Positions 1 to 51,438 of a DNA stretch of 51,438 bases are shown one piece after another (positions within the stretch are counted from its first letter, which is position 1; each line of letters opens with the position of its first letter). This DNA comes from Eggerthellaceae bacterium (GTDB lineage Bacteria; Spirochaetota; Spirochaetia; Sphaerochaetales; Sphaerochaetaceae). The stretch covers positions 1 to 51,438 of the forward strand of contig CAVIUT010000002.1 in NCBI GenBank assembly GCA_963646155.1, in the 5' to 3' direction. The notes below the pieces were generated by a model. That model made no database searches. It saw only the letters and a program-made list of their open reading frames with translations, and was not told the DNA's origin. The position numbers were made by a program, and so were the translations under genes.

Positions 1-45
1 GTAAAGAAGAAGCAGTTGAACTAACCGGGGTTGCAACTACACTGA

Positions 46-618
46 AGAACATGGGCTATACAGCTTGCAAATAAAAACAGAAGGTTTTTCTTTGGAAAGA
101 TGAAAAAAGGCGCAAGGGCATCGGAATATGAAACAGCAATACAATGGCTTATTGACTATGGTGTTGTTAGGAAGATAAACATGGTGAGCGAGCCTCGCCT
201 TCCTCTGAAAGCTTACATGAAAATGTCATCATTCAAACTCTTTCTTTTAGATGTAGGGCTTCTTGGAGCCTTATCAGAAATACCTGCGAAGGCAATAATA
301 GATGGAGATGATACTTTTGTTGAATTCAAAGGGGTGGCTGCCGGACAGTATGTGCTTCAGGAACTGAAAGCTACAACAGACTATCCTATATACTATTATG
401 GAACGGAGAGTGCCACATTCGAGCAGGATTTTCTCATTCAAAAAGATGTCGACATTATCCCTATAGAGGTAAAAAGTGGAGGTAATACAAGGTCTCAGAG
501 CCTCAAAGCATATTGCGATAAGTTTAATCCCCGACGAGCAGTGCGGTTTTCGACATTGAAGTATGTTTCACAGGGCTGGATGGAGAATATACCGCTTTAT
601 GGGGTTTTGAATCTCTGA
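46..618 (+). pseudogene. C-terminal (DUF4143-type) remnant of an AAA+ ATPase
   Basis: ORF 100..618 reads like the C-terminal half of DUF4143-type ATPases (KGARASEYETAIQWL, FKLFLLDVGLL, IPIEVKSG). In-frame similarity continues upstream of the ATG (QLANKNRRFFFGK) but is cut by in-frame stops at 43-45 and 22-24. No P-loop domain is present in the window. Confidence 0.5.
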
Positions 619-757
619 GTTGAATGGAAGTGAAAATGCCGGCCGTGACATGAATTGAACATTCGGATAGCACCCGATTCTCCTTTCTGAGGAAATCTTC
701 TCTTCCCATATTCGCACTTGATTTTGACAAAATCCCGGAATATGGCGTTAAAGGAGT

Positions 758-1486
758 ATGAGAAGAATTTTTTTATTAGCACTCTACTCTCTTTTTCTCC
801 TTTCGTCCTGTACTCTGGAAATAAAGAAGGAGATTACAGTCTCTCTCTTTTCCGACCTCAGCTGGGAGGAGGAGACGGGAGAGAGCATGTGGTTTAAGGT
901 AAGATACTTCGACGGGGAAAGCGTAAAGACAGATTATCTGTACGCTGACGAAAGGTCGATAAAGGTTGAGGTTTCGCCGTCGTCGCTTTCCGTCTTTGCT
1001 TTCTACCCACTCGGCACATTGACGCCGCTTGGGGGGTATTGGGAGCCGGGTAGGGAGGATAAGGTTTATGTCGAGCCGCAGCTGGGATACTTTGCTCAAA
1101 TGCTTGTCGACGCAGCAGAGACCCTTCCTGTTGCCGTCAAGGAGCTGTCCATAGATGCCGTCAGGGCCGATAATCCCGACCTCGGGGCAATTAAGAGGGA
1201 GAGCTTTCTTTCCACCCTTTACAGCGGGGAACTGACAAAGAGCAAGATAGAGCTCTCGAAGAAGTATACCGTTCCTCTTGACGGAGTTCTCTCCGGCTAT
1301 TGGATCAGCCTCTTCGGGCACTCATCCTCCTTTTCATTCATCGGCAACGGGGAGGGGCGGACGCTCTCTCTTCTACCGGGTATATGGTACTACCTTAATA
1401 AAGAGAGGGATTTGATTCTCGAGATAGTCATATCTGATGACGGGGAGTACTGGGTTAAGCACAAGGCCAAACCCAAGTGGTCATAA
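758..1486 (+). CDS. Hypothetical lipoprotein
   Basis: The N-terminus MRRIFLLALYSLFLLSSC is a signal peptide with a lipobox (LSSC). I recognise no family for the mature part. Confidence 0.6.
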   Translation: MRRIFLLALYSLFLLSSCTLEIKKEITVSLFSDLSWEEETGESMWFKVRYFDGESVKTDYLYADERSIKVEVSPSSLSVFAFYPLGTLTPLGGYWEPGREDKVYVEPQLGYFAQMLVDAAETLPVAVKELSIDAVRADNPDLGAIKRESFLSTLYSGELTKSKIELSKKYTVPLDGVLSGYWISLFGHSSSFSFIGNGEGRTLSLLPGIWYYLNKERDLILEIVISDDGEYWVKHKAKPKWS

Positions 1487-1522
1487 CTTGTTTATTTGTT
1501 TTTTTGATTTTAAAATAATGAT

Positions 1523-2725
1523 ATGGAATCATTAAGAGAACTCTACAGAATAGGTTACGGCCCCTCTTCTTCCCATACTATGGGCCCGAGAAGTGCAGCG
1601 GAAAGATTTATCAAGGAACACCCTGAAGTGAAGAAGGTGAGGGCGGAACTTTACGGCTCGCTTGCAGCAACAGGTAAGGGCCACCTTACAGACAAGGCGA
1701 TAGTCACAGTCTTTAATGATAACTCAATCGAAAGCGAGATTGTCTGGTTTCCGACCATCTTTAAGCCTTATCATCCCAATGCCGTCACATTCATAAGTGG
1801 GGACATTTCAGATACATATTATTCAGTCGGTGGCGGTAAAATCGTCAAGGAAGGCGAGAAAAGCGAGGCCGATGACACTGTCTATCCGGAACTTGTTTTA
1901 GGTGACATGGAGAAGATGCTTAATTACTGCGACTACCAGGGCTATCAGATGTGGGAGGTTGCAGTGGAGTACGAAGGCAAGGAGATTCTCGATTACATGA
2001 CAGAAGTGTGGCTCGTGATGAAGGACGCCATCAAAAGAGGACTTGAGAACGAGGGCGTACTTCCGGGAGGCCTTAAACTTCAGCGTAAGGCATGTCAGTC
2101 ACACGCCAAGTCAATTGACTTCTCCGGAAGTCTCGGAAACACCTCCCGTGCTCTTTCCTATGCACTTGCCGTAAGTGAGGAAAATGCAGGGGGTGGGAGA
2201 ATCGTCACAGCTCCGACATGCGGCAGCTGCGGGGTTCTTCCGGGTGTCCTCTACTACCTTCAGATGGAATATCAGATACCGGAAATAAGAATAAAGAGGG
2301 CTCTTCTGACAGCAGGGCTAGTAGGGAATATAGTGAAATCAAACGGGTCCATCAGTGGTGCTGAAGTTGGATGCCAGGGTGAAGTCGGGGTTGCATGTGC
2401 CATGGCGGGCGCTGCTGCGACACAGCTTTTGGGAGGATCAGTCCATCAGGTTGAATATGCCGCCGAGATGGGGCTGGAGCATCACCTGGGACTTACCTGC
2501 GATCCGTTGATGGGACTTGTTCAGGTTCCGTGCATCGAGCGTAATGCGATGGCATGTATGAGAGCAATCGACCACGCTTCCTTTGCTCTTATGAGTGACG
2601 GAAGGCACAAAGTCAGTTTTGACGATGTAGTTGAAGTTATGATGGAGACGGGAACTGCCATTCCGTCCCTCTACAGGGAAACAAGTAAAGGCGGACTGGC
2701 TAAAGTCGTCGACAGCAACGAGTGA
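1523..2725 (+). CDS. sdaA: L-serine ammonia-lyase (iron-sulfur dependent L-serine dehydratase)
   Basis: The N-terminal YRIGYGPSSSHTMGP motif, the Cys-containing APTCGSCGV segment and the 400-aa length are typical of Fe-S L-serine dehydratases. Confidence 0.85.
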   Translation: MESLRELYRIGYGPSSSHTMGPRSAAERFIKEHPEVKKVRAELYGSLAATGKGHLTDKAIVTVFNDNSIESEIVWFPTIFKPYHPNAVTFISGDISDTYYSVGGGKIVKEGEKSEADDTVYPELVLGDMEKMLNYCDYQGYQMWEVAVEYEGKEILDYMTEVWLVMKDAIKRGLENEGVLPGGLKLQRKACQSHAKSIDFSGSLGNTSRALSYALAVSEENAGGGRIVTAPTCGSCGVLPGVLYYLQMEYQIPEIRIKRALLTAGLVGNIVKSNGSISGAEVGCQGEVGVACAMAGAAATQLLGGSVHQVEYAAEMGLEHHLGLTCDPLMGLVQVPCIERNAMACMRAIDHASFALMSDGRHKVSFDDVVEVMMETGTAIPSLYRETSKGGLAKVVDSNE

Positions 2726-2757
2726 AGAATAGTTGACTGCCGGAGAGGATGATTTGT

Positions 2758-2795
2758 TATCGAGGTCGAAATTTTGACCTCGATAGATTTCTCTT
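2758..2795 (+). terminator. Hairpin terminator after sdaA
   Basis: Perfect 10-bp stem tatcgaggtc / gacctcgata with an 8-nt loop, followed by a T-containing tail (gatttctctt). It starts 33 nt after the sdaA stop. Confidence 0.55.
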
Positions 2796-2823
2796 CCCTT
2801 ATTGAGGCATCGGTGGCGTACAC

Positions 2824-3132
2824 GTGATGTTGAACTCTGACTTGGTCAAAATATACGGCTATATGACCAAAGCTTTCAACCAGCAGGTTAAAAACAACGC
2901 GCAATATTTTTCTTTCGATTTCATGATTGACGATGGAAGAAGCCAAAGAGTATTCGAGGTCAAAGAATTTTACCTTGAACGAGCAACCGAAGAGAGGGTG
3001 AAAATAAAATACAGGCCGAAAGCCTTTACAGAACAGGGGATATACATGTTGATAACAGTTCTGAAGGGAGAACTTGTCGTAAAGCGAAGTATTATTCTCC
3101 GCCTTCATGCGCCTAATCTCAAACGGGAATAA
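2824..3132 (+). CDS. ORF6N/KilA-N-related DNA-binding domain protein, probably a truncated remnant
   Basis: VMLNSDLVKIYG...AFTEQGIYMLITVLKG resembles the ORF6N-domain pattern (VMLDSDLAELYG...FTEQGVAMLSSVLKS). The usual N-terminal strand is cut off by an upstream stop and the middle is divergent. Confidence 0.35.
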   Translation: MMLNSDLVKIYGYMTKAFNQQVKNNAQYFSFDFMIDDGRSQRVFEVKEFYLERATEERVKIKYRPKAFTEQGIYMLITVLKGELVVKRSIILRLHAPNLKRE

Positions 3133-3150
3133 CCGGAGAATTATAGCGTA

Positions 3151-3176
3151 TTGTCAAAATTATAAAAAATTGACAA
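3151..3176. promoter_or_regulatory. Inverted-repeat operator 1 upstream of the AbiEi-like gene
   Basis: TTGTCAAAATTATAAAAAATTGACAA: 7-bp arms TTGTCAA/TTGACAA separated by 12 bp. Confidence 0.5.
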
Positions 3177-3217
3177 AACGCTTACATGAGTAGGGGCTTT
3201 TAATTATAATCAGCATA

Positions 3218-3243
3218 TAGTCAAAATAAACTGAAATTGACAA
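3218..3243. promoter_or_regulatory. Inverted-repeat operator 2 upstream of the AbiEi-like gene
   Basis: TAGTCAAAATAAACTGAAATTGACAA has the same 26-bp architecture as operator 1 (shared GTCAAAAT...AAATTGACAA). It lies 67 bp downstream of operator 1 and ends 22 nt before the start codon. Confidence 0.5.
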
Positions 3244-3265
3244 TGTGCTGGAGTAAGGATTGAAT

Positions 3266-3982
3266 ATGTGGGAAGAGAAGGCGTTATCAGTATTATCAGA
3301 TAGAAAAACTTATTCGCGAGATGACCTTTTTCGAGCACTTAAAGATGTAAGGCCTGAATTAAGAGAAGAGGCATTTCGCTGGATACTATATAATTTGTTA
3401 AAGGAGAAGAAAATTTCAAAGGTAGGATACAACACTTATATTACATCTGAGATAGGAAAGCTACCTCAATATAAACCCTGCTATTCACAAAAGGCAAAAG
3501 CTTTGATTGACACTTTAAAGGAACGTTATCCACGCCTGGCATTTGTTGTGTTTGAAAGTGTACTTCTCAATGAATTTCTGAATCATCAAATTGCCCAGAA
3601 CACGATATATGTCCAGGTTGAAAAGGATGTAAGCTTTTATATTTTCGAGACTCTTAAGGAAGAATGTGAAAAGGGTGTATTATACAATCCTACAAGAAAG
3701 GAATTCGACAAATATTGGATTAGCGACTGTGTTGTAGTTTTGGATTTAATCAGTCAATCTCCTCTATCTTCTGAGAGTCCACATGAAATGACGATTGAAA
3801 AGATGCTTGTGGATATAATTGCCGAGAAGAGCATGTCGGCAACATATAGCCCGTCGGAGATTCCGACGATATATGATGATGTAGTAAATACTTATAATGT
3901 TGATGTTCGGAAAATGAACAGGTATGCAGGAAGAAGAGGAAAAACCTCTCAGATACAAGAATACGCAGGAGGGAAAGAGTAG
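3266..3982 (+). CDS. AbiEi-like (type IV toxin-antitoxin) antitoxin / winged-helix regulator
   Basis: The N-terminal wHTH-like segment (YSRDDLFRALKDVRPELREEAFRWILYNLLKEKKISKVGYNTYI) and the ~240-aa size fit AbiEi. A nucleotidyltransferase-toxin remnant follows directly. ATG at 3266 is preceded by AAGGA. The track start at 3260 is a TTG. Confidence 0.55.
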   Translation: MWEEKALSVLSDRKTYSRDDLFRALKDVRPELREEAFRWILYNLLKEKKISKVGYNTYITSEIGKLPQYKPCYSQKAKALIDTLKERYPRLAFVVFESVLLNEFLNHQIAQNTIYVQVEKDVSFYIFETLKEECEKGVLYNPTRKEFDKYWISDCVVVLDLISQSPLSSESPHEMTIEKMLVDIIAEKSMSATYSPSEIPTIYDDVVNTYNVDVRKMNRYAGRRGKTSQIQEYAGGKE

Positions 3983-3997
3983 AGGTTATCAAAAGAG

Positions 3998-4672
3998 ATG
4001 TGCAAAGCATCGTATATTGATGAGTTGCATAAACGTTCTGGCAGCAATCCTTCGCTTCTTGAAAGAGTGATTTTTTGCATTCGGATTACTGGAAGCAATC
4101 AAGAGAGAGGGTCTTCCTTTTTGTTTTAAGGGAGGAACATCCCTCATACAACCGGTATCCCGTTCGGAGCAGATAAGGAATTGGAAATTGTAAAGCAACT
4201 CTTTGACTGTGGCTCTATTTTTGAGGCGATGAGTAATTTCTACGATGTTTGTGCCTCATATGATAATTTCGTTAAATCACAGCTGTCATACCGAGGTCTT
4301 TCTCTTTCAAAGGATGAAGTTCTCATGGACACAATCAAAGGCAGTCTCTGTATTGCCAGTCGAGGACAGTTGTATGGAGAAGACTACACATATTTCCAGG
4401 ACGGTATTTCGAGGATAAGAAATCATATCCTCGGCGGTAAATTCAATGGAGAAATCGCGGGGGCATACGCAGCAAGAGTTTTATATCTTTCTTCATCCAT
4501 GTTGACTCAGCAGGAAGCTATTATGAAGATAAGCGATGCCTCTATTTGTATAGAGAAAAAGATTGAGCTTCCGAAACCGAAGAGTTTCTCGTATCTTCAA
4601 GTTGTTGATCCGATTGCATACGGATACATCATTGAATCAGGCAGGCTGCTGCACGGGGCGATTGCGTTGTAA
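3998..4672 (+). pseudogene. AbiEii/AbiGii-type nucleotidyltransferase toxin, frameshifted
   Basis: Recognisable pieces lie in different frames. Frame 2 gives ...IDELHKRSGSNPSLLER. Frame 3 gives FFAFGLLEAIKREGLPFCFKGGTSL (the FKGGTSL motif). Frame 2 then resumes with IPFGADKELEI, in the position of RFSEDIDL, and runs on to 4672. There are stops at 4068-4070 (frame 3) and 4127-4129 (frame 2). Confidence 0.5.
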
Positions 4673-4703
4673 TCGATAATGGACAGAGACCAATTCTATC
4701 CTT

Positions 4704-5696
4704 TCATGTTGATTCTCTTTCAACGAGAACAGATGAATATACTGTGTGCTTAACAGGCCTTGTCCCGCCCTTTGCCTCTATGTCTCTGATAAGCATATTC
4801 ACAGCTTCCCTTCCCATCTCCTTGGCGGGGACCTCCATGCTTGTCATAGTAGTTTCAAGATATCCTCCGAGGCTGATTCCCGTCAGAGATATAAGCTTGA
4901 CATCTTCCGAAATTTTCTTTCCCATGAGTTTCAGCGCTCTCTGGGCCCCAAGTCCCTGTATGTCGAGAGAAGCAAGCACCCCGTCGATTTCATCGTTCTC
5001 GGCAAAGAGCTTTTTTGTACACACCAGGCCGTAGTCAAATGTCATAGGCTCGCTGTCGTCCATGGCGACAATACCTTCTATTCCGACTTCCCTGAGCGCC
5101 TTCAGAAAGCCGTTGTATCTTTCCATATAAGGGTGAAGAGCGAGGTTCCCGATTATAAGACCAAGGTGTCTGCATCCACGGCTGAAGAGATATTTGACTG
5201 CATCATAGCCGTTCTTGTAGTAATCGGTAACAATGCTGGACAGCTTGTCATCCTGTTTCCTCACAGTCTGAAGCACTGGAATACCTTCTGCGTTGATATC
5301 CCTCAGTATTCTGTTGTTTTTACCGCTTGATGAAATGATAACACCGTCGACAAGTCCTTTGCGGAGCCTCTCGAGAATCTCTTTCTCCGTGTTCTCGTCA
5401 TCATCTGTTACACCCAGAATACACTGGTAACCGAGTTTCCTCGCTTCATCCGATATTGCAGGCACCATATCAGAATAGAGTGCATCAGCAATCCGGGGCA
5501 CTATGAAAGCTATAGTATTACGCCTGCCGCTCCTCAGGGCCTGTGCTACGACATTGGGGTGGTACCCCAGGCTTTCTGCCGCTTCAATAATTCTCCTTTT
5601 TGTCTCAGGGTGGACGTAGGAAGTGTTGTTCAATGCTCTTGAAACAGTACTGACATCGACATTCGCTTTCTTCGCTACATCTTTCAGTGTGGCCAT
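4704..5696 (-). CDS. LacI family transcriptional regulator
   Basis: The N-terminal HTH MATLKDVAKKANVDVSTVSRALNN is followed by a periplasmic-binding-protein-like sugar-binding fold. Length is 330 aa. Confidence 0.9.
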   Translation of the reverse strand: MATLKDVAKKANVDVSTVSRALNNTSYVHPETKRRIIEAAESLGYHPNVVAQALRSGRRNTIAFIVPRIADALYSDMVPAISDEARKLGYQCILGVTDDDENTEKEILERLRKGLVDGVIISSSGKNNRILRDINAEGIPVLQTVRKQDDKLSSIVTDYYKNGYDAVKYLFSRGCRHLGLIIGNLALHPYMERYNGFLKALREVGIEGIVAMDDSEPMTFDYGLVCTKKLFAENDEIDGVLASLDIQGLGAQRALKLMGKKISEDVKLISLTGISLGGYLETTMTSMEVPAKEMGREAVNMLIRDIEAKGGTRPVKHTVYSSVLVEREST

Positions 5697-5720
5697 GATT
5701 TAACCTCCCGTTTATTAGTT

Positions 5721-5738
5721 TATGCAAAAATTTGCATA
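5721..5738. promoter_or_regulatory. LacI-type palindromic operator candidate
   Basis: TATGCAAAAATTTGCATA is a 16/18 palindrome with TGCAAA/TTTGCA half-sites. It lies in the divergent lacI-family/dapA-family intergenic region. Confidence 0.5.
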
Positions 5739-5762
5739 TTTCAAATCAAAAATGCCCCTTTG

Positions 5763-5776
5763 TGCAATTTATTGCA
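5763..5776. promoter_or_regulatory. Second LacI-type palindrome
   Basis: TGCAATTTATTGCA is a 12/14 palindrome with the same TGCAA half-site as the first operator. Confidence 0.4.
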
Positions 5777-5902
5777 GAATATAAAATTTCATTGCTTTCC
5801 CCGATTTAGGCATTAAAAATGATGTCATAAATGAAACAAACGATTGCACATACGGAAGCGCGCATAGAAATGTTGTAGTCGATGTTTTTAAAGGAGTATA
5901 AA

Positions 5903-6877
5903 ATGACAAAAGCAAAGAATTTCAAGACTATCTTCCCGGCAGTATCAGTACCATTGAACGATGATTATTCCATCAACGAAGAGGAATTCAGAGTATACCT
6001 CAGATGGATCAAGAGCTTCTATGATGACGGCATTCAGGGAATCGTCGTGAACGGTCATACAGGAGAGGTGACAGGACTCAGAAGAGCAGAGAGAAAGAGG
6101 ATCGTCGAAATTGCCAACGAGGAAGTCGGCGACAAGATGACAATTGTCAGTGGGCTCAACTGCGAGAATACAATCGAATCAATCGAGATGGCTAAGGAAG
6201 CAAAGGAAGCAGGAGCTGATGCAATTCTATTGATGCCCCCACATATGTGGTTGAGATTCGGAATGAATCCTGATGCTCCATTTGAGTATGTGAAGGATGT
6301 AGCCGAGGGTGCAGATATCGACATCGTCATCCATCTTTATCCTGCAACAAGCAAGGCTTTCTATCCTGTCGAAACACTCATAAAGATGTGTAAGGAGATC
6401 GACCACGTGAAGTGTATAAAGATGGGAACACGTGTGACATCCATCTACGAGCATGATGTAAGGCTTCTTCGCCAGGAATGTCCCGATATCTCCCTCATTA
6501 CATGTCATGACGAAACACTCTGTGTGAGCTGGTTCCCGGGAATGGACGGCGCCCTCATCGGTTTTGCAGGATGTGTTCCCGAGCTCATCTGCCCGGCATG
6601 GAATGTCTTCAAGAACCCGGAGAAGCACACTCTCAAGGAAGCTCAGGACTGGTCGAACAGAATCTATCATATCTCACAGGCAATCTACGGTGGCGGCCAG
6701 CCTTCTGGTGAGGCACACGCAAGACTCAAGGAAGCTTTATATCAGAGAGGCGTATTCTCTAATGCCATCATGCGTAAGCCTGTTCTTCCTCTCAATGATG
6801 AAGAGAAGGCATGGGTTGCTCTCGGACTTGAAAAGAGCCAGCTGGGCAAGGTCGATATGTCAAAATACAGCAGATAA
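5903..6877 (+). CDS. Dihydrodipicolinate synthase/N-acetylneuraminate lyase family (class I aldolase) protein
   Basis: It has the GHTGE motif, a LYPATS tyrosine motif and a Schiff-base lysine context (VKCIKMG). The start is moved to ATG 5903, which has an AAGGAG SD 6 nt upstream. Confidence 0.85.
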   Translation: MTKAKNFKTIFPAVSVPLNDDYSINEEEFRVYLRWIKSFYDDGIQGIVVNGHTGEVTGLRRAERKRIVEIANEEVGDKMTIVSGLNCENTIESIEMAKEAKEAGADAILLMPPHMWLRFGMNPDAPFEYVKDVAEGADIDIVIHLYPATSKAFYPVETLIKMCKEIDHVKCIKMGTRVTSIYEHDVRLLRQECPDISLITCHDETLCVSWFPGMDGALIGFAGCVPELICPAWNVFKNPEKHTLKEAQDWSNRIYHISQAIYGGGQPSGEAHARLKEALYQRGVFSNAIMRKPVLPLNDEEKAWVALGLEKSQLGKVDMSKYSR

Positions 6878-6959
6878 AAACTGTTCATTCCGTCTTCCGT
6901 TCTGATACTTTAATATTAGGACGGAGTAAAAAGGGGTCCGGTAACTCCGGATAAGAATT

Positions 6960-8222
6960 ATGGAAGAAATAAAAACAAAAGAAGATTTCAATCCTGCGAA
7001 CGTAAAGAAATTATCATTCGTTGAGATACTCAAAAAGATAGGCCCCGGCATTGTCCTCAGCGGCATTGTCATAGGACCTGGGGCAATAACGACGGCGGCT
7101 AATCTCGGCGCCTCCTACGGCTACTCACTTCTATGGCTCTACATTCTTGTAGGCTTCATGGGCAGTGTATACGTCCTCGCAACCTACCGTCTCAGTATGA
7201 TAACAGGTCTTCCGACACTGCACGCCATACGTAAGTATTACGGGCCGTTTGCATCACGGTTTACGGGAATAGCATTATTCCTTACGTGCCTCTTCTTTAC
7301 TATGGGTAACATATCGGGATCCGGTACGGGCTTACAGCTGCTTTTCGGCATCAACTGGAAAATCGGCTCTCTCATAATGATTGCCATTCTCCTTCTTCTT
7401 TATTTTGCAAAGAACGTCTACTCGAAGATAGAGAAGGGAATCACAGTCTGTATTATCGCAATGATTGTCGCATTCTACATCACTCTCATAGGGCTCGGCG
7501 GACCTGACTGGGGAGAAGCGGCAAAAGGTCTGGTATCTATCGGAAAATTCCCGGAGGGAAGTGTTGTTGCGGCTCTTGGATTTTTGTCGACACATGCCGC
7601 TCTCACAACAGGAATATATGGAACATACCTGGGTAAAGAGAAGAAATGGACTAAAGAAGATCTTTTCAACGGCGCTATGAAGGCTGATGCAATAGCCCAC
7701 GTAGCATGTGTTATTCTTATAAGCATTGCAATCATGCTTGTTGGTGCTATTGTTCTCAATCCTCAGGGAGTATCCCTCAAGCAGCCGGCACAGCTTGCAG
7801 ACCTCCTTGCTCCTGTATTCGGTAAGGGTGCCTACATCATCATGGGGATTGCTCTTCTCGGTGCTGCCTTTTCCTCTCTATTGGGAAATACACAACGTGG
7901 TCTTGTTCTTCTGAGTGCAGGATTCGAGAAGGAGACAAGTCTGGACAGCAAGTTCATCAAGTACGGATGTACGATTATCCTCGCTGTATGTACTGCCATC
8001 TGTTTCGTCTATAATGGTTCTCCGGTGCAGCTTATACTCATTGCGAACTTTGCAACATGTATTGCAACTCCCGTATCAGGTGCATTTGTAACCCTGATGC
8101 TCTGGAGAAAAGATACCACCGGCGGCTATAAGGCTCCCACAGCCCTCAGGATATGCATGACGATTTGTTATATCGTCTGTCTTATCCTGACAGGAGTTTC
8201 CTTCTACAGTCTCATATCATAA
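6960..8222 (+). CDS. NRAMP-fold (COG1914-like) transporter lacking the canonical metal-site residues
   Basis: It aligns by eye to MntH TM1 (IGPGIVLSGIVIGPGAITTAANLGASYGYSLLW versus [33 protein letters not shown]). DPGN is replaced by GPGA, and the TM6 MPH motif by STH. It is 420 aa and multi-TM. Confidence 0.75.
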   Translation: MEEIKTKEDFNPANVKKLSFVEILKKIGPGIVLSGIVIGPGAITTAANLGASYGYSLLWLYILVGFMGSVYVLATYRLSMITGLPTLHAIRKYYGPFASRFTGIALFLTCLFFTMGNISGSGTGLQLLFGINWKIGSLIMIAILLLLYFAKNVYSKIEKGITVCIIAMIVAFYITLIGLGGPDWGEAAKGLVSIGKFPEGSVVAALGFLSTHAALTTGIYGTYLGKEKKWTKEDLFNGAMKADAIAHVACVILISIAIMLVGAIVLNPQGVSLKQPAQLADLLAPVFGKGAYIIMGIALLGAAFSSLLGNTQRGLVLLSAGFEKETSLDSKFIKYGCTIILAVCTAICFVYNGSPVQLILIANFATCIATPVSGAFVTLMLWRKDTTGGYKAPTALRICMTICYIVCLILTGVSFYSLIS

Positions 8223-8242
8223 AGAGTAGAACAAGAGATAAA

Positions 8243-8273
8243 AAGCTTCGGAAAGTGTATCTTTCCGGAGCTT
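8243..8273. terminator. Convergent (bidirectional) hairpin terminator
   Basis: aagcttcggaaag tgtat ctttccggagctt forms a 13-bp stem with one mismatch. It lies between the convergent transporter and azlD genes, with a T-rich tail on the plus strand and an A-run before it. Confidence 0.6.
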
Positions 8274-8300
8274 CTTCCTTTCTGTAACAATCAATGAAAT

Positions 8301-8612
8301 TTATCCGGTAATCAGAATCATTATTAGGGCGCTTATGCAGCTGAGGGATGCAGTCAACGGAAGACCCAGGTTGAAGAAGGAGACAATGACGGCAACAATC
8401 AGCCCGACAAGGGATGATGTGAATGAGCCCGTTGAATTGAGTATTGCGGGGAAGGTAAGGGAAGCAAGCGTTACATACGGCGCGTAATAAAGAAAAGAAC
8501 GGAAGAACGTGTTCTTGATTGGCTTCTTCAAGAGGAGAAGAGGTATAACCCTTATGAGGTATGTTGTGACGGCAATAGCCACAATTGATATGTAGATATA
8601 AGCATCACTCAT
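8301..8612 (-). CDS. azlD: AzlD-family branched-chain amino acid transport protein
   Basis: A 103-aa hydrophobic protein that overlaps the stop of the azlC-like gene by 8 nt, which is the typical azlCD arrangement. Confidence 0.75.
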   Translation of the reverse strand: MSDAYIYISIVAIAVTTYLIRVIPLLLLKKPIKNTFFRSFLYYAPYVTLASLTFPAILNSTGSFTSSLVGLIVAVIVSFFNLGLPLTASLSCISALIMILITG

Positions 8613-9333
8613 TGTAATTCTCCTCGATTGTATTTTCCTTTACAGGGAAAAGAAGGGCCGCAAGAGACGCTATAACCACAGTAATGATGATAACTTTCAT
8701 TCCTGAGGATATTTTTTTTAAGGCTGGAGTTTTTTCAAAGATAAAGCTCATAGCCATAGCAAGGAATACTGACAAGGCTATTGTTCTGTTCTCCTTCGCC
8801 TGTGGAATTATGATTGCGATGAACATTGCATAGAGCGCAAGAGAGAGTGCATTTGTTATTGCCTGCGGTAGGATTTCCCCCATCACGCCACCCAGTGCCG
8901 TCCCGATTATCCAACCCGGGCAGGCAAGAGTCATGGCCCCGACATTGTACATAGGGTTGAGCGGGTATTTTCTTCCGGCAGCAAGGCCGAAGATTTCGTC
9001 CGTAACTCCCATTGCCATGAGCATTCTCTTTCCTGTTCCCGTTTCGGGGGAGAGCCTCACCGCGAGAGCTGCACTCATCAAGAGATACCTGAGGTTTATG
9101 ACTATCGTCGAGAGTATAAGAACCCACACCGAGCCGTGCTCCGACATGATATCGAGTGCGGCGGCCTGACCTGCTGAGGTGTAGTTGAGCGCGCTCATCA
9201 GGGCGCTCTGGTACCATTTGATTCCGATGCTGGAAGCTCTGAGCCCAAGGGTGAAGGAGACGGCTGCATAGCCGAGTGCCACGCTGATGCCGTCTACCAT
9301 TCCTCTTTTATAGTTCTCAAGATTGTCTGACAT
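8605..9333 (-). CDS. azlC: AzlC-family amino acid exporter/permease
   Basis: A 242-aa polytopic protein with AzlC-like segments (GISVALGYAAVSFTLGL, VINLRYLLMSAAL), paired with azlD. Confidence 0.8.
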   Translation of the reverse strand: MSDNLENYKRGMVDGISVALGYAAVSFTLGLRASSIGIKWYQSALMSALNYTSAGQAAALDIMSEHGSVWVLILSTIVINLRYLLMSAALAVRLSPETGTGKRMLMAMGVTDEIFGLAAGRKYPLNPMYNVGAMTLACPGWIIGTALGGVMGEILPQAITNALSLALYAMFIAIIIPQAKENRTIALSVFLAMAMSFIFEKTPALKKISSGMKVIIITVVIASLAALLFPVKENTIEENYNE

Positions 9334-9341
9334 ACAATCCT

Positions 9342-11855
9342 TTATTTGACAACGATGTTGACGAGTTTTCCCGGAACTACGATTTCCTTGACAATTTCCC
9401 TGCCGTCAATCCACTTCTTGACTGTCTCGTCCGCCTTTGCCCCATTGAGGAGTTCGTCCTTTGATGCGGAAGCCGGCATATTGAGCTTACTTCTCACCTT
9501 GCCGTTGATCTGTACAACGATTGTAAGTGTGTCGTCTTTTGTCTTCTCCTCGTCCCACTTCGGCCACGGAGCAAGTGCAACACTCGGAGTGTGTCCGAGC
9601 ATCTCCCAGAGCTCTTCTGCAAGGTGTGGAGTATAAGGTGAGAGGAGAAGTGTGAGGTTTTCGATACAGACCTTCGGAAGAACCGTCTGACGCGAGAGCT
9701 CGTTTACATACACCATCATTTGTGATATCGCAGTATTGAACTGGAGTCCTGCTGTATCCTCGCTGACCTTCTTGATGGTCTTATGCATAAGTTTATCGAG
9801 TTCCTTTTCAGGCTCTACTTCCTTTATATCCTTTTCCGTCACAAGCTTCCAGACCTTCTCTATGAAGCGGTAAACTCCGATGAAGCCCTGAGTAGCCCAC
9901 GGCTTACTTTCGGTGAGCGGCCCCATGAACATCTCATACATTCTGACACTGTCTGCACCGTAGGAGCGGATGTAGTCGTCAGGGTTGATGACGTTCTTGA
10001 GAGACTTACTCATCTTTGCGATTACCTGTGTAAGCTCCTCGTTATCGTCCTGGGCATAGTACTTTCCGTCCTTCTCGACAACCATATCTGCCGGAACAAG
10101 GCTCTTGTTCTTTCTCTGGTAGGCAAAGGATGTAATCATGCCCTGGTTTACAAGACGCTGGAAAGGCTCGGGTGTGCTGACAAGCCCAAGGTCGTAGAGG
10201 ACATGGTGCCAGAAACGTGCATAGAGAAGGTGGAGTACCGCGTGTTCTGCTCCTCCTACATAGAGGGAGACAGGCATCCAGTACTTTTCTTTCTCTTCTG
10301 AGACAAATCGCTCTGTGTTCTTCGAATCGATGTACCTCAGGTAATACCAGCAGGAGCCTGCCCATTGCGGCATTGTGTTGGTCTCTCTCTTTGCATCCCC
10401 TCCGCACTCCGGGCACTTGCAGTTTACCCAGCTCTCGACTTTGCTCAGCGGGCTGTCTCCCGTTCCACTGGGTTCATACTTACTCACCTGGGGAAGTGTC
10501 AGCGGCAGATCCTCTTCCTTTACTGGAACTATGCCGCACCTGGGGCAGTGTACAAGAGGAATCGGCTCTCCCCAGTATCTCTGGCGGGAGAAGACCCAGT
10601 CACGCAGCTTATAGTTGACAGCCTTATGGCCGCACTTATGCTCCTCGAGGTATTCAAGTGCTTTAGCAATAGCATCCTTTTTATCCAGGCCGTCGAGGAA
10701 GCCTGAGTTGACGTGGATCCCGTCCTCAGTCCAGGCCTGTTGCTGAACATCGACGTCGCTCTTGAGAACCTCGATAATCGGAAGATTGAACTTCTTTGCA
10801 AATTCCCAGTCTCTCTCGTCATGTGCGGGAACTGCCATTATGGCGCCGGTGCCGTAGGAAATGAGCACGTAGTCTGCAATCCATATCGGAAGGAGTTTGC
10901 CGTTGATCGGGTTGATTGCATAGGATCCGGAGAAGACACCTGTCTTTTCCTTTGCCAGATCCGTTCTTTCGAGGTCAGACTTGTGCTTTACTTCGTCAAG
11001 GTACTTCTCGACTGCTTCTTTCTGCTCTTCTGTTGTGAGCTTCTCCCTCATCGGATGCTCAGGTGCTATAACCATATATGTTGCGCCGAAGAGTGTGTCG
11101 CAGCGTGTTGTATAGACTTCGAGGTAATCGTCGCTCTTCTCGAGCTTGAAAAAGACGCTCGCGCCTTCACTGCGCCCGATCCAGTTGCGCTGCATTGCCT
11201 TGACCGATTCGCTCCAGTCCAGGTCGTCAAGACCCTCGAGAAGCTTATCTGCATAGGCCGTAATCTTAAGCATCCACTGCCTTATATTCTTCTTCTCAAC
11301 CTTTGTGCCGCAGCGCTCACACCTTCCTTCCTTTACTTCTTCGTTGGCAAGTCCCGTTTTGCAGCTGGGGCACCAGTTGATGGGAGTGAATGCCTCGTAG
11401 GCAAGGCCCTTCTTATAGAGCTGGAGGAAAATCCACTGTGTCCAGCGGTAATAGTCCTCGTCACAGGTACTTATCTCTCTGTCCCAGTCATAGGAGAAGC
11501 CGAGAGACTTGATCTGACGGCGGAAGTTCTCTATGTTGCGCTGTGTCGTGACATAGGGGTGTGTTCCTGTCTTTATTGCATAGTTTTCAGCAGGAAGGCC
11601 GAATGAATCGAATCCCATTGGATGGAGTACGTTGTAGCCGTTCATCCTCAGATAGCGGGAATATATATCTGTTGCCGTATAGCCTTCGGGGTGACCTACG
11701 TGAAGTCCTGCACCCGATGGATATGGGAACATATCGAGTACGTATGCTCTTTTATCTTTGCTGTACTTTTCGTCTTCAACTGTCTTGAAGGTCTTGTTTT
11801 CTTCCCAATACTTCTGCCACTTAGGCTCTATTTTATCAAATGGATACTTGCTCAT
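9342..11855 (-). CDS. leuS: Leucine--tRNA ligase
   Basis: It has the HVGHPEGYT (HIGH) motif, KMSKSLKN (KMSKS) motif, a CP1 editing domain and Zn-finger cysteines. The start is set at [20 protein letters not shown], internal to the track ORF. Confidence 0.97.
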
Positions 11856-11970
11856 AGCGTGAGTATACCAAGTTGGATGAGAAAATACCATAATCAGAGA
11901 GGAACGGGAAACAACAAATCAAAGTACCTCAGCCATGATGGAGAGCTCTAATTATTTTTTACATCTATGT

Positions 11971-11998
11971 TTGAAAGCCGGACGATTTCGGCTATAAT
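11971..11998 (+). promoter_or_regulatory. Sigma70-like promoter for parE (TTGAAA-16-TATAAT)
   Basis: ttgaaa at 11971-11976 and tataat at 11993-11998. The -10 box ends 8 nt before the parE ATG. Confidence 0.5.
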
Positions 11999-12006
11999 AC
12001 ATCCAT

Positions 12007-13806
12007 ATGCCATATGATGAAAGTAATATAAGGACACTGTCTAGCATAGAGCACATAAGACAGCGTCCGGGAATGTATATAGGAAGGCTGGGCAACGGCT
12101 CTCACCCCGACGACGGAATCTACATACTCCTGAAGGAGGTAATCGACAACTCCATCGATGAATTCATGGAAGGACACGGCAGCCGTATATCCGTGCGCCT
12201 CGAGGGAAGTATGTGCACCGTCCGTGACTACGGGCGCGGTATTCCTCTCAACAAGGTTGTCGAGTGTGTCTCGGTAATCAACACGGGAGCAAAATATGAT
12301 AACGAGGCCTTTCAGTACTCCGTCGGTCTCAACGGCGTCGGAACCAAGGCCGTCAACGCACTTTCGTCATTCTTTGAAATCACATCATACAGGGACGGGG
12401 AGTATATGTATGCCCGTTTCAAGCGCGGAGTGCTGGAGAAGAAGAACAAGGGAAAGACAGACGAGCCGAACGGAACCCTCGTCTCCTTCATTCCCGACAA
12501 CGACCCTTCCGTCTTCGGTGAATACACATACAACGAGGAGTTCATAACAGAGAGGCTCTGGAACTATGCCTACCTCAACAAAGGCCTTACTCTCGACTTC
12601 AACAAGAAGGTAATACGGTCACAGAACGGTCTTATGGACCTTGTTAAAAAGACTCTCGGTGACAGCGGACTCTATCCTCTCATCAGCTTTAAAAACCAGC
12701 ACCTTGAATTTGCATTCACACATACAGACGGCTACGGGGAGAAGTACCACTCCTATGTAAACGGACAGTACACATCCGACGGAGGAACCCATGAGGCCGC
12801 ATTCAAGGAAGGGGTGTTGAAGGGAATCAACGAATACTACCATAAGTCCTGGGCGGCTCCCGAGATAAGGGACGGCATTGTTGCAACTGTTGCAATCAAA
12901 ATCATGAACCCCGTCTTCGAGAGCCAGACGAAGAACAAGCTGGGAAATACAGATGTAAAGGGCTGGATAGTGAGTGAGGTCAAGGAGGCTGTCGTCGATG
13001 CCTTGATGAAGAACAAGGAAACGGCAAAGAGCCTTGAGGAGAAGATTGTCAACAACGAGCGCGTTCATAAGGAAGAGGCGGCCATAAAGAACGGGGCGAA
13101 GGAAAAATCCAAGAGGGTCGCAATCAACATCCCCAAGCTCAAAGAATGCCGCTATCATCTGAACTCCGCTCCCGCTTCCCACAAGGAGGACGGCGAGAAC
13201 TCTATGATCTTCCTGACAGAGGGGGACAGTGCTGCCGGAACAATCACGAAGAGCAGAAATGCAGATACCCAGGCAGTCTTTGCACTCAGGGGAAAAATCG
13301 TCAACGTTTACGGCAAGAAGAAAACGGAAATCTACAATAACGAAGAGCTATACAACATGATGGTTGCACTCGGCATTGAAGAGAGCGTGGATAACCTCCG
13401 TTACGGCAAGGTCGTAATCGCAACCGATGCCGATGTCGACGGCTTTCATATAAGAATACTCATCATGACCTACTTCTTCACATACTTCGAGGACGTTATC
13501 AACCAGGGCAGGCTCTATATACTTGAAACCCCGCTCTTCAGAGTCAGGAACAAGAAGGAGAATGTCTATTGTTACTCCGAGAAGGAGAGGGATGAAGCCT
13601 TGAAGAAGATAAAAGGCGCCGAGGTGACAAGGTTCAAGGGACTTGGTGAGATTAGCCCTTCGGAGTTCAAGGACTTTATCGGCGATAACATCAAGCTCCT
13701 TCCCGTGACCTACGAAAACATTGCCGAGATAAAGAAGGATCTTACTTTCTACATGGGCGACAACACCCCCACAAGGCGTGACTTTATAATGGAGAACTTG
13801 ATCTGA
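12007..13806 (+). CDS. parE: Type IIA DNA topoisomerase subunit B (ParE/GyrB-like)
   Basis: It has IEHIRQRPGMYIG, an ATPase GHKL region, the Toprim EGDSA motif (LTEGDSAAG) and DADVDGFHI. Confidence 0.85.
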   Translation: MPYDESNIRTLSSIEHIRQRPGMYIGRLGNGSHPDDGIYILLKEVIDNSIDEFMEGHGSRISVRLEGSMCTVRDYGRGIPLNKVVECVSVINTGAKYDNEAFQYSVGLNGVGTKAVNALSSFFEITSYRDGEYMYARFKRGVLEKKNKGKTDEPNGTLVSFIPDNDPSVFGEYTYNEEFITERLWNYAYLNKGLTLDFNKKVIRSQNGLMDLVKKTLGDSGLYPLISFKNQHLEFAFTHTDGYGEKYHSYVNGQYTSDGGTHEAAFKEGVLKGINEYYHKSWAAPEIRDGIVATVAIKIMNPVFESQTKNKLGNTDVKGWIVSEVKEAVVDALMKNKETAKSLEEKIVNNERVHKEEAAIKNGAKEKSKRVAINIPKLKECRYHLNSAPASHKEDGENSMIFLTEGDSAAGTITKSRNADTQAVFALRGKIVNVYGKKKTEIYNNEELYNMMVALGIEESVDNLRYGKVVIATDADVDGFHIRILIMTYFFTYFEDVINQGRLYILETPLFRVRNKKENVYCYSEKERDEALKKIKGAEVTRFKGLGEISPSEFKDFIGDNIKLLPVTYENIAEIKKDLTFYMGDNTPTRRDFIMENLI

Positions 13807-15797
13807 TGGCCAAAGCGGAAAAATTATATAAGGATTATTATCTTGAGTATGCCTCTTACGTTATAAGAGACAGGGCCATCCCCGATCTCAATGACGGCTT
13901 CAAACCTGTCCAGAGGCGTATCATACACACACTTTTGAAGATAGATGACGGACGCTTCAACAAAGTTGCAACGGTAGTCGGAGAGACAATGAAATATCAT
14001 CCTCACGGGGATGCTTCCATATCAGATGCTCTCGTTCATATCGAGAACGACGGTCTCTTCATCGAGGGCCAGGGTAACTTCGGCAATATTCTGACAGGCG
14101 ACAGTGCAGCTGCGGGACGATACATAGAGTGCCGTCTCAAGCCCTTTGCAAAGAAGGTTTTGTACTCACCCGAAATAACAGAGTACGTCGATACATATGA
14201 CGGAAGAAACAAGGAGCCTGTAGTCTTCCAGGCGAAGGTTCCTGTTGTTGCAATCACCGGCACAAGCGGTATTGCCGTAGGTATGGCGACAAAGATTCTG
14301 CCGCATAATATCATCGAGGTTCTTGAGTGCCAGAAAAAGGCTCTGAGGGGCGAAGACTTTGAAATCTACCCCGATTTTCCTACGGGGGGAATAGTCGATG
14401 TCAGCCAATATGACGACGGCAGGGGCTCTGTCACAGTGAGGGCGAAAATAAATGCCTCCGACCCGAAGAAGGTTATAATCGAAGAGCTTCCACATGAAGT
14501 GACATCATCTCAGCTTATTGAGTCAATAAAGAAGGCCGACAGCAAGGGCCAGTTGAAGATATCATCAATAACCGATTATACGGCAGAGAAGGCCAATATC
14601 GAGATAAACTGGCAGCGGGGCGTCTACTCGGAAGATATGGTTGATGTGTTATATGCAACGACGGACTGTCAGAAGAAGATATCCCTCAACCCGCTTGTAA
14701 TCGTAGACGGGCTGCCCAAGTGTATGGGAATAAGCGAGATGATAAAATATCACGCGTCTCATCTCATTACTGTGCTCAATGCCGAACTCGATATCGAGAT
14801 ATCCCACTTAGAGGAAAAGCTCAGGGCCCGTACACTTGAGAGAATCTTCATCGAAGAGAGAATCTACAAGAAGATAGAGAATAAAGATACCCAGGATAAG
14901 GTTTATAAGGCAGTCAGGGACGGCTTCAAGGACTTTATAGCAGAGCTCGGAGGTAAGGGCGTTACAGACGAGGATATAGAGACCCTCCTAAAGATACCAA
15001 TCAGGCGCATCTCCCTCTTCGACATCGAAAAGAACAAGGAAGAAATCAGAACAATCAATGCATCGATTGATGACTGCAACTACAAGAAGGAACATATAGT
15101 TGAGTACGCTGAAGACTATTTGACAGAGCTTGAAGGAATGTTCTCCTCCGATGAATATAAACGTAAGACGGAAGTCGGTACAATCGAGAAAAAGACAGCA
15201 AAGGATGTTGCCGTTAGGAATCTCGATGTCAGATACGACAGTGACACAGGTTACCTTGGAACCTCCGTCAAGGCCGGAGAGAGCCTTTTGAAGGTCAGTC
15301 CGTTCGATAAAATCTTCTACCTCAAGAACAACGGGGAGTATCGTGTTGTCTCAGTAACAGACAAGATGTTTATCGGTAAAGAGGGGATATCGTTTATTAC
15401 GTATGGAGAAAAGGATCTTGTTTCAAGTGAAATCTTCACGATTATCTACCGCGACAAGGCAGTGGGAGATGGAAAGATATGGATGATCAAGCGCTTCCAG
15501 ATTCCGTCCTTCATCCTTGATAAGACCTACCAGACAGTTCCTGAGACGGCAAAGATAAAGAAGATATGCCGCTACAAGAGTGCAATCATTGCCGTCAAGT
15601 ACAAAGGTAAGTACAGGATAACCGAGGAGACCTTCCGCTTTGCAGATTTCAGGGTTCTCAAGAATTCGTCAGGCGGCGGTAACAGGCTGACGACAAAGGA
15701 GCTCGAGAAACTTACAATAAAGGAAACAAAGGACACGAAGACGAGTGCGGAGAACGAGCCGATGCTCTTCAATCCTGACGGGGACAACAATGCTTAG
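13806..15797 (+). CDS. parC: Type IIA DNA topoisomerase subunit A (ParC-like, Bacteroidetes/spirochaete type)
   Basis: It has YLEYASYVIRDRAIPDLNDGFKPVQRRIIH, YHPHGDASI and GNFGN...AAGRYIECRL (catalytic Tyr region). Its start overlaps the parE stop. Confidence 0.85.
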   Translation: MAKAEKLYKDYYLEYASYVIRDRAIPDLNDGFKPVQRRIIHTLLKIDDGRFNKVATVVGETMKYHPHGDASISDALVHIENDGLFIEGQGNFGNILTGDSAAAGRYIECRLKPFAKKVLYSPEITEYVDTYDGRNKEPVVFQAKVPVVAITGTSGIAVGMATKILPHNIIEVLECQKKALRGEDFEIYPDFPTGGIVDVSQYDDGRGSVTVRAKINASDPKKVIIEELPHEVTSSQLIESIKKADSKGQLKISSITDYTAEKANIEINWQRGVYSEDMVDVLYATTDCQKKISLNPLVIVDGLPKCMGISEMIKYHASHLITVLNAELDIEISHLEEKLRARTLERIFIEERIYKKIENKDTQDKVYKAVRDGFKDFIAELGGKGVTDEDIETLLKIPIRRISLFDIEKNKEEIRTINASIDDCNYKKEHIVEYAEDYLTELEGMFSSDEYKRKTEVGTIEKKTAKDVAVRNLDVRYDSDTGYLGTSVKAGESLLKVSPFDKIFYLKNNGEYRVVSVTDKMFIGKEGISFITYGEKDLVSSEIFTIIYRDKAVGDGKIWMIKRFQIPSFILDKTYQTVPETAKIKKICRYKSAIIAVKYKGKYRITEETFRFADFRVLKNSSGGGNRLTTKELEKLTIKETKDTKTSAENEPMLFNPDGDNNA

Positions 15798-16509
15798 TAA
15801 GGACAGAATACTTTATGAAGATAACCACCTTATAATCATCAACAAAAGGGTGGGAGAACTCGTGCAGGGTGATGAAAGCGGCGACAGGACTCTTGCCGAC
15901 GATGTGAAGGAATATTTAAAAGTAACATATGATAAGAAAGGCAATGTCTACCTGGGAATTCCTCATAGGCTTGACCGTCCGACAAGCGGGATTGTCGTCT
16001 ATGCAAAGACGGAGAAGGCCCTCGTGAGACTATGCGATATGTTCAGAGGTTCGGGCGTGAAGAAAACCTATTGGGCCATAGTCGACAATAAACCTAATAA
16101 GGAAAGTGGAGAACTTGTCCACTACATCGTTCGTGACAGCAGGAACAATAAGAGTGTCGCCTACCCGAGGGAAGTGAAGGGGTCGAAGATTGCAAAACTG
16201 TCCTATACTCTCCTTTCGTCATCAGAGAGATACCACCTTTTAGAGATACTTCTCCATACCGGACGCCATCACCAGATAAGGGCACAGCTCAAGGCTGTGG
16301 GGCTACATATAAAGGGAGATTTGAAGTACGGCGCCGAGAGAAGTAACCGCGACGGGGGAATATCGCTTCATGCAAGGAAAATAAGTTTTGTCCACCCTGT
16401 AAAGAAGGAAGAGATTACAGTTACGGCTCCTCCACCGGACGATGCACTATGGTCCTTCTTCCTCAGCGATATCGAGAAGAAGAAAGAAGAGCAGTTTCAT
16501 GGAGAATAA
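15790..16509 (+). CDS. RluA-family pseudouridine synthase
   Basis: It has the HRLDRPTSG catalytic motif, and LLEILLHTGRHHQIRAQL. The start is set at MLSKDRILYEDNHLIIINK (ATG 15790), which overlaps the parC stop. Confidence 0.85.
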   Translation: MLSKDRILYEDNHLIIINKRVGELVQGDESGDRTLADDVKEYLKVTYDKKGNVYLGIPHRLDRPTSGIVVYAKTEKALVRLCDMFRGSGVKKTYWAIVDNKPNKESGELVHYIVRDSRNNKSVAYPREVKGSKIAKLSYTLLSSSERYHLLEILLHTGRHHQIRAQLKAVGLHIKGDLKYGAERSNRDGGISLHARKISFVHPVKKEEITVTAPPPDDALWSFFLSDIEKKKEEQFHGE

Positions 16510-16558
16510 GCGACTTAATTCTTTAGAACAAAAACAAAAATTATCACAGCAGAGCTTT

Positions 16559-16594
16559 TAAAAAACAAGAGAGCCGGTTGACACCAACCAGCTC
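16559..16594 (-). terminator. Rho-independent terminator (minus strand)
   Basis: A 10-bp stem (one G-U pair) with a 4-nt loop, followed on the minus strand by TCTTGTTTTTT. On the plus strand the stem has a C-A mismatch and no T tract. Confidence 0.7.
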
Positions 16595-16636
16595 ACTGTA
16601 TATACGGACAGGGATAGAATACCCGAATTCAATCTT
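16559..16636 (-). ncRNA. Candidate small RNA (~75 nt) bounded by a promoter and an intrinsic terminator
   Basis: The transcript predicted from the promoter above ends in the hairpin GAGCUGGUUG-GUGU-CAACCGGCUC plus UCUUGUUUUUU. It contains no ATG. I recognise no family. Confidence 0.35.
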
Positions 16637-16641
16637 AATCA

Positions 16642-16670
16642 ATCTAACCACGGAAAGGATAAACTGTCAA
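16642..16670 (-). promoter_or_regulatory. Candidate sigma70 promoter (TTGACA-17-TTAGAT) on the minus strand
   Basis: On the minus strand, TTGACA lies at 16670-16665 and TTAGAT at 16647-16642, with a 17-nt spacer. No ORF follows. Confidence 0.4.
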
Positions 16671-16779
16671 CAACCAGAACCTCATGAGGTAGTAAAGATA
16701 TCTAGTAGTTTATCACTAGGAGAGAGCCGAAAGCCACAAAAAGAAGAAAAACAAGGCCAAAACAGCCATCAAAGTGCCT

Positions 16780-18822
16780 TTACCCTTCTTCTCTCTCCCG
16801 TCTCATTACTGTCATGCAGCCGCGGACAAGAACGCTGTACTTTTCGCCGTTCTGGCTGACTGAGTAGTCGTCCTTTCCCCTGCATCCTGTACACGGCTCC
16901 TTCAATGCGTCATGCCTGAAACATGTACGGGAAATAAAGTGCGGCATTTCGTAATGTGTAACAGTCGGTTCAAACGGCCACGCTATATCTCCCCGTTCTC
17001 TTTCAATCCAGAGGTATCCGGCCTTTATGGAGGGGCACTCCTCTAGAAGAAGTGATAGGGCGAATCTGTTCGAAAGATATAGAAAGACATCGACAAAGTA
17101 ATCGTACTCAGGGTGTAAAACCGCAAAACGAACCTGGCTTATATTGTTTAACCCGATTGTGGGTCTTTCACATCCTTTTACGGCATCGAGCATATCGCGC
17201 CAGAGCTTTTCTTCATTGAATGTGACGGGAGGGAATGTAAAGTAAGTTCTCTCTCCTGTTCTTTTTCCCTCAAGCGACCATGGCAAATCCCCGTCGAGTT
17301 CTTTCCTCTCGGGGAGGATGAAACTTACGTCCCTCTGAACAGGCTCATTAATAGTGGGCGTCTTAAATTCAATGTTTTGAACACTCGAGTAGAGCGCCCT
17401 TCTGAAACTCTTGAGTGCTGAGGGTGGAATGAACGGGAATGAGAGAGAGGAATAATTATGATAGTCGAGAGAAGAAAGCGTATATGGTGAGTCACCGCTC
17501 TCAAAGAGTGTCTTTTCTAGAAGTGGTCTGATGTCATTCTTCTTATTTGACTCCTCTATTTTAACAGCCACCACTGTTTTCTTGTTGAGGATAGTTCCTT
17601 CAAGCCTGTCATCATACAGATTGACGCTTATTTCAACACCTTTACGGTAGGGGGGGATATTTACAGACGGTGTCTTCTCACGCCTTGTAGAGTCTGATAT
17701 TTTGTATATTTCCTTTCCTAAAAGACTTTGTTTACTTTCCTTTAAAAGAATGTAGCCTCCCGGGGTTTTGGCCTTTACCACTGCCGATGACTTTACGGGA
17801 GTGGTAAGATTAGAATTGTCCTTTATAAAGTACTGTATGCCATCGTGACTCTCGAGAGTTTTGTCTGTCTCGAGAAAACAGCTCGAGCCTCTTTCTTCGA
17901 CGACCTTTCCGAGCCTGAGTCCCATATGACCCGGGTAATCGGCTGAGAGGAGGCTTTCTCTGTTCTTTCTGTATCTGAGATACCCGTCACCACTTTTACG
18001 CAGGAACGTCGAATAAAGTCTCTCTTCGTCTTCTTCCTTTATTTCCTTATCATCAAGAACAGCTCTGTAGTAGCGGGCACAGGCTGCAGTATATTCCGGG
18101 CTCTTGAGTCTTCCTTCGACCTTCACGCTGTCGATGGAAATATCTCTAAGTGCTTTCAGTTCCTCTTTTATGCAGAGGTCTTCCATGCTGAAGAAGTATC
18201 CCTTCTCTTTTGTTTTTTCGTTTATGAACCATGAGCGGCATATCTGCGCGCATTCCCCTCTATTGGCCGAGCGTCCGCATTTGTTGTAGGAAGCAAAGCA
18301 GAGACCGGAGAAACCGTAGCACAGGGCGCCGTGAATGAATACCTTGAGCTCGATATCGGGGCATGCTTTACGGATAGCTTTTATCTCATCGAAAGTAAGC
18401 TCTCTTGAGAGCACTACTCTTTCAAATCCGAGCCTCTGGAGCTCCTTTACCCCCTCGACTGTATGTACCGCCATCTGTGTTGAGCCGTGAAGTTTGAGGG
18501 TGGGGTAATATTTTCTTATTATCTCGACGAGTCCTAAGTCCTGAACGATTACACCATCATTTCCGTAGAAGGCGAGCGCATCAAGAAGAGGTAGCACGCG
18601 CTCTATATCGCTGTCAGATAGGAGCGTGTTGACCGTCACATAGATTTTCTTCCCGTTGTCGAGGGCATACCTTCTGATTTTCGATAAATCCTCGAGGGAG
18701 AAATTGACTGCGCCTTTTCTCGCCGAGAATTCCCTGAGGCCGAAATAAACGGCATCAGCTCCCTCCTTGAAAGCAACAAGTGCAGTTTCTAGATTTCCTG
18801 CAGGAAGTGCAAGTTCCGTCAT
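16780..18822 (-). CDS. Peptidase U32 family protein (long form with C-terminal extension)
   Basis: The N-terminus ELALPAGNLETALVAFKEGADAVYFG..FSAR and the cysteine-rich segment GALCYGFSGLCFASY..CGRSANRGECAQICR are typical of U32 proteins. Confidence 0.85.
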   Translation of the reverse strand: MTELALPAGNLETALVAFKEGADAVYFGLREFSARKGAVNFSLEDLSKIRRYALDNGKKIYVTVNTLLSDSDIERVLPLLDALAFYGNDGVIVQDLGLVEIIRKYYPTLKLHGSTQMAVHTVEGVKELQRLGFERVVLSRELTFDEIKAIRKACPDIELKVFIHGALCYGFSGLCFASYNKCGRSANRGECAQICRSWFINEKTKEKGYFFSMEDLCIKEELKALRDISIDSVKVEGRLKSPEYTAACARYYRAVLDDKEIKEEDEERLYSTFLRKSGDGYLRYRKNRESLLSADYPGHMGLRLGKVVEERGSSCFLETDKTLESHDGIQYFIKDNSNLTTPVKSSAVVKAKTPGGYILLKESKQSLLGKEIYKISDSTRREKTPSVNIPPYRKGVEISVNLYDDRLEGTILNKKTVVAVKIEESNKKNDIRPLLEKTLFESGDSPYTLSSLDYHNYSSLSFPFIPPSALKSFRRALYSSVQNIEFKTPTINEPVQRDVSFILPERKELDGDLPWSLEGKRTGERTYFTFPPVTFNEEKLWRDMLDAVKGCERPTIGLNNISQVRFAVLHPEYDYFVDVFLYLSNRFALSLLLEECPSIKAGYLWIERERGDIAWPFEPTVTHYEMPHFISRTCFRHDALKEPCTGCRGKDDYSVSQNGEKYSVLVRGCMTVMRREREEG

Positions 18823-21755
18823 TGTTTTCCTTCCTTTTTTTCAAGTACAACCACCGCTCTCTTTTCTCTTCCGTCTGCCTTTATGACAAAAGGATACTCA
18901 TTTCTGAGACGCACGAAGTGTTCTGTTTCTAGGACGACGGGAAGAGAATAAATTCTATCGTAGTCGATCACTCCTTTGTTCTGAAGAGGATTGACCGTGA
19001 GATATAAACACCCGAGGCTGGTAACATTCTGGAAGAAGTGGGTCCCCTCGCTGGGCTCTGCATAGAGGCCCTCAACTCCAGTCTCCACTATGACATGAGC
19101 TTTCGATATCTGAGACCATGACACAGGAATTCCCAGCCAGTTATCGCTGCTTCCGAGTCGTCCTGCTGCCACAAGAACGTATTCCGAGTCTGATGATGCG
19201 TTTATTTTCTCGAGTTCTCCCGCCATTCTTACCATTTCGCTGCGGGCGAAAGCATCCTTCTTGAAGATGACTATATCTGAAATGTTATCTATCTTTCCGT
19301 TTCCCATCACGCGTGGCGCAAAGATCAGGGCGCTCTCTTCTTCCTTTTCTGTAACAGTTACATCCTCGAAGCGGTCCGTTGATGATATTGGCCTGAGCTG
19401 CAGTATGGAGAAGTCAGGACGGTCCGGATGCTCTATGTTGACGGCAAACTCAATCTCCACAGGCTCTGACATCGTCTTCGAGCCCAGAACAAGAATGTCG
19501 TGGATAATCTCGCTAAGATGCAGCATGCCGTATTTTACTACTCCGTTGAATGTCAGACTCTTGAAGCCACTCTCTCTCGGATCTTCTGATGTATATCCGT
19601 CGCTGCGGATTGTGCTCATTATGCCTTTTATTGAATCGGGCCACTTAGACGAGAGCGATAAATCTAGAAGCGTCAGGTTGTCTATATCTGAATAAGGGTC
19701 GAAGGGAGTGTTTTTATCGAGTGCATAGAACTTTTTCTGACGCGAGGAGCTACCGTTTATAGAAGTAATAGGAATCTGGGGTTTTGCGGGACAGAAACGG
19801 AAAGCAGAGCCTTCGTCGACAACAGTCTTTCCCATTCCGTAGGCAAGCATTCCGATGCCGTCCTCTTGAGTTCTGTTTCCGGCCGGGTAGTAATCGAGAC
19901 TTCTCGCCACTCCCGAGATATTCGGGAACCAGTAATTCTCGTGCCAGGAGCCGGTAATCTGCTGGAGAACGACTGCCATCTTCTCCTCTTCAACTGCATG
20001 TCCCGTGCTCTTGAGGTACTCGCGTGCACGCATGAAGTAAGTTGATGCCCAGACTGTTTTGATTGCTTTGATTAAATCATCAAGCCTTTTTTCGTCATCT
20101 CCTGTATTTGGAATCATGCATGTCTCATATACACCTGCAAAGGGATAGAAATGGCTGTCCTCGAGAAGGGATGAAGACCTGACAGACATCGGAACATGTA
20201 TTACTTCCAATACCCTCTTCATATCGAGAAGGAAGTCTGACGGAACTTCAGCATTCAGGAAGAGCTCAAGAACTTCCCTGTCGCTCTCTATTTTGGTGAT
20301 ATCACTCGGCCAGAAGTTGTTGAGCGAAAGAAAACGGTCGAATATTTCGGTAGATATGGCAATTGTCTTCGGAATTGAAAGATACACGTCACTGTATTTC
20401 TCACTTATGCGTGACGCCTTCATCTCTGTCGCCAGGAATGCCAGGCCGCGTCCCTTTCCTCCAAGCGACCCTTTTCCGAGCCTCGAGAAGAGATAGGTCT
20501 CGTCGTAGTTCTCCCTCTTGAAGGTTGCAATACTTCCCCTTGTTCTATCCTTCCTGAATTTCTTTATCGTCTGGTAGATAAGTTCCCTTGTCTTCTCTAT
20601 GTCCGAGCCGTCACGCTTTGTCGTAATGGGTTTAAGTGTTGTGGCAAGGGAGAAAAGCGACTGTCCCCTCAGCCAGCGCGAGAAATCATTGCGTTTTACA
20701 TGGTAGCTGAAGACGGAGAGGGGGACCTTCATCATCGTCTCCTGGAGCTCCTTCATGCTGCATGCACGGGCTATTGTTTCGCCGTTATCAGGATTGATGA
20801 ATCTGAATGGCCCGAAGTTATATTTGTCTCTAAAGTAGTCGCCGAGCTCAAGGTACCTGTCGGGGGATAGTTTCCATATGAAATCTGCTCCCGTTCTCTT
20901 TGCCGTCTCCCAGCCCTGGGGGTCGGTGGACTGAATGAGAACAGGAAGTTCGGGATTGTCCTTTTTGATTTCCCTTGTCAGGTACTCGCCGCTGTTATCC
21001 TTTCCGTACGGAGACGGAAACGAGAGATCGGTAATGACACCGAGTATGTTCTCTCTGTATTTCTGATAGAGATTCATCGCTTCATCCCAGGTGCGGGCAA
21101 GTACGATTTTGGGACGACCCCGCATTCTGAGTTTCATTCCCCAGTCATTGAGGGCCTCAAGGATTGACGCCCTGTTCTGCTTTATGAGGAGTGTATATAT
21201 CTCAGGAAGGTATGTTGAGATGAATCTGACGGAGTCCTCGACAAAGAGGATAACTTCTACATCTGCTTCATTGGTGTCGTGGTCGATGTTTATCGCGTCC
21301 TCAATGAGCTTAATCATAGCCAGAAACAGCGATGGGTCGCCCATCCAATAGAATAGTGCGTCGATATAAGGACAGTTTTCGCCTTTTAAGACCTTTGCTT
21401 TCCTGTGGTCGGGGGATGGTGAGAGGACAACAAAAGGAAGTGACGGGTCATATTTCTTGACTTCCTCTGCCAGTACCTCAACTCTTCCCGAGCCCAGATC
21501 AAGCATCGATATAACAAGGTCAAAGCGCTCGCTCTTAAGCCTCTCGAGGGCTTCTTCTTCCGTATTTGTATGGGTTATCTTCGGAGGGTTACTCAGCCCC
21601 AGCGACGTATACTCCTTATAAAGTTCCTCTTCGACCCTTCCATCCTCTTCGAGCATGAATCTGTCGTAGTCGGAGCAGATGAGAAGTACACTGTAGATGT
21701 GCTTCAGCATCAAAGAAGAGAAGGGTATCCATGTTTCATCAAGCTGGTAGTACAT
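18819..21755 (-). CDS. Receiver-domain / PEP-pyruvate-binding (PPDK N-terminal-like) multidomain protein
   Basis: Two CheY-like modules (FDLVISMLDLG; ILGVITDLSFP) are followed by an ATP-grasp-like PPDK_N region (GKGSLGGKGRGLAFL). Its stop overlaps the U32 start (ATGA). Confidence 0.7.
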   Translation of the reverse strand: MYYQLDETWIPFSSLMLKHIYSVLLICSDYDRFMLEEDGRVEEELYKEYTSLGLSNPPKITHTNTEEEALERLKSERFDLVISMLDLGSGRVEVLAEEVKKYDPSLPFVVLSPSPDHRKAKVLKGENCPYIDALFYWMGDPSLFLAMIKLIEDAINIDHDTNEADVEVILFVEDSVRFISTYLPEIYTLLIKQNRASILEALNDWGMKLRMRGRPKIVLARTWDEAMNLYQKYRENILGVITDLSFPSPYGKDNSGEYLTREIKKDNPELPVLIQSTDPQGWETAKRTGADFIWKLSPDRYLELGDYFRDKYNFGPFRFINPDNGETIARACSMKELQETMMKVPLSVFSYHVKRNDFSRWLRGQSLFSLATTLKPITTKRDGSDIEKTRELIYQTIKKFRKDRTRGSIATFKRENYDETYLFSRLGKGSLGGKGRGLAFLATEMKASRISEKYSDVYLSIPKTIAISTEIFDRFLSLNNFWPSDITKIESDREVLELFLNAEVPSDFLLDMKRVLEVIHVPMSVRSSSLLEDSHFYPFAGVYETCMIPNTGDDEKRLDDLIKAIKTVWASTYFMRAREYLKSTGHAVEEEKMAVVLQQITGSWHENYWFPNISGVARSLDYYPAGNRTQEDGIGMLAYGMGKTVVDEGSAFRFCPAKPQIPITSINGSSSRQKKFYALDKNTPFDPYSDIDNLTLLDLSLSSKWPDSIKGIMSTIRSDGYTSEDPRESGFKSLTFNGVVKYGMLHLSEIIHDILVLGSKTMSEPVEIEFAVNIEHPDRPDFSILQLRPISSTDRFEDVTVTEKEEESALIFAPRVMGNGKIDNISDIVIFKKDAFARSEMVRMAGELEKINASSDSEYVLVAAGRLGSSDNWLGIPVSWSQISKAHVIVETGVEGLYAEPSEGTHFFQNVTSLGCLYLTVNPLQNKGVIDYDRIYSLPVVLETEHFVRLRNEYPFVIKADGREKRAVVVLEKKEGKQ

Positions 21756-21934
21756 TACTTTTTAAATTTATTAACAAGAAATAAGACAATGCTCGAGAGC
21801 ATGAAAAAAAGTGTAATCAAGCCGAGAACAAATAGTGTGTTTTCGCTGACTCCCACTACAGATATAAGGACAATCAGGGTAAGAAGCAGTGCTCCCAATG
21901 CCCAGAGAGATATTTTATAAAGGATATTCAACAT
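21755..21934 (-). CDS. Small two-TM membrane protein
   Basis: MLNILYKISLWALGALLLTLIVLISVV...LGLITLFFMLSSIVLFLV. An AGAGG SD lies 5 nt before ATG 21934. Its stop overlaps the start of the downstream gene (TAATG). Confidence 0.5.
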   Translation of the reverse strand: MLNILYKISLWALGALLLTLIVLISVVGVSENTLFVLGLITLFFMLSSIVLFLVNKFKK

Positions 21935-22039
21935 GGCAACCTCTTTTTGCATTATAAATAATGAGGGGAAGGTTATCTACAGAATAGTAAGATGGAGTTT
22001 TAAATTCTGGGTGAACTTCAACTCGATAAAACCTGGATC

Positions 22040-22078
22040 GATATTTCGGCAGTAAAGTGCAATTACTGCCGAAATATC
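22040..22078. repeat. Perfect 15-bp-stem hairpin in a long non-coding stretch
   Basis: gatatttcggcagta-aagtgcaat-tactgccgaaatatc. On the minus strand a GTTTTAT stretch follows after 8 nt, so it may terminate the islet operon. Confidence 0.6.
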
Positions 22079-22534
22079 TGATAACTCCACTGATGGACTA
22101 TAGCATCAAATATGTTTGTTACACAGCTACCGAACCTCACCATTGGCTGTTATTGCGGAAACACATTAAACTGAACCCACTTTGTGGGAACCTTTTCTTC
22201 CTCTGACAACTCTGTGGATAAGGGGGTTCTATTGCCTTTTTCTGTATACAGTGGCATATTCAGTCTGTAGAACATGCCTTCAATGCCTCTGTTCCGCCTC
22301 TTGGGGATAGCAAAAACTGCCACTAATTTCCATATGTGTGGTTCCCACGGGGGTTCATTTCAATCCATTTATCTCAAATTCAGCTGTGAGTTCGTTCCTG
22401 GACGTAAAAGTTATCGTGATTGCTGTCGTTATGGGCTGAATTTATCGACCAAATCTTAAGATTAGACTTTGGGACTTACTGTAGACCTCTGAGGTACTCA
22501 AACCACTGTTATTTATCTTCTTTCTTAGGCTTAC

Positions 22535-22864
22535 TCAATAATCATCAAGCTCGATAGCACGAATATCTTTGAGGATGTTATATTCCTTAGCTTTCTCTGG
22601 ATATTTTTCAGACACCTTCCTAAAAGGGATTACCACCTTTTCATTGTCGAGTTTTATAGCGAGGTCGATTATAATCTCCGAGAGATAGACGAACTCCATG
22701 GCTGTAGCTTCCTCTGTTAGGAATTTGCAGAATCCCTTCCAGTCATCAAGTGCTATTTTAAGAAATGCCTCCCAACACCTCTCCTCACCGTAATCACTTC
22801 CATCATTTTCATTCCAGAGTCGTTCTCGCTCTTTCAATGTACTTAAAAGTTCTTCTCTATTCAT
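22535..22864 (-). CDS. Putative immunity/antitoxin protein for the upstream EndoU-like toxin
   Basis: An acidic 109-aa ORF. Its ATG lies 2 nt after the toxin stop and its SD (AGGAG) lies within the toxin's last codons. I recognise no family. Confidence 0.5.
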   Translation of the reverse strand: MNREELLSTLKERERLWNENDGSDYGEERCWEAFLKIALDDWKGFCKFLTEEATAMEFVYLSEIIIDLAIKLDNEKVVIPFRKVSEKYPEKAKEYNILKDIRAIELDDY

Positions 22865-22866
22865 AT

Positions 22867-23349
22867 CTAACTCCTCTTCTTTTCATTTGATTGGTCCCTG
22901 TCCGGAAATACCGTGGCTGTTTTACCTTTAGTTTTTATCACTCCAACCCAAACGCCCTTGTATTTCCCCCACATCTTGTTCCCGTCCGGCTGATTTACAT
23001 TACGTTTCAATTTTGAGACATATTCTGCAGCCTTGACAATAACCTTCTCATCCCAGCTGGCTGGGAACCATGACTGCGCTGTACCACTTTTTTTGAGATT
23101 ATTTTTATGATTTGGCACATTCCCAACTCTTACTCCATTATCATAAGTATGGACGATGTTAAACTCGATGTTCTGCTTTGTCATATATTCTATAGCCTCC
23201 TGACCATGCCCGCCACTATTGAGTCTATATGGTTTTCCTGTCTTATGTTCTTTTATATATTCTCCTTCGAGAGAATGAATGATTGCCTCATGATGAATAA
23301 TGTTGCTCCCTTTTGAGGTATAATATTTGCCACTAACACCTGTTCCCAT
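22867..23349 (-). CDS. Stand-alone EndoU-like RNase toxin domain protein
   Basis: NSGGHGQE...VGNVPNHKNNLKKSGTAQSWFPASWDEKVIVKAAEYV...KGVWVGVIKTKGKTATVFPD matches the bacterial EndoU toxin pattern as I recall it (GGH, K-x-(S/T)-x-FP-x-x-W-S, GV-x-I/V...FP). It is a basic protein. ATG 23349 is preceded by GAGGAGG at 6-nt spacing. Confidence 0.6.
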   Translation of the reverse strand: MGTGVSGKYYTSKGSNIIHHEAIIHSLEGEYIKEHKTGKPYRLNSGGHGQEAIEYMTKQNIEFNIVHTYDNGVRVGNVPNHKNNLKKSGTAQSWFPASWDEKVIVKAAEYVSKLKRNVNQPDGNKMWGKYKGVWVGVIKTKGKTATVFPDRDQSNEKKRS

Positions 23350-24022
23350 TTCTTGCCTCCTCATGCTTTCTCTTTATCCAGTTCGGGAACTGGATAAAGT
23401 TGGTTCGAACCTCAAAGCCAGAGAAGACTTCTGTCGGCATTGCTCCGTAAACAATAACACTCGCCGGCTCAATAATATCAAGCATAGCTTTTAAGCCTTT
23501 ACGAAGATGAAGTTTCTCTATTCTTGTCTTTGAACATCCGTATGTTCCTATTGCAACTGTAGAATGCTTCTCGATTCCCTGAAAGGCAAAAGGAGTATCT
23601 CCGGCGATAATCTCTTCATACGACCTTTCGTCTCCCCACCTAATGTTTGGTATCGTATATACTCCGTTCTCTTGAAGGAAATGTCCAAATTGTCGATTTC
23701 TGTATGTGTTGAAAATCTGAAGAGCAAGTGGCATGTCATAATAGAGCGAGCAGTCGGGAGATATGGCTCCTCTGAATCGCCTTGCCTTTGCTAATGCTTT
23801 CCAGGGCTCGATGAAGATGTCCTTAAAACGCACATCATGCTCATAGAACATCAGAATGTCTTTTTCGTGTCCCGGAGTATTGCACTGACTATAAGGTATG
23901 AGTCCGGTGGGAATTATTGTCTCTTTGTTGCGCCTGATTAAGGGCATTTCGAATACCCCGTCAAAGACTGCATTCTCAACGAGTTCTGCATTGAAGCCGT
24001 CATTAATTATTTTTTTCTTCAT
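23333..24022 (-). CDS. DUF4417 domain protein
   Basis: ISPDCSLYYDMPLALQIFNTYRNRQFGHFLQENGVYTIPNIRWGDERSY...VAIGTYGC matches the conserved DUF4417 core as I recall it (SPDFSLY-DMPLAMQI-NTYR-R, IPNVRWGDE). Its 3' end overlaps the toxin start by 17 nt. Confidence 0.7.
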   Translation of the reverse strand: MKKKIINDGFNAELVENAVFDGVFEMPLIRRNKETIIPTGLIPYSQCNTPGHEKDILMFYEHDVRFKDIFIEPWKALAKARRFRGAISPDCSLYYDMPLALQIFNTYRNRQFGHFLQENGVYTIPNIRWGDERSYEEIIAGDTPFAFQGIEKHSTVAIGTYGCSKTRIEKLHLRKGLKAMLDIIEPASVIVYGAMPTEVFSGFEVRTNFIQFPNWIKRKHEEARNGNRC

Positions 24023-24119
24023 TGAATCATCTCCTTTTAACTGGAGATAACCTTACTCTGAGATGTTTCGTATTTGAATGCACTCTTGGAGGTGAATTTC
24101 TACACCCGTACGGGTGATT

Positions 24120-25040
24120 TCACTCGAGACGACATATTTTCTTCAGATTGTTAATCTCTTGAGAGTTTGATGTGGCATGATGGTAAGAACCCTTGAGCCT
24201 GCTTGTCCTGAATGCCTTCTCGATATCTGACCATCTTGTGTAAGACAAGACATCTCCGAAAAACTGTGCTAGAGACTGCTTGCTCTTCTTCCAACATAAG
24301 AAGTTGTCCTGAATCTCTACATAACCCGCTTTGATTAGAGAAGGAAGCTTCTCTTCAAGACATGAGCATTCTCTCATGAGGTAAAGAACTGCAGAATTCA
24401 GTTTTGTCTTATCATATCTTCCCTCCACATCCAATATTACTGGCTTATTGCAGGTCCTTGTCTCGAGAAGATACCTGTTAGAGAAAGCATCAATTCCTAG
24501 ACGCGTGAAATACAGGAGATATGAGTCCCAGCCTTCCCTGTAGCTGTAGATATACCCCATAAGCTGAAGCTCCTTTAGTCCATATCTGAATGTGTCAAAA
24601 TGAAAATAATCGAGATATTGGAAGCCCTTTATAAGACAGAAGTTGGAATCAACAGTAGGTGGTGATTTTATCGTATCATAGACAAATAGAGCAGCCTTAG
24701 AGAGCCCATGTCTTCGAGCTGTATTTATGATGTCAAAATCGAGAAGTTCTTCATTTCTTCTGTTTGTTTTCTTATTTTGATCAACCATGACACTATGGGA
24801 GGAAAAAGCTTCCATTGGATTGTTGGAAGGAAGGTTCGGAATATGGGGGCTCATTTTCTCTGGTAAGGCATCCTGTGATACTTGGGGCTTATTATCATGT
24901 GTAGACGTTTCCATTTTTTCTTGCCCCCTCTTTTTTGCATTCCACGCTTCTCTTTCTTGCGATAAGAGGAAATCTTCGGTTTCCTTTACAAGAGCATCAG
25001 AAATAATTTTTTCACCTTCATTCAGTAAACAAATAGACAT
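24120..25040 (-). CDS. Hypothetical protein (possible winged-helix region), islet-associated
   Basis: ATG 25040 has an AAGGAG SD 7 nt upstream. The N-terminal third is low-complexity. The central FRYGLKELQLMGYIYSY segment looks wHTH-like. No confident family. Confidence 0.5.
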   Translation of the reverse strand: MSICLLNEGEKIISDALVKETEDFLLSQEREAWNAKKRGQEKMETSTHDNKPQVSQDALPEKMSPHIPNLPSNNPMEAFSSHSVMVDQNKKTNRRNEELLDFDIINTARRHGLSKAALFVYDTIKSPPTVDSNFCLIKGFQYLDYFHFDTFRYGLKELQLMGYIYSYREGWDSYLLYFTRLGIDAFSNRYLLETRTCNKPVILDVEGRYDKTKLNSAVLYLMRECSCLEEKLPSLIKAGYVEIQDNFLCWKKSKQSLAQFFGDVLSYTRWSDIEKAFRTSRLKGSYHHATSNSQEINNLKKICRLE

Positions 25041-25434
25041 ATGTTGTCTCCTTATACCAGTCATTATAGTCGCAATTAATTTCAATACCCCCAATTCAAA
25101 TGGATTTTAGAAAAGTGCATTGAAGGGAGGAGTCAAGAGTAAGGCTTTGAGGAATTATCACGGAAATACTTCCATTCTGTTTTACATAAGGATGGGGAAA
25201 ATATAGGAGGCCAATTTATAGCTTTTTAATTATCAGCGCTATAACAAAATGAATTACATAGTGTGTAAAAAAGTGTCCGTGGTTTTAGGTGTTTTTTAAA
25301 ATCCTTGTGATATCATCAAAAAATAAGAAAAAAATTAAAGATATGATTAAAATTGAAGAGAAAAATTAAAGTAGAAATAATAATTGACGGATTATAAAAG
25401 TGGATTTACGCTTATTGCATAAAAGGAGATTACA

Positions 25435-26772
25435 ATGTACGAAATTAATACATTCATGGCAGAGCTCGAGAGAAAGAACCCCGCTCAGCCGGAGTTCATC
25501 CAGGCGGCAAGAGAGGTTATCGAATCTGTTATCGACACAGTCAACTCTAATCCGCTTTATTTGAAGAATAAGATTCTCGACAGGATTATCGAGCCGGACA
25601 GGATTATTACGTTCAAGGTTGAATGGGAGGATGACAATCATGAACTTCAGGTCAACCGTGGCTACAGAGTACAGTTCAACAATGCAATTGGTCCTTATAA
25701 GGGCGGACTGAGATTCCACGCCAACGTTACACTGGGTACTCTTAAGTTCCTCGGTTTCGAGCAGATCTTCAAGAACTCACTCACAACACTTCCGATGGGT
25801 GGCGCAAAGGGCGGCTCCGATTTCTCACCGAAGGGAAAGAGTGACGCTGAAATCATGAGATTCTGCCGCTCGTTCATGACAGAGCTTCAGAAGTATATCG
25901 GACCCGACACAGATGTCCCGGCAGGAGACCTCGGAGTCGGCGGAAGGGAAATCGGATTCATGTACGGCCAGTACAAGAGACTGAGAGACGAGAACACCGG
26001 TGTCCTCACAGGTAAGGGCTGGGGATGGGGCGGATCCTTAATCAGACCTGAGGCAACAGGCTTCGGAACTATGTATTTTGCTTCTGAAATGCTTAAAGAG
26101 CACGGAGACAGCTTCGAGGGCAAGAGAATCGCAGTCTCGGGCTTCGGCAATGTCGCATGGGGCGCAGTCACAAAGGCATCCCAGCTCGGCGCTAAGGTTG
26201 TCACAATCTCAGGACCTGACGGCTATGTTCTTGATGAAGACGGAATCAACACGCCTGAAAAGATAGCTTATATGCTTGAACTCAGAGCATCCAACAACGA
26301 TGTTGTTGCACCTTATGCAGAGAAATTCGGAGCTAAGTTCGTACCTGGAAAGAAGCCTTGGGAAGTCAAGGTTGACATGGCATTCCCGTGTGCTCTTCAG
26401 AATGAGCTCAACGGTGACGATGCTGCAACTCTTATCGCTAACGGCGTCAAGTATGTCGTTGAGACAAGTAATATGGGTTGTACACCAGAGGCAATCGCAG
26501 CATTCCAGAAGGCAAGAATTCCGTTCGCACCTGGCAAAGCTGCAAACGCAGGCGGCGTTGCAGTTTCCGGCCTTGAGATGAGCCAGAACGCTATGCACTA
26601 TAACTGGAGCAGTGAAGAAGTTGATGAGAAGCTTCATGGAATCATGAAGAACATCCACGCATCCTGTGTCCGCGAAGGCAGGTGCAGCGATGGTTATATC
26701 GACTACGTAAAGGGTGCAAACATTGCAGGCTTCAAGAAAGTTGCTGATGCAATGTGCCAGCAGGGATATTAA
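25435..26772 (+). CDS. gdhA: NADP-specific glutamate dehydrogenase
   Basis: It has the LPMGGAKGGSDF catalytic Lys motif and the GFGNVAWG dinucleotide fold. It is 445 aa with an AAGGAG SD. Confidence 0.95.
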   Translation: MYEINTFMAELERKNPAQPEFIQAAREVIESVIDTVNSNPLYLKNKILDRIIEPDRIITFKVEWEDDNHELQVNRGYRVQFNNAIGPYKGGLRFHANVTLGTLKFLGFEQIFKNSLTTLPMGGAKGGSDFSPKGKSDAEIMRFCRSFMTELQKYIGPDTDVPAGDLGVGGREIGFMYGQYKRLRDENTGVLTGKGWGWGGSLIRPEATGFGTMYFASEMLKEHGDSFEGKRIAVSGFGNVAWGAVTKASQLGAKVVTISGPDGYVLDEDGINTPEKIAYMLELRASNNDVVAPYAEKFGAKFVPGKKPWEVKVDMAFPCALQNELNGDDAATLIANGVKYVVETSNMGCTPEAIAAFQKARIPFAPGKAANAGGVAVSGLEMSQNAMHYNWSSEEVDEKLHGIMKNIHASCVREGRCSDGYIDYVKGANIAGFKKVADAMCQQGY

Positions 26773-26812
26773 TCCACCATACCATACCTCCATAAATAGA
26801 ATAAACAAGCTG

Positions 26813-26846
26813 CCGTCCGGAGCCCCCGGGCGGTTCCTTTCATTTT
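26813..26846 (+). terminator. Rho-independent terminator after gdhA
   Basis: ccgtccgg-agccc-ccgggcgg forms an 8-bp GC-rich stem with one G-U pair, followed by ttcctttcatttt. Confidence 0.75.
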
Positions 26847-26868
26847 AAGAAGATGGTATTCTTAAGCC

Positions 26869-27015
26869 ATGACTGATGAAGAGAAGAAAAAGAAGAAAGA
26901 AGACGAGGGTGAGGCCCTCGTAAGGAAGCTCATTATCCTCGGCGGCGCCGTATTCGTCTTCTTTTCGATATTGCTCGGCTTCAAGCTTCTCGGGTTCTTT
27001 GACCTTTTGAAATAA
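26869..27015 (+). CDS. Small (48 aa) single-TM protein, not in the ORF track
   Basis: MTDEEKKKKKEDEGEALVRKLIILGGAVFVFFSILLGFKLLGFFDLLK: a charged N-terminus plus one hydrophobic helix. No clear SD. Confidence 0.3.
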   Translation: MTDEEKKKKKEDEGEALVRKLIILGGAVFVFFSILLGFKLLGFFDLLK

Positions 27016-27016
27016 A

Positions 27017-27979
27017 CTACTTCCTATAAACTTTGAGTATGCTCTCGAGTAGTGTTACATACTTCCCGCGTATCGTTTCGGGTGAGATAACCTCGACACT
27101 TGTTCCACACTGCACCAAGCGCAGAAAAAGTTCAATCGAGTTCTCGATTCTCATCGAGCATGTGTAATCGCCGCTTTCGTTTTCAACAACAGATACTTTT
27201 TCATGGTTCAGCGTTGAGAAGGAGTTGAGCGCGCTCTTCTCCTTCACCCTTAGAACAAGGGGAATCATATCGATGGCGTCATAGCTCTCCGAGTCCCTTT
27301 TAGTGAAGGGCTTGAGGTTATCAGGAATAGTGTATGTTTCATTGAGCATCTGGACGGAGACTATCGTTGTTATGTTGAGTGTTATTATGTCCTTAGTGTG
27401 TCTCAGTCTTCCCGTGACGGTCATAGGTTTTCGGCCGTTATTGTCTTCGGTGAAGCCTATGAAGTACGGTGCCATCTCGATTTCCTCGCTTCCCGGGGTC
27501 GTGGAAGATATCTTTGCCAGGTGCCCCGAAACCCAGCAGTCGATGAGAACTTCGATTACCGTGTTGTATTGACTCTTCTCGACCATCGTCGAATCGAATT
27601 TCTTTTCAATGTTTTCTGCAACCGTCAGGATGTTGTCAGATACATTCGGCGCGTAGGAACGCATGTTCATCGCAATCTTTCTTAATCCCGATGCAAGGTG
27701 CGGGTTCTGCACAATCGTGCTGTTGGCAAGTGCCTCAACGGACATGTTGAAGGCAAGTGTTTCATATACCGAGAGCTCTAAGGGAGATGAAGCCTCCGCT
27801 TCCTTTATCTTTATGAGATTATTGTCTTCATATATTTCAATATGTTCAGAGAGGTCCTCTACATACCTGCTTATCGTCGAACGGTGTACGCCGAGGCGTC
27901 GTGCAATCTCGGCTCTTCTTAATCCTTCCGGATGGGAACGCAGCAATAGTTCAAGCTGCGCAACTCTTTCTCCTTTCAT
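27017..27979 (-). CDS. HTH-WYL-WCX type transcriptional regulator
   Basis: An N-terminal HTH (GLRRAEIARRLGVHRSTISRYVEDL), a central WYL-like beta region (APYFIGF...RLRHTKDIITLNITTIVSVQMLNETYTIP) and a C-terminal WCX-like segment (LFLRLVQCGTSVEVISPETIRGKY). ATG 27979 has a GGAGGG SD. Confidence 0.65.
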   Translation of the reverse strand: MKGERVAQLELLLRSHPEGLRRAEIARRLGVHRSTISRYVEDLSEHIEIYEDNNLIKIKEAEASSPLELSVYETLAFNMSVEALANSTIVQNPHLASGLRKIAMNMRSYAPNVSDNILTVAENIEKKFDSTMVEKSQYNTVIEVLIDCWVSGHLAKISSTTPGSEEIEMAPYFIGFTEDNNGRKPMTVTGRLRHTKDIITLNITTIVSVQMLNETYTIPDNLKPFTKRDSESYDAIDMIPLVLRVKEKSALNSFSTLNHEKVSVVENESGDYTCSMRIENSIELFLRLVQCGTSVEVISPETIRGKYVTLLESILKVYRK

Positions 27980-27997
27980 TTTTCCCTCCTTCCCGAT

Positions 27998-28069
27998 TGT
28001 AGCAACAAAAATGCTACAGTTGAAGAAGAAAAACAACAAAAGGCAACAAAAAAAGAAACAATTTGTTGC
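27998..28069. promoter_or_regulatory. Two inverted repeats sharing a GCAACAAAA core in the WYL-regulator/slyX divergent region
   Basis: TGTAGCA-7-TGCTACA lies at 27998-28018 and GCAACAAA-11-TTTGTTGC at 28043-28069. They are candidate operator sites. Confidence 0.35.
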
Positions 28070-28130
28070 AACTTTGATAAAAGTGGTCTTTTAGATTCAA
28101 CTTTTCCTCTTTTGAGGCAATAATAGAAGG

Positions 28131-28331
28131 ATGAGTAAAGAAACGGAAAAACTGGAAATCAAGATAAGCTATCTCGAGAGGGAGAATGCCGTCCTTAACG
28201 ATATCGTAACGGACCTCAACAAAAGGGTGGGAGTACTTTCAGCACAGTTTGAAGAGCTGAAGAAGAAAGTTAAGGATTTAATGGGCAATGAAGGTGAGGA
28301 GAGGGAGAACAGACGTCCCCCTCACTATTGA
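28131..28331 (+). CDS. slyX: SlyX family protein
   Basis: A 66-aa coiled-coil protein ending in the family-typical PPHY. Confidence 0.8.
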   Translation: MSKETEKLEIKISYLERENAVLNDIVTDLNKRVGVLSAQFEELKKKVKDLMGNEGEERENRRPPHY

Positions 28332-28550
28332 TTACTCCCCGGGCTCCATCTTTATGACGCGGCCGCAGTTCCAGAGGGTTGCACACTTCTGGAGTGCGCT
28401 CTTCTTGTCGACTTCGCTCTTGTATTCGGCTTCAACTGTGTGGCAGCCGCAGTCGAGGCATGTTATATAAAGGCACCAGCCGTTTTCGTATTCAACACAT
28501 GCCGGGCCGTTGCAGCGCGGGCAGTCGAGAATCAAAATACCGTCATTCAT
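28332..28550 (-). CDS. Small zinc-ribbon protein (Lar-like architecture)
   Basis: Four-Cys ribbon CPRC...CLDC followed by ALQKCATLWN, resembling the Lar restriction-alleviation layout (CPFCG...C..C...A...WN). ATG 28550 overlaps the thioesterase stop (ATGA). Confidence 0.45.
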   Translation of the reverse strand: MNDGILILDCPRCNGPACVEYENGWCLYITCLDCGCHTVEAEYKSEVDKKSALQKCATLWNCGRVIKMEPGE

Positions 28551-29338
28551 TTTTTGTCCTTCCAATTCGAGACAGCGTGGAATACTACTTCCTCTCCGCC
28601 ATCCCGGGTTTTTCTATAGATTGTTGTAAAGAAAGCATTGCTTCCTTTTTCCCTACTTATACTACGTGCATAGAGCTCATCTTCAAAGTGGCACTGCTTT
28701 CTCCATTCGCAGTCTATAAAGGAAGGTCTTTTCCTGTCCAAGAATTCCGGCGGGAAGGAGAGCATCATCCAGTTTATGTAGCTGATGTTGTTGACGTGCC
28801 TGTTGTAGTCATAGTCGTAGTAGTTGATGCTGATCCTTTCGTCGGAGAAAACGTCGCCCTTATAATCTTCAACGCTATCAAACTTCGGGAAGTCGGGGTT
28901 GAAGAGGCGTGACTTGTCGCCGCACTCGGGAAGTCTGGCCTCGATGTATTCCGGCTTTTCTGGCCGCATCCGCTCCATATTCATTACAATCCAGAGGCTC
29001 TCTGCATTGAAAAGGAGCTCTCCTTTTTTATTGAATGCTCTCACACATCGCGGACAGAAGAGCTTGAAGCCCCTCTGACACCATGTTTCGGCATCATATT
29101 CCTCCATCCACTCTGCATAGCGCTCGATTTTCATGCGGGTGCGGAGAATCATCCAGGTGCGGTGTTCAGTGTCCATCATCTTCTTGAGATTAGCGCCCCT
29201 GAGAGTTGCGTGTACGCCGCCTTCTTCCTGTGATAGTCCGAAGTACTTCACGGGCTTTACAACGTATTCGTTGTCTGTATCTGTTGCCTGGAAGTACCCG
29301 CTGTCGTGTCCTATATTGAACTCATCTATCGTCATCAT
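28547..29338 (-). CDS. Acyl-[acyl-carrier-protein] thioesterase
   Basis: Double hot-dog layout of ~260 aa with a DYNRHVNNISYINWM motif. Confidence 0.8.
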   Translation of the reverse strand: MMTIDEFNIGHDSGYFQATDTDNEYVVKPVKYFGLSQEEGGVHATLRGANLKKMMDTEHRTWMILRTRMKIERYAEWMEEYDAETWCQRGFKLFCPRCVRAFNKKGELLFNAESLWIVMNMERMRPEKPEYIEARLPECGDKSRLFNPDFPKFDSVEDYKGDVFSDERISINYYDYDYNRHVNNISYINWMMLSFPPEFLDRKRPSFIDCEWRKQCHFEDELYARSISREKGSNAFFTTIYRKTRDGGEEVVFHAVSNWKDKK

Positions 29339-29880
29339 TTCGTCTCTTCCTTACGGTAGAAGCGGAGCATACTCCGCCCATACTTTCTTTTGTCTATGAG
29401 AGTAAAGCCGTCCACGCTCTCCGGCCACTGGGACTCCTCCTCAACGGGATAGTGTATGATGAAGAGCCCTCTCTCCTTTACTATTCCAGCCTTTGCGACA
29501 GTCTCAAGGAGCTTAACTTTCTCCTCCATGGGAAATGGTGGGTCGGCATAGACGATGTTGTATTTAGAGAGAGTTGATAGTATGTAGCGGTATGCATCCA
29601 TTACAAAGAGCTTCTTCTCTTCCTCTACAAAGGAGAGATTCTTCTCGATTGTCGCCTTCTTCCCCCTGTCCATCTCTACTAGGTGTATGGGACTTGCGCC
29701 TCGTGATGCCGCTTCGATTGCAACACATCCCGAGCCCGAGAAAAGGTCGAGAAATGAACACCCCGTAAGATCTCCCAGGATTGAAAACAGCGATTCCCTC
29801 ATCCTGTCCATCGCGGGTCTGATTACGCCGGGAGGACAGACGATGTTGCGCCTGACATATTTGCCGCCGGTTATTCTCAC
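29335..29880 (-). CDS. rsmD: 16S rRNA (guanine966-N2)-methyltransferase RsmD family
   Basis: RPAMDRMRESLFSIL, SAM motif LDLFSGSGCVAIEAASRG, and DPPF. Confidence 0.85.
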   Translation of the reverse strand: MRITGGKYVRRNIVCPPGVIRPAMDRMRESLFSILGDLTGCSFLDLFSGSGCVAIEAASRGASPIHLVEMDRGKKATIEKNLSFVEEEKKLFVMDAYRYILSTLSKYNIVYADPPFPMEEKVKLLETVAKAGIVKERGLFIIHYPVEEESQWPESVDGFTLIDKRKYGRSMLRFYRKEETK

Positions 29881-29881
29881 C

Positions 29882-30445
29882 TTATTCCTCCGGCCATAGA
29901 TTGATAGAGGGCGCCACCTTCGTCATCCCTGCTATTGTAAGTTCTATCAGATCTTCCTTTGTTAAGCCGAGCATATCAGCACCCTTGAGGATTATGTCTC
30001 TGTTGACACCCTGGGCAAAACCGTTACTCGACCACTTCTTCTTGACCGACTTCACGCTGATTCCCTTCATCTTCTCAGGTCTCATGAGTGCCGTTGCGTT
30101 TACGAGTCCCGTGAGTTCATCGATGGCGAATAAAAGCTTCTCCATAGTCTTTTCAGGTTTGACATCCGTGCATATTGACCAGCCGTGGGAACATACGGCA
30201 TGGATGAAATCATCATCGGCCCCGATTTCCCTCAAAAGCCCGGGTGCTTTCTTACAGTGCTCGTTTGGGAACATACCATAGTCGATGTCATGAAGGAATC
30301 CGACAAGGCCCCAGTATTCGGGATCCTCACCGTATTTGACGGCCCCTTCTCTCATTACTGCCTCGACGGAGAGTGCATGATGAAAGAGGCTTTCGCTTGA
30401 ATTATATTTATGCCATAGGGCAACTGCTTCGTCGCGTGTGAACAT
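29882..30445 (-). CDS. HD-domain phosphohydrolase
   Basis: It has the H...HD motif (LFHHALSVEAV...GFLHDIDY) and is 187 aa. Confidence 0.8.
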   Translation of the reverse strand: MFTRDEAVALWHKYNSSESLFHHALSVEAVMREGAVKYGEDPEYWGLVGFLHDIDYGMFPNEHCKKAPGLLREIGADDDFIHAVCSHGWSICTDVKPEKTMEKLLFAIDELTGLVNATALMRPEKMKGISVKSVKKKWSSNGFAQGVNRDIILKGADMLGLTKEDLIELTIAGMTKVAPSINLWPEE

Positions 30446-30481
30446 ATATTTACCTCGAGGAATAATATTATTTATTTTGCT

Positions 30482-32485
30482 TCAGCTCTTCAATGCCTTG
30501 CGTAGCGGCGCATTACTGCCGCTGATGAGGCCGGGGTCGGACGAAAGTATCTCCTCAGCTTCCTTCTTTGCGTCTGCTACAAGGGCGGTATCCTCTGTGA
30601 GGGAGGCAAACTTCAGCTTCAAAAAGCCTGATTGTCTATTTCCCGCTATCTCCCCCGGGCCCCTTATCGAAAGGTCTTTTTCCGCAATTACAAAGCCGTC
30701 GTTCGTCATCTTCATAACGTTGAGCCTTTCCTTTGCCTCGGCGCTGAGTCCGCTTTCGAAGACTAAGAAGCAATATGACTGGAGAGACGAGCGTCCGACT
30801 CTTCCCCTCAGCTGATGGAGGGCAGCCAGTCCGAATCTGTCGGCATGTTCTATGACCATGCACGTTGCAGAGGGTATGTCGATGCCAACCTCCACTACGC
30901 TTGTTGCGACAAGGTATTTGATTTCCCCTTTTCTGAACTTCTCGAGTATTTCCATCTTATCCTCTTCGGGAAGTTTGGAATGTATGAAGGCAGACGGGAC
31001 TGAGGGGTATTTTTCCTGAAGGAAAGAATACATCGTCATGACATCTCTTAAATCACTCTCCCCCTCGTCGTCTATACGGGGGTAGACGAAATAAGCCTGG
31101 TGGCCGCGCTCGAATTCAACGGCGATTGCGGCGTACATCTTATCTCTGCTTGACGGGCCTACGGTGTATGTGATTATGCTTTTCCGTCCCTTCGGCATGG
31201 TCCTTATGGTAGAAACGGACATATCTGCAAAGAGAGTGAGGGCGAGGGTACGGGGAATTGGTGTTGCCGTCATACTCAGCATATGGGGCTCTTTTCCCTT
31301 TGTTTTCAGTGCCTCACGCTGGTTGACCCCGAAGCGGTGCTGCTCGTCGATTATGACATACTCGAGGTCACGGAATGTGACATCTTCGCTGAAGAGCGAG
31401 TGGGTACCGATTGCAAGGTCCACTTCTCCTTTTTTGAGGGCCTCCAGCAACAGCCGTCTGCTCTTACCTTTGACGTCTCCTGTGATATAAGAAATCCTGA
31501 TTCCGAGAGGAGCGAGGAGAGAGAAGGCGTTTTCCGCATGCTGACGCGCAAGAAGTTCCGTCGGGGCCATGAATGCAACCTGTCCCCCCTTCGATATGAT
31601 GAAGAGTGCACTCAGCCATGCAACAAGAGTCTTTCCGCTTCCGACATCACCCTGCAGGAGCCGCTGCATTGGAGTCTTTTTAGAGAGGTCACTCCTTATT
31701 TCCTCGAGTACCTTATTCTGATCGTCTGTCAATTCGAATGGGAGTGACGATATAAGTTTTTTCTCGAGTTCGGAAGGTCTTATCTTTGTAAATGAAGATT
31801 TCGGCTTCTCCCTCATAACCTTTATCTCCATTAATAAAAGCTCCGTAAAGGCAAGTGTTTCCCTTGCTTTCTTGAGTGTTGTCTCGTCTGTCGGGAAGTG
31901 CAACTCTCTCAAAGCCTTATCCCGTGTGTATAGATTATATTTCTCCCTGATGGATGGAGGGAGAATTTCCTCCATAGGAGAGAGGAGCGAGAGTGCCGTT
32001 TCCATCGGGATGCGGAAGTCCTTCTGGGTAAGAGAACCCGATAGAGGGTAGAGAGGAAGTATTTTTCCTATTCCGCTTTCTTCTTTTGTTTTCTTTATTT
32101 CAAACGACGAACATTGATAAACGCCGTAGTTCTTGCCGGCTGTTCCGTTGAGGTACCAGCTTGTGCCGACTTTGAGCATCTGTTCGAGGTACGGCCTGTT
32201 GAAGCAGAGTAAATCGACCCTTACTCCCTCGTCGTCCTCCGCTCTCACTTTGATTGTGCGCCCTTTCTTCGAAGAGAATGCAGCGTGTGAAAGGATTGTG
32301 ATGCGGCAGTTGACGGATGGGTCATCAATATCTGCCTTTCTTATAGTCCTTTCCTCTCGTCTATCGTCATAGGAGCGCGGGGCATAGAGCACGAGGTCCT
32401 CGACTGTGTTGAGGCCAAGTTTTTTGAATTCTTCTGCTTTTTTCCGACCTATGCGTGGAAGGGAGGTTAAAGGAATATCTGCCAT
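30482..32485 (-). CDS. recG: ATP-dependent DNA helicase RecG
   Basis: It has a wedge domain, Walker A GDVGSGKT, DEQHRFG and QLRGRVGR. The start is set at MADIPLTSLPRIGRKKAEEF, which removes the 97-nt overlap with the upstream gene. Confidence 0.93.
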   Translation of the reverse strand: MADIPLTSLPRIGRKKAEEFKKLGLNTVEDLVLYAPRSYDDRREERTIRKADIDDPSVNCRITILSHAAFSSKKGRTIKVRAEDDEGVRVDLLCFNRPYLEQMLKVGTSWYLNGTAGKNYGVYQCSSFEIKKTKEESGIGKILPLYPLSGSLTQKDFRIPMETALSLLSPMEEILPPSIREKYNLYTRDKALRELHFPTDETTLKKARETLAFTELLLMEIKVMREKPKSSFTKIRPSELEKKLISSLPFELTDDQNKVLEEIRSDLSKKTPMQRLLQGDVGSGKTLVAWLSALFIISKGGQVAFMAPTELLARQHAENAFSLLAPLGIRISYITGDVKGKSRRLLLEALKKGEVDLAIGTHSLFSEDVTFRDLEYVIIDEQHRFGVNQREALKTKGKEPHMLSMTATPIPRTLALTLFADMSVSTIRTMPKGRKSIITYTVGPSSRDKMYAAIAVEFERGHQAYFVYPRIDDEGESDLRDVMTMYSFLQEKYPSVPSAFIHSKLPEEDKMEILEKFRKGEIKYLVATSVVEVGIDIPSATCMVIEHADRFGLAALHQLRGRVGRSSLQSYCFLVFESGLSAEAKERLNVMKMTNDGFVIAEKDLSIRGPGEIAGNRQSGFLKLKFASLTEDTALVADAKKEAEEILSSDPGLISGSNAPLRKALKS

Positions 32486-32487
32486 CG

Positions 32488-33093
32488 CTATAGAGGTATT
32501 CTCAATACCAGGGTACAGAGCCACGACACAAGGTATTGTGTCATGAAATAGAAAACGATTACGAGTATGAGTGATATTACGCATACACTCTTCTCCGAGA
32601 GGTAATGCCTTCCCGCCATCTGACGGACAAAGTTCGTCACGGGCTCAGAAGCGGAACCTACCTGAGAGTAGGCATAGCGGCCACCGGGATTACGGGAAAA
32701 CGCTCCAATCGTCCTGAAGACGAGGGCGAAGAAGAGCACCCAGAAATAGATGGAGAGGCCGTATGACCAGAGGGCGGAGAGGAAGAAGTAGAGTACGCTC
32801 GAGAGAGTCAGCGTCCCATAGCGCCCGTAGAACTCGAAGATTCCCTGAAAGACGTAAATAACACCGATAGCAAAAATCGGGGAGAAATCGAGTCTTCCGA
32901 CTGTGGATTTCTTACTCTTGAAAACACCGAGAAACGGGTCGACAAGTTTTCCCATCCAGTAGACGAAATTATTACGCTGTGGATAGGGGAAAATCCAGGA
33001 GAGGAGAATTCTTATCCAGATCAGGATAGAGTAGGCATTGAGTACTCTTGCCACATAGAGCGAGATTCTCATCAGAATATCATTATAAAGCAT
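32488..33093 (-). CDS. YggT-family membrane protein (duplicated form)
   Basis: It has YSILIWIRILLSWIFPYP...LVDPFL, typical of YggT, plus a second hydrophobic repeat. Confidence 0.6.
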   Translation of the reverse strand: MLYNDILMRISLYVARVLNAYSILIWIRILLSWIFPYPQRNNFVYWMGKLVDPFLGVFKSKKSTVGRLDFSPIFAIGVIYVFQGIFEFYGRYGTLTLSSVLYFFLSALWSYGLSIYFWVLFFALVFRTIGAFSRNPGGRYAYSQVGSASEPVTNFVRQMAGRHYLSEKSVCVISLILVIVFYFMTQYLVSWLCTLVLRIPL

Positions 33094-33112
33094 AAGGCCT
33101 CCATCCTTTAAA

Positions 33113-36100
33113 TTAATTAACCCAGACCTTTAAGACAACATCGAGAGATGTAAGGGATGTGTAGAGATTGTGTGAATATTCAACATTATCTGTACCCCTG
33201 AGGAGTAACTCCTCGCCTCTTATACCGTCGATTGAAAGCAGCACAGGAGTCTTTCCTTCGTTATCCGCTAAAACGTGACGAATCTCATCGAGGCCCTCTT
33301 TCGTGACAGGTGCATTCTTTTTGAGCCTTATATGGACCTTTTCGACTGCTATCGGCTTGAGGTCCTTAGGGGATACTATGTCGCTGATGATGAATGACAC
33401 CTTGCCGTCTTTGATCTCGAATTTGCCCTTGAAGCCGTAGATGCCGTCCATCTCCGTCTTTCCTCCGAGCGTTTCATAGGTCTTCGGGAAGATTACAGCC
33501 TCTGTGTCGCCACTGTCACTTTGTAGTGTCAGGAACGATAGCTTGCTGCCGTTTCCTTTTTTAGATATCACGGTCCTCTCGGCAATCACCTGAGCTATAA
33601 TCTGAGTCTCCGAGCCGTAGGGGATGGTATCTTTATCGCTGAGATTGACAGTCACGCATTCCTCTATTTCCTTCTTGTAGCCGTCGAGTGGGTGACCGGA
33701 GATATAGAAGCCGAGAAGCTCCTTCTCCATCTTCAACTTTTCCATATTGGGGAAGGGCTCGACAGAACGCATCTCGAAGGTGTTCATTGTGCTCTCTTCC
33801 TCCCCGAAGAGACTGAGCTGTCCGAATGCCGACTGGCTCTTCTGGGCTTTATCGAACTTCAATGCTTCGTCGAGGTTAGCCAACAGCACTGCCCTGTCAA
33901 CTCCCAGTTCGTCGAAGCACCCTGCCTTTATAAGGCATTCAAGAAGCCTTGAATTGAGTGTGTTTTCACCCTGCCTTGATAAAAAGTCCATGAAAGATTT
34001 ATACGGTCCGTTTTTGCGCCTCTCGCTGATTATCGAATCAACGATATTTGCACCGACATTCTTTATCGCTGCCAGGCCGTAAATAATTTCGCCGTTGTCG
34101 ACACTGAACTGTGTCTCAGAACGGTTGATTGACGGAGGAACGACCCTTATGTTGTATTTCGGGGCAAGATTCAGATACTCCTTGAACTTGTCGGGGCTGT
34201 TCATTTCGTTTGTAAGGTTCGCCGCAAGGAACTCAGTGTTGTAGTTGGCCTTGAGATATGCCGTCTGGTAGGCGATTATCGAATAGGCGACGGCATGGGA
34301 CTTGTTGAAGCCGTATCCGGCAAAAGGTTCGAGGTACTTGAAAATTTCGATTGCGTGTTCCCGCGTGTGTCCTTTGGCCATTGCCTTTTCAATGAATTTG
34401 TCGAGCTCCTTTGCTAGTGCCTCGACTTTCTTCTTTCCCATGATACGACGGAGTATATCGGCTTCACCAAGAGTGTATCCCGCGATAATCTGCGCCGTCT
34501 GCATTACCTGTTCCTGATAGACGATGACACCGTAGGTTGTCTTTAAAATAGGCTCGAGTGCAGGGTCGGCGTAGGTGATGGGCTCTATTCCAAGCTTAGA
34601 GTTGATGTATTTATCGATGAACTGCATCGGACCGGGCCTGTAGAGTGCATTGAGGGCGACAAGATCTTCTATCGATCCCGGTTTTGCCCTCTTCAATATC
34701 TCCTGCATGCCTGATGACTCGAACTGGAAGACATATGCACTGTCACCGCGGCAGAGCATGTCGAAGGTGTTTTTGTCTGAAGTTGAAATCTTGTTTAAAT
34801 CAAAGTCAGGCTCCCTTTTATGAATGAGGTCCACAGCATGCTTCAGGAGCGTCAGGGTTTTGAGGCCCAGGAAGTCCATCTTTACAAGTCCGCATTCCTC
34901 AATCTGGAGCATTGTATATTGGCTGGCAAGTCCTCCGCTCTTCTGGTCGGGGACGCAGAGAGGAACGTATCTGTCGAGGGGCTCACGACCGATTACAACA
35001 CCCGCTGCATGAAGGGATGTGTGACGATTCAGGCCGTCGAGTCTTATTGCTGTATCGAAAAGCTCTTCATATATTCCACCGCGGTCTCTTATTTCCTGGA
35101 GCTTCGGCTCGGCTTTGAGGGCATCGGTTACATGCATATGCTTGACGCCGGGAATCTCGTCCGGGACAAGGGATGTAATCTTGTTCGATTCCTCGAAGGG
35201 AATATCAAGAACACGTGCTACGTCCTTCAGTACAGCCTTTGGTTTGAGAGTTCCGAAAGTTACAATCTGTCCCACAGAATCGTGTCCGTAGTGCTCTGTT
35301 ACATAGTCGATGACTTCTCCTCGTCTCTCGAAGCAGAAGTCGACGTCGAAGTCTGGAAGCGAGACTCTTTCAGGGTTTAAAAACCTTTCAAAGAGGAGAT
35401 TGTACTGTATAGGGTCGACATCGGTAATTTCCGTTGTGTAGGCAACAAGGCTTCCCGCTCCCGATCCTCTTCCCGGTCCTACCGGAATATCGTGAACCTT
35501 CGCCCAGTGTATGTAGTCGCGGACGATGAGAAAGTATGCAGGGAAGTCCATCTTTATGATGATATCCAGTTCATGCTGAAGACGAGCTTTCAGATTTCCA
35601 AGTTCTTCTCCCTCTGCGTCTGGATATCTTTTCTTCAACCCTTCGTATGAGAGTGCCGTAAGGTATTCGGCGTCGCTCTTATACTCTTCGGGTATCTGGC
35701 ACTTTGGCAGTATCGGCCCGGGGAAGCGTATCTCAAGGTGACACCTGTCGGCGACCTTTTTTGTGTTCTCGATTGCCTCGGGGCACCATGAAAAGAGCTC
35801 TTCCATCTCTTCGGGGGTGCGGAAGTAGAACTCACCCTCCTTATATCTCATCCTCTCCTTGTCGCCCTTTTTCGACTGGGTTCCTATGCAGATGAGTGTG
35901 TCGTGTGCATTGGAGTCATCCTTTTCTATGTAGTGGATGTCGTTTGTGCATACAAGGGGTACATCAAGCTCTGCAGCAAGCTTCGGAAGAGCGGAAAGGA
36001 CAATCTTGTCTTCATCCAGCCCATGGTCCTGGAGCTCGAGATAGTATCTGTCGCCGAAGAGATTCTTGAACCACTTTATCCTTTCCCTTGCGCCGTCGAG

Positions 36101-36544
36101 GTTGTTCGCGACAATCAGGCGTGGTATTTCGCCCGCAAGACACGCCGAGAGGCAGATGAGGTCTTCGCTGTGGGTGGTGAGAGCTTCGTCGTCGATACGC
36201 GGCTTATAGTAATAGCCGTCCTTCCAGGCAATGCTGTTGAGCTCCATAAGATTGTGGTAGCCCTTGTCCGACATAGCGATGAGAATCAGATGATAATACT
36301 TACTCGAAGCGTCCTTCACGTGCCTGTCGTGCGTGTAGTAGAACTCGCACCCGACAAGTGGGTTTATGCCGTTGGCTTTACATTCTTTGTAGAATGTGAC
36401 AGCCCCGTACATATTGCCGTGGTCGGTTATTGCCAGTGCGTCCATTCCGACTTCTTTGCATTTAGCAATGTATCTCGGGATGGATGCCGCTCCGTCGAGG
36501 AGTGAGAAATCTGTGTGGTTGTGAAGATGAACGAAGTTACTCAA
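33113..36544 (-). CDS. dnaE: DNA polymerase III subunit alpha
   Basis: It has a PHP domain (FVHLHNHTDFSLLDGA), palm/fingers motifs (GRGSGAGSLVAY, LPDFDVDF) and an OB fold. It is 1143 aa. Confidence 0.97.
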   Translation of the reverse strand: MSNFVHLHNHTDFSLLDGAASIPRYIAKCKEVGMDALAITDHGNMYGAVTFYKECKANGINPLVGCEFYYTHDRHVKDASSKYYHLILIAMSDKGYHNLMELNSIAWKDGYYYKPRIDDEALTTHSEDLICLSACLAGEIPRLIVANNLDGARERIKWFKNLFGDRYYLELQDHGLDEDKIVLSALPKLAAELDVPLVCTNDIHYIEKDDSNAHDTLICIGTQSKKGDKERMRYKEGEFYFRTPEEMEELFSWCPEAIENTKKVADRCHLEIRFPGPILPKCQIPEEYKSDAEYLTALSYEGLKKRYPDAEGEELGNLKARLQHELDIIIKMDFPAYFLIVRDYIHWAKVHDIPVGPGRGSGAGSLVAYTTEITDVDPIQYNLLFERFLNPERVSLPDFDVDFCFERRGEVIDYVTEHYGHDSVGQIVTFGTLKPKAVLKDVARVLDIPFEESNKITSLVPDEIPGVKHMHVTDALKAEPKLQEIRDRGGIYEELFDTAIRLDGLNRHTSLHAAGVVIGREPLDRYVPLCVPDQKSGGLASQYTMLQIEECGLVKMDFLGLKTLTLLKHAVDLIHKREPDFDLNKISTSDKNTFDMLCRGDSAYVFQFESSGMQEILKRAKPGSIEDLVALNALYRPGPMQFIDKYINSKLGIEPITYADPALEPILKTTYGVIVYQEQVMQTAQIIAGYTLGEADILRRIMGKKKVEALAKELDKFIEKAMAKGHTREHAIEIFKYLEPFAGYGFNKSHAVAYSIIAYQTAYLKANYNTEFLAANLTNEMNSPDKFKEYLNLAPKYNIRVVPPSINRSETQFSVDNGEIIYGLAAIKNVGANIVDSIISERRKNGPYKSFMDFLSRQGENTLNSRLLECLIKAGCFDELGVDRAVLLANLDEALKFDKAQKSQSAFGQLSLFGEEESTMNTFEMRSVEPFPNMEKLKMEKELLGFYISGHPLDGYKKEIEECVTVNLSDKDTIPYGSETQIIAQVIAERTVISKKGNGSKLSFLTLQSDSGDTEAVIFPKTYETLGGKTEMDGIYGFKGKFEIKDGKVSFIISDIVSPKDLKPIAVEKVHIRLKKNAPVTKEGLDEIRHVLADNEGKTPVLLSIDGIRGEELLLRGTDNVEYSHNLYTSLTSLDVVLKVWVN

Positions 36545-36553
36545 TTTTCTTTC

Positions 36554-37468
36554 CTATATCAGGCCCTGCTCGAGAGCACTCGGTGCGAGCATCTTTGCGT
36601 TTATGGTATTCATCAGGTCCTCGAGAATGTAGTTCAATCTCGATTTCTGCAGCTTCGTGATGCTCATGACTGCATTGATGAATGTGTAGGTAATCTGGAG
36701 AAACTGCTTGAATTCACTGCGCCCCAGCGGGAACTGCAGCTGCATTAGGATGTTGTCCAGGTCTTTGGAGTACAAGAGGCCCTGACGGGGGAATGTGAGC
36801 GCAATATGAGGAGAGAGAAGATTCTCCTGTCCCATATTCGCCGTAAATGCTACGGCCACTGTGTTCTCCACATCGTCTATGTAGCTTCCTTCCTCCCTGA
36901 AATACGAGCAGTCATACCCCTGAAGCGACACCCTTGCTCTTGTGATGAGAGCATTCTGGGGAAGCGAAATCTGTGCGTTCTTGAGGGTGTTCAGTAAAAG
37001 CGAAAGTGGTGTCCACTTCGAGTGCGTGCTATGCTTGTTGACTGTCCTCATTTCAACGTTGCCCCCCAGAACTATGAGAGTCCCGGGAAGAGTTGAGAGC
37101 GGGGAATTTGTTGCAATTGCGCCGCCGAGGGTTGCGCGTCCTGTCAAAAGGGGACTCCCGACAGCCTCGATGTTCTCTCTCAATATCTGGGGAATAGATG
37201 CGCGGTGGCTTTTGAGTATCTCATTGAGTGTAACCATGGCACCGATTTCAATCATCCTGTCGTTGCGGGCCATCTTCTTCAGACTCTCGATTTCACTGAG
37301 ACAGATGATTTCAGGGTTGTTTTCTCGAGACGGATAACTCTTGTCCCTGCTCATGAGCGCAGTCCCGCCTGCCCAGATCTTTGCATTCGGGTATCTCTGG
37401 ACTGTCTGGCTGAACTCCTGAAGGGTCGGAGGTGTATGTATTGAGGGGGAATTAAGACCTTCGAACAT
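36554..37468 (-). CDS. XDH/CoxM-like FAD-binding subunit
   Basis: It has AKIWAGGTALM and LTGRATLGGAIA motifs of the FAD_binding_5 type. It overlaps the 2Fe-2S subunit gene by 17 nt. Confidence 0.65.
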   Translation of the reverse strand: MFEGLNSPSIHTPPTLQEFSQTVQRYPNAKIWAGGTALMSRDKSYPSRENNPEIICLSEIESLKKMARNDRMIEIGAMVTLNEILKSHRASIPQILRENIEAVGSPLLTGRATLGGAIATNSPLSTLPGTLIVLGGNVEMRTVNKHSTHSKWTPLSLLLNTLKNAQISLPQNALITRARVSLQGYDCSYFREEGSYIDDVENTVAVAFTANMGQENLLSPHIALTFPRQGLLYSKDLDNILMQLQFPLGRSEFKQFLQITYTFINAVMSITKLQKSRLNYILEDLMNTINAKMLAPSALEQGLI

Positions 37469-37931
37469 TTCTCTTTCTCCTTATTTCTACGGCCTTCGTG
37501 ACTATTTGCACTTCGTCGTCACTCTCCATGCATGAGCACCTGACGGCACTGAGTATTCTCTTTATTTCGTCCCTCTTCGTTTCGCCGGAGGAGATTATGG
37601 ACTCATAGATTATGCTTCTGGAGGCATAGCAGTCGGGGCAGGGTTCGACACCGACGGCATCATAGGCACGGCTTATATCTCTCATCTCTCTTGATTTCTG
37701 GAACTGGTCGAAGGTGACTATTGTTTTATTTCTTATCTCGAAAGCGGGAACCATGCACGAGAGTTCTGCCTTTCCATCGATAAGTACGGCACATAGTCCA
37801 CACATTTTTCCCCTGCAGTGTGAGGAGAGCGACTCTATGTCGAGGTTCTCCTCAAGTATGAGGGACAAGGGCTTATTCGAATTGAGGGAAAGAGTCAGCG
37901 CTTTTCCGTCAATGGTACATTCTATCTTCAC
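37452..37931 (-). CDS. (2Fe-2S)-binding small subunit of an XDH/aldehyde oxidase-family enzyme
   Basis: It has C-x4-C-G-x-C...C (HCRGKMCGLC...SC) and a second-cluster pattern C-x2-C...C-x-C (CPDC...CSC). Confidence 0.8.
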   Translation of the reverse strand: MKIECTIDGKALTLSLNSNKPLSLILEENLDIESLSSHCRGKMCGLCAVLIDGKAELSCMVPAFEIRNKTIVTFDQFQKSREMRDISRAYDAVGVEPCPDCYASRSIIYESIISSGETKRDEIKRILSAVRCSCMESDDEVQIVTKAVEIRRKRNVRRS

Positions 37932-39892
37932 CTGTCTTTTCCTCCTATAATTTTGTCGACATCTGCGGCAAGGGTCGGAATCGTGAGGGATGATTTTTCT
38001 CCCAGAACCTGCCAGAGCGCGGTTGTGTATGCGCCGGTGACAAGCATCTTCGTTGTATTTTCTATGGATGAATAAAGAGAGGCATCCTTCTTATCCGGTG
38101 TAAACGATACATCTATCGAGAATTTTTCGCTGATCTTTGCGCCCAGCGAGGAGAGCGTCTCGATTGCAATCGATTTGATTTTTCTCACAACACCACGCGT
38201 CGACGGGAGAGCAAGGGACATGTCTAGCCAGAGCTTCTGTGCTATCGGATTGAGGGAAACCTTGGGTATTGTGATTTCACATACGGCAGCGCCGTAGCCC
38301 GAATACTCGTAGTCGCAGGGGAGCGAGAGATTCTGGGCATTGAAATTGAGGTCCACAGGCCCGTTGTTTCCGTCAATGAGGGAGGAGAGCTTATTTGCAG
38401 CCTTCATAAGCTGTGTTAAAAAGGCTGTGTTATAGGATGAAAGAATATCGGGACCGGTATCGGGACTTCTTCTGCCGTTCTCGAGGAAGAGGACGGTATC
38501 CTGAGTGTTATCCCCTTTGTTGAAATACTGTGAAATCAGATCCTTGAGGGTTTTATCCTGGCTGATGGAAAGTGGAACAGACCCGTTGATTGTGATGTAC
38601 TTTTTTGCAGTGTAGGAAATCTGTGAAAGGAATGAGTGCTCCTTTGCATATGTCGTCGAGAGGCCGGATATCGCAAGACCTGAGGATAGCCCTATGCCGT
38701 ATAGATAGCCCTGGAGACCAAGTATTCCCGAGTGTAGAGATGCCGCGCTCCACTTTCTTTCGTAGTCGGACCTCTTTGCAAGGTTCTTAACCTTTTCGCT
38801 TAATGCAGATAGGTCGTGTTTCGGCGTCCATTGTGTAAATCTGGTGGAATCCATGTTGACAAGAAGAGGATAACATAAAGGATTACTCTCTGCGTGTTGA
38901 GACAGATGTGTGTTATGGAGTGCAACTGCTGCCACGCTGAATGAATATATGCTGGACCCGGAGAAGAGAGAGGGCATGGTTGGAAATGCTGCCGAACTTA
39001 TATTTACGCTGTATGAGTCGAGATTGTACTTCGGAACTATCGCCGCCATAATCTGGCGCTGTATTTCCTCTCCGTTTATTGCATAGGCTCCCTGGTTGAC
39101 GATGACATCAACTTCTTCGTGGCGGGGCTTATTCTCTTCGTCAAGCCAGCTTGTGAATGAGAATTCCAGTCCTGTAAGACGGCTTGTTCTCTCATCCCTC
39201 ATCTCGCATGGAAGCTTTGTCTTCATCGTCGCAACTGCCGTGAAAGCAGCATAAAGAGCGGGGGTAAGGAGCATTTCGTCATAGCGTGCCAGGTACTCTT
39301 CATTATGTACGAAAATAGAATCACTGTTTAAAAGCGTTGCTCCTGCAACTGTTTTTTTGACGAGTTCCAGCCACTGTGTCGGAGTCTGTATGTGGATTGT
39401 TCCATTTGTCTCGACCCAGCTTAATACATCATAGCGGACGTGGCTTTTGAGTGTGGAAGGCAGTACCCTCAGCGTAGACTCGATCTTTTTCATGGTCTGT
39501 TTCTGACGTGTTAATTCCTCTTCGTTTTCCTTTCCCCAGGAGAATACAAGGTGGGAAGGGAGAGCAGGCTCCTGGGCTTGATGATTCTCTTCAACGGCTG
39601 AGGTAATCGGCTTGATTTTCTCGAGTGCAAGTTCGGTGCTCTCGTAGTCGGGGCCGAAAAGCACCAGGAGGGGCTGCCCTATATAAGATATATAGCCGTC
39701 TGCGAGGAGAGGAATCTTCGTTCCCATGACCTCGATAGTGTTTTCGCCGGGAATGTCTTTCGCCGTGATGAGGAGAAATCTTGCATCCAATTCGGCCATA
39801 TCGAAACCGTCGAGACGGACGCAGGCCTTATCTGCCCTCAGGACCAGCCCGCAGCGCATATTGTATCTAGAGAAATTCTTGCGTTCTGCCAT
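37928..39892 (-). CDS. XDH-family large (molybdopterin-binding-like) subunit, divergent
   Basis: It has an N-terminal a/b-hammerhead-like region (LLITAKDIPGEN...YIGQPLLVLFGPDYESTELALEKIK). The rest is alignable but the GGGFGGK-type loop position reads EEYLARYDE. It is 654 aa, which is short. Confidence 0.6.
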   Translation of the reverse strand: MAERKNFSRYNMRCGLVLRADKACVRLDGFDMAELDARFLLITAKDIPGENTIEVMGTKIPLLADGYISYIGQPLLVLFGPDYESTELALEKIKPITSAVEENHQAQEPALPSHLVFSWGKENEEELTRQKQTMKKIESTLRVLPSTLKSHVRYDVLSWVETNGTIHIQTPTQWLELVKKTVAGATLLNSDSIFVHNEEYLARYDEMLLTPALYAAFTAVATMKTKLPCEMRDERTSRLTGLEFSFTSWLDEENKPRHEEVDVIVNQGAYAINGEEIQRQIMAAIVPKYNLDSYSVNISSAAFPTMPSLFSGSSIYSFSVAAVALHNTHLSQHAESNPLCYPLLVNMDSTRFTQWTPKHDLSALSEKVKNLAKRSDYERKWSAASLHSGILGLQGYLYGIGLSSGLAISGLSTTYAKEHSFLSQISYTAKKYITINGSVPLSISQDKTLKDLISQYFNKGDNTQDTVLFLENGRRSPDTGPDILSSYNTAFLTQLMKAANKLSSLIDGNNGPVDLNFNAQNLSLPCDYEYSGYGAAVCEITIPKVSLNPIAQKLWLDMSLALPSTRGVVRKIKSIAIETLSSLGAKISEKFSIDVSFTPDKKDASLYSSIENTTKMLVTGAYTTALWQVLGEKSSLTIPTLAADVDKIIGGKDR

Positions 39893-39991
39893 GCTATGAG
39901 GATATCACTTCTTTAGAACCATGTGCAATAAAACACTTCTTTTCTTTCTCCGCCTTTCTTGTTTTCCTCTTTTTTATGTTATACTTTTCCC

Positions 39992-42094
39992 ATGAACGCA
40001 AAAGAAGAGATACAGAGCCTGACCGAGAAGTTGATTTCCTATCAGGACACATATTACAAAGAGGGCGTTTCACTTGTCTCGGACAGTGAATACGACAGGC
40101 TTACAGATAGACTTATAGAACTCGAGAAGGAGTACCCTGAGTATGCCCTTCCCACGTCCCCGACGCGTCGTGTAGGCTCGGACCTCACATCAGATTTTCC
40201 CGAGGTCGAACATACAATCCCCGTCCTCTCTCTGGATAAGGCCTATTCGAAGGATGAAGTTCTTTCCTTCTTCTCCCGCTCGATAGAAAAGGAAGGCGGG
40301 GCGCTGAGTTTTGTCGCCGAGGAGAAAATTGACGGCATATCGATGGTGCTTTATTACGAGGGCGGAATCCTCACGCGTGCTGTCACACGCGGTAACGGCA
40401 GTGTCGGTAACGATGTCACCCCCAACATCGTCACAATCAAATCCGTCCCCCTTGAACTGAGGGAGAAGGTCGATATAGCAGTAAGGGGAGAAGTCTATCT
40501 GCCGAAGGCTGACTTCGAGAAGGTCAACGCATCCCTTCCGGAGGACGAGAAGGCGGCAAACGCACGTAACCTTGCAGCGGGAACCGTAAGGCGCCAGAAG
40601 AGCAGTGACTGTGCCCGTGTTCCGTTGGATATGTACTGTTACGAAGGCTTCTGGAGCGATAAAAGTCAGACTCCCGAGGACCACTTACATATACTTTCAA
40701 AACTTAAAGAGCTGGGTTTCAGAATTAATCCCGACTTTGCATATATTGCCGAGAGTGAAGAGGAAGCGAAGAAAGCCCTTGAGAGGGTTAATCTCGGAGG
40801 CTCGGCATACAGTTTCTCGTCGCTGTCTTCATACATAGAGAGAATGACTGAGAAGAGGCCTGCTCTCGACCATGAGATTGACGGCCTTGTCTTCAAGATT
40901 AACGAGCTCGATGTCAGGGAAAAGTTCGGCTACACAGTCCATCACCCGAGGTGGGCGGTTGCATATAAGTTTGAGTCCCCCCACAGCCGGTCGAAGCTCC
41001 TCTCCGTTACATGCCAGGTCGGACGCACAGGGCGTATAACCCCTGTTGCCGAAATAGAGCCTGTTGCACTCGGGGGCTCCACGATAAGGCGTGCAACCCT
41101 TCATAATCAGGAGTATATTGACGAATTGGAACTTGCTGTCGGCGATACTGTCTCCATAACAAAGCGAGGAGATGTCATTCCTGCAGTCGAAGAGGTAATC
41201 GAGAAGAACGAAGAGGGGAATACTACATATAAGCTTCCGTCCTTATGTCCATGCTGCTCGACTGCGTTAGAGAAGCGGGGCGCACATACATACTGCCCGA
41301 ACTTCAACTGCCCCGATCAGGCAAAGGGAAGACTCAGCTATTTTGCCTCCCGTGACCAGATGGATATAGATACCCTCGGCCCCAGGACAATCGATATCCT
41401 CTTTTCTCAGGGAATCTTGAAGAATACCGAAGATATATATTCAGCCGACTACACAAAGGCCGTGGGACTCCCGGGAATAGGAGAAAAGACGGTTACTTCG
41501 ATAATCGAAAGCGTTAAGAAGAGTAAGGAGCAGCCTTTTAAAACAGTTCTTGCATCCCTCGGTATTCCAGAGATAGCAAAGAAGAGTGCCGAGATTCTTA
41601 TCAATGGAGGTTTTGACAATATCGATAAGATAATCGCAGCAGCCTCGACAGATGATATCAGCGCCTTTACGGCAATTAAGGGTATGGGCGAAGAGACAGC
41701 CTCGAACATCATAAAGACATTCAGAAACGAGAACTTCATGAGGATGGTCAATGCCTTGAGAGAAAGCGGCCTCCATTTCTCTCTCGATATGGATAAAAAG
41801 GAAGAGGAGAAGGAGAAGATTTTCTCCGGCGAAGTCTGGTGCGTGACGGGCTCTTTTGCCTCATTCAACCCGAGGAGCAAGGCACTGGAAGAGATAGAAA
41901 AGAGGGGCGGGCGGACAGTATCGGGTGTGACTGGAAAGACAACGCATCTCTTAGCCGGGACCGGCGGCGGAAGCAAGAGGGCTGATGCTGAAAGACTCGG
42001 CGTGAAGATAGTGGACGAAAAAGAGTTCCTTTCGCTCATCGGACGAGAAGAGGAAAGTGAGATAAATGAAAATAAACAGGGATTTCTTTTCTGA
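39992..42094 (+). CDS. ligA: NAD-dependent DNA ligase
   Basis: It has the adenylation motif EEKIDG, a Zn finger CPCC...C..C, HhH repeats and a C-terminal BRCT domain. The start is set at MNAKEEIQSLTEKL. Confidence 0.96.
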   Translation: MNAKEEIQSLTEKLISYQDTYYKEGVSLVSDSEYDRLTDRLIELEKEYPEYALPTSPTRRVGSDLTSDFPEVEHTIPVLSLDKAYSKDEVLSFFSRSIEKEGGALSFVAEEKIDGISMVLYYEGGILTRAVTRGNGSVGNDVTPNIVTIKSVPLELREKVDIAVRGEVYLPKADFEKVNASLPEDEKAANARNLAAGTVRRQKSSDCARVPLDMYCYEGFWSDKSQTPEDHLHILSKLKELGFRINPDFAYIAESEEEAKKALERVNLGGSAYSFSSLSSYIERMTEKRPALDHEIDGLVFKINELDVREKFGYTVHHPRWAVAYKFESPHSRSKLLSVTCQVGRTGRITPVAEIEPVALGGSTIRRATLHNQEYIDELELAVGDTVSITKRGDVIPAVEEVIEKNEEGNTTYKLPSLCPCCSTALEKRGAHTYCPNFNCPDQAKGRLSYFASRDQMDIDTLGPRTIDILFSQGILKNTEDIYSADYTKAVGLPGIGEKTVTSIIESVKKSKEQPFKTVLASLGIPEIAKKSAEILINGGFDNIDKIIAAASTDDISAFTAIKGMGEETASNIIKTFRNENFMRMVNALRESGLHFSLDMDKKEEEKEKIFSGEVWCVTGSFASFNPRSKALEEIEKRGGRTVSGVTGKTTHLLAGTGGGSKRADAERLGVKIVDEKEFLSLIGREEESEINENKQGFLF

Positions 42095-42158
42095 AAAGTA
42101 AAGACAAGGGAAAACCAATTCACTATCCTTAGTTCAAATTATTTCCTGGAGGACAGAA

Positions 42159-43457
42159 ATGAATGAGATTGCAAAAGAATTGAATGAAGCACTTAATGGC
42201 ACTGCAGCCTTTGATCTGCTTTCAGAGCGCGGAAAGGGAATTTACTTCCCGAAGGGAATCGTTGCACAGTCAGCAGAAGCTGCGGACAAAGCTAAACGCT
42301 ACAACGCAACGGTGGGACTCGCGACTACAAACGGTGAGCCGTTCTGCCTCGAGGATATCTATAATACGTTTGTTCCGGGCTCATTGAAGAAGAAGGAGAT
42401 TTTCTCCTATGCCCCCGGTGGCGGCGACAAGGAATTAAGGGCTCTCTGGAAGGAGAGAATGCTCGAGAAGAATCCCACTTTAAAGGGAAAGAGAATAAGT
42501 ACTCCGATTGTCACGGGAGGCCTTACCCATTCGATATCACTCCTGGGCTTTATGTTCATCAACCCCGGCGACGAAGTTGTGACGCCCGACCTTTTCTGGG
42601 ATAACTACGAACTCATATTCGAAAACTACGCCGGCGGAGTCCTCAAGAAGTTCCAGACATTCGAAAACGGACGCTTCAATGTGGAAGGCATGAAGAAAGC
42701 TCTTCTAGAAACTAAGGGAAATACAGCACGCCTTATTCTCAACTTCCCGAATAACCCTACAGGCTATTCACCGTCGAAAGAAGAGGCAAGGGCCATAGTC
42801 GAGGCTGTCAAAGAGGTTGCAGAGAGCGGAAAGAAGATACTTGTCATATCTGACGACGCTTACTACGGTCTTTTCTACGAGAACGAGACGGAGAAGGAGT
42901 CTCTCTTCTCATTCCTATGTGACGCACATGAAAACATCCTTGCAGTCAAAGGGGACGCAGCAACGAAGGAAGAGATGGTATGGGGCTTCAGAATAGGATT
43001 CTTGACATACGGCGGGAAGGCACTCTCACAGGCGGGAATCGACGCACTCGAGAAGAAGACGCTCGGCGCTGTAAGATGCACAGTTTCCAACTGCGACAGG
43101 CCGGGCCAGTCACTTCTTTTGCACGCAATGAAGGACGGCAGTCACTACGACGAGAATAAAAAATATCTTTTCGACACAATGAGCGAAAGATACGTTACAA
43201 TGAAAGAAGCAGTAGAGAGACACAGTTCTAGCCGGGCCCTCAAAGCATATCCGTTCAACTCGGGTTACTTCATGGCTTTCGATACCAATGGAGTGGATGC
43301 CGAGAAAATCAGGCTTCACCTTTTGGAGAAGTATGAGATAGGGGCCATCAATATTATGGGAAGGACTCTCCGTCTTGCTTACTGCTCTGTTGAGAAGGAT
43401 AAGATCAGTAATCTTGTCGACATGGTCTATAAAGGAGCCGAGGAGCTGTGGAATTAG
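42159..43457 (+). CDS. Class I/II PLP-dependent aminotransferase
   Basis: It has the NFPNNPTG motif and an SDDAYYG region. It is 432 aa. Confidence 0.85.
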   Translation: MNEIAKELNEALNGTAAFDLLSERGKGIYFPKGIVAQSAEAADKAKRYNATVGLATTNGEPFCLEDIYNTFVPGSLKKKEIFSYAPGGGDKELRALWKERMLEKNPTLKGKRISTPIVTGGLTHSISLLGFMFINPGDEVVTPDLFWDNYELIFENYAGGVLKKFQTFENGRFNVEGMKKALLETKGNTARLILNFPNNPTGYSPSKEEARAIVEAVKEVAESGKKILVISDDAYYGLFYENETEKESLFSFLCDAHENILAVKGDAATKEEMVWGFRIGFLTYGGKALSQAGIDALEKKTLGAVRCTVSNCDRPGQSLLLHAMKDGSHYDENKKYLFDTMSERYVTMKEAVERHSSSRALKAYPFNSGYFMAFDTNGVDAEKIRLHLLEKYEIGAINIMGRTLRLAYCSVEKDKISNLVDMVYKGAEELWN

Positions 43458-43822
43458 ATACAAAGCTGTATTTGAGAGGTGATGACGGAGAAAAGTTCAT
43501 GGGCATAGGAGTCCTGTGGCTCCTTGAAAACATTGCCGAAGAGCAGTCTCTCAGAAAGGCAAGCGGGAAGATGAATCTTTCCTACTCCAAGGCCTACAAC
43601 ATGCTTTCGAATCTTGAAAAGGAGGTCGGAAGACCCTTTGTCGAGAGAAAGAGGGGCGGGGCCAGAAGAGAAGGCCTTGTTCTTACTCCGTTTGCTCATT
43701 CATATATGGCTCTGTACAAGGAATTCCAGGAAAAGGCCAAAAAGGCTGCCTGGGGGGAATTTGAAATATACAAGGAAAAGCTAGCACTATTGTTAGGGGA
43801 GGTAAATGATGACAGAACATGA
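43448..43822 (+). CDS. ModE-N-terminal-like winged-helix regulator (short LysR/ModE-type HTH protein)
   Basis: GIGVLWLLENIAEEQSLRKASGKMNLSYSKAYNMLSNLEKEVGRPFVERKRGG...LTPFA matches the ModE N-domain pattern. It has a GTG start and overlaps both neighbours. Confidence 0.6.
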   Translation: MELDTKLYLRGDDGEKFMGIGVLWLLENIAEEQSLRKASGKMNLSYSKAYNMLSNLEKEVGRPFVERKRGGARREGLVLTPFAHSYMALYKEFQEKAKKAAWGEFEIYKEKLALLLGEVNDDRT

Positions 43823-45119
43823 TTTCAGAATTGAGACAATAGGAACGGCAAAAATCCCGTCTCCTATCCAGATGTCGGTACATCCGGGAGATGGAATGGC
43901 TGACTATGTCGAGGACACGGACAAGATTTTTTTAGATATCGACCACAGTCCGGATAAGGGAGAGGGAGAAGTTGACCTACTCGAGCTTGCAGGCCCGAGA
44001 AAGACAATCTACTTCAACCCCAAGCGCGTTCATGCCGCTATATGTACATGCGGAGGTATATGCCCCGGCCTAAATAACGTCATAAGAAGTGTCGTACGAT
44101 GTTTCTGGTACCGCTACGGTGTCAGAAGAATCAGCGGTATTCCTTTCGGCTACCTCGGGCTTCTTGCAGATTCCCCATGGCCGATGATTGATCTCAACCC
44201 CGATGTAGTTGATGAAATACAGGAAAAGGGCGGTACGATTCTCGGCTCTGCACGCGGAGGCGGAAAGGAAGTCGAGCAGATTGTAGATACCTTAGAGCGC
44301 GAGAACATAAACATCCTCATAACAATCGGCGGGGATGGTACTCTCAAGGGAGCCGCAGCAATTGCCGAGGAGATAGGTAAGCGTGACTTGAAGATTGCCG
44401 TTGTAGGAGTCCCGAAGACAATCGATAACGACCTTTCGTTTATCGACACATCATTCGGTTTCGACACAGCAGTCGCAAGTGCAGTTCCTGCTGTAAGAGG
44501 CGCACACGTAGAAGCAAAGAGTGCATATAACGGAATAGGACTTGTAAAGGTCATGGGACGTGAGAGCGGCTTCATCGCGGCACACACATCGCTGGCACAG
44601 AGTGACGTCAACTTCTGTCTCATTCCCGAGAACCCGTTCGACCTTGACGGCCCGAACGGACTTCTGGCACACCTCAAGAAGAGAATGATTGACCGCGGCC
44701 ACGCAGTCATCCTTGTTGCAGAGGGCGCAGGAACAGACCTTATTCCTCCGACCGGCGAGAGAGACGCAGGCGGAAATCTGCTCTATCAGGATATAGGAAC
44801 ATTCCTCAAGGAGAAGATCAAGCAATACTTTAAAGCCGAGGGTATGCCGGTATCTGTAAAGTACATCGATCCGTCATATATCATAAGAAGTACACCTGCA
44901 AACAGCTATGACTCGATATACTGTGCGCGTCTTGGTGCACACGCCGTCCATGCGGCAATGGCAGGAAAGACGAAGTGTATAGCTTCTTCTGTAAACAACC
45001 GCTTCGTTTATATCCCGATTAAGGCTGCAGTTGCAAAGCGCAACCACGTCAATACAGAGGGTGCTCTCTGGAGAGACGTACTTGAGAATACAAGACAGCC
45101 CAGCAGCATGAAGAACTAA
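43806..45119 (+). CDS. pfk: 6-phosphofructokinase (long/plant-like clade; phosphoryl donor unresolved)
   Basis: It has GGICPGLNNVIR, TIGGDGT and PKTIDND motifs. The GGDG plus PKT combination does not let me call ATP versus PPi. Confidence 0.88.
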   Translation: MMTEHDFRIETIGTAKIPSPIQMSVHPGDGMADYVEDTDKIFLDIDHSPDKGEGEVDLLELAGPRKTIYFNPKRVHAAICTCGGICPGLNNVIRSVVRCFWYRYGVRRISGIPFGYLGLLADSPWPMIDLNPDVVDEIQEKGGTILGSARGGGKEVEQIVDTLERENINILITIGGDGTLKGAAAIAEEIGKRDLKIAVVGVPKTIDNDLSFIDTSFGFDTAVASAVPAVRGAHVEAKSAYNGIGLVKVMGRESGFIAAHTSLAQSDVNFCLIPENPFDLDGPNGLLAHLKKRMIDRGHAVILVAEGAGTDLIPPTGERDAGGNLLYQDIGTFLKEKIKQYFKAEGMPVSVKYIDPSYIIRSTPANSYDSIYCARLGAHAVHAAMAGKTKCIASSVNNRFVYIPIKAAVAKRNHVNTEGALWRDVLENTRQPSSMKN

Positions 45120-45133
45120 CCTATAGGGGTGAA

Positions 45134-46204
45134 ATGATGAAAAACGAGAGCCAGAGTCTCAGTCTTGATCTCATTGACAAATACTGCCTTAAGAACAACC
45201 CGCTTTTCAATGTTGTTCCCATTAAGGCTACATACCACTTCAAGGACCTCGACTCGAATGAGTTGAAGGACCTTGAGGAGTTTGCGAATATCGAGAACGG
45301 GACAATCGAGCGCTGGCTTCTTGTTCCCGACTGTATGTCGCTGGGGGTACTGGGCTTCACAATCCAGCGTGCGTTCGGCCTCACCCCATTTGCATTCACC
45401 CCGTCATTTCTTCTTCCCCCGGAGGAGCAGAAGGTCCTTTTCCCGACACTTGAGGATGCCCTCCAGGCATCAGGCTCCATCTTCGATAATCCCTTCGACT
45501 ACGATTATTTCGAGGAACTGCAGATGCTGGCATCGGTCGACAAGGACTTTGTTCCGTCCGTTACATCAAGCATGCTCTCTCTTCCGTCCATCAGTTATGA
45601 GACGGCGAGGAAGAAAGTCAGGGAAGAAGTTAAGGATGTAAGAAAGAACGGCCTTGAAATCGACGGGAAAAAAGTTCCTTTTGCCGAGCTTGAAGGCTCT
45701 CCGTCCATTTTATACGAAAAGACGAAGGATAAGGACTTCGACTGGTGTGATGAACTCTGTAAGTTCATCGAGGTGAAGGATGTCCTCGTCCCCGAGGGCT
45801 CTAGTCGACCCCGCTTCAGTAAGCGTTTTACAGGGCAGCGACTCACAAGCCTCACCGGAAAGCGCAGGGGATACCCCTTTGCACATAAACTATATCTCTG
45901 CACATTCTTCGAAGATGAGGACTCCTTTGTATTCGAGGTCGAGAGGCCGAAGGACATATCGTCACTCTTCAACGACGGCTTTGTCTCCCTCGAGAGCTAC
46001 CTCGACTCCATTTCCTTTGTCACACGCGAGATGAGAGCCGACTGCATATGTAAGAAAGGATATGACCTTTTCTGTTTTGACGAGATGTCATATTACCAGT
46101 TCATCATGCTCCTCCATTCCCCGATGCGGGACACCATAATTAAAGAAGCCCAGGACAGTGGCTGGAGCGAACCCAACATGGAGCTCAAGAGGATATTCAG
46201 ATGA
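45134..46204 (+). CDS. Divergent pRiA4b ORF-3-like (IS-passenger family) protein
   Basis: MSLGVLGFTIQRAFGL..F resembles the family hallmark (L.DLH.VIQ.AFGW...HL..F). The later YLCTFFEDEDSFVFEVE sits where YDFGDDWEHEI normally is. The similarity is weak. Confidence 0.4.
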   Translation: MMKNESQSLSLDLIDKYCLKNNPLFNVVPIKATYHFKDLDSNELKDLEEFANIENGTIERWLLVPDCMSLGVLGFTIQRAFGLTPFAFTPSFLLPPEEQKVLFPTLEDALQASGSIFDNPFDYDYFEELQMLASVDKDFVPSVTSSMLSLPSISYETARKKVREEVKDVRKNGLEIDGKKVPFAELEGSPSILYEKTKDKDFDWCDELCKFIEVKDVLVPEGSSRPRFSKRFTGQRLTSLTGKRRGYPFAHKLYLCTFFEDEDSFVFEVERPKDISSLFNDGFVSLESYLDSISFVTREMRADCICKKGYDLFCFDEMSYYQFIMLLHSPMRDTIIKEAQDSGWSEPNMELKRIFR

Positions 46205-46249
46205 ATTACCACTTTCATGCGTTGACTTTATCGTCTTATGGAACCGGTA
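46202..46249 (-). repeat. Solo copy of the IS605-family right-end (RE) terminal sequence
   Basis: 39 of 48 positions are identical, ungapped and in the same orientation, to 51138-51185, the terminus of the tnpB element. It starts exactly at the stop codon of the 45134-46204 gene. Confidence 0.55.
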
Positions 46250-46583
46250 CGCTGTCTAGTAGATACCTATATACACCTGAGAGGGGTATTTAATCTTTTT
46301 TCAACCTGATTAACTTGATAATCTCCCTATAGAATGAATTTGTTAAGATAAGTACGATTTGATGCTGCATAATATATTGTCGTACTTGGTATTTCTATGT
46401 TGGATTAATCGTATTCGAAATAATCCGATGGCTTTGTGGAAGTGCAAATGAGAGATTGCATGGTGTTTTTACAATGAGAAGATAAAACTTCTGGAATATT
46501 TAGATATAGAATTATTTTTTTTCTATCTTTTTTCCTCTTTTTCTTGGTACACTCTTAGAAGGTTCAAAAAAAGAGAGGAAAAC

Positions 46584-47069
46584 ATGTCAGATTCATTTGA
46601 TTACAGTGTTGTTGACTCTGCTCTCGAGAAGTGCGGAGAAAAAGAGAGCTCGATAATCGCTGTATTGCAGTTAATCCAGGAACATTATCATTATCTACCA
46701 GCCGAGGTTTTTCCATACCTGGCTAAAAGGCTGAAGATGAGCGAAGCGAGAATATTCTCCGTTGCAACATTCTATGAGAACTTCTCCCTCGAGAAGAAGG
46801 GAAAGTATGTCATCAAGTTCTGTGACGGGACGGCATGTCATGTCAGGGGCTCCATTCCCATTCTTGAGCGCGTAAGAAGCGAACTCGGAGTGAGTGAGAA
46901 AAAGAAGACGACGGATGACCAGTTGTTTACGATTGAAACGGTATCGTGTTTGGGAGCGTGCGGACTCGCGCCTGTAATGACGCTCAACGATGAAGTACAT
47001 CCTGCGATGACGCCGGATAAAGCCATGGAGATTATCTATTCTCTTAAGGTCAAGGAGGGAAGTAAATGA
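46584..47069 (+). CDS. hydC: NuoE-like [2Fe-2S] subunit of bifurcating-type [FeFe]-hydrogenase (HydC/HndA)
   Basis: A thioredoxin-like ferredoxin with the C-x4-C...C-x3-C pattern (FCDGTACHV...CLGACGLAP). Confidence 0.9.
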   Translation: MSDSFDYSVVDSALEKCGEKESSIIAVLQLIQEHYHYLPAEVFPYLAKRLKMSEARIFSVATFYENFSLEKKGKYVIKFCDGTACHVRGSIPILERVRSELGVSEKKKTTDDQLFTIETVSCLGACGLAPVMTLNDEVHPAMTPDKAMEIIYSLKVKEGSK

Positions 47070-48946
47070 ATACACTCAAGAACAGAAAAGCCCTGATAAA
47101 ACTCAGGGAAGACCTCAAGAGCGGGTATATAAACCAGACAAGAAAGATAATCGTATGCGGAGGAACGGGATGTGTCGCAGGTGGCTCACTCAGAATCTAT
47201 GACGAGTTTAAATCAATTCTCGAGGAGAACGGCCTTTATGTTGCGCTTGCCTTGGAGAAGGAACCACACGACAACGAGGTAGGTCTCAAGAAGAGTGGCT
47301 GCCACGGTTTCTGCGAGATGGGGCCCCTTGTGAGAATCGAGCCTGAAGGTTATCTCTACACGAAGGTGAAGGTCGAGGACTGTCGGGAGATTGTTGAAAA
47401 GACAATCGTCAAGGGCGAATGTGTCGAGCGCCTGAGTTATAAGACCGGTGGTCAGATTTACCGTAAGCAGGAGGAGATTCCCTTCTACCACCAGCAGAGC
47501 AGAGTCGTGCTCGAACACTGTGGAAGAATAGACGCAGACAGTATCTACGAGTACATAGCAATCGGCGGCTACGAGGCATTGGAGAAGGCTCTTTTCGATA
47601 TGACGGGAGATGAAATAGTAAATGAAATCTCCACTTCCATTCTTCGCGGTCGAGGAGGCGGAGGTTTTCCTACAGGAAAGAAGTGGGAACAGGTGAAAAG
47701 AGCAGAAGGCGCGAAGAAATACGTTGTCTGTAACGGAGACGAAGGAGACCCCGGTGCATTCATGGACCGCTCGATTATGGAGGGCGACCCCCACAGAATG
47801 CTTGAAGGCATGATGATTGCAGGTCGTGCAGTTGGAGCCGAAGAGGGATATATCTATGTCAGGGCTGAATATCCACTGGCGGTAAAGAGGCTTGAGAGGG
47901 CTATTAGCGAGGCCATGGAGATAGGAATACTCGGTGAGAATATACTCGGCTCGGGATTCAATTTTGTTATTCACATTGCAAAGGGCGCGGGGGCATTCGT
48001 ATGCGGGGAGGGCTCTGCATTGACGGCATCCATTGAAGGTAAGAGAGGCTTTCCACGTGTAAAGCCACCTCGTACGACAGAGCACGGACTCTTCAATTCG
48101 CCTACCGTACTCAATAACGTAGAGACATTTGCAACTGTGTCCCAGATAATCCAGAAGGGGGCGGAGTGGTATCTGACAATAGGTACCGCAACAAGCCCGG
48201 GTACAAAGGCTTTTGCGCTTACAGGTAATATTACAAACACAGGACTCATTGAAGTGCCGATGGGAACAACGCTGAGAAAGATTATCTTTGATATAGGCGG
48301 TGGTATGAGAGGCGGCGCAGAGTTCAAGGCCGTCCAGATTGGAGGACCCTCGGGTGCATGTCTTACAAAAGATCATCTGGATTTGCCTCTGGACTTCGAC
48401 AACCTCAAGAAAATCGGAGCGATGATAGGATCTGGAGGCCTTGTTGTCATGGACAGCCACACATGCATGGTTGAAGTTGCACGCTTCTTCATGCACTTTA
48501 CCCAATCAGAGAGCTGTGGTAAGTGTGTGCCATGCCGTGAAGGTACAAAGAGGATGCTTGAGATTCTCGAGCGTATTGTCGACGGCAACGGCAATGAAGG
48601 AGATGTAGAGCTTTTGGAGGAGCTGAGCGATACAATCTCGAATACAGCTCTATGCGGACTGGGAAAGAGTGCCCCCAATCCTGTAGTAAGTACAATCAAG
48701 AACTTCAGGGATGAATATATTGCGCATGTTCGAGATAAAAGATGCCCGGCTGGGCAGTGCCAGAAGCTCAAGAGAATATATATCGACCCGCTTATGTGTA
48801 AGGGGTGTTCGGCCTGTGCCCGCAAGTGCCCTGTCGGCGCTATAAGCGGAATTACTAAACAGCCTTTCGTCCTCGATTTGAAAAAATGCATAAGGTGCGG
48901 AACATGTATCGAAACATGTAAGTTCGGCGCAGTAAAGGAGGCTTGA
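47066..48946 (+). CDS. hydB: NuoF-like NAD(P)H/FMN subunit (HydB/HndC)
   Basis: It has GRGGGGFPTGKKW (FMN/NADH site), ESCGKCVPCREG (N3 cluster) and a C-terminal 2x[4Fe-4S] ferredoxin domain. Confidence 0.92.
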   Translation: MNTLKNRKALIKLREDLKSGYINQTRKIIVCGGTGCVAGGSLRIYDEFKSILEENGLYVALALEKEPHDNEVGLKKSGCHGFCEMGPLVRIEPEGYLYTKVKVEDCREIVEKTIVKGECVERLSYKTGGQIYRKQEEIPFYHQQSRVVLEHCGRIDADSIYEYIAIGGYEALEKALFDMTGDEIVNEISTSILRGRGGGGFPTGKKWEQVKRAEGAKKYVVCNGDEGDPGAFMDRSIMEGDPHRMLEGMMIAGRAVGAEEGYIYVRAEYPLAVKRLERAISEAMEIGILGENILGSGFNFVIHIAKGAGAFVCGEGSALTASIEGKRGFPRVKPPRTTEHGLFNSPTVLNNVETFATVSQIIQKGAEWYLTIGTATSPGTKAFALTGNITNTGLIEVPMGTTLRKIIFDIGGGMRGGAEFKAVQIGGPSGACLTKDHLDLPLDFDNLKKIGAMIGSGGLVVMDSHTCMVEVARFFMHFTQSESCGKCVPCREGTKRMLEILERIVDGNGNEGDVELLEELSDTISNTALCGLGKSAPNPVVSTIKNFRDEYIAHVRDKRCPAGQCQKLKRIYIDPLMCKGCSACARKCPVGAISGITKQPFVLDLKKCIRCGTCIETCKFGAVKEA

Positions 48947-48948
48947 AG

Positions 48949-50640
48949 ATGACTGAATCAGGATATATGTATATAGACGGTGTGCCGGTAGCCATAAACG
49001 GCGAGAAGAATATGCTTCAGGTAATCAGGAAGACAGGTGTCAAGCTTCCGACCTTCTGCTACCACAGCGATCTTTCGATATACGGCGCATGCAGAATGTG
49101 TATGGTTGAGGATGAGAAGGGAGCTTTGTATACAGCATGTTCTACCCCTCCCAGGGCGGGGATGAGTATTAAAACCAATACACAGAGGCTGAGAAAGTAT
49201 AGAAAGAACATTCTCGAGCTTTTACTGGCCAATCACTGCAGGGACTGCACGACATGTGTCAACAACAAGCAGTGTAAGCTTCAGGACCTTGCCGTCAGAT
49301 TTAACATTGACGGTGTGAGATTCCCCAACCGCGCCGAAAGCGAGAGGACCACAAATTCCTCATCGGCAATCGTTTTCGATTCGGGTAAATGCATACTCTG
49401 CGGCGACTGCGTCAGGACATGCCACGAAGTACAGAATGTGGGTGCGATAGACTTTGCGTACCGCGGAAGTAAAATGGTAATATCTACATCTTTTGGCAAG
49501 CCGCTTTCCGATACTGACTGTGTCGGTTGCGGACAGTGTGCCGTTGCATGCCCGACCGGCGCAATAATGACCCGGAGTGATATTTCCCGCGTGTGGGATG
49601 CAATTGAGGACAAGAATACAAAGACAGTTGTCCAGGTTGCACCGGCTGTCCGTGTCGCACTCGGCAATATGACAGATATTAAAGAAGGTAAGGATGTTTC
49701 GCCTCTTATCTTTTCCGCACTTAGGAAGATGGGATTTGATGAGGTTTACGACACATCCTTCGGTGCCGACATTACAGTAATTGAAGAGAGCCGAGAGCTT
49801 TTAGAACGGCTCAAGGACGGCAAAAACCTTCCTATAATTACATCATGCTGTCCTGGATGGATTCAATATTGCGAAAAAAGGCACCCGGAACTTCTGGATA
49901 ACCTCTCCACATGCCGCTCCCCTATGCAGATGCTGGCATCCGTCATCAAGGAAGAGAGGCGGGAAGAGGGTAAGAAGCTCTTCTCTGTTGCCATCATGCC
50001 CTGTACTGCCAAGAAGGTGGAGGCAGAGAGAGTGGAATTCAGAAACAAGAACGGAGAGCCCAATGTCGACGCAATAATTACAACCGAAGAACTTACGCAT
50101 ATGCTCAGGGAAGCAGGAATACTGCTATCAGAGGTAGACCCTGAACCTGTAGACCATCCATATGACTATTCCTCTGGCGCTGGTGTTATCTTCGGTGTAA
50201 CGGGAGGTGTAACGGAAGCGGTATTGAGGGCAGTAATATCTGATAAGTCACGTTCATCACTCATGAAGATAGCTGATGTCGGAGAAAGAGGACTTGACGG
50301 GATAAAGACTTTCGAGCTCAGCACAGAGGATGGAGTCAACGTCCGTGTGGGTGTCGCATCAGGCTTGAAGAATGCCGAGAGTCTTATCGAGAGACTTGAA
50401 GGCGGCGAAAAGTTCGACGTAATCGAGATTATGGCGTGTCCGGGAGGATGTGTTTCAGGCGGTGGCCAGCCATTTGTGCACCTCGATGTAAGAAATGAAA
50501 GAGGAAAGGGCCTTTATGATACAGACAGGATGCTGAGCATAAGGCACTCGGAGGAGAACCCGAGTGTGAAGGCTCTATACGAAAGACTTCTTGACGGGAG
50601 AGGACACGAACTCTTACACGTCAGGTACAAAAAGAAATAA
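48949..50640 (+). CDS. hydA: [FeFe]-hydrogenase catalytic subunit
   Basis: It has H-cluster motifs TSCCPGW, MPCTAKK and EIMACPGGCVSGGGQP, plus N-terminal 2Fe-2S and 4Fe-4S domains. ATG 48949 has an AAGGAGG SD. Confidence 0.93.
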   Translation: MTESGYMYIDGVPVAINGEKNMLQVIRKTGVKLPTFCYHSDLSIYGACRMCMVEDEKGALYTACSTPPRAGMSIKTNTQRLRKYRKNILELLLANHCRDCTTCVNNKQCKLQDLAVRFNIDGVRFPNRAESERTTNSSSAIVFDSGKCILCGDCVRTCHEVQNVGAIDFAYRGSKMVISTSFGKPLSDTDCVGCGQCAVACPTGAIMTRSDISRVWDAIEDKNTKTVVQVAPAVRVALGNMTDIKEGKDVSPLIFSALRKMGFDEVYDTSFGADITVIEESRELLERLKDGKNLPIITSCCPGWIQYCEKRHPELLDNLSTCRSPMQMLASVIKEERREEGKKLFSVAIMPCTAKKVEAERVEFRNKNGEPNVDAIITTEELTHMLREAGILLSEVDPEPVDHPYDYSSGAGVIFGVTGGVTEAVLRAVISDKSRSSLMKIADVGERGLDGIKTFELSTEDGVNVRVGVASGLKNAESLIERLEGGEKFDVIEIMACPGGCVSGGGQPFVHLDVRNERGKGLYDTDRMLSIRHSEENPSVKALYERLLDGRGHELLHVRYKKK

Positions 50641-50681
50641 AGCCTGGCCGGTACTCTTAAGTGGTGCCGGCTTATGTTTTT
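50640..50681 (+). terminator. Terminator after hydA
   Basis: The GC-rich hairpin aagcc(t)ggc...gccggctt is followed by atgttttt. Confidence 0.55.
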
Positions 50682-51139
50682 GCTATAAAGAGGTCGTCCA
50701 GCACAACTTCGTTCTGAATTATACCGCTATACATGTTTTTCTTTACTCCGAAGGTGGTGATTGCAGTCAGGAGTATTGATTTTGACTTTGCCACCGACGT
50801 GCGGAAAGCTTCAATCTTGTTTCTAAGGACTAAGTCATAATCCTTCTCGATGACGTATTCCCCTGTAGAGTACTTTATTTCACATAGGTTGACGGTGTTG
50901 TCGCGCCTGTCGATTACTAAGTCTATCTGTGCTCCTCTTACTGTATCATCACCGATTTTAAACCATGAATATTCCTCGCTGAGTACTCCCGAGATTCCGA
51001 GTTTCTGTTTTACTTGCTGGATGTGATCTCTTACAAGAGACTCAAAGGCATAACCCGACCAGGCTCTCTTGGAAGGAGAATCTAAGGAGTTCATCCATTG
51101 ATGAGCATCAGACCCACGTTTGTTGAGATATTTGAAATG
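50672..51139 (-). pseudogene. C-terminal fragment of an AAA-family ATP-binding protein, interrupted by an IS605-family element
   Basis: HFKYLN...RAWSGYAFESLVRDHIQQVKQKLGISGVL...GAQIDLVIDRRDNTVNLCEIKYS...TTFGVKKNMYSG matches the C-terminal nuclease-like domain of a widespread ATPase family. The N-terminal ~2/3 is absent, and the reading frame runs into IS-end sequence at ~51138. Confidence 0.65.
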
Positions 51140-51300
51140 AACTACCACTCCCATGCGGTGACTTCGTCGTCCTATGGAAATGGTATCTAAACAGTCGTGA
51201 CAGTTACCTGTTTCCAACCTCTCGGCTGTCCGTACCGTTATGGCCTGCTCACGCGACCACTACTCCCTCATCGGGTATACTTTTGCTTTTATATCGCTGA
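51138..51300 (-). ncRNA. Putative omega RNA (reRNA) scaffold of the tnpB element
   Basis: Position only. In characterised TnpB systems the guide RNA spans the tnpB 3' end and the RE, and reads out across the element boundary. The exact 5' end cannot be determined here. Confidence 0.4.
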
Positions 51301-51438
51301 ACCGTAGCGTCCGGGGTTTCTCGAGGTACCCGAAATCCTCTACCTTGTCAAATGCATCCGGAAAAGCCTTTCTCAGGATGTTCGCGGCTCCATTGAGGTC
51401 GGCATTGATTTCCACACCCGTACTGCTTCTGTAAAGCC
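51260..51438 (-). CDS. tnpB: TnpB (IS605 OrfB-type RNA-guided nuclease), C-terminal 58 codons only
   Basis: Minus-strand translation gives ...STGVEINADLNGAANILRKAFPDAF...YPMRE*. INADLNGAANILRK is the RuvC-III signature of TnpB. The stop is at 51260-51262. Confidence 0.8.
   Translation of the reverse strand, partial: LYRSSTGVEINADLNGAANILRKAFPDAFDKVEDFGYLEKPRTLRFSDIKAKVYPMRE

Follow-up and report, generated by a model that had tools for sequence, protein, structure and literature searches.

A DUF4417 gene, a gene for a stand-alone toxin of the EndoU RNase family, and a gene for its predicted immunity protein make up a conserved module that has spread horizontally across phyla, and one copy of this module resides in a strain-variable, low-GC island within the 51,438-nucleotide stretch of DNA analyzed here (the window). 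As many as 315 species, most of them bacteria of the gut or rumen, encode relatives of this EndoU, and the three-gene arrangement was seen again in dozens of independent genomes, a recurrence that is far beyond chance. A survey of related loci for conserved linkage, as proposed in the original prediction, revealed DUF4417 adjacent to the EndoU-immunity pair in 76 of 82 loci, in two gene orders, and the immunity family in 82 of 83 loci. The same prediction held that no described system combines DUF4417, EndoU, and immunity, and none was found in PADLOC, NCBIfam, or the literature searched; the four proteins of the operon had no match among PADLOC-DB 2.0 models at E ≤ 1 and none in NCBIfam. We tentatively favor, at somewhat less than an even chance, the reading that the operon core (DUF4417, EndoU, and immunity) is a conserved mobile conflict module acting inside the cell, either as an inducible toxin-immunity defense or as an addiction system. 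Delivery of the toxin by phages has to be taken seriously as a competing reading to an intracellular module.

The island that holds the cassette extends over positions 21986..25295 (3.3 kb), from a PPDK-like operon (65-aa ORF) to the gdhA promoter, and its flanking genes are housekeeping genes (e.g., DnaE, RecG, and GdhA). All four co-directional ORFs that had been reported are present on the minus strand, and the surrounding stretch is indeed AT-richer, with a GC content of 0.402 versus 0.474 in the remainder of the window. Nucleotide homology with three cassette-less relatives (L213, L214, and L216) and with L005 ends at position 21985 and restarts at 25293-25296, and the cassette-less relatives carry a Nif11-like gene or an AAA-ATPase/PDDEXK_9 gene in the same slot instead. 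Identity to L005 is 85–88% for the cassette proteins and 67% for a 306-aa protein encoded upstream of them, versus 95–99% for the flanking proteins. The alternative cargo of the slot, the lower identity to L005, and the low GC content together show that the island is accessory and fast-evolving and that the cassette site is a strain-variable hotspot. A repeat search found no flanking repeats around the island, and phage structural genes were found neither in the window nor near most survey loci.

The toxin is encoded on the minus strand at 22867..23349 as a protein of 160 aa with a pI of 9.7. That it belongs to EndoU, as originally proposed, was borne out by a profile search in which EndoU_bacteria (PF14436) was matched over 127 of 129 profile positions (49.9 bits against a cut-off of 25.3; E = 5.4e-13), and 120 of 120 EndoU homologs among the matches listed carry the same domain. 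A longer reading of this ORF, from 23364, is possible; the start at 23349 is backed by homologs, with MG at that position in 26 of 26 aligned proteins and an MG start in 82 of 85 survey copies. Residues H25, H48, T140, T146, and K86 are invariant among 26 homologs, and T146 is located on the last predicted strand (residues 143–149) of an AF2 model with a pLDDT of 93. The EndoU-like active site comprises two conserved His and a Ser/Thr on the terminal beta-strand (bioRxiv 10.64898/2026.08.28.747851), an arrangement that is matched by the two-His plus Thr pattern of H25, H48, and T146; these are therefore the probable catalytic positions, as judged from pattern and not from superposition. A comparison of the predicted toxin fold, which in the EndoU group is a duplicated BECR core, had also been proposed: coronavirus Nsp15/NendoU structures accounted for 26 of the top 31 PDB neighbors of the model, but each was a weak match (E of 0.04–0.9, TM 0.35–0.43). 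The EndoU sequence profile had no match among solved EndoU structures. Collectively, these sequence features indicate that the 160-aa protein is an EndoU-family RNase.

The absence of a delivery region and a signal peptide also held, in that no domain besides EndoU, and no large N-terminal trafficking or secretion domain, was detected in the toxin. None of the four proteins contains a hydrophobic stretch that could be a signal peptide or membrane helix, nor does any of them have a MuF domain in Pfam. In terms of polymorphic toxins (sensu Zhang et al., 2012), the EndoU domain occurs on different N-termini and is followed directly by an immunity gene, whereas the large N-terminal domain is missing.

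The immunity gene (22535..22864, minus strand) encodes a protein of 109 aa with a pI of 4.6 that had been assigned an immunity role as the acidic gene downstream of the toxin. Homology strengthens this assignment, since a profile built from survey homologs of the 109-aa protein matched the ORF that follows the EndoU tip of the Moraxella bovis pMBO-1 toxin with 64.6 bits (E = 4.9e-19), whereas the best of 1000 shuffles reached 17.1 bits. The family is also encoded downstream of MuF-EndoU fusions. The 109-aa protein has no Pfam match and no match to HTH, RHH, or AbrB domains, and its gene comes after that of the toxin. By homology and position, the 109-aa protein belongs to the immunity family found alongside this EndoU clade in polymorphic toxins of the classical kind.

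The stop codon of the DUF4417 gene (23335-23333) lies beyond the EndoU start (23349), such that the two genes overlap by 17 nt, and the EndoU Shine-Dalgarno sequence (GAGGAGG, 23362-23356, 6 nt ahead of the ATG) is within the DUF4417 gene. The immunity ATG (22864) is 2 nt past the EndoU stop and is preceded by GAGGAG at 22876-22871, and 97 nt separate DUF4417 from the 306-aa gene. These junctions, read from the sequence, are as first described, and the start/stop overlaps are kept in related loci. By these junctions, the DUF4417, EndoU, and immunity genes are translationally coupled.

The conserved partner of the toxin (23333..24022, minus strand) is an enzyme-like protein of 229 aa in which the DUF4417 core was recovered as PF14386 (160.2 bits against a cut-off of 28.9; E = 5e-47), with further matches to PHROG 8680 and 940. 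Its AF2 model (pLDDT 88, pTM 0.86) has no significant structural neighbor in the PDB, and residues D90, S92, Y94, D96, Q102, N105, W129, D131, and E132 are conserved even among phage members. The claimed association with phages and ParB is evident: at least 507 sequenced phages encode the domain, mycobacteriophages and streptococcal prophages among them, and ParB_N is fused to it in 15 of 74 viral loci. Phage ParB-CTPase-DUF4417 fusions are the subject of a preprint (bioRxiv 10.1101/2025.10.10.680097) whose DUF4417 passages describe the same domain as enriched in phages and prophages and are silent on any tagged effector encoded after it. Unlike those fusions, the DUF4417 of the window is a protein of its own and has a toxin-immunity pair as its partner.

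In phages, DUF4417 adjoins terminase genes within the DNA-packaging module and is then followed by a gene for a tagged toxin-domain protein. The adjoining gene encodes a MGGRGxSSG-like N-terminal tag in 64% of cases versus a background of 1.2%, and the tagged neighbors carry unrelated toxin domains, including ADP-ribosyltransferase, glutamine deamidase, and HExxH protease. Phage genes that carry the tag exhibit systematic start-codon mis-annotation. The stand-alone EndoU has a related Gly-rich tag (MGTGxSG) at its N-terminus, which in the window is MGTGVSGKYYTSKGS (codons at about 23349-23305). This segment is 7–16 aa in length ahead of the EndoU domain, begins MG[TS]xxxGRY in 82 of 85 stand-alone copies, and is missing from MuF-fused versions, whose trafficking domain it replaces. 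The window trio looks like a cell-resident branch of a wider, likewise undescribed, phage system that pairs DUF4417 with many different toxins.

A tagged toxin-domain protein as the constant phage neighbor provides a first functional handle on DUF4417. It is possible, though speculative, that DUF4417 represents a new polymorphic effector class, in which an enzyme-like protein of new fold recognizes or processes a Gly-rich tag (MGGRGxSSG / MGRGSS / MGTxKSG) common to EndoU RNases, ADP-ribosyltransferases, glutamine deamidase, HExxH proteases, and many others, and so loads or activates effectors or couples them, for instance, to the DNA or capsids of phages as packaging proceeds. The window cassette would then be a cell-captured branch equipped with immunity and used for defense or competition. 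The tag and DUF4417 may in this way constitute a new route for handling polymorphic toxins, in place of fusing them to the MuF head protein, an idea that bears on how phages arm particles or hosts.

An enzymatic role of a different kind is hinted at by the sole fold neighbors of DUF4417 outside its own family, which are TIM-barrel enzymes and phage ‘queuine tRNA-ribosyltransferase’ models (E = 2e-3, TM 0.43; weak). If DUF4417 were a TIM-barrel, TGT-like enzyme that modifies or exchanges RNA or DNA bases, it might mark self or prepare a substrate, with EndoU cutting unmarked or marked RNA in a manner akin to restriction-modification. The ParB_N fusions point to nucleic-acid work, and mycobacteriophage Zaria encodes a DUF4417 and partner pair inside a tRNA gene cluster. 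However, profile comparison of DUF4417 with E. coli Tgt yielded a probability of 0.2%, and no PDB sequence matched DUF4417. A dedicated immunity protein would moreover be redundant in such a system, and a tag common to non-nuclease toxins (ADP-ribosyltransferase and deamidase) would be left unexplained. We consider RNA restriction of this type very unlikely.

The phage context fits toxin delivery at least as well as it fits an intracellular role. DUF4417 and the tag could be a trafficking or loading device that replaces MuF, such that EndoU would be loaded either into particles of a resident or infecting phage or onto DNA that is being transferred, and would reach other cells by injection. Immunity would shield the producer and its kin, and the cassette would be an inter-strain or inter-phage weapon or a means of superinfection exclusion and not of suicide. 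MuF polymorphic toxins are borne by temperate phages (Jamet et al., 2017, PMC5576092), and the EndoU and immunity families identified here are also found together with MuF or minor-capsid proteins, EndoU as their C-terminal tip and the immunity family directly downstream, with the toxins belonging to the same EndoU clade. The range of toxins next to DUF4417 (EndoU, ADP-ribosyltransferase, metallopeptidase, and deamidase) matches the MuF range (PMC5576092), and both MuF and DUF4417 are tied to the DNA-packaging and head module of phages. Moreover, DUF4417 was absent from the 10 kb around each of 36 MuF-type EndoU loci of viruses; MuF and DUF4417 are mutually exclusive partners in these loci, and the tag stands in for the trafficking domain. 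One cassette is located at a prophage edge, adjoining terminase genes.

In Fibrobacter, EndoU and immunity genes form tandem arrays in which the immunity genes have recombined, as is typical for polymorphic toxins that are delivered and not for abortive-infection systems. Classical polymorphic toxins (CDI / MafB / hemagglutinin-repeat; CdiA-CT STECO31) share other features with the cassette: the window EndoU shares 46% identity with the tip of the pMBO-1 toxin, a homologous immunity ORF (E = 5e-19) occupies the same position, and tandem arrays occur among cassette relatives. Besides that 778-aa toxin, which belongs to a hemagglutinin-repeat locus, this EndoU clade is found on an 825-aa protein and as a stand-alone protein. 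In contrast to classical polymorphic toxins, the cassette has an obligatory DUF4417 and is devoid of an N-terminal secretion or trafficking region, repeats, and nearby secretion-system genes.

Unlike MuF toxins, the window toxin is a separate, tagged 160-aa protein without MuF, beside DUF4417 and outside a prophage. Several observations weigh against delivery, which we regard as possible but doubtful. Phage structural genes are missing from the window and from the surroundings of most survey loci. The stand-alone EndoU family had no match in 50,697 phage genomes and was represented in IMG/VR by four near-identical contigs only. A packaging role for DUF4417 or the tag is hypothetical, and the AF2 model places the first tag residues, with high confidence, as strands packed on the EndoU domain, which would be expected of a structural element no less than of a free signal.

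The intracellular module that we favor draws on the genomic neighborhood of related cassettes, which includes BREX, RM, Lamassu, and SoFic defense genes. In Bifidobacterium scaligerum, the cassette is embedded between brxC and pglX, beside an ABC-3C system, and the 150 neighboring proteins sampled across loci include CapP-like (19), CapH (5), SoFic (4), and LmuA (4) proteins in addition to RM subunits and Mrr; two were integrases. M78 peptidase clusters were identified in 22 related loci and Xre HTH proteins in 32, and a CapH/CapP-like repressor-peptidase pair precedes the operon in about a quarter of related loci. CapH/CapP are regulators of immune operons, including those of CBASS, DISARM, and others (bioRxiv 10.1101/2022.04.27.489752), and as in those operons an Xre-type HTH protein and an M78/ImmA-like peptidase are encoded directly upstream in the related loci, which suggests DNA-damage-inducible expression. 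Unlike in those operons, the pair is mostly co-directional and not divergent, it is absent from the window, and the genes that it would regulate differ from any operon in that study. Taken together, the defense-island context and these regulators make an intracellular abortive-infection or addiction function plausible, as was originally preferred.

In such a module, the acidic immunity protein would bind and neutralize the basic RNase in the producing cell until an imbalance, brought about by operon induction or by a loss of immunity when phages infect or DNA is damaged, freed EndoU. The toxin would then cleave cellular and/or phage RNA (tRNA, rRNA, or mRNA), leaving the 2′,3′-cyclic phosphate ends that the metal-independent cleavage of the EndoU family produces, and translation would stop, resulting in abortive infection or post-segregational killing. 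DUF4417 would act on or with the toxin via the Gly-rich tag, through recognition, modification, activation, or loading. If confirmed, this would add a widespread three-gene system to the known conflict and defense systems and an RNase effector family that is new to catalogued defense systems. The preference for an intracellular role is challenged, however, because phage DUF4417 pairs with tagged toxins in the packaging module and because the EndoU-immunity pair otherwise occurs on virion-delivered MuF toxins, as well as on delivered hemagglutinin-type toxins. Further points against it are that no known defense model matches, that the window lacks a CapH/CapP-like regulator, and that the function of DUF4417 is not accounted for. 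CapH/CapP-like pairs do not separate the two readings, because they are of the same kind as prophage ImmR/ImmA switches.

The cassette also resembles type II toxin-antitoxin and abortive-infection RNases (BECR-fold, e.g., RelE; defense toxins in PMC11980606), in that a small basic BECR RNase and a small acidic neutralizer share one operon and many cassette relatives have a defense-island context and inducible regulators. In the simplest version of this likeness, EndoU and immunity would be a type II-like pair that selfishly stabilizes the island, with DUF4417 co-transferred and engaged in an unrelated job such as nucleic-acid modification. A toxin-immunity pair alone would suffice for this, the island is small and self-contained without flanking repeats, its horizontal spread is patchy, and in one related locus (L210) DUF4417 is accompanied by a different small toxin-like and acidic pair. 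Yet linkage to DUF4417 is near-obligate and survives changes in gene order, the start/stop overlaps are conserved, and a tag that is specific to DUF4417-adjacent proteins and spans unrelated toxin domains is hard to explain if DUF4417 is functionally unrelated. The cassette further differs from type II systems in its toxin-first order, its neutralizer without a detectable DNA-binding domain, its three or four genes, and its polymorphic-toxin ancestry. We regard plain addiction as improbable.

The first gene of the operon (24120..25040, minus strand) encodes the 306-aa accessory protein and is preceded by AAGGAG at 25053-25048, 7 nt before the ATG, although its longest ORF extends to 25094. The protein had no match in Pfam, PADLOC, NCBIfam, or the PDB, and its family is tiny, with 12 representatives among 1.84 billion proteins. 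Distant relatives are encoded directly upstream of DUF4417 cassettes in L005, L024, L207, L209, and L210, a placement that holds wherever the sequence of the locus reaches far enough to tell and that speaks for the gene as part of the module. The wHTH-like segment attributed to this protein did not hold up, as neither an HTH nor any other domain was detected, whether in the protein itself or in 12 relatives. As a family seen only upstream of such cassettes, it may be an alternative regulator or sensor that replaces the CapH/CapP-like pair.

At its other end, the island includes a 546-nt segment (21986..22531) that appears non-coding and is missing from the otherwise syntenic L005, where the blocks that align to window positions 21700-21986 and 22532-25087 are separated by ~44 nt. 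Neither Rfam families nor tRNAs were identified in this segment. It contains a perfect 16-bp inverted repeat (22040..22078; 100% complementary, 7-nt loop) ~460 nt 3′ of the immunity gene, which is possibly a transcript-end or regulatory hairpin.

The four co-directional minus-strand ORFs of the original prediction are all present, at 22535-25040. From upstream to downstream they encode a 306-aa protein (24120-25040; no Pfam match), a 229-aa DUF4417 protein (23333-24022; PF14386, E=5e-47), a 160-aa EndoU protein (22867-23349; EndoU_bacteria PF14436, E=5.4e-13), and a 109-aa protein (22535-22864; no Pfam match). In Pfam searches with the window proteins, the PF14386 and PF14436 matches were both well over the curated cut-offs. 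The predicted coupling of the DUF4417 and EndoU genes was borne out by a 17-nt overlap and by a GAGGAGG motif 6 nt ahead of the EndoU ATG, which is the second ATG (23349), where homologues all begin with MG. The 109-aa ORF occupies the position expected of an immunity gene, as had been claimed, beginning 2 nt past the EndoU stop codon and being preceded by GAGGAG. The EndoU protein is basic (pI 9.7) whereas the 109-aa protein is acidic (pI 4.6), and neither a signal-peptide-like nor a membrane segment is present in any of the four, in agreement with the proposed absence of a signal peptide on the toxin. Promoter and terminator scans of the locus returned nothing above shuffled expectation.

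Within the EndoU family, H25 and H48 are invariant, as is T146 on the last strand; two histidines and a last-strand threonine comprise the arrangement described for EndoU-like RNases (bioRxiv 10.64898/2026.08.28.747851). The solved structures nearest to an AF2 model of the protein (pLDDT 93) were almost all Nsp15/NendoU, each match being weak, and a search of the family profile against solved structures returned only spurious acyl-CoA-binding proteins. Among annotated proteins, the domain is most closely related to toxin tips. On plasmid pMBO-1 of Moraxella bovis, a hemagglutinin-repeat toxin locus encodes a 778-aa protein that terminates in the EndoU domain, and the next ORF, of 106 aa, was matched by the immunity profile (E=4.9e-19; best of 1000 shuffles, 17 bits). 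In IMG/VR, the domain forms mostly the C-terminus of MuF/minor-capsid proteins of 520-580 aa, followed by the same immunity family; such MuF-EndoU proteins are MuF polymorphic toxins of temperate phages (PMC5576092). Because homologous ORFs follow both the pMBO-1 and the MuF EndoU tips, the 109-aa gene was assigned to the immunity family associated with this EndoU clade, as the predicted downstream immunity gene would require. The toxin-immunity pair is of polymorphic-toxin ancestry. The cassette toxin is a member of the EndoU_bacteria family and the pair is of polymorphic-toxin type, but it differs from polymorphic toxins proper in lacking their trafficking domain, from MuF toxins in lacking MuF and in not residing in a prophage, and from type II toxin-antitoxin systems in gene order and in lacking a DNA-binding antitoxin.

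More than 650 database relatives of the 160-aa EndoU protein were detected, nearly all of them stand-alone and ~160 aa in length; with one genome scanned per species, up to 315 species encode a relative. Of these, 79 loci were fetched, mostly from gut and rumen bacteria; they include Treponema/Spirochaetaceae, many Clostridia, and Fibrobacter, together with isolates of Bifidobacterium, Roseburia, and Clostridium. These 79 loci from the species scan and three from another search comprise an 82-locus set, in which DUF4417 was immediately upstream of EndoU in 64 loci (where the two genes directly abut, every copy except one has a gap of -17 to +5 nt) and closely followed the EndoU-immunity unit in 12; the other six consisted of one 825-aa fusion protein and, for the most part, truncated contigs. 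The immunity family, the third gene, was identified in 82 of 83 loci by a profile search; a word-index search gave only three close relatives, and a profile built from the survey loci was needed. Given this linkage, it is unlikely that the locus is simply an addiction pair accompanied by an unrelated DUF4417 gene. The downstream order is clearest in Fibrobacter, in which DUF4417 comes after one to three EndoU-immunity pairs in tandem; the immunity genes there are identical in their C-terminal halves and differ in their N-terminal halves. One Fibrobacter locus (L038:6914-11638) comprises an Xre HTH gene, an M78 peptidase gene, three tandem EndoU-immunity pairs, the first EndoU being frameshifted, and DUF4417. 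The pattern of immunity halves at this locus is a sign of recombination or diversification.

Occurrence of the cassette in Archaea was rejected as unproven. A locus labelled Methanomethylophilaceae (L063) is ~90% identical over ~19.5 kb to contigs with bacterial labels (Sodaliphilus, Senegalimassilia, and Fibrobacter), and loci L061 and L070 fall in the same ~90%-identical group. With all three this close to one another and to Fibrobacter contigs (~90% identity), no archaeal occurrence is claimed. A locus labelled Ruminococcus intestinalis (L005) is syntenic with the Sphaerochaetaceae-like window at 87-94% nucleotide identity. The taxonomic labels of metagenome-assembled genomes (MAGs) among the survey loci are unreliable and some are wrong.

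The window spans an entire NCBI contig of 51.4 kb, whose GdhA groups with the GdhA of a Sphaerochaetaceae MAG, and the rest of it encodes housekeeping functions (DnaE, RecG, GdhA, a U32 peptidase, and a PPDK-like protein). Close relatives have the same flanks with other cargo in the slot, namely a Nif11-like gene or an AAA-ATPase/PDDEXK_9 gene, and nucleotide homology with them ends at 21985 and restarts at ~25296. The cassette is therefore a 3.3-kb accessory island in a variable hotspot, and its GC content is low (0.402 versus 0.474). Locus L005 carries the same four genes at the same site, with 95-99% identity to the window in flanking proteins versus 85-88% in the three core proteins and 67% in the 306-aa protein; the island changes more rapidly than the sequence around it. 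A search for direct or inverted repeats bounding the island found none, and no tRNA, Rfam family, integrase, or transposase was found in the slot. Collectively, these results show that DUF4417, EndoU, and the immunity gene form a translationally coupled, conserved, and mobile unit in a variable hotspot. A 546-nt segment within the island (21986-22531) that is missing from L005 has no notable ORF and no Rfam match; within it is a hairpin (22040-22078), a perfect inverted repeat of 16 bp around a 7-nt loop.

The 306-aa protein had no match in Pfam, PADLOC, PHROGs, NCBIfam, or a PDB sequence search, and the wHTH-like segment previously ascribed to it was not supported, Pfam being negative for the window protein and 12 relatives. 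This family is tiny (12 representatives in 1.84 billion proteins), and in each of the six loci with enough downstream sequence the member gene immediately precedes a DUF4417 cassette; two further contigs with relatives were too short for a downstream cassette to be judged. In one locus (L210:1215-3799), a 306-aa relative and DUF4417 are followed by a 122-aa protein, which has neither an EndoU domain nor the N-terminal MG tag discussed below, and by an acidic 121-aa ORF, neither of which has a Pfam match. The L210 arrangement suggests that other toxin-immunity pairs also occur in cellular cassettes.

The AF2 model of the DUF4417 protein (pLDDT 88, pTM 0.86) has an alpha/beta fold in which strands and helices alternate. 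Comparison of the model with the PDB (Foldseek) revealed no significant neighbour (best E=0.02, the weak matches all being TIM barrels), and the DUF4417 profile had no PDB sequence match. Among viral models (BFVD), the matches were phage DUF4417 proteins and then, weakly, a 'queuine tRNA-ribosyltransferase' (E=2e-3, TM 0.43). Kinship with TGT/DpdA was rejected and left as a weak hint only, with hhalign against E. coli Tgt giving a probability of 0.2%; E. coli Tgt, used as a tblastn query for phage DpdA, recovered canonical Tgt only. Beside these results, an RNA-modification logic for the cassette is quite improbable. The polar residues common to cellular and phage DUF4417 proteins (D90, S92, Y94, D96, Q102, N105, W129, D131, and E132) argue for an enzyme.

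By itself, DUF4417 occurs in 507 of 50,697 phage genomes, mainly those of Mycobacterium, Streptococcus, and Gordonia phages, and in phages it usually adjoins terminase genes. The protein is ~300 to 390 aa long in 15 of 74 viral loci, with DUF4417 C-terminal in all but one of these, and a ParB_N domain was N-terminal to DUF4417 in the one long viral protein tested. A preprint lists the ParB-DUF4417 fusion as phage-enriched with function unassigned (bioRxiv 10.1101/2025.10.10.680097), and this was the only literature on DUF4417 that we found. In one viral protein (L142:2186-3106), DUF4417 is joined to a Sigma70 region 2 segment at the C-terminus (E=4.9e-6), which sets its architecture apart from the ParB_N fusion.

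For 79 further viral (IMG/VR) loci, retrieved with a DUF4417 alignment, the gene that immediately follows DUF4417 was set against the remaining genes. An MG start was present in 49 of 67 downstream genes (73%) versus 52 of 1013 other genes in the same loci (5%), and the strict motif ^MG[GRTSKA][RGKS][GS] in 43 of 67 (64%) versus 12 of 1013 (1.2%). Typical starts of this Gly-rich tag are MGGRGASSG, MGRGSSK, MGKGTSASGG, and MGTGFHGG, at times after a short leader (...LQFFGGRGAS). Dual coding was excluded as its cause: overlap with DUF4417 spans -46 to +154 nt, and Fibrobacter EndoU, which is upstream of DUF4417 with no overlap, still begins MGTSKPG. The downstream proteins form 22 families by their C-terminal parts, about half of which have the loose motif by automatic count, and several more begin MGRG, MGTG, or MGAG. 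Where recognisable, the C-terminal parts are toxin domains, including an ADP-ribosyltransferase exoenzyme (E=9e-32 and 1.7e-6), a papain-fold glutamine deamidase toxin (PF15644, E=1.2e-15), and HExxH proteases.

The same pattern was identified in annotated phages from other hosts (including loci L085, L205, L206, and L223-L225). Tagged proteins comprise Mycobacteriophage Keziacharles14 gp2 (MGQGSGGSG..., then a HELAH protease), Mycobacteriophage Zaria gp115 (MGRGRHSG), and those of a Dorea phage (MGGRGSASG) and Dulem virus 39 (MGGRSG); Lactococcus proPhi6 has an in-frame GGRGASSG ahead of the annotated start, and in Streptococcus phage Javan115 the annotated start is inside the conserved family. 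The starts of three such genes look mis-annotated: a conserved GGRG motif is upstream of the annotated start in Javan115_0029 (L085:4750-5028) and proPhi6 ORF29 (L223:3156-3713), and the annotated start of Keziacharles14 gp2 (L205:1017-1907) is three codons ahead of the conserved MG. In Zaria, DUF4417 and its tagged neighbour (genes 114-115, L206:2306-3344) are located amid a tRNA gene cluster.

Stand-alone EndoU proteins start with MG[TS]xxxGRY in 82 of 85 copies, whereas MuF-fused EndoU has an unrelated linker there, and DUF4417 was found within 10 kb of MuF-type EndoU in none of 36 loci. In our reading, polymorphic toxin domains can be partnered by DUF4417 plus the tag instead of being fused to MuF, and the window cassette is the EndoU-plus-immunity member living in cellular chromosomes. 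The association is strong, not absolute, because the small protein after DUF4417 in L210 has no tag. The coupling may represent a new mechanism for handling polymorphic toxins, a realistic possibility although less likely than not. DUF4417 and the tag would be a loading device if the toxin were delivered via phage particles, an explanation that is supported by the MuF parallel, by the position of DUF4417 in the phage packaging module, and by the tandem EndoU-immunity arrays. This is the main rival to an intracellular function and is possible rather than likely.

A census of the cellular cassettes covered 150 flanking proteins from 69 loci. PADLOC identified 19 as CapP and five as CapH; SoFic and LmuA (Lamassu) accounted for four each, phage integrase for two, and several were RM or Mrr components. 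Clustering of flanking genes identified Xre-type HTH genes in 32 loci and M78/ImmA-like peptidase genes in 22, directly upstream, the latter on the cassette strand. CapH and CapP are DNA-damage-responsive regulators of immune operons that are related to prophage ImmR/ImmA (bioRxiv 10.1101/2022.04.27.489752); a CapH/CapP-like pair is absent from the window. The cassette of Bifidobacterium scaligerum is between brxC and pglX of a BREX locus, beside an ABC-3C system, and that of a wolf-gut contig adjoins an Mrr/M78 protein. In four near-identical viral contigs, the cassette is at the prophage edge beside Fic, and the prophage has in addition a phage-type DUF4417 gene of its own. The IMG/VR prophage of this type (L087:436-12281) thus holds two DUF4417 genes: a phage-type copy, followed by a tagged ADP-ribosyltransferase gene, is placed between the large terminase and HNH/portal genes, whereas the cellular-type DUF4417-EndoU-immunity cassette is beside a Fic gene and points away from the gene for the small terminase.

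Tentatively, the single most likely reading is that the cassette acts inside the cell as an inducible defence or addiction module. This reading is favoured by the defence-island setting, by the CapH/CapP-like regulators, by the fact that the window has no delivery genes, and by the finding that isolated phages do not carry the family. In such an intracellular system, the immunity protein would neutralise the RNase in the producer cell, and RNase that is freed or overproduced would cleave RNA and stop translation; DUF4417 would act on or with the tagged toxin. The original prediction that no system with the DUF4417, EndoU, and immunity architecture has been described also held. No PADLOC or NCBIfam model matched any of the four proteins, which sets the cassette apart from catalogued defence systems, and no description of the system or of the tag was found in the literature searched. 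The module is real and broader than was visible from the sequence alone, with a function that we infer.

The left flank of the hotspot is fixed by a 978-aa protein (18819-21755, minus strand) that is kept in relatives and has a PPDK_N domain (PEP-utilising, ATP-binding) and a weak receiver-like N-terminal region under the Pfam cut-off. Among relatives of the window (L213-L220), both gdhA flanks vary between close relatives; cargo around gdhA includes Nif11-like, AAA-ATPase_like/PDDEXK_9, and N6 DNA methylase genes, with a Y1 transposase in one MAG (L221), and the region appears to be an integration hotspot. Beyond gdhA, 2 kb from the cassette, a minus-strand gene (27017-28039) with no obvious defence operon adjoining encodes a wHTH-WYL-WCX protein (PADLOC WYL and Cas3c N-terminal models, Pfam WCX), an immune-operon regulator of the CapW/BrxR type. 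With 97% identity to its L005 counterpart, it belongs to the flank that the two loci have in common. Two tandem 31-nt A/T-rich direct repeats that are 81% identical (25309-25370) are possibly a regulatory site of gdhA; they fall where the cassette and gdhA diverge, at the inner margin of the flank common to relatives.
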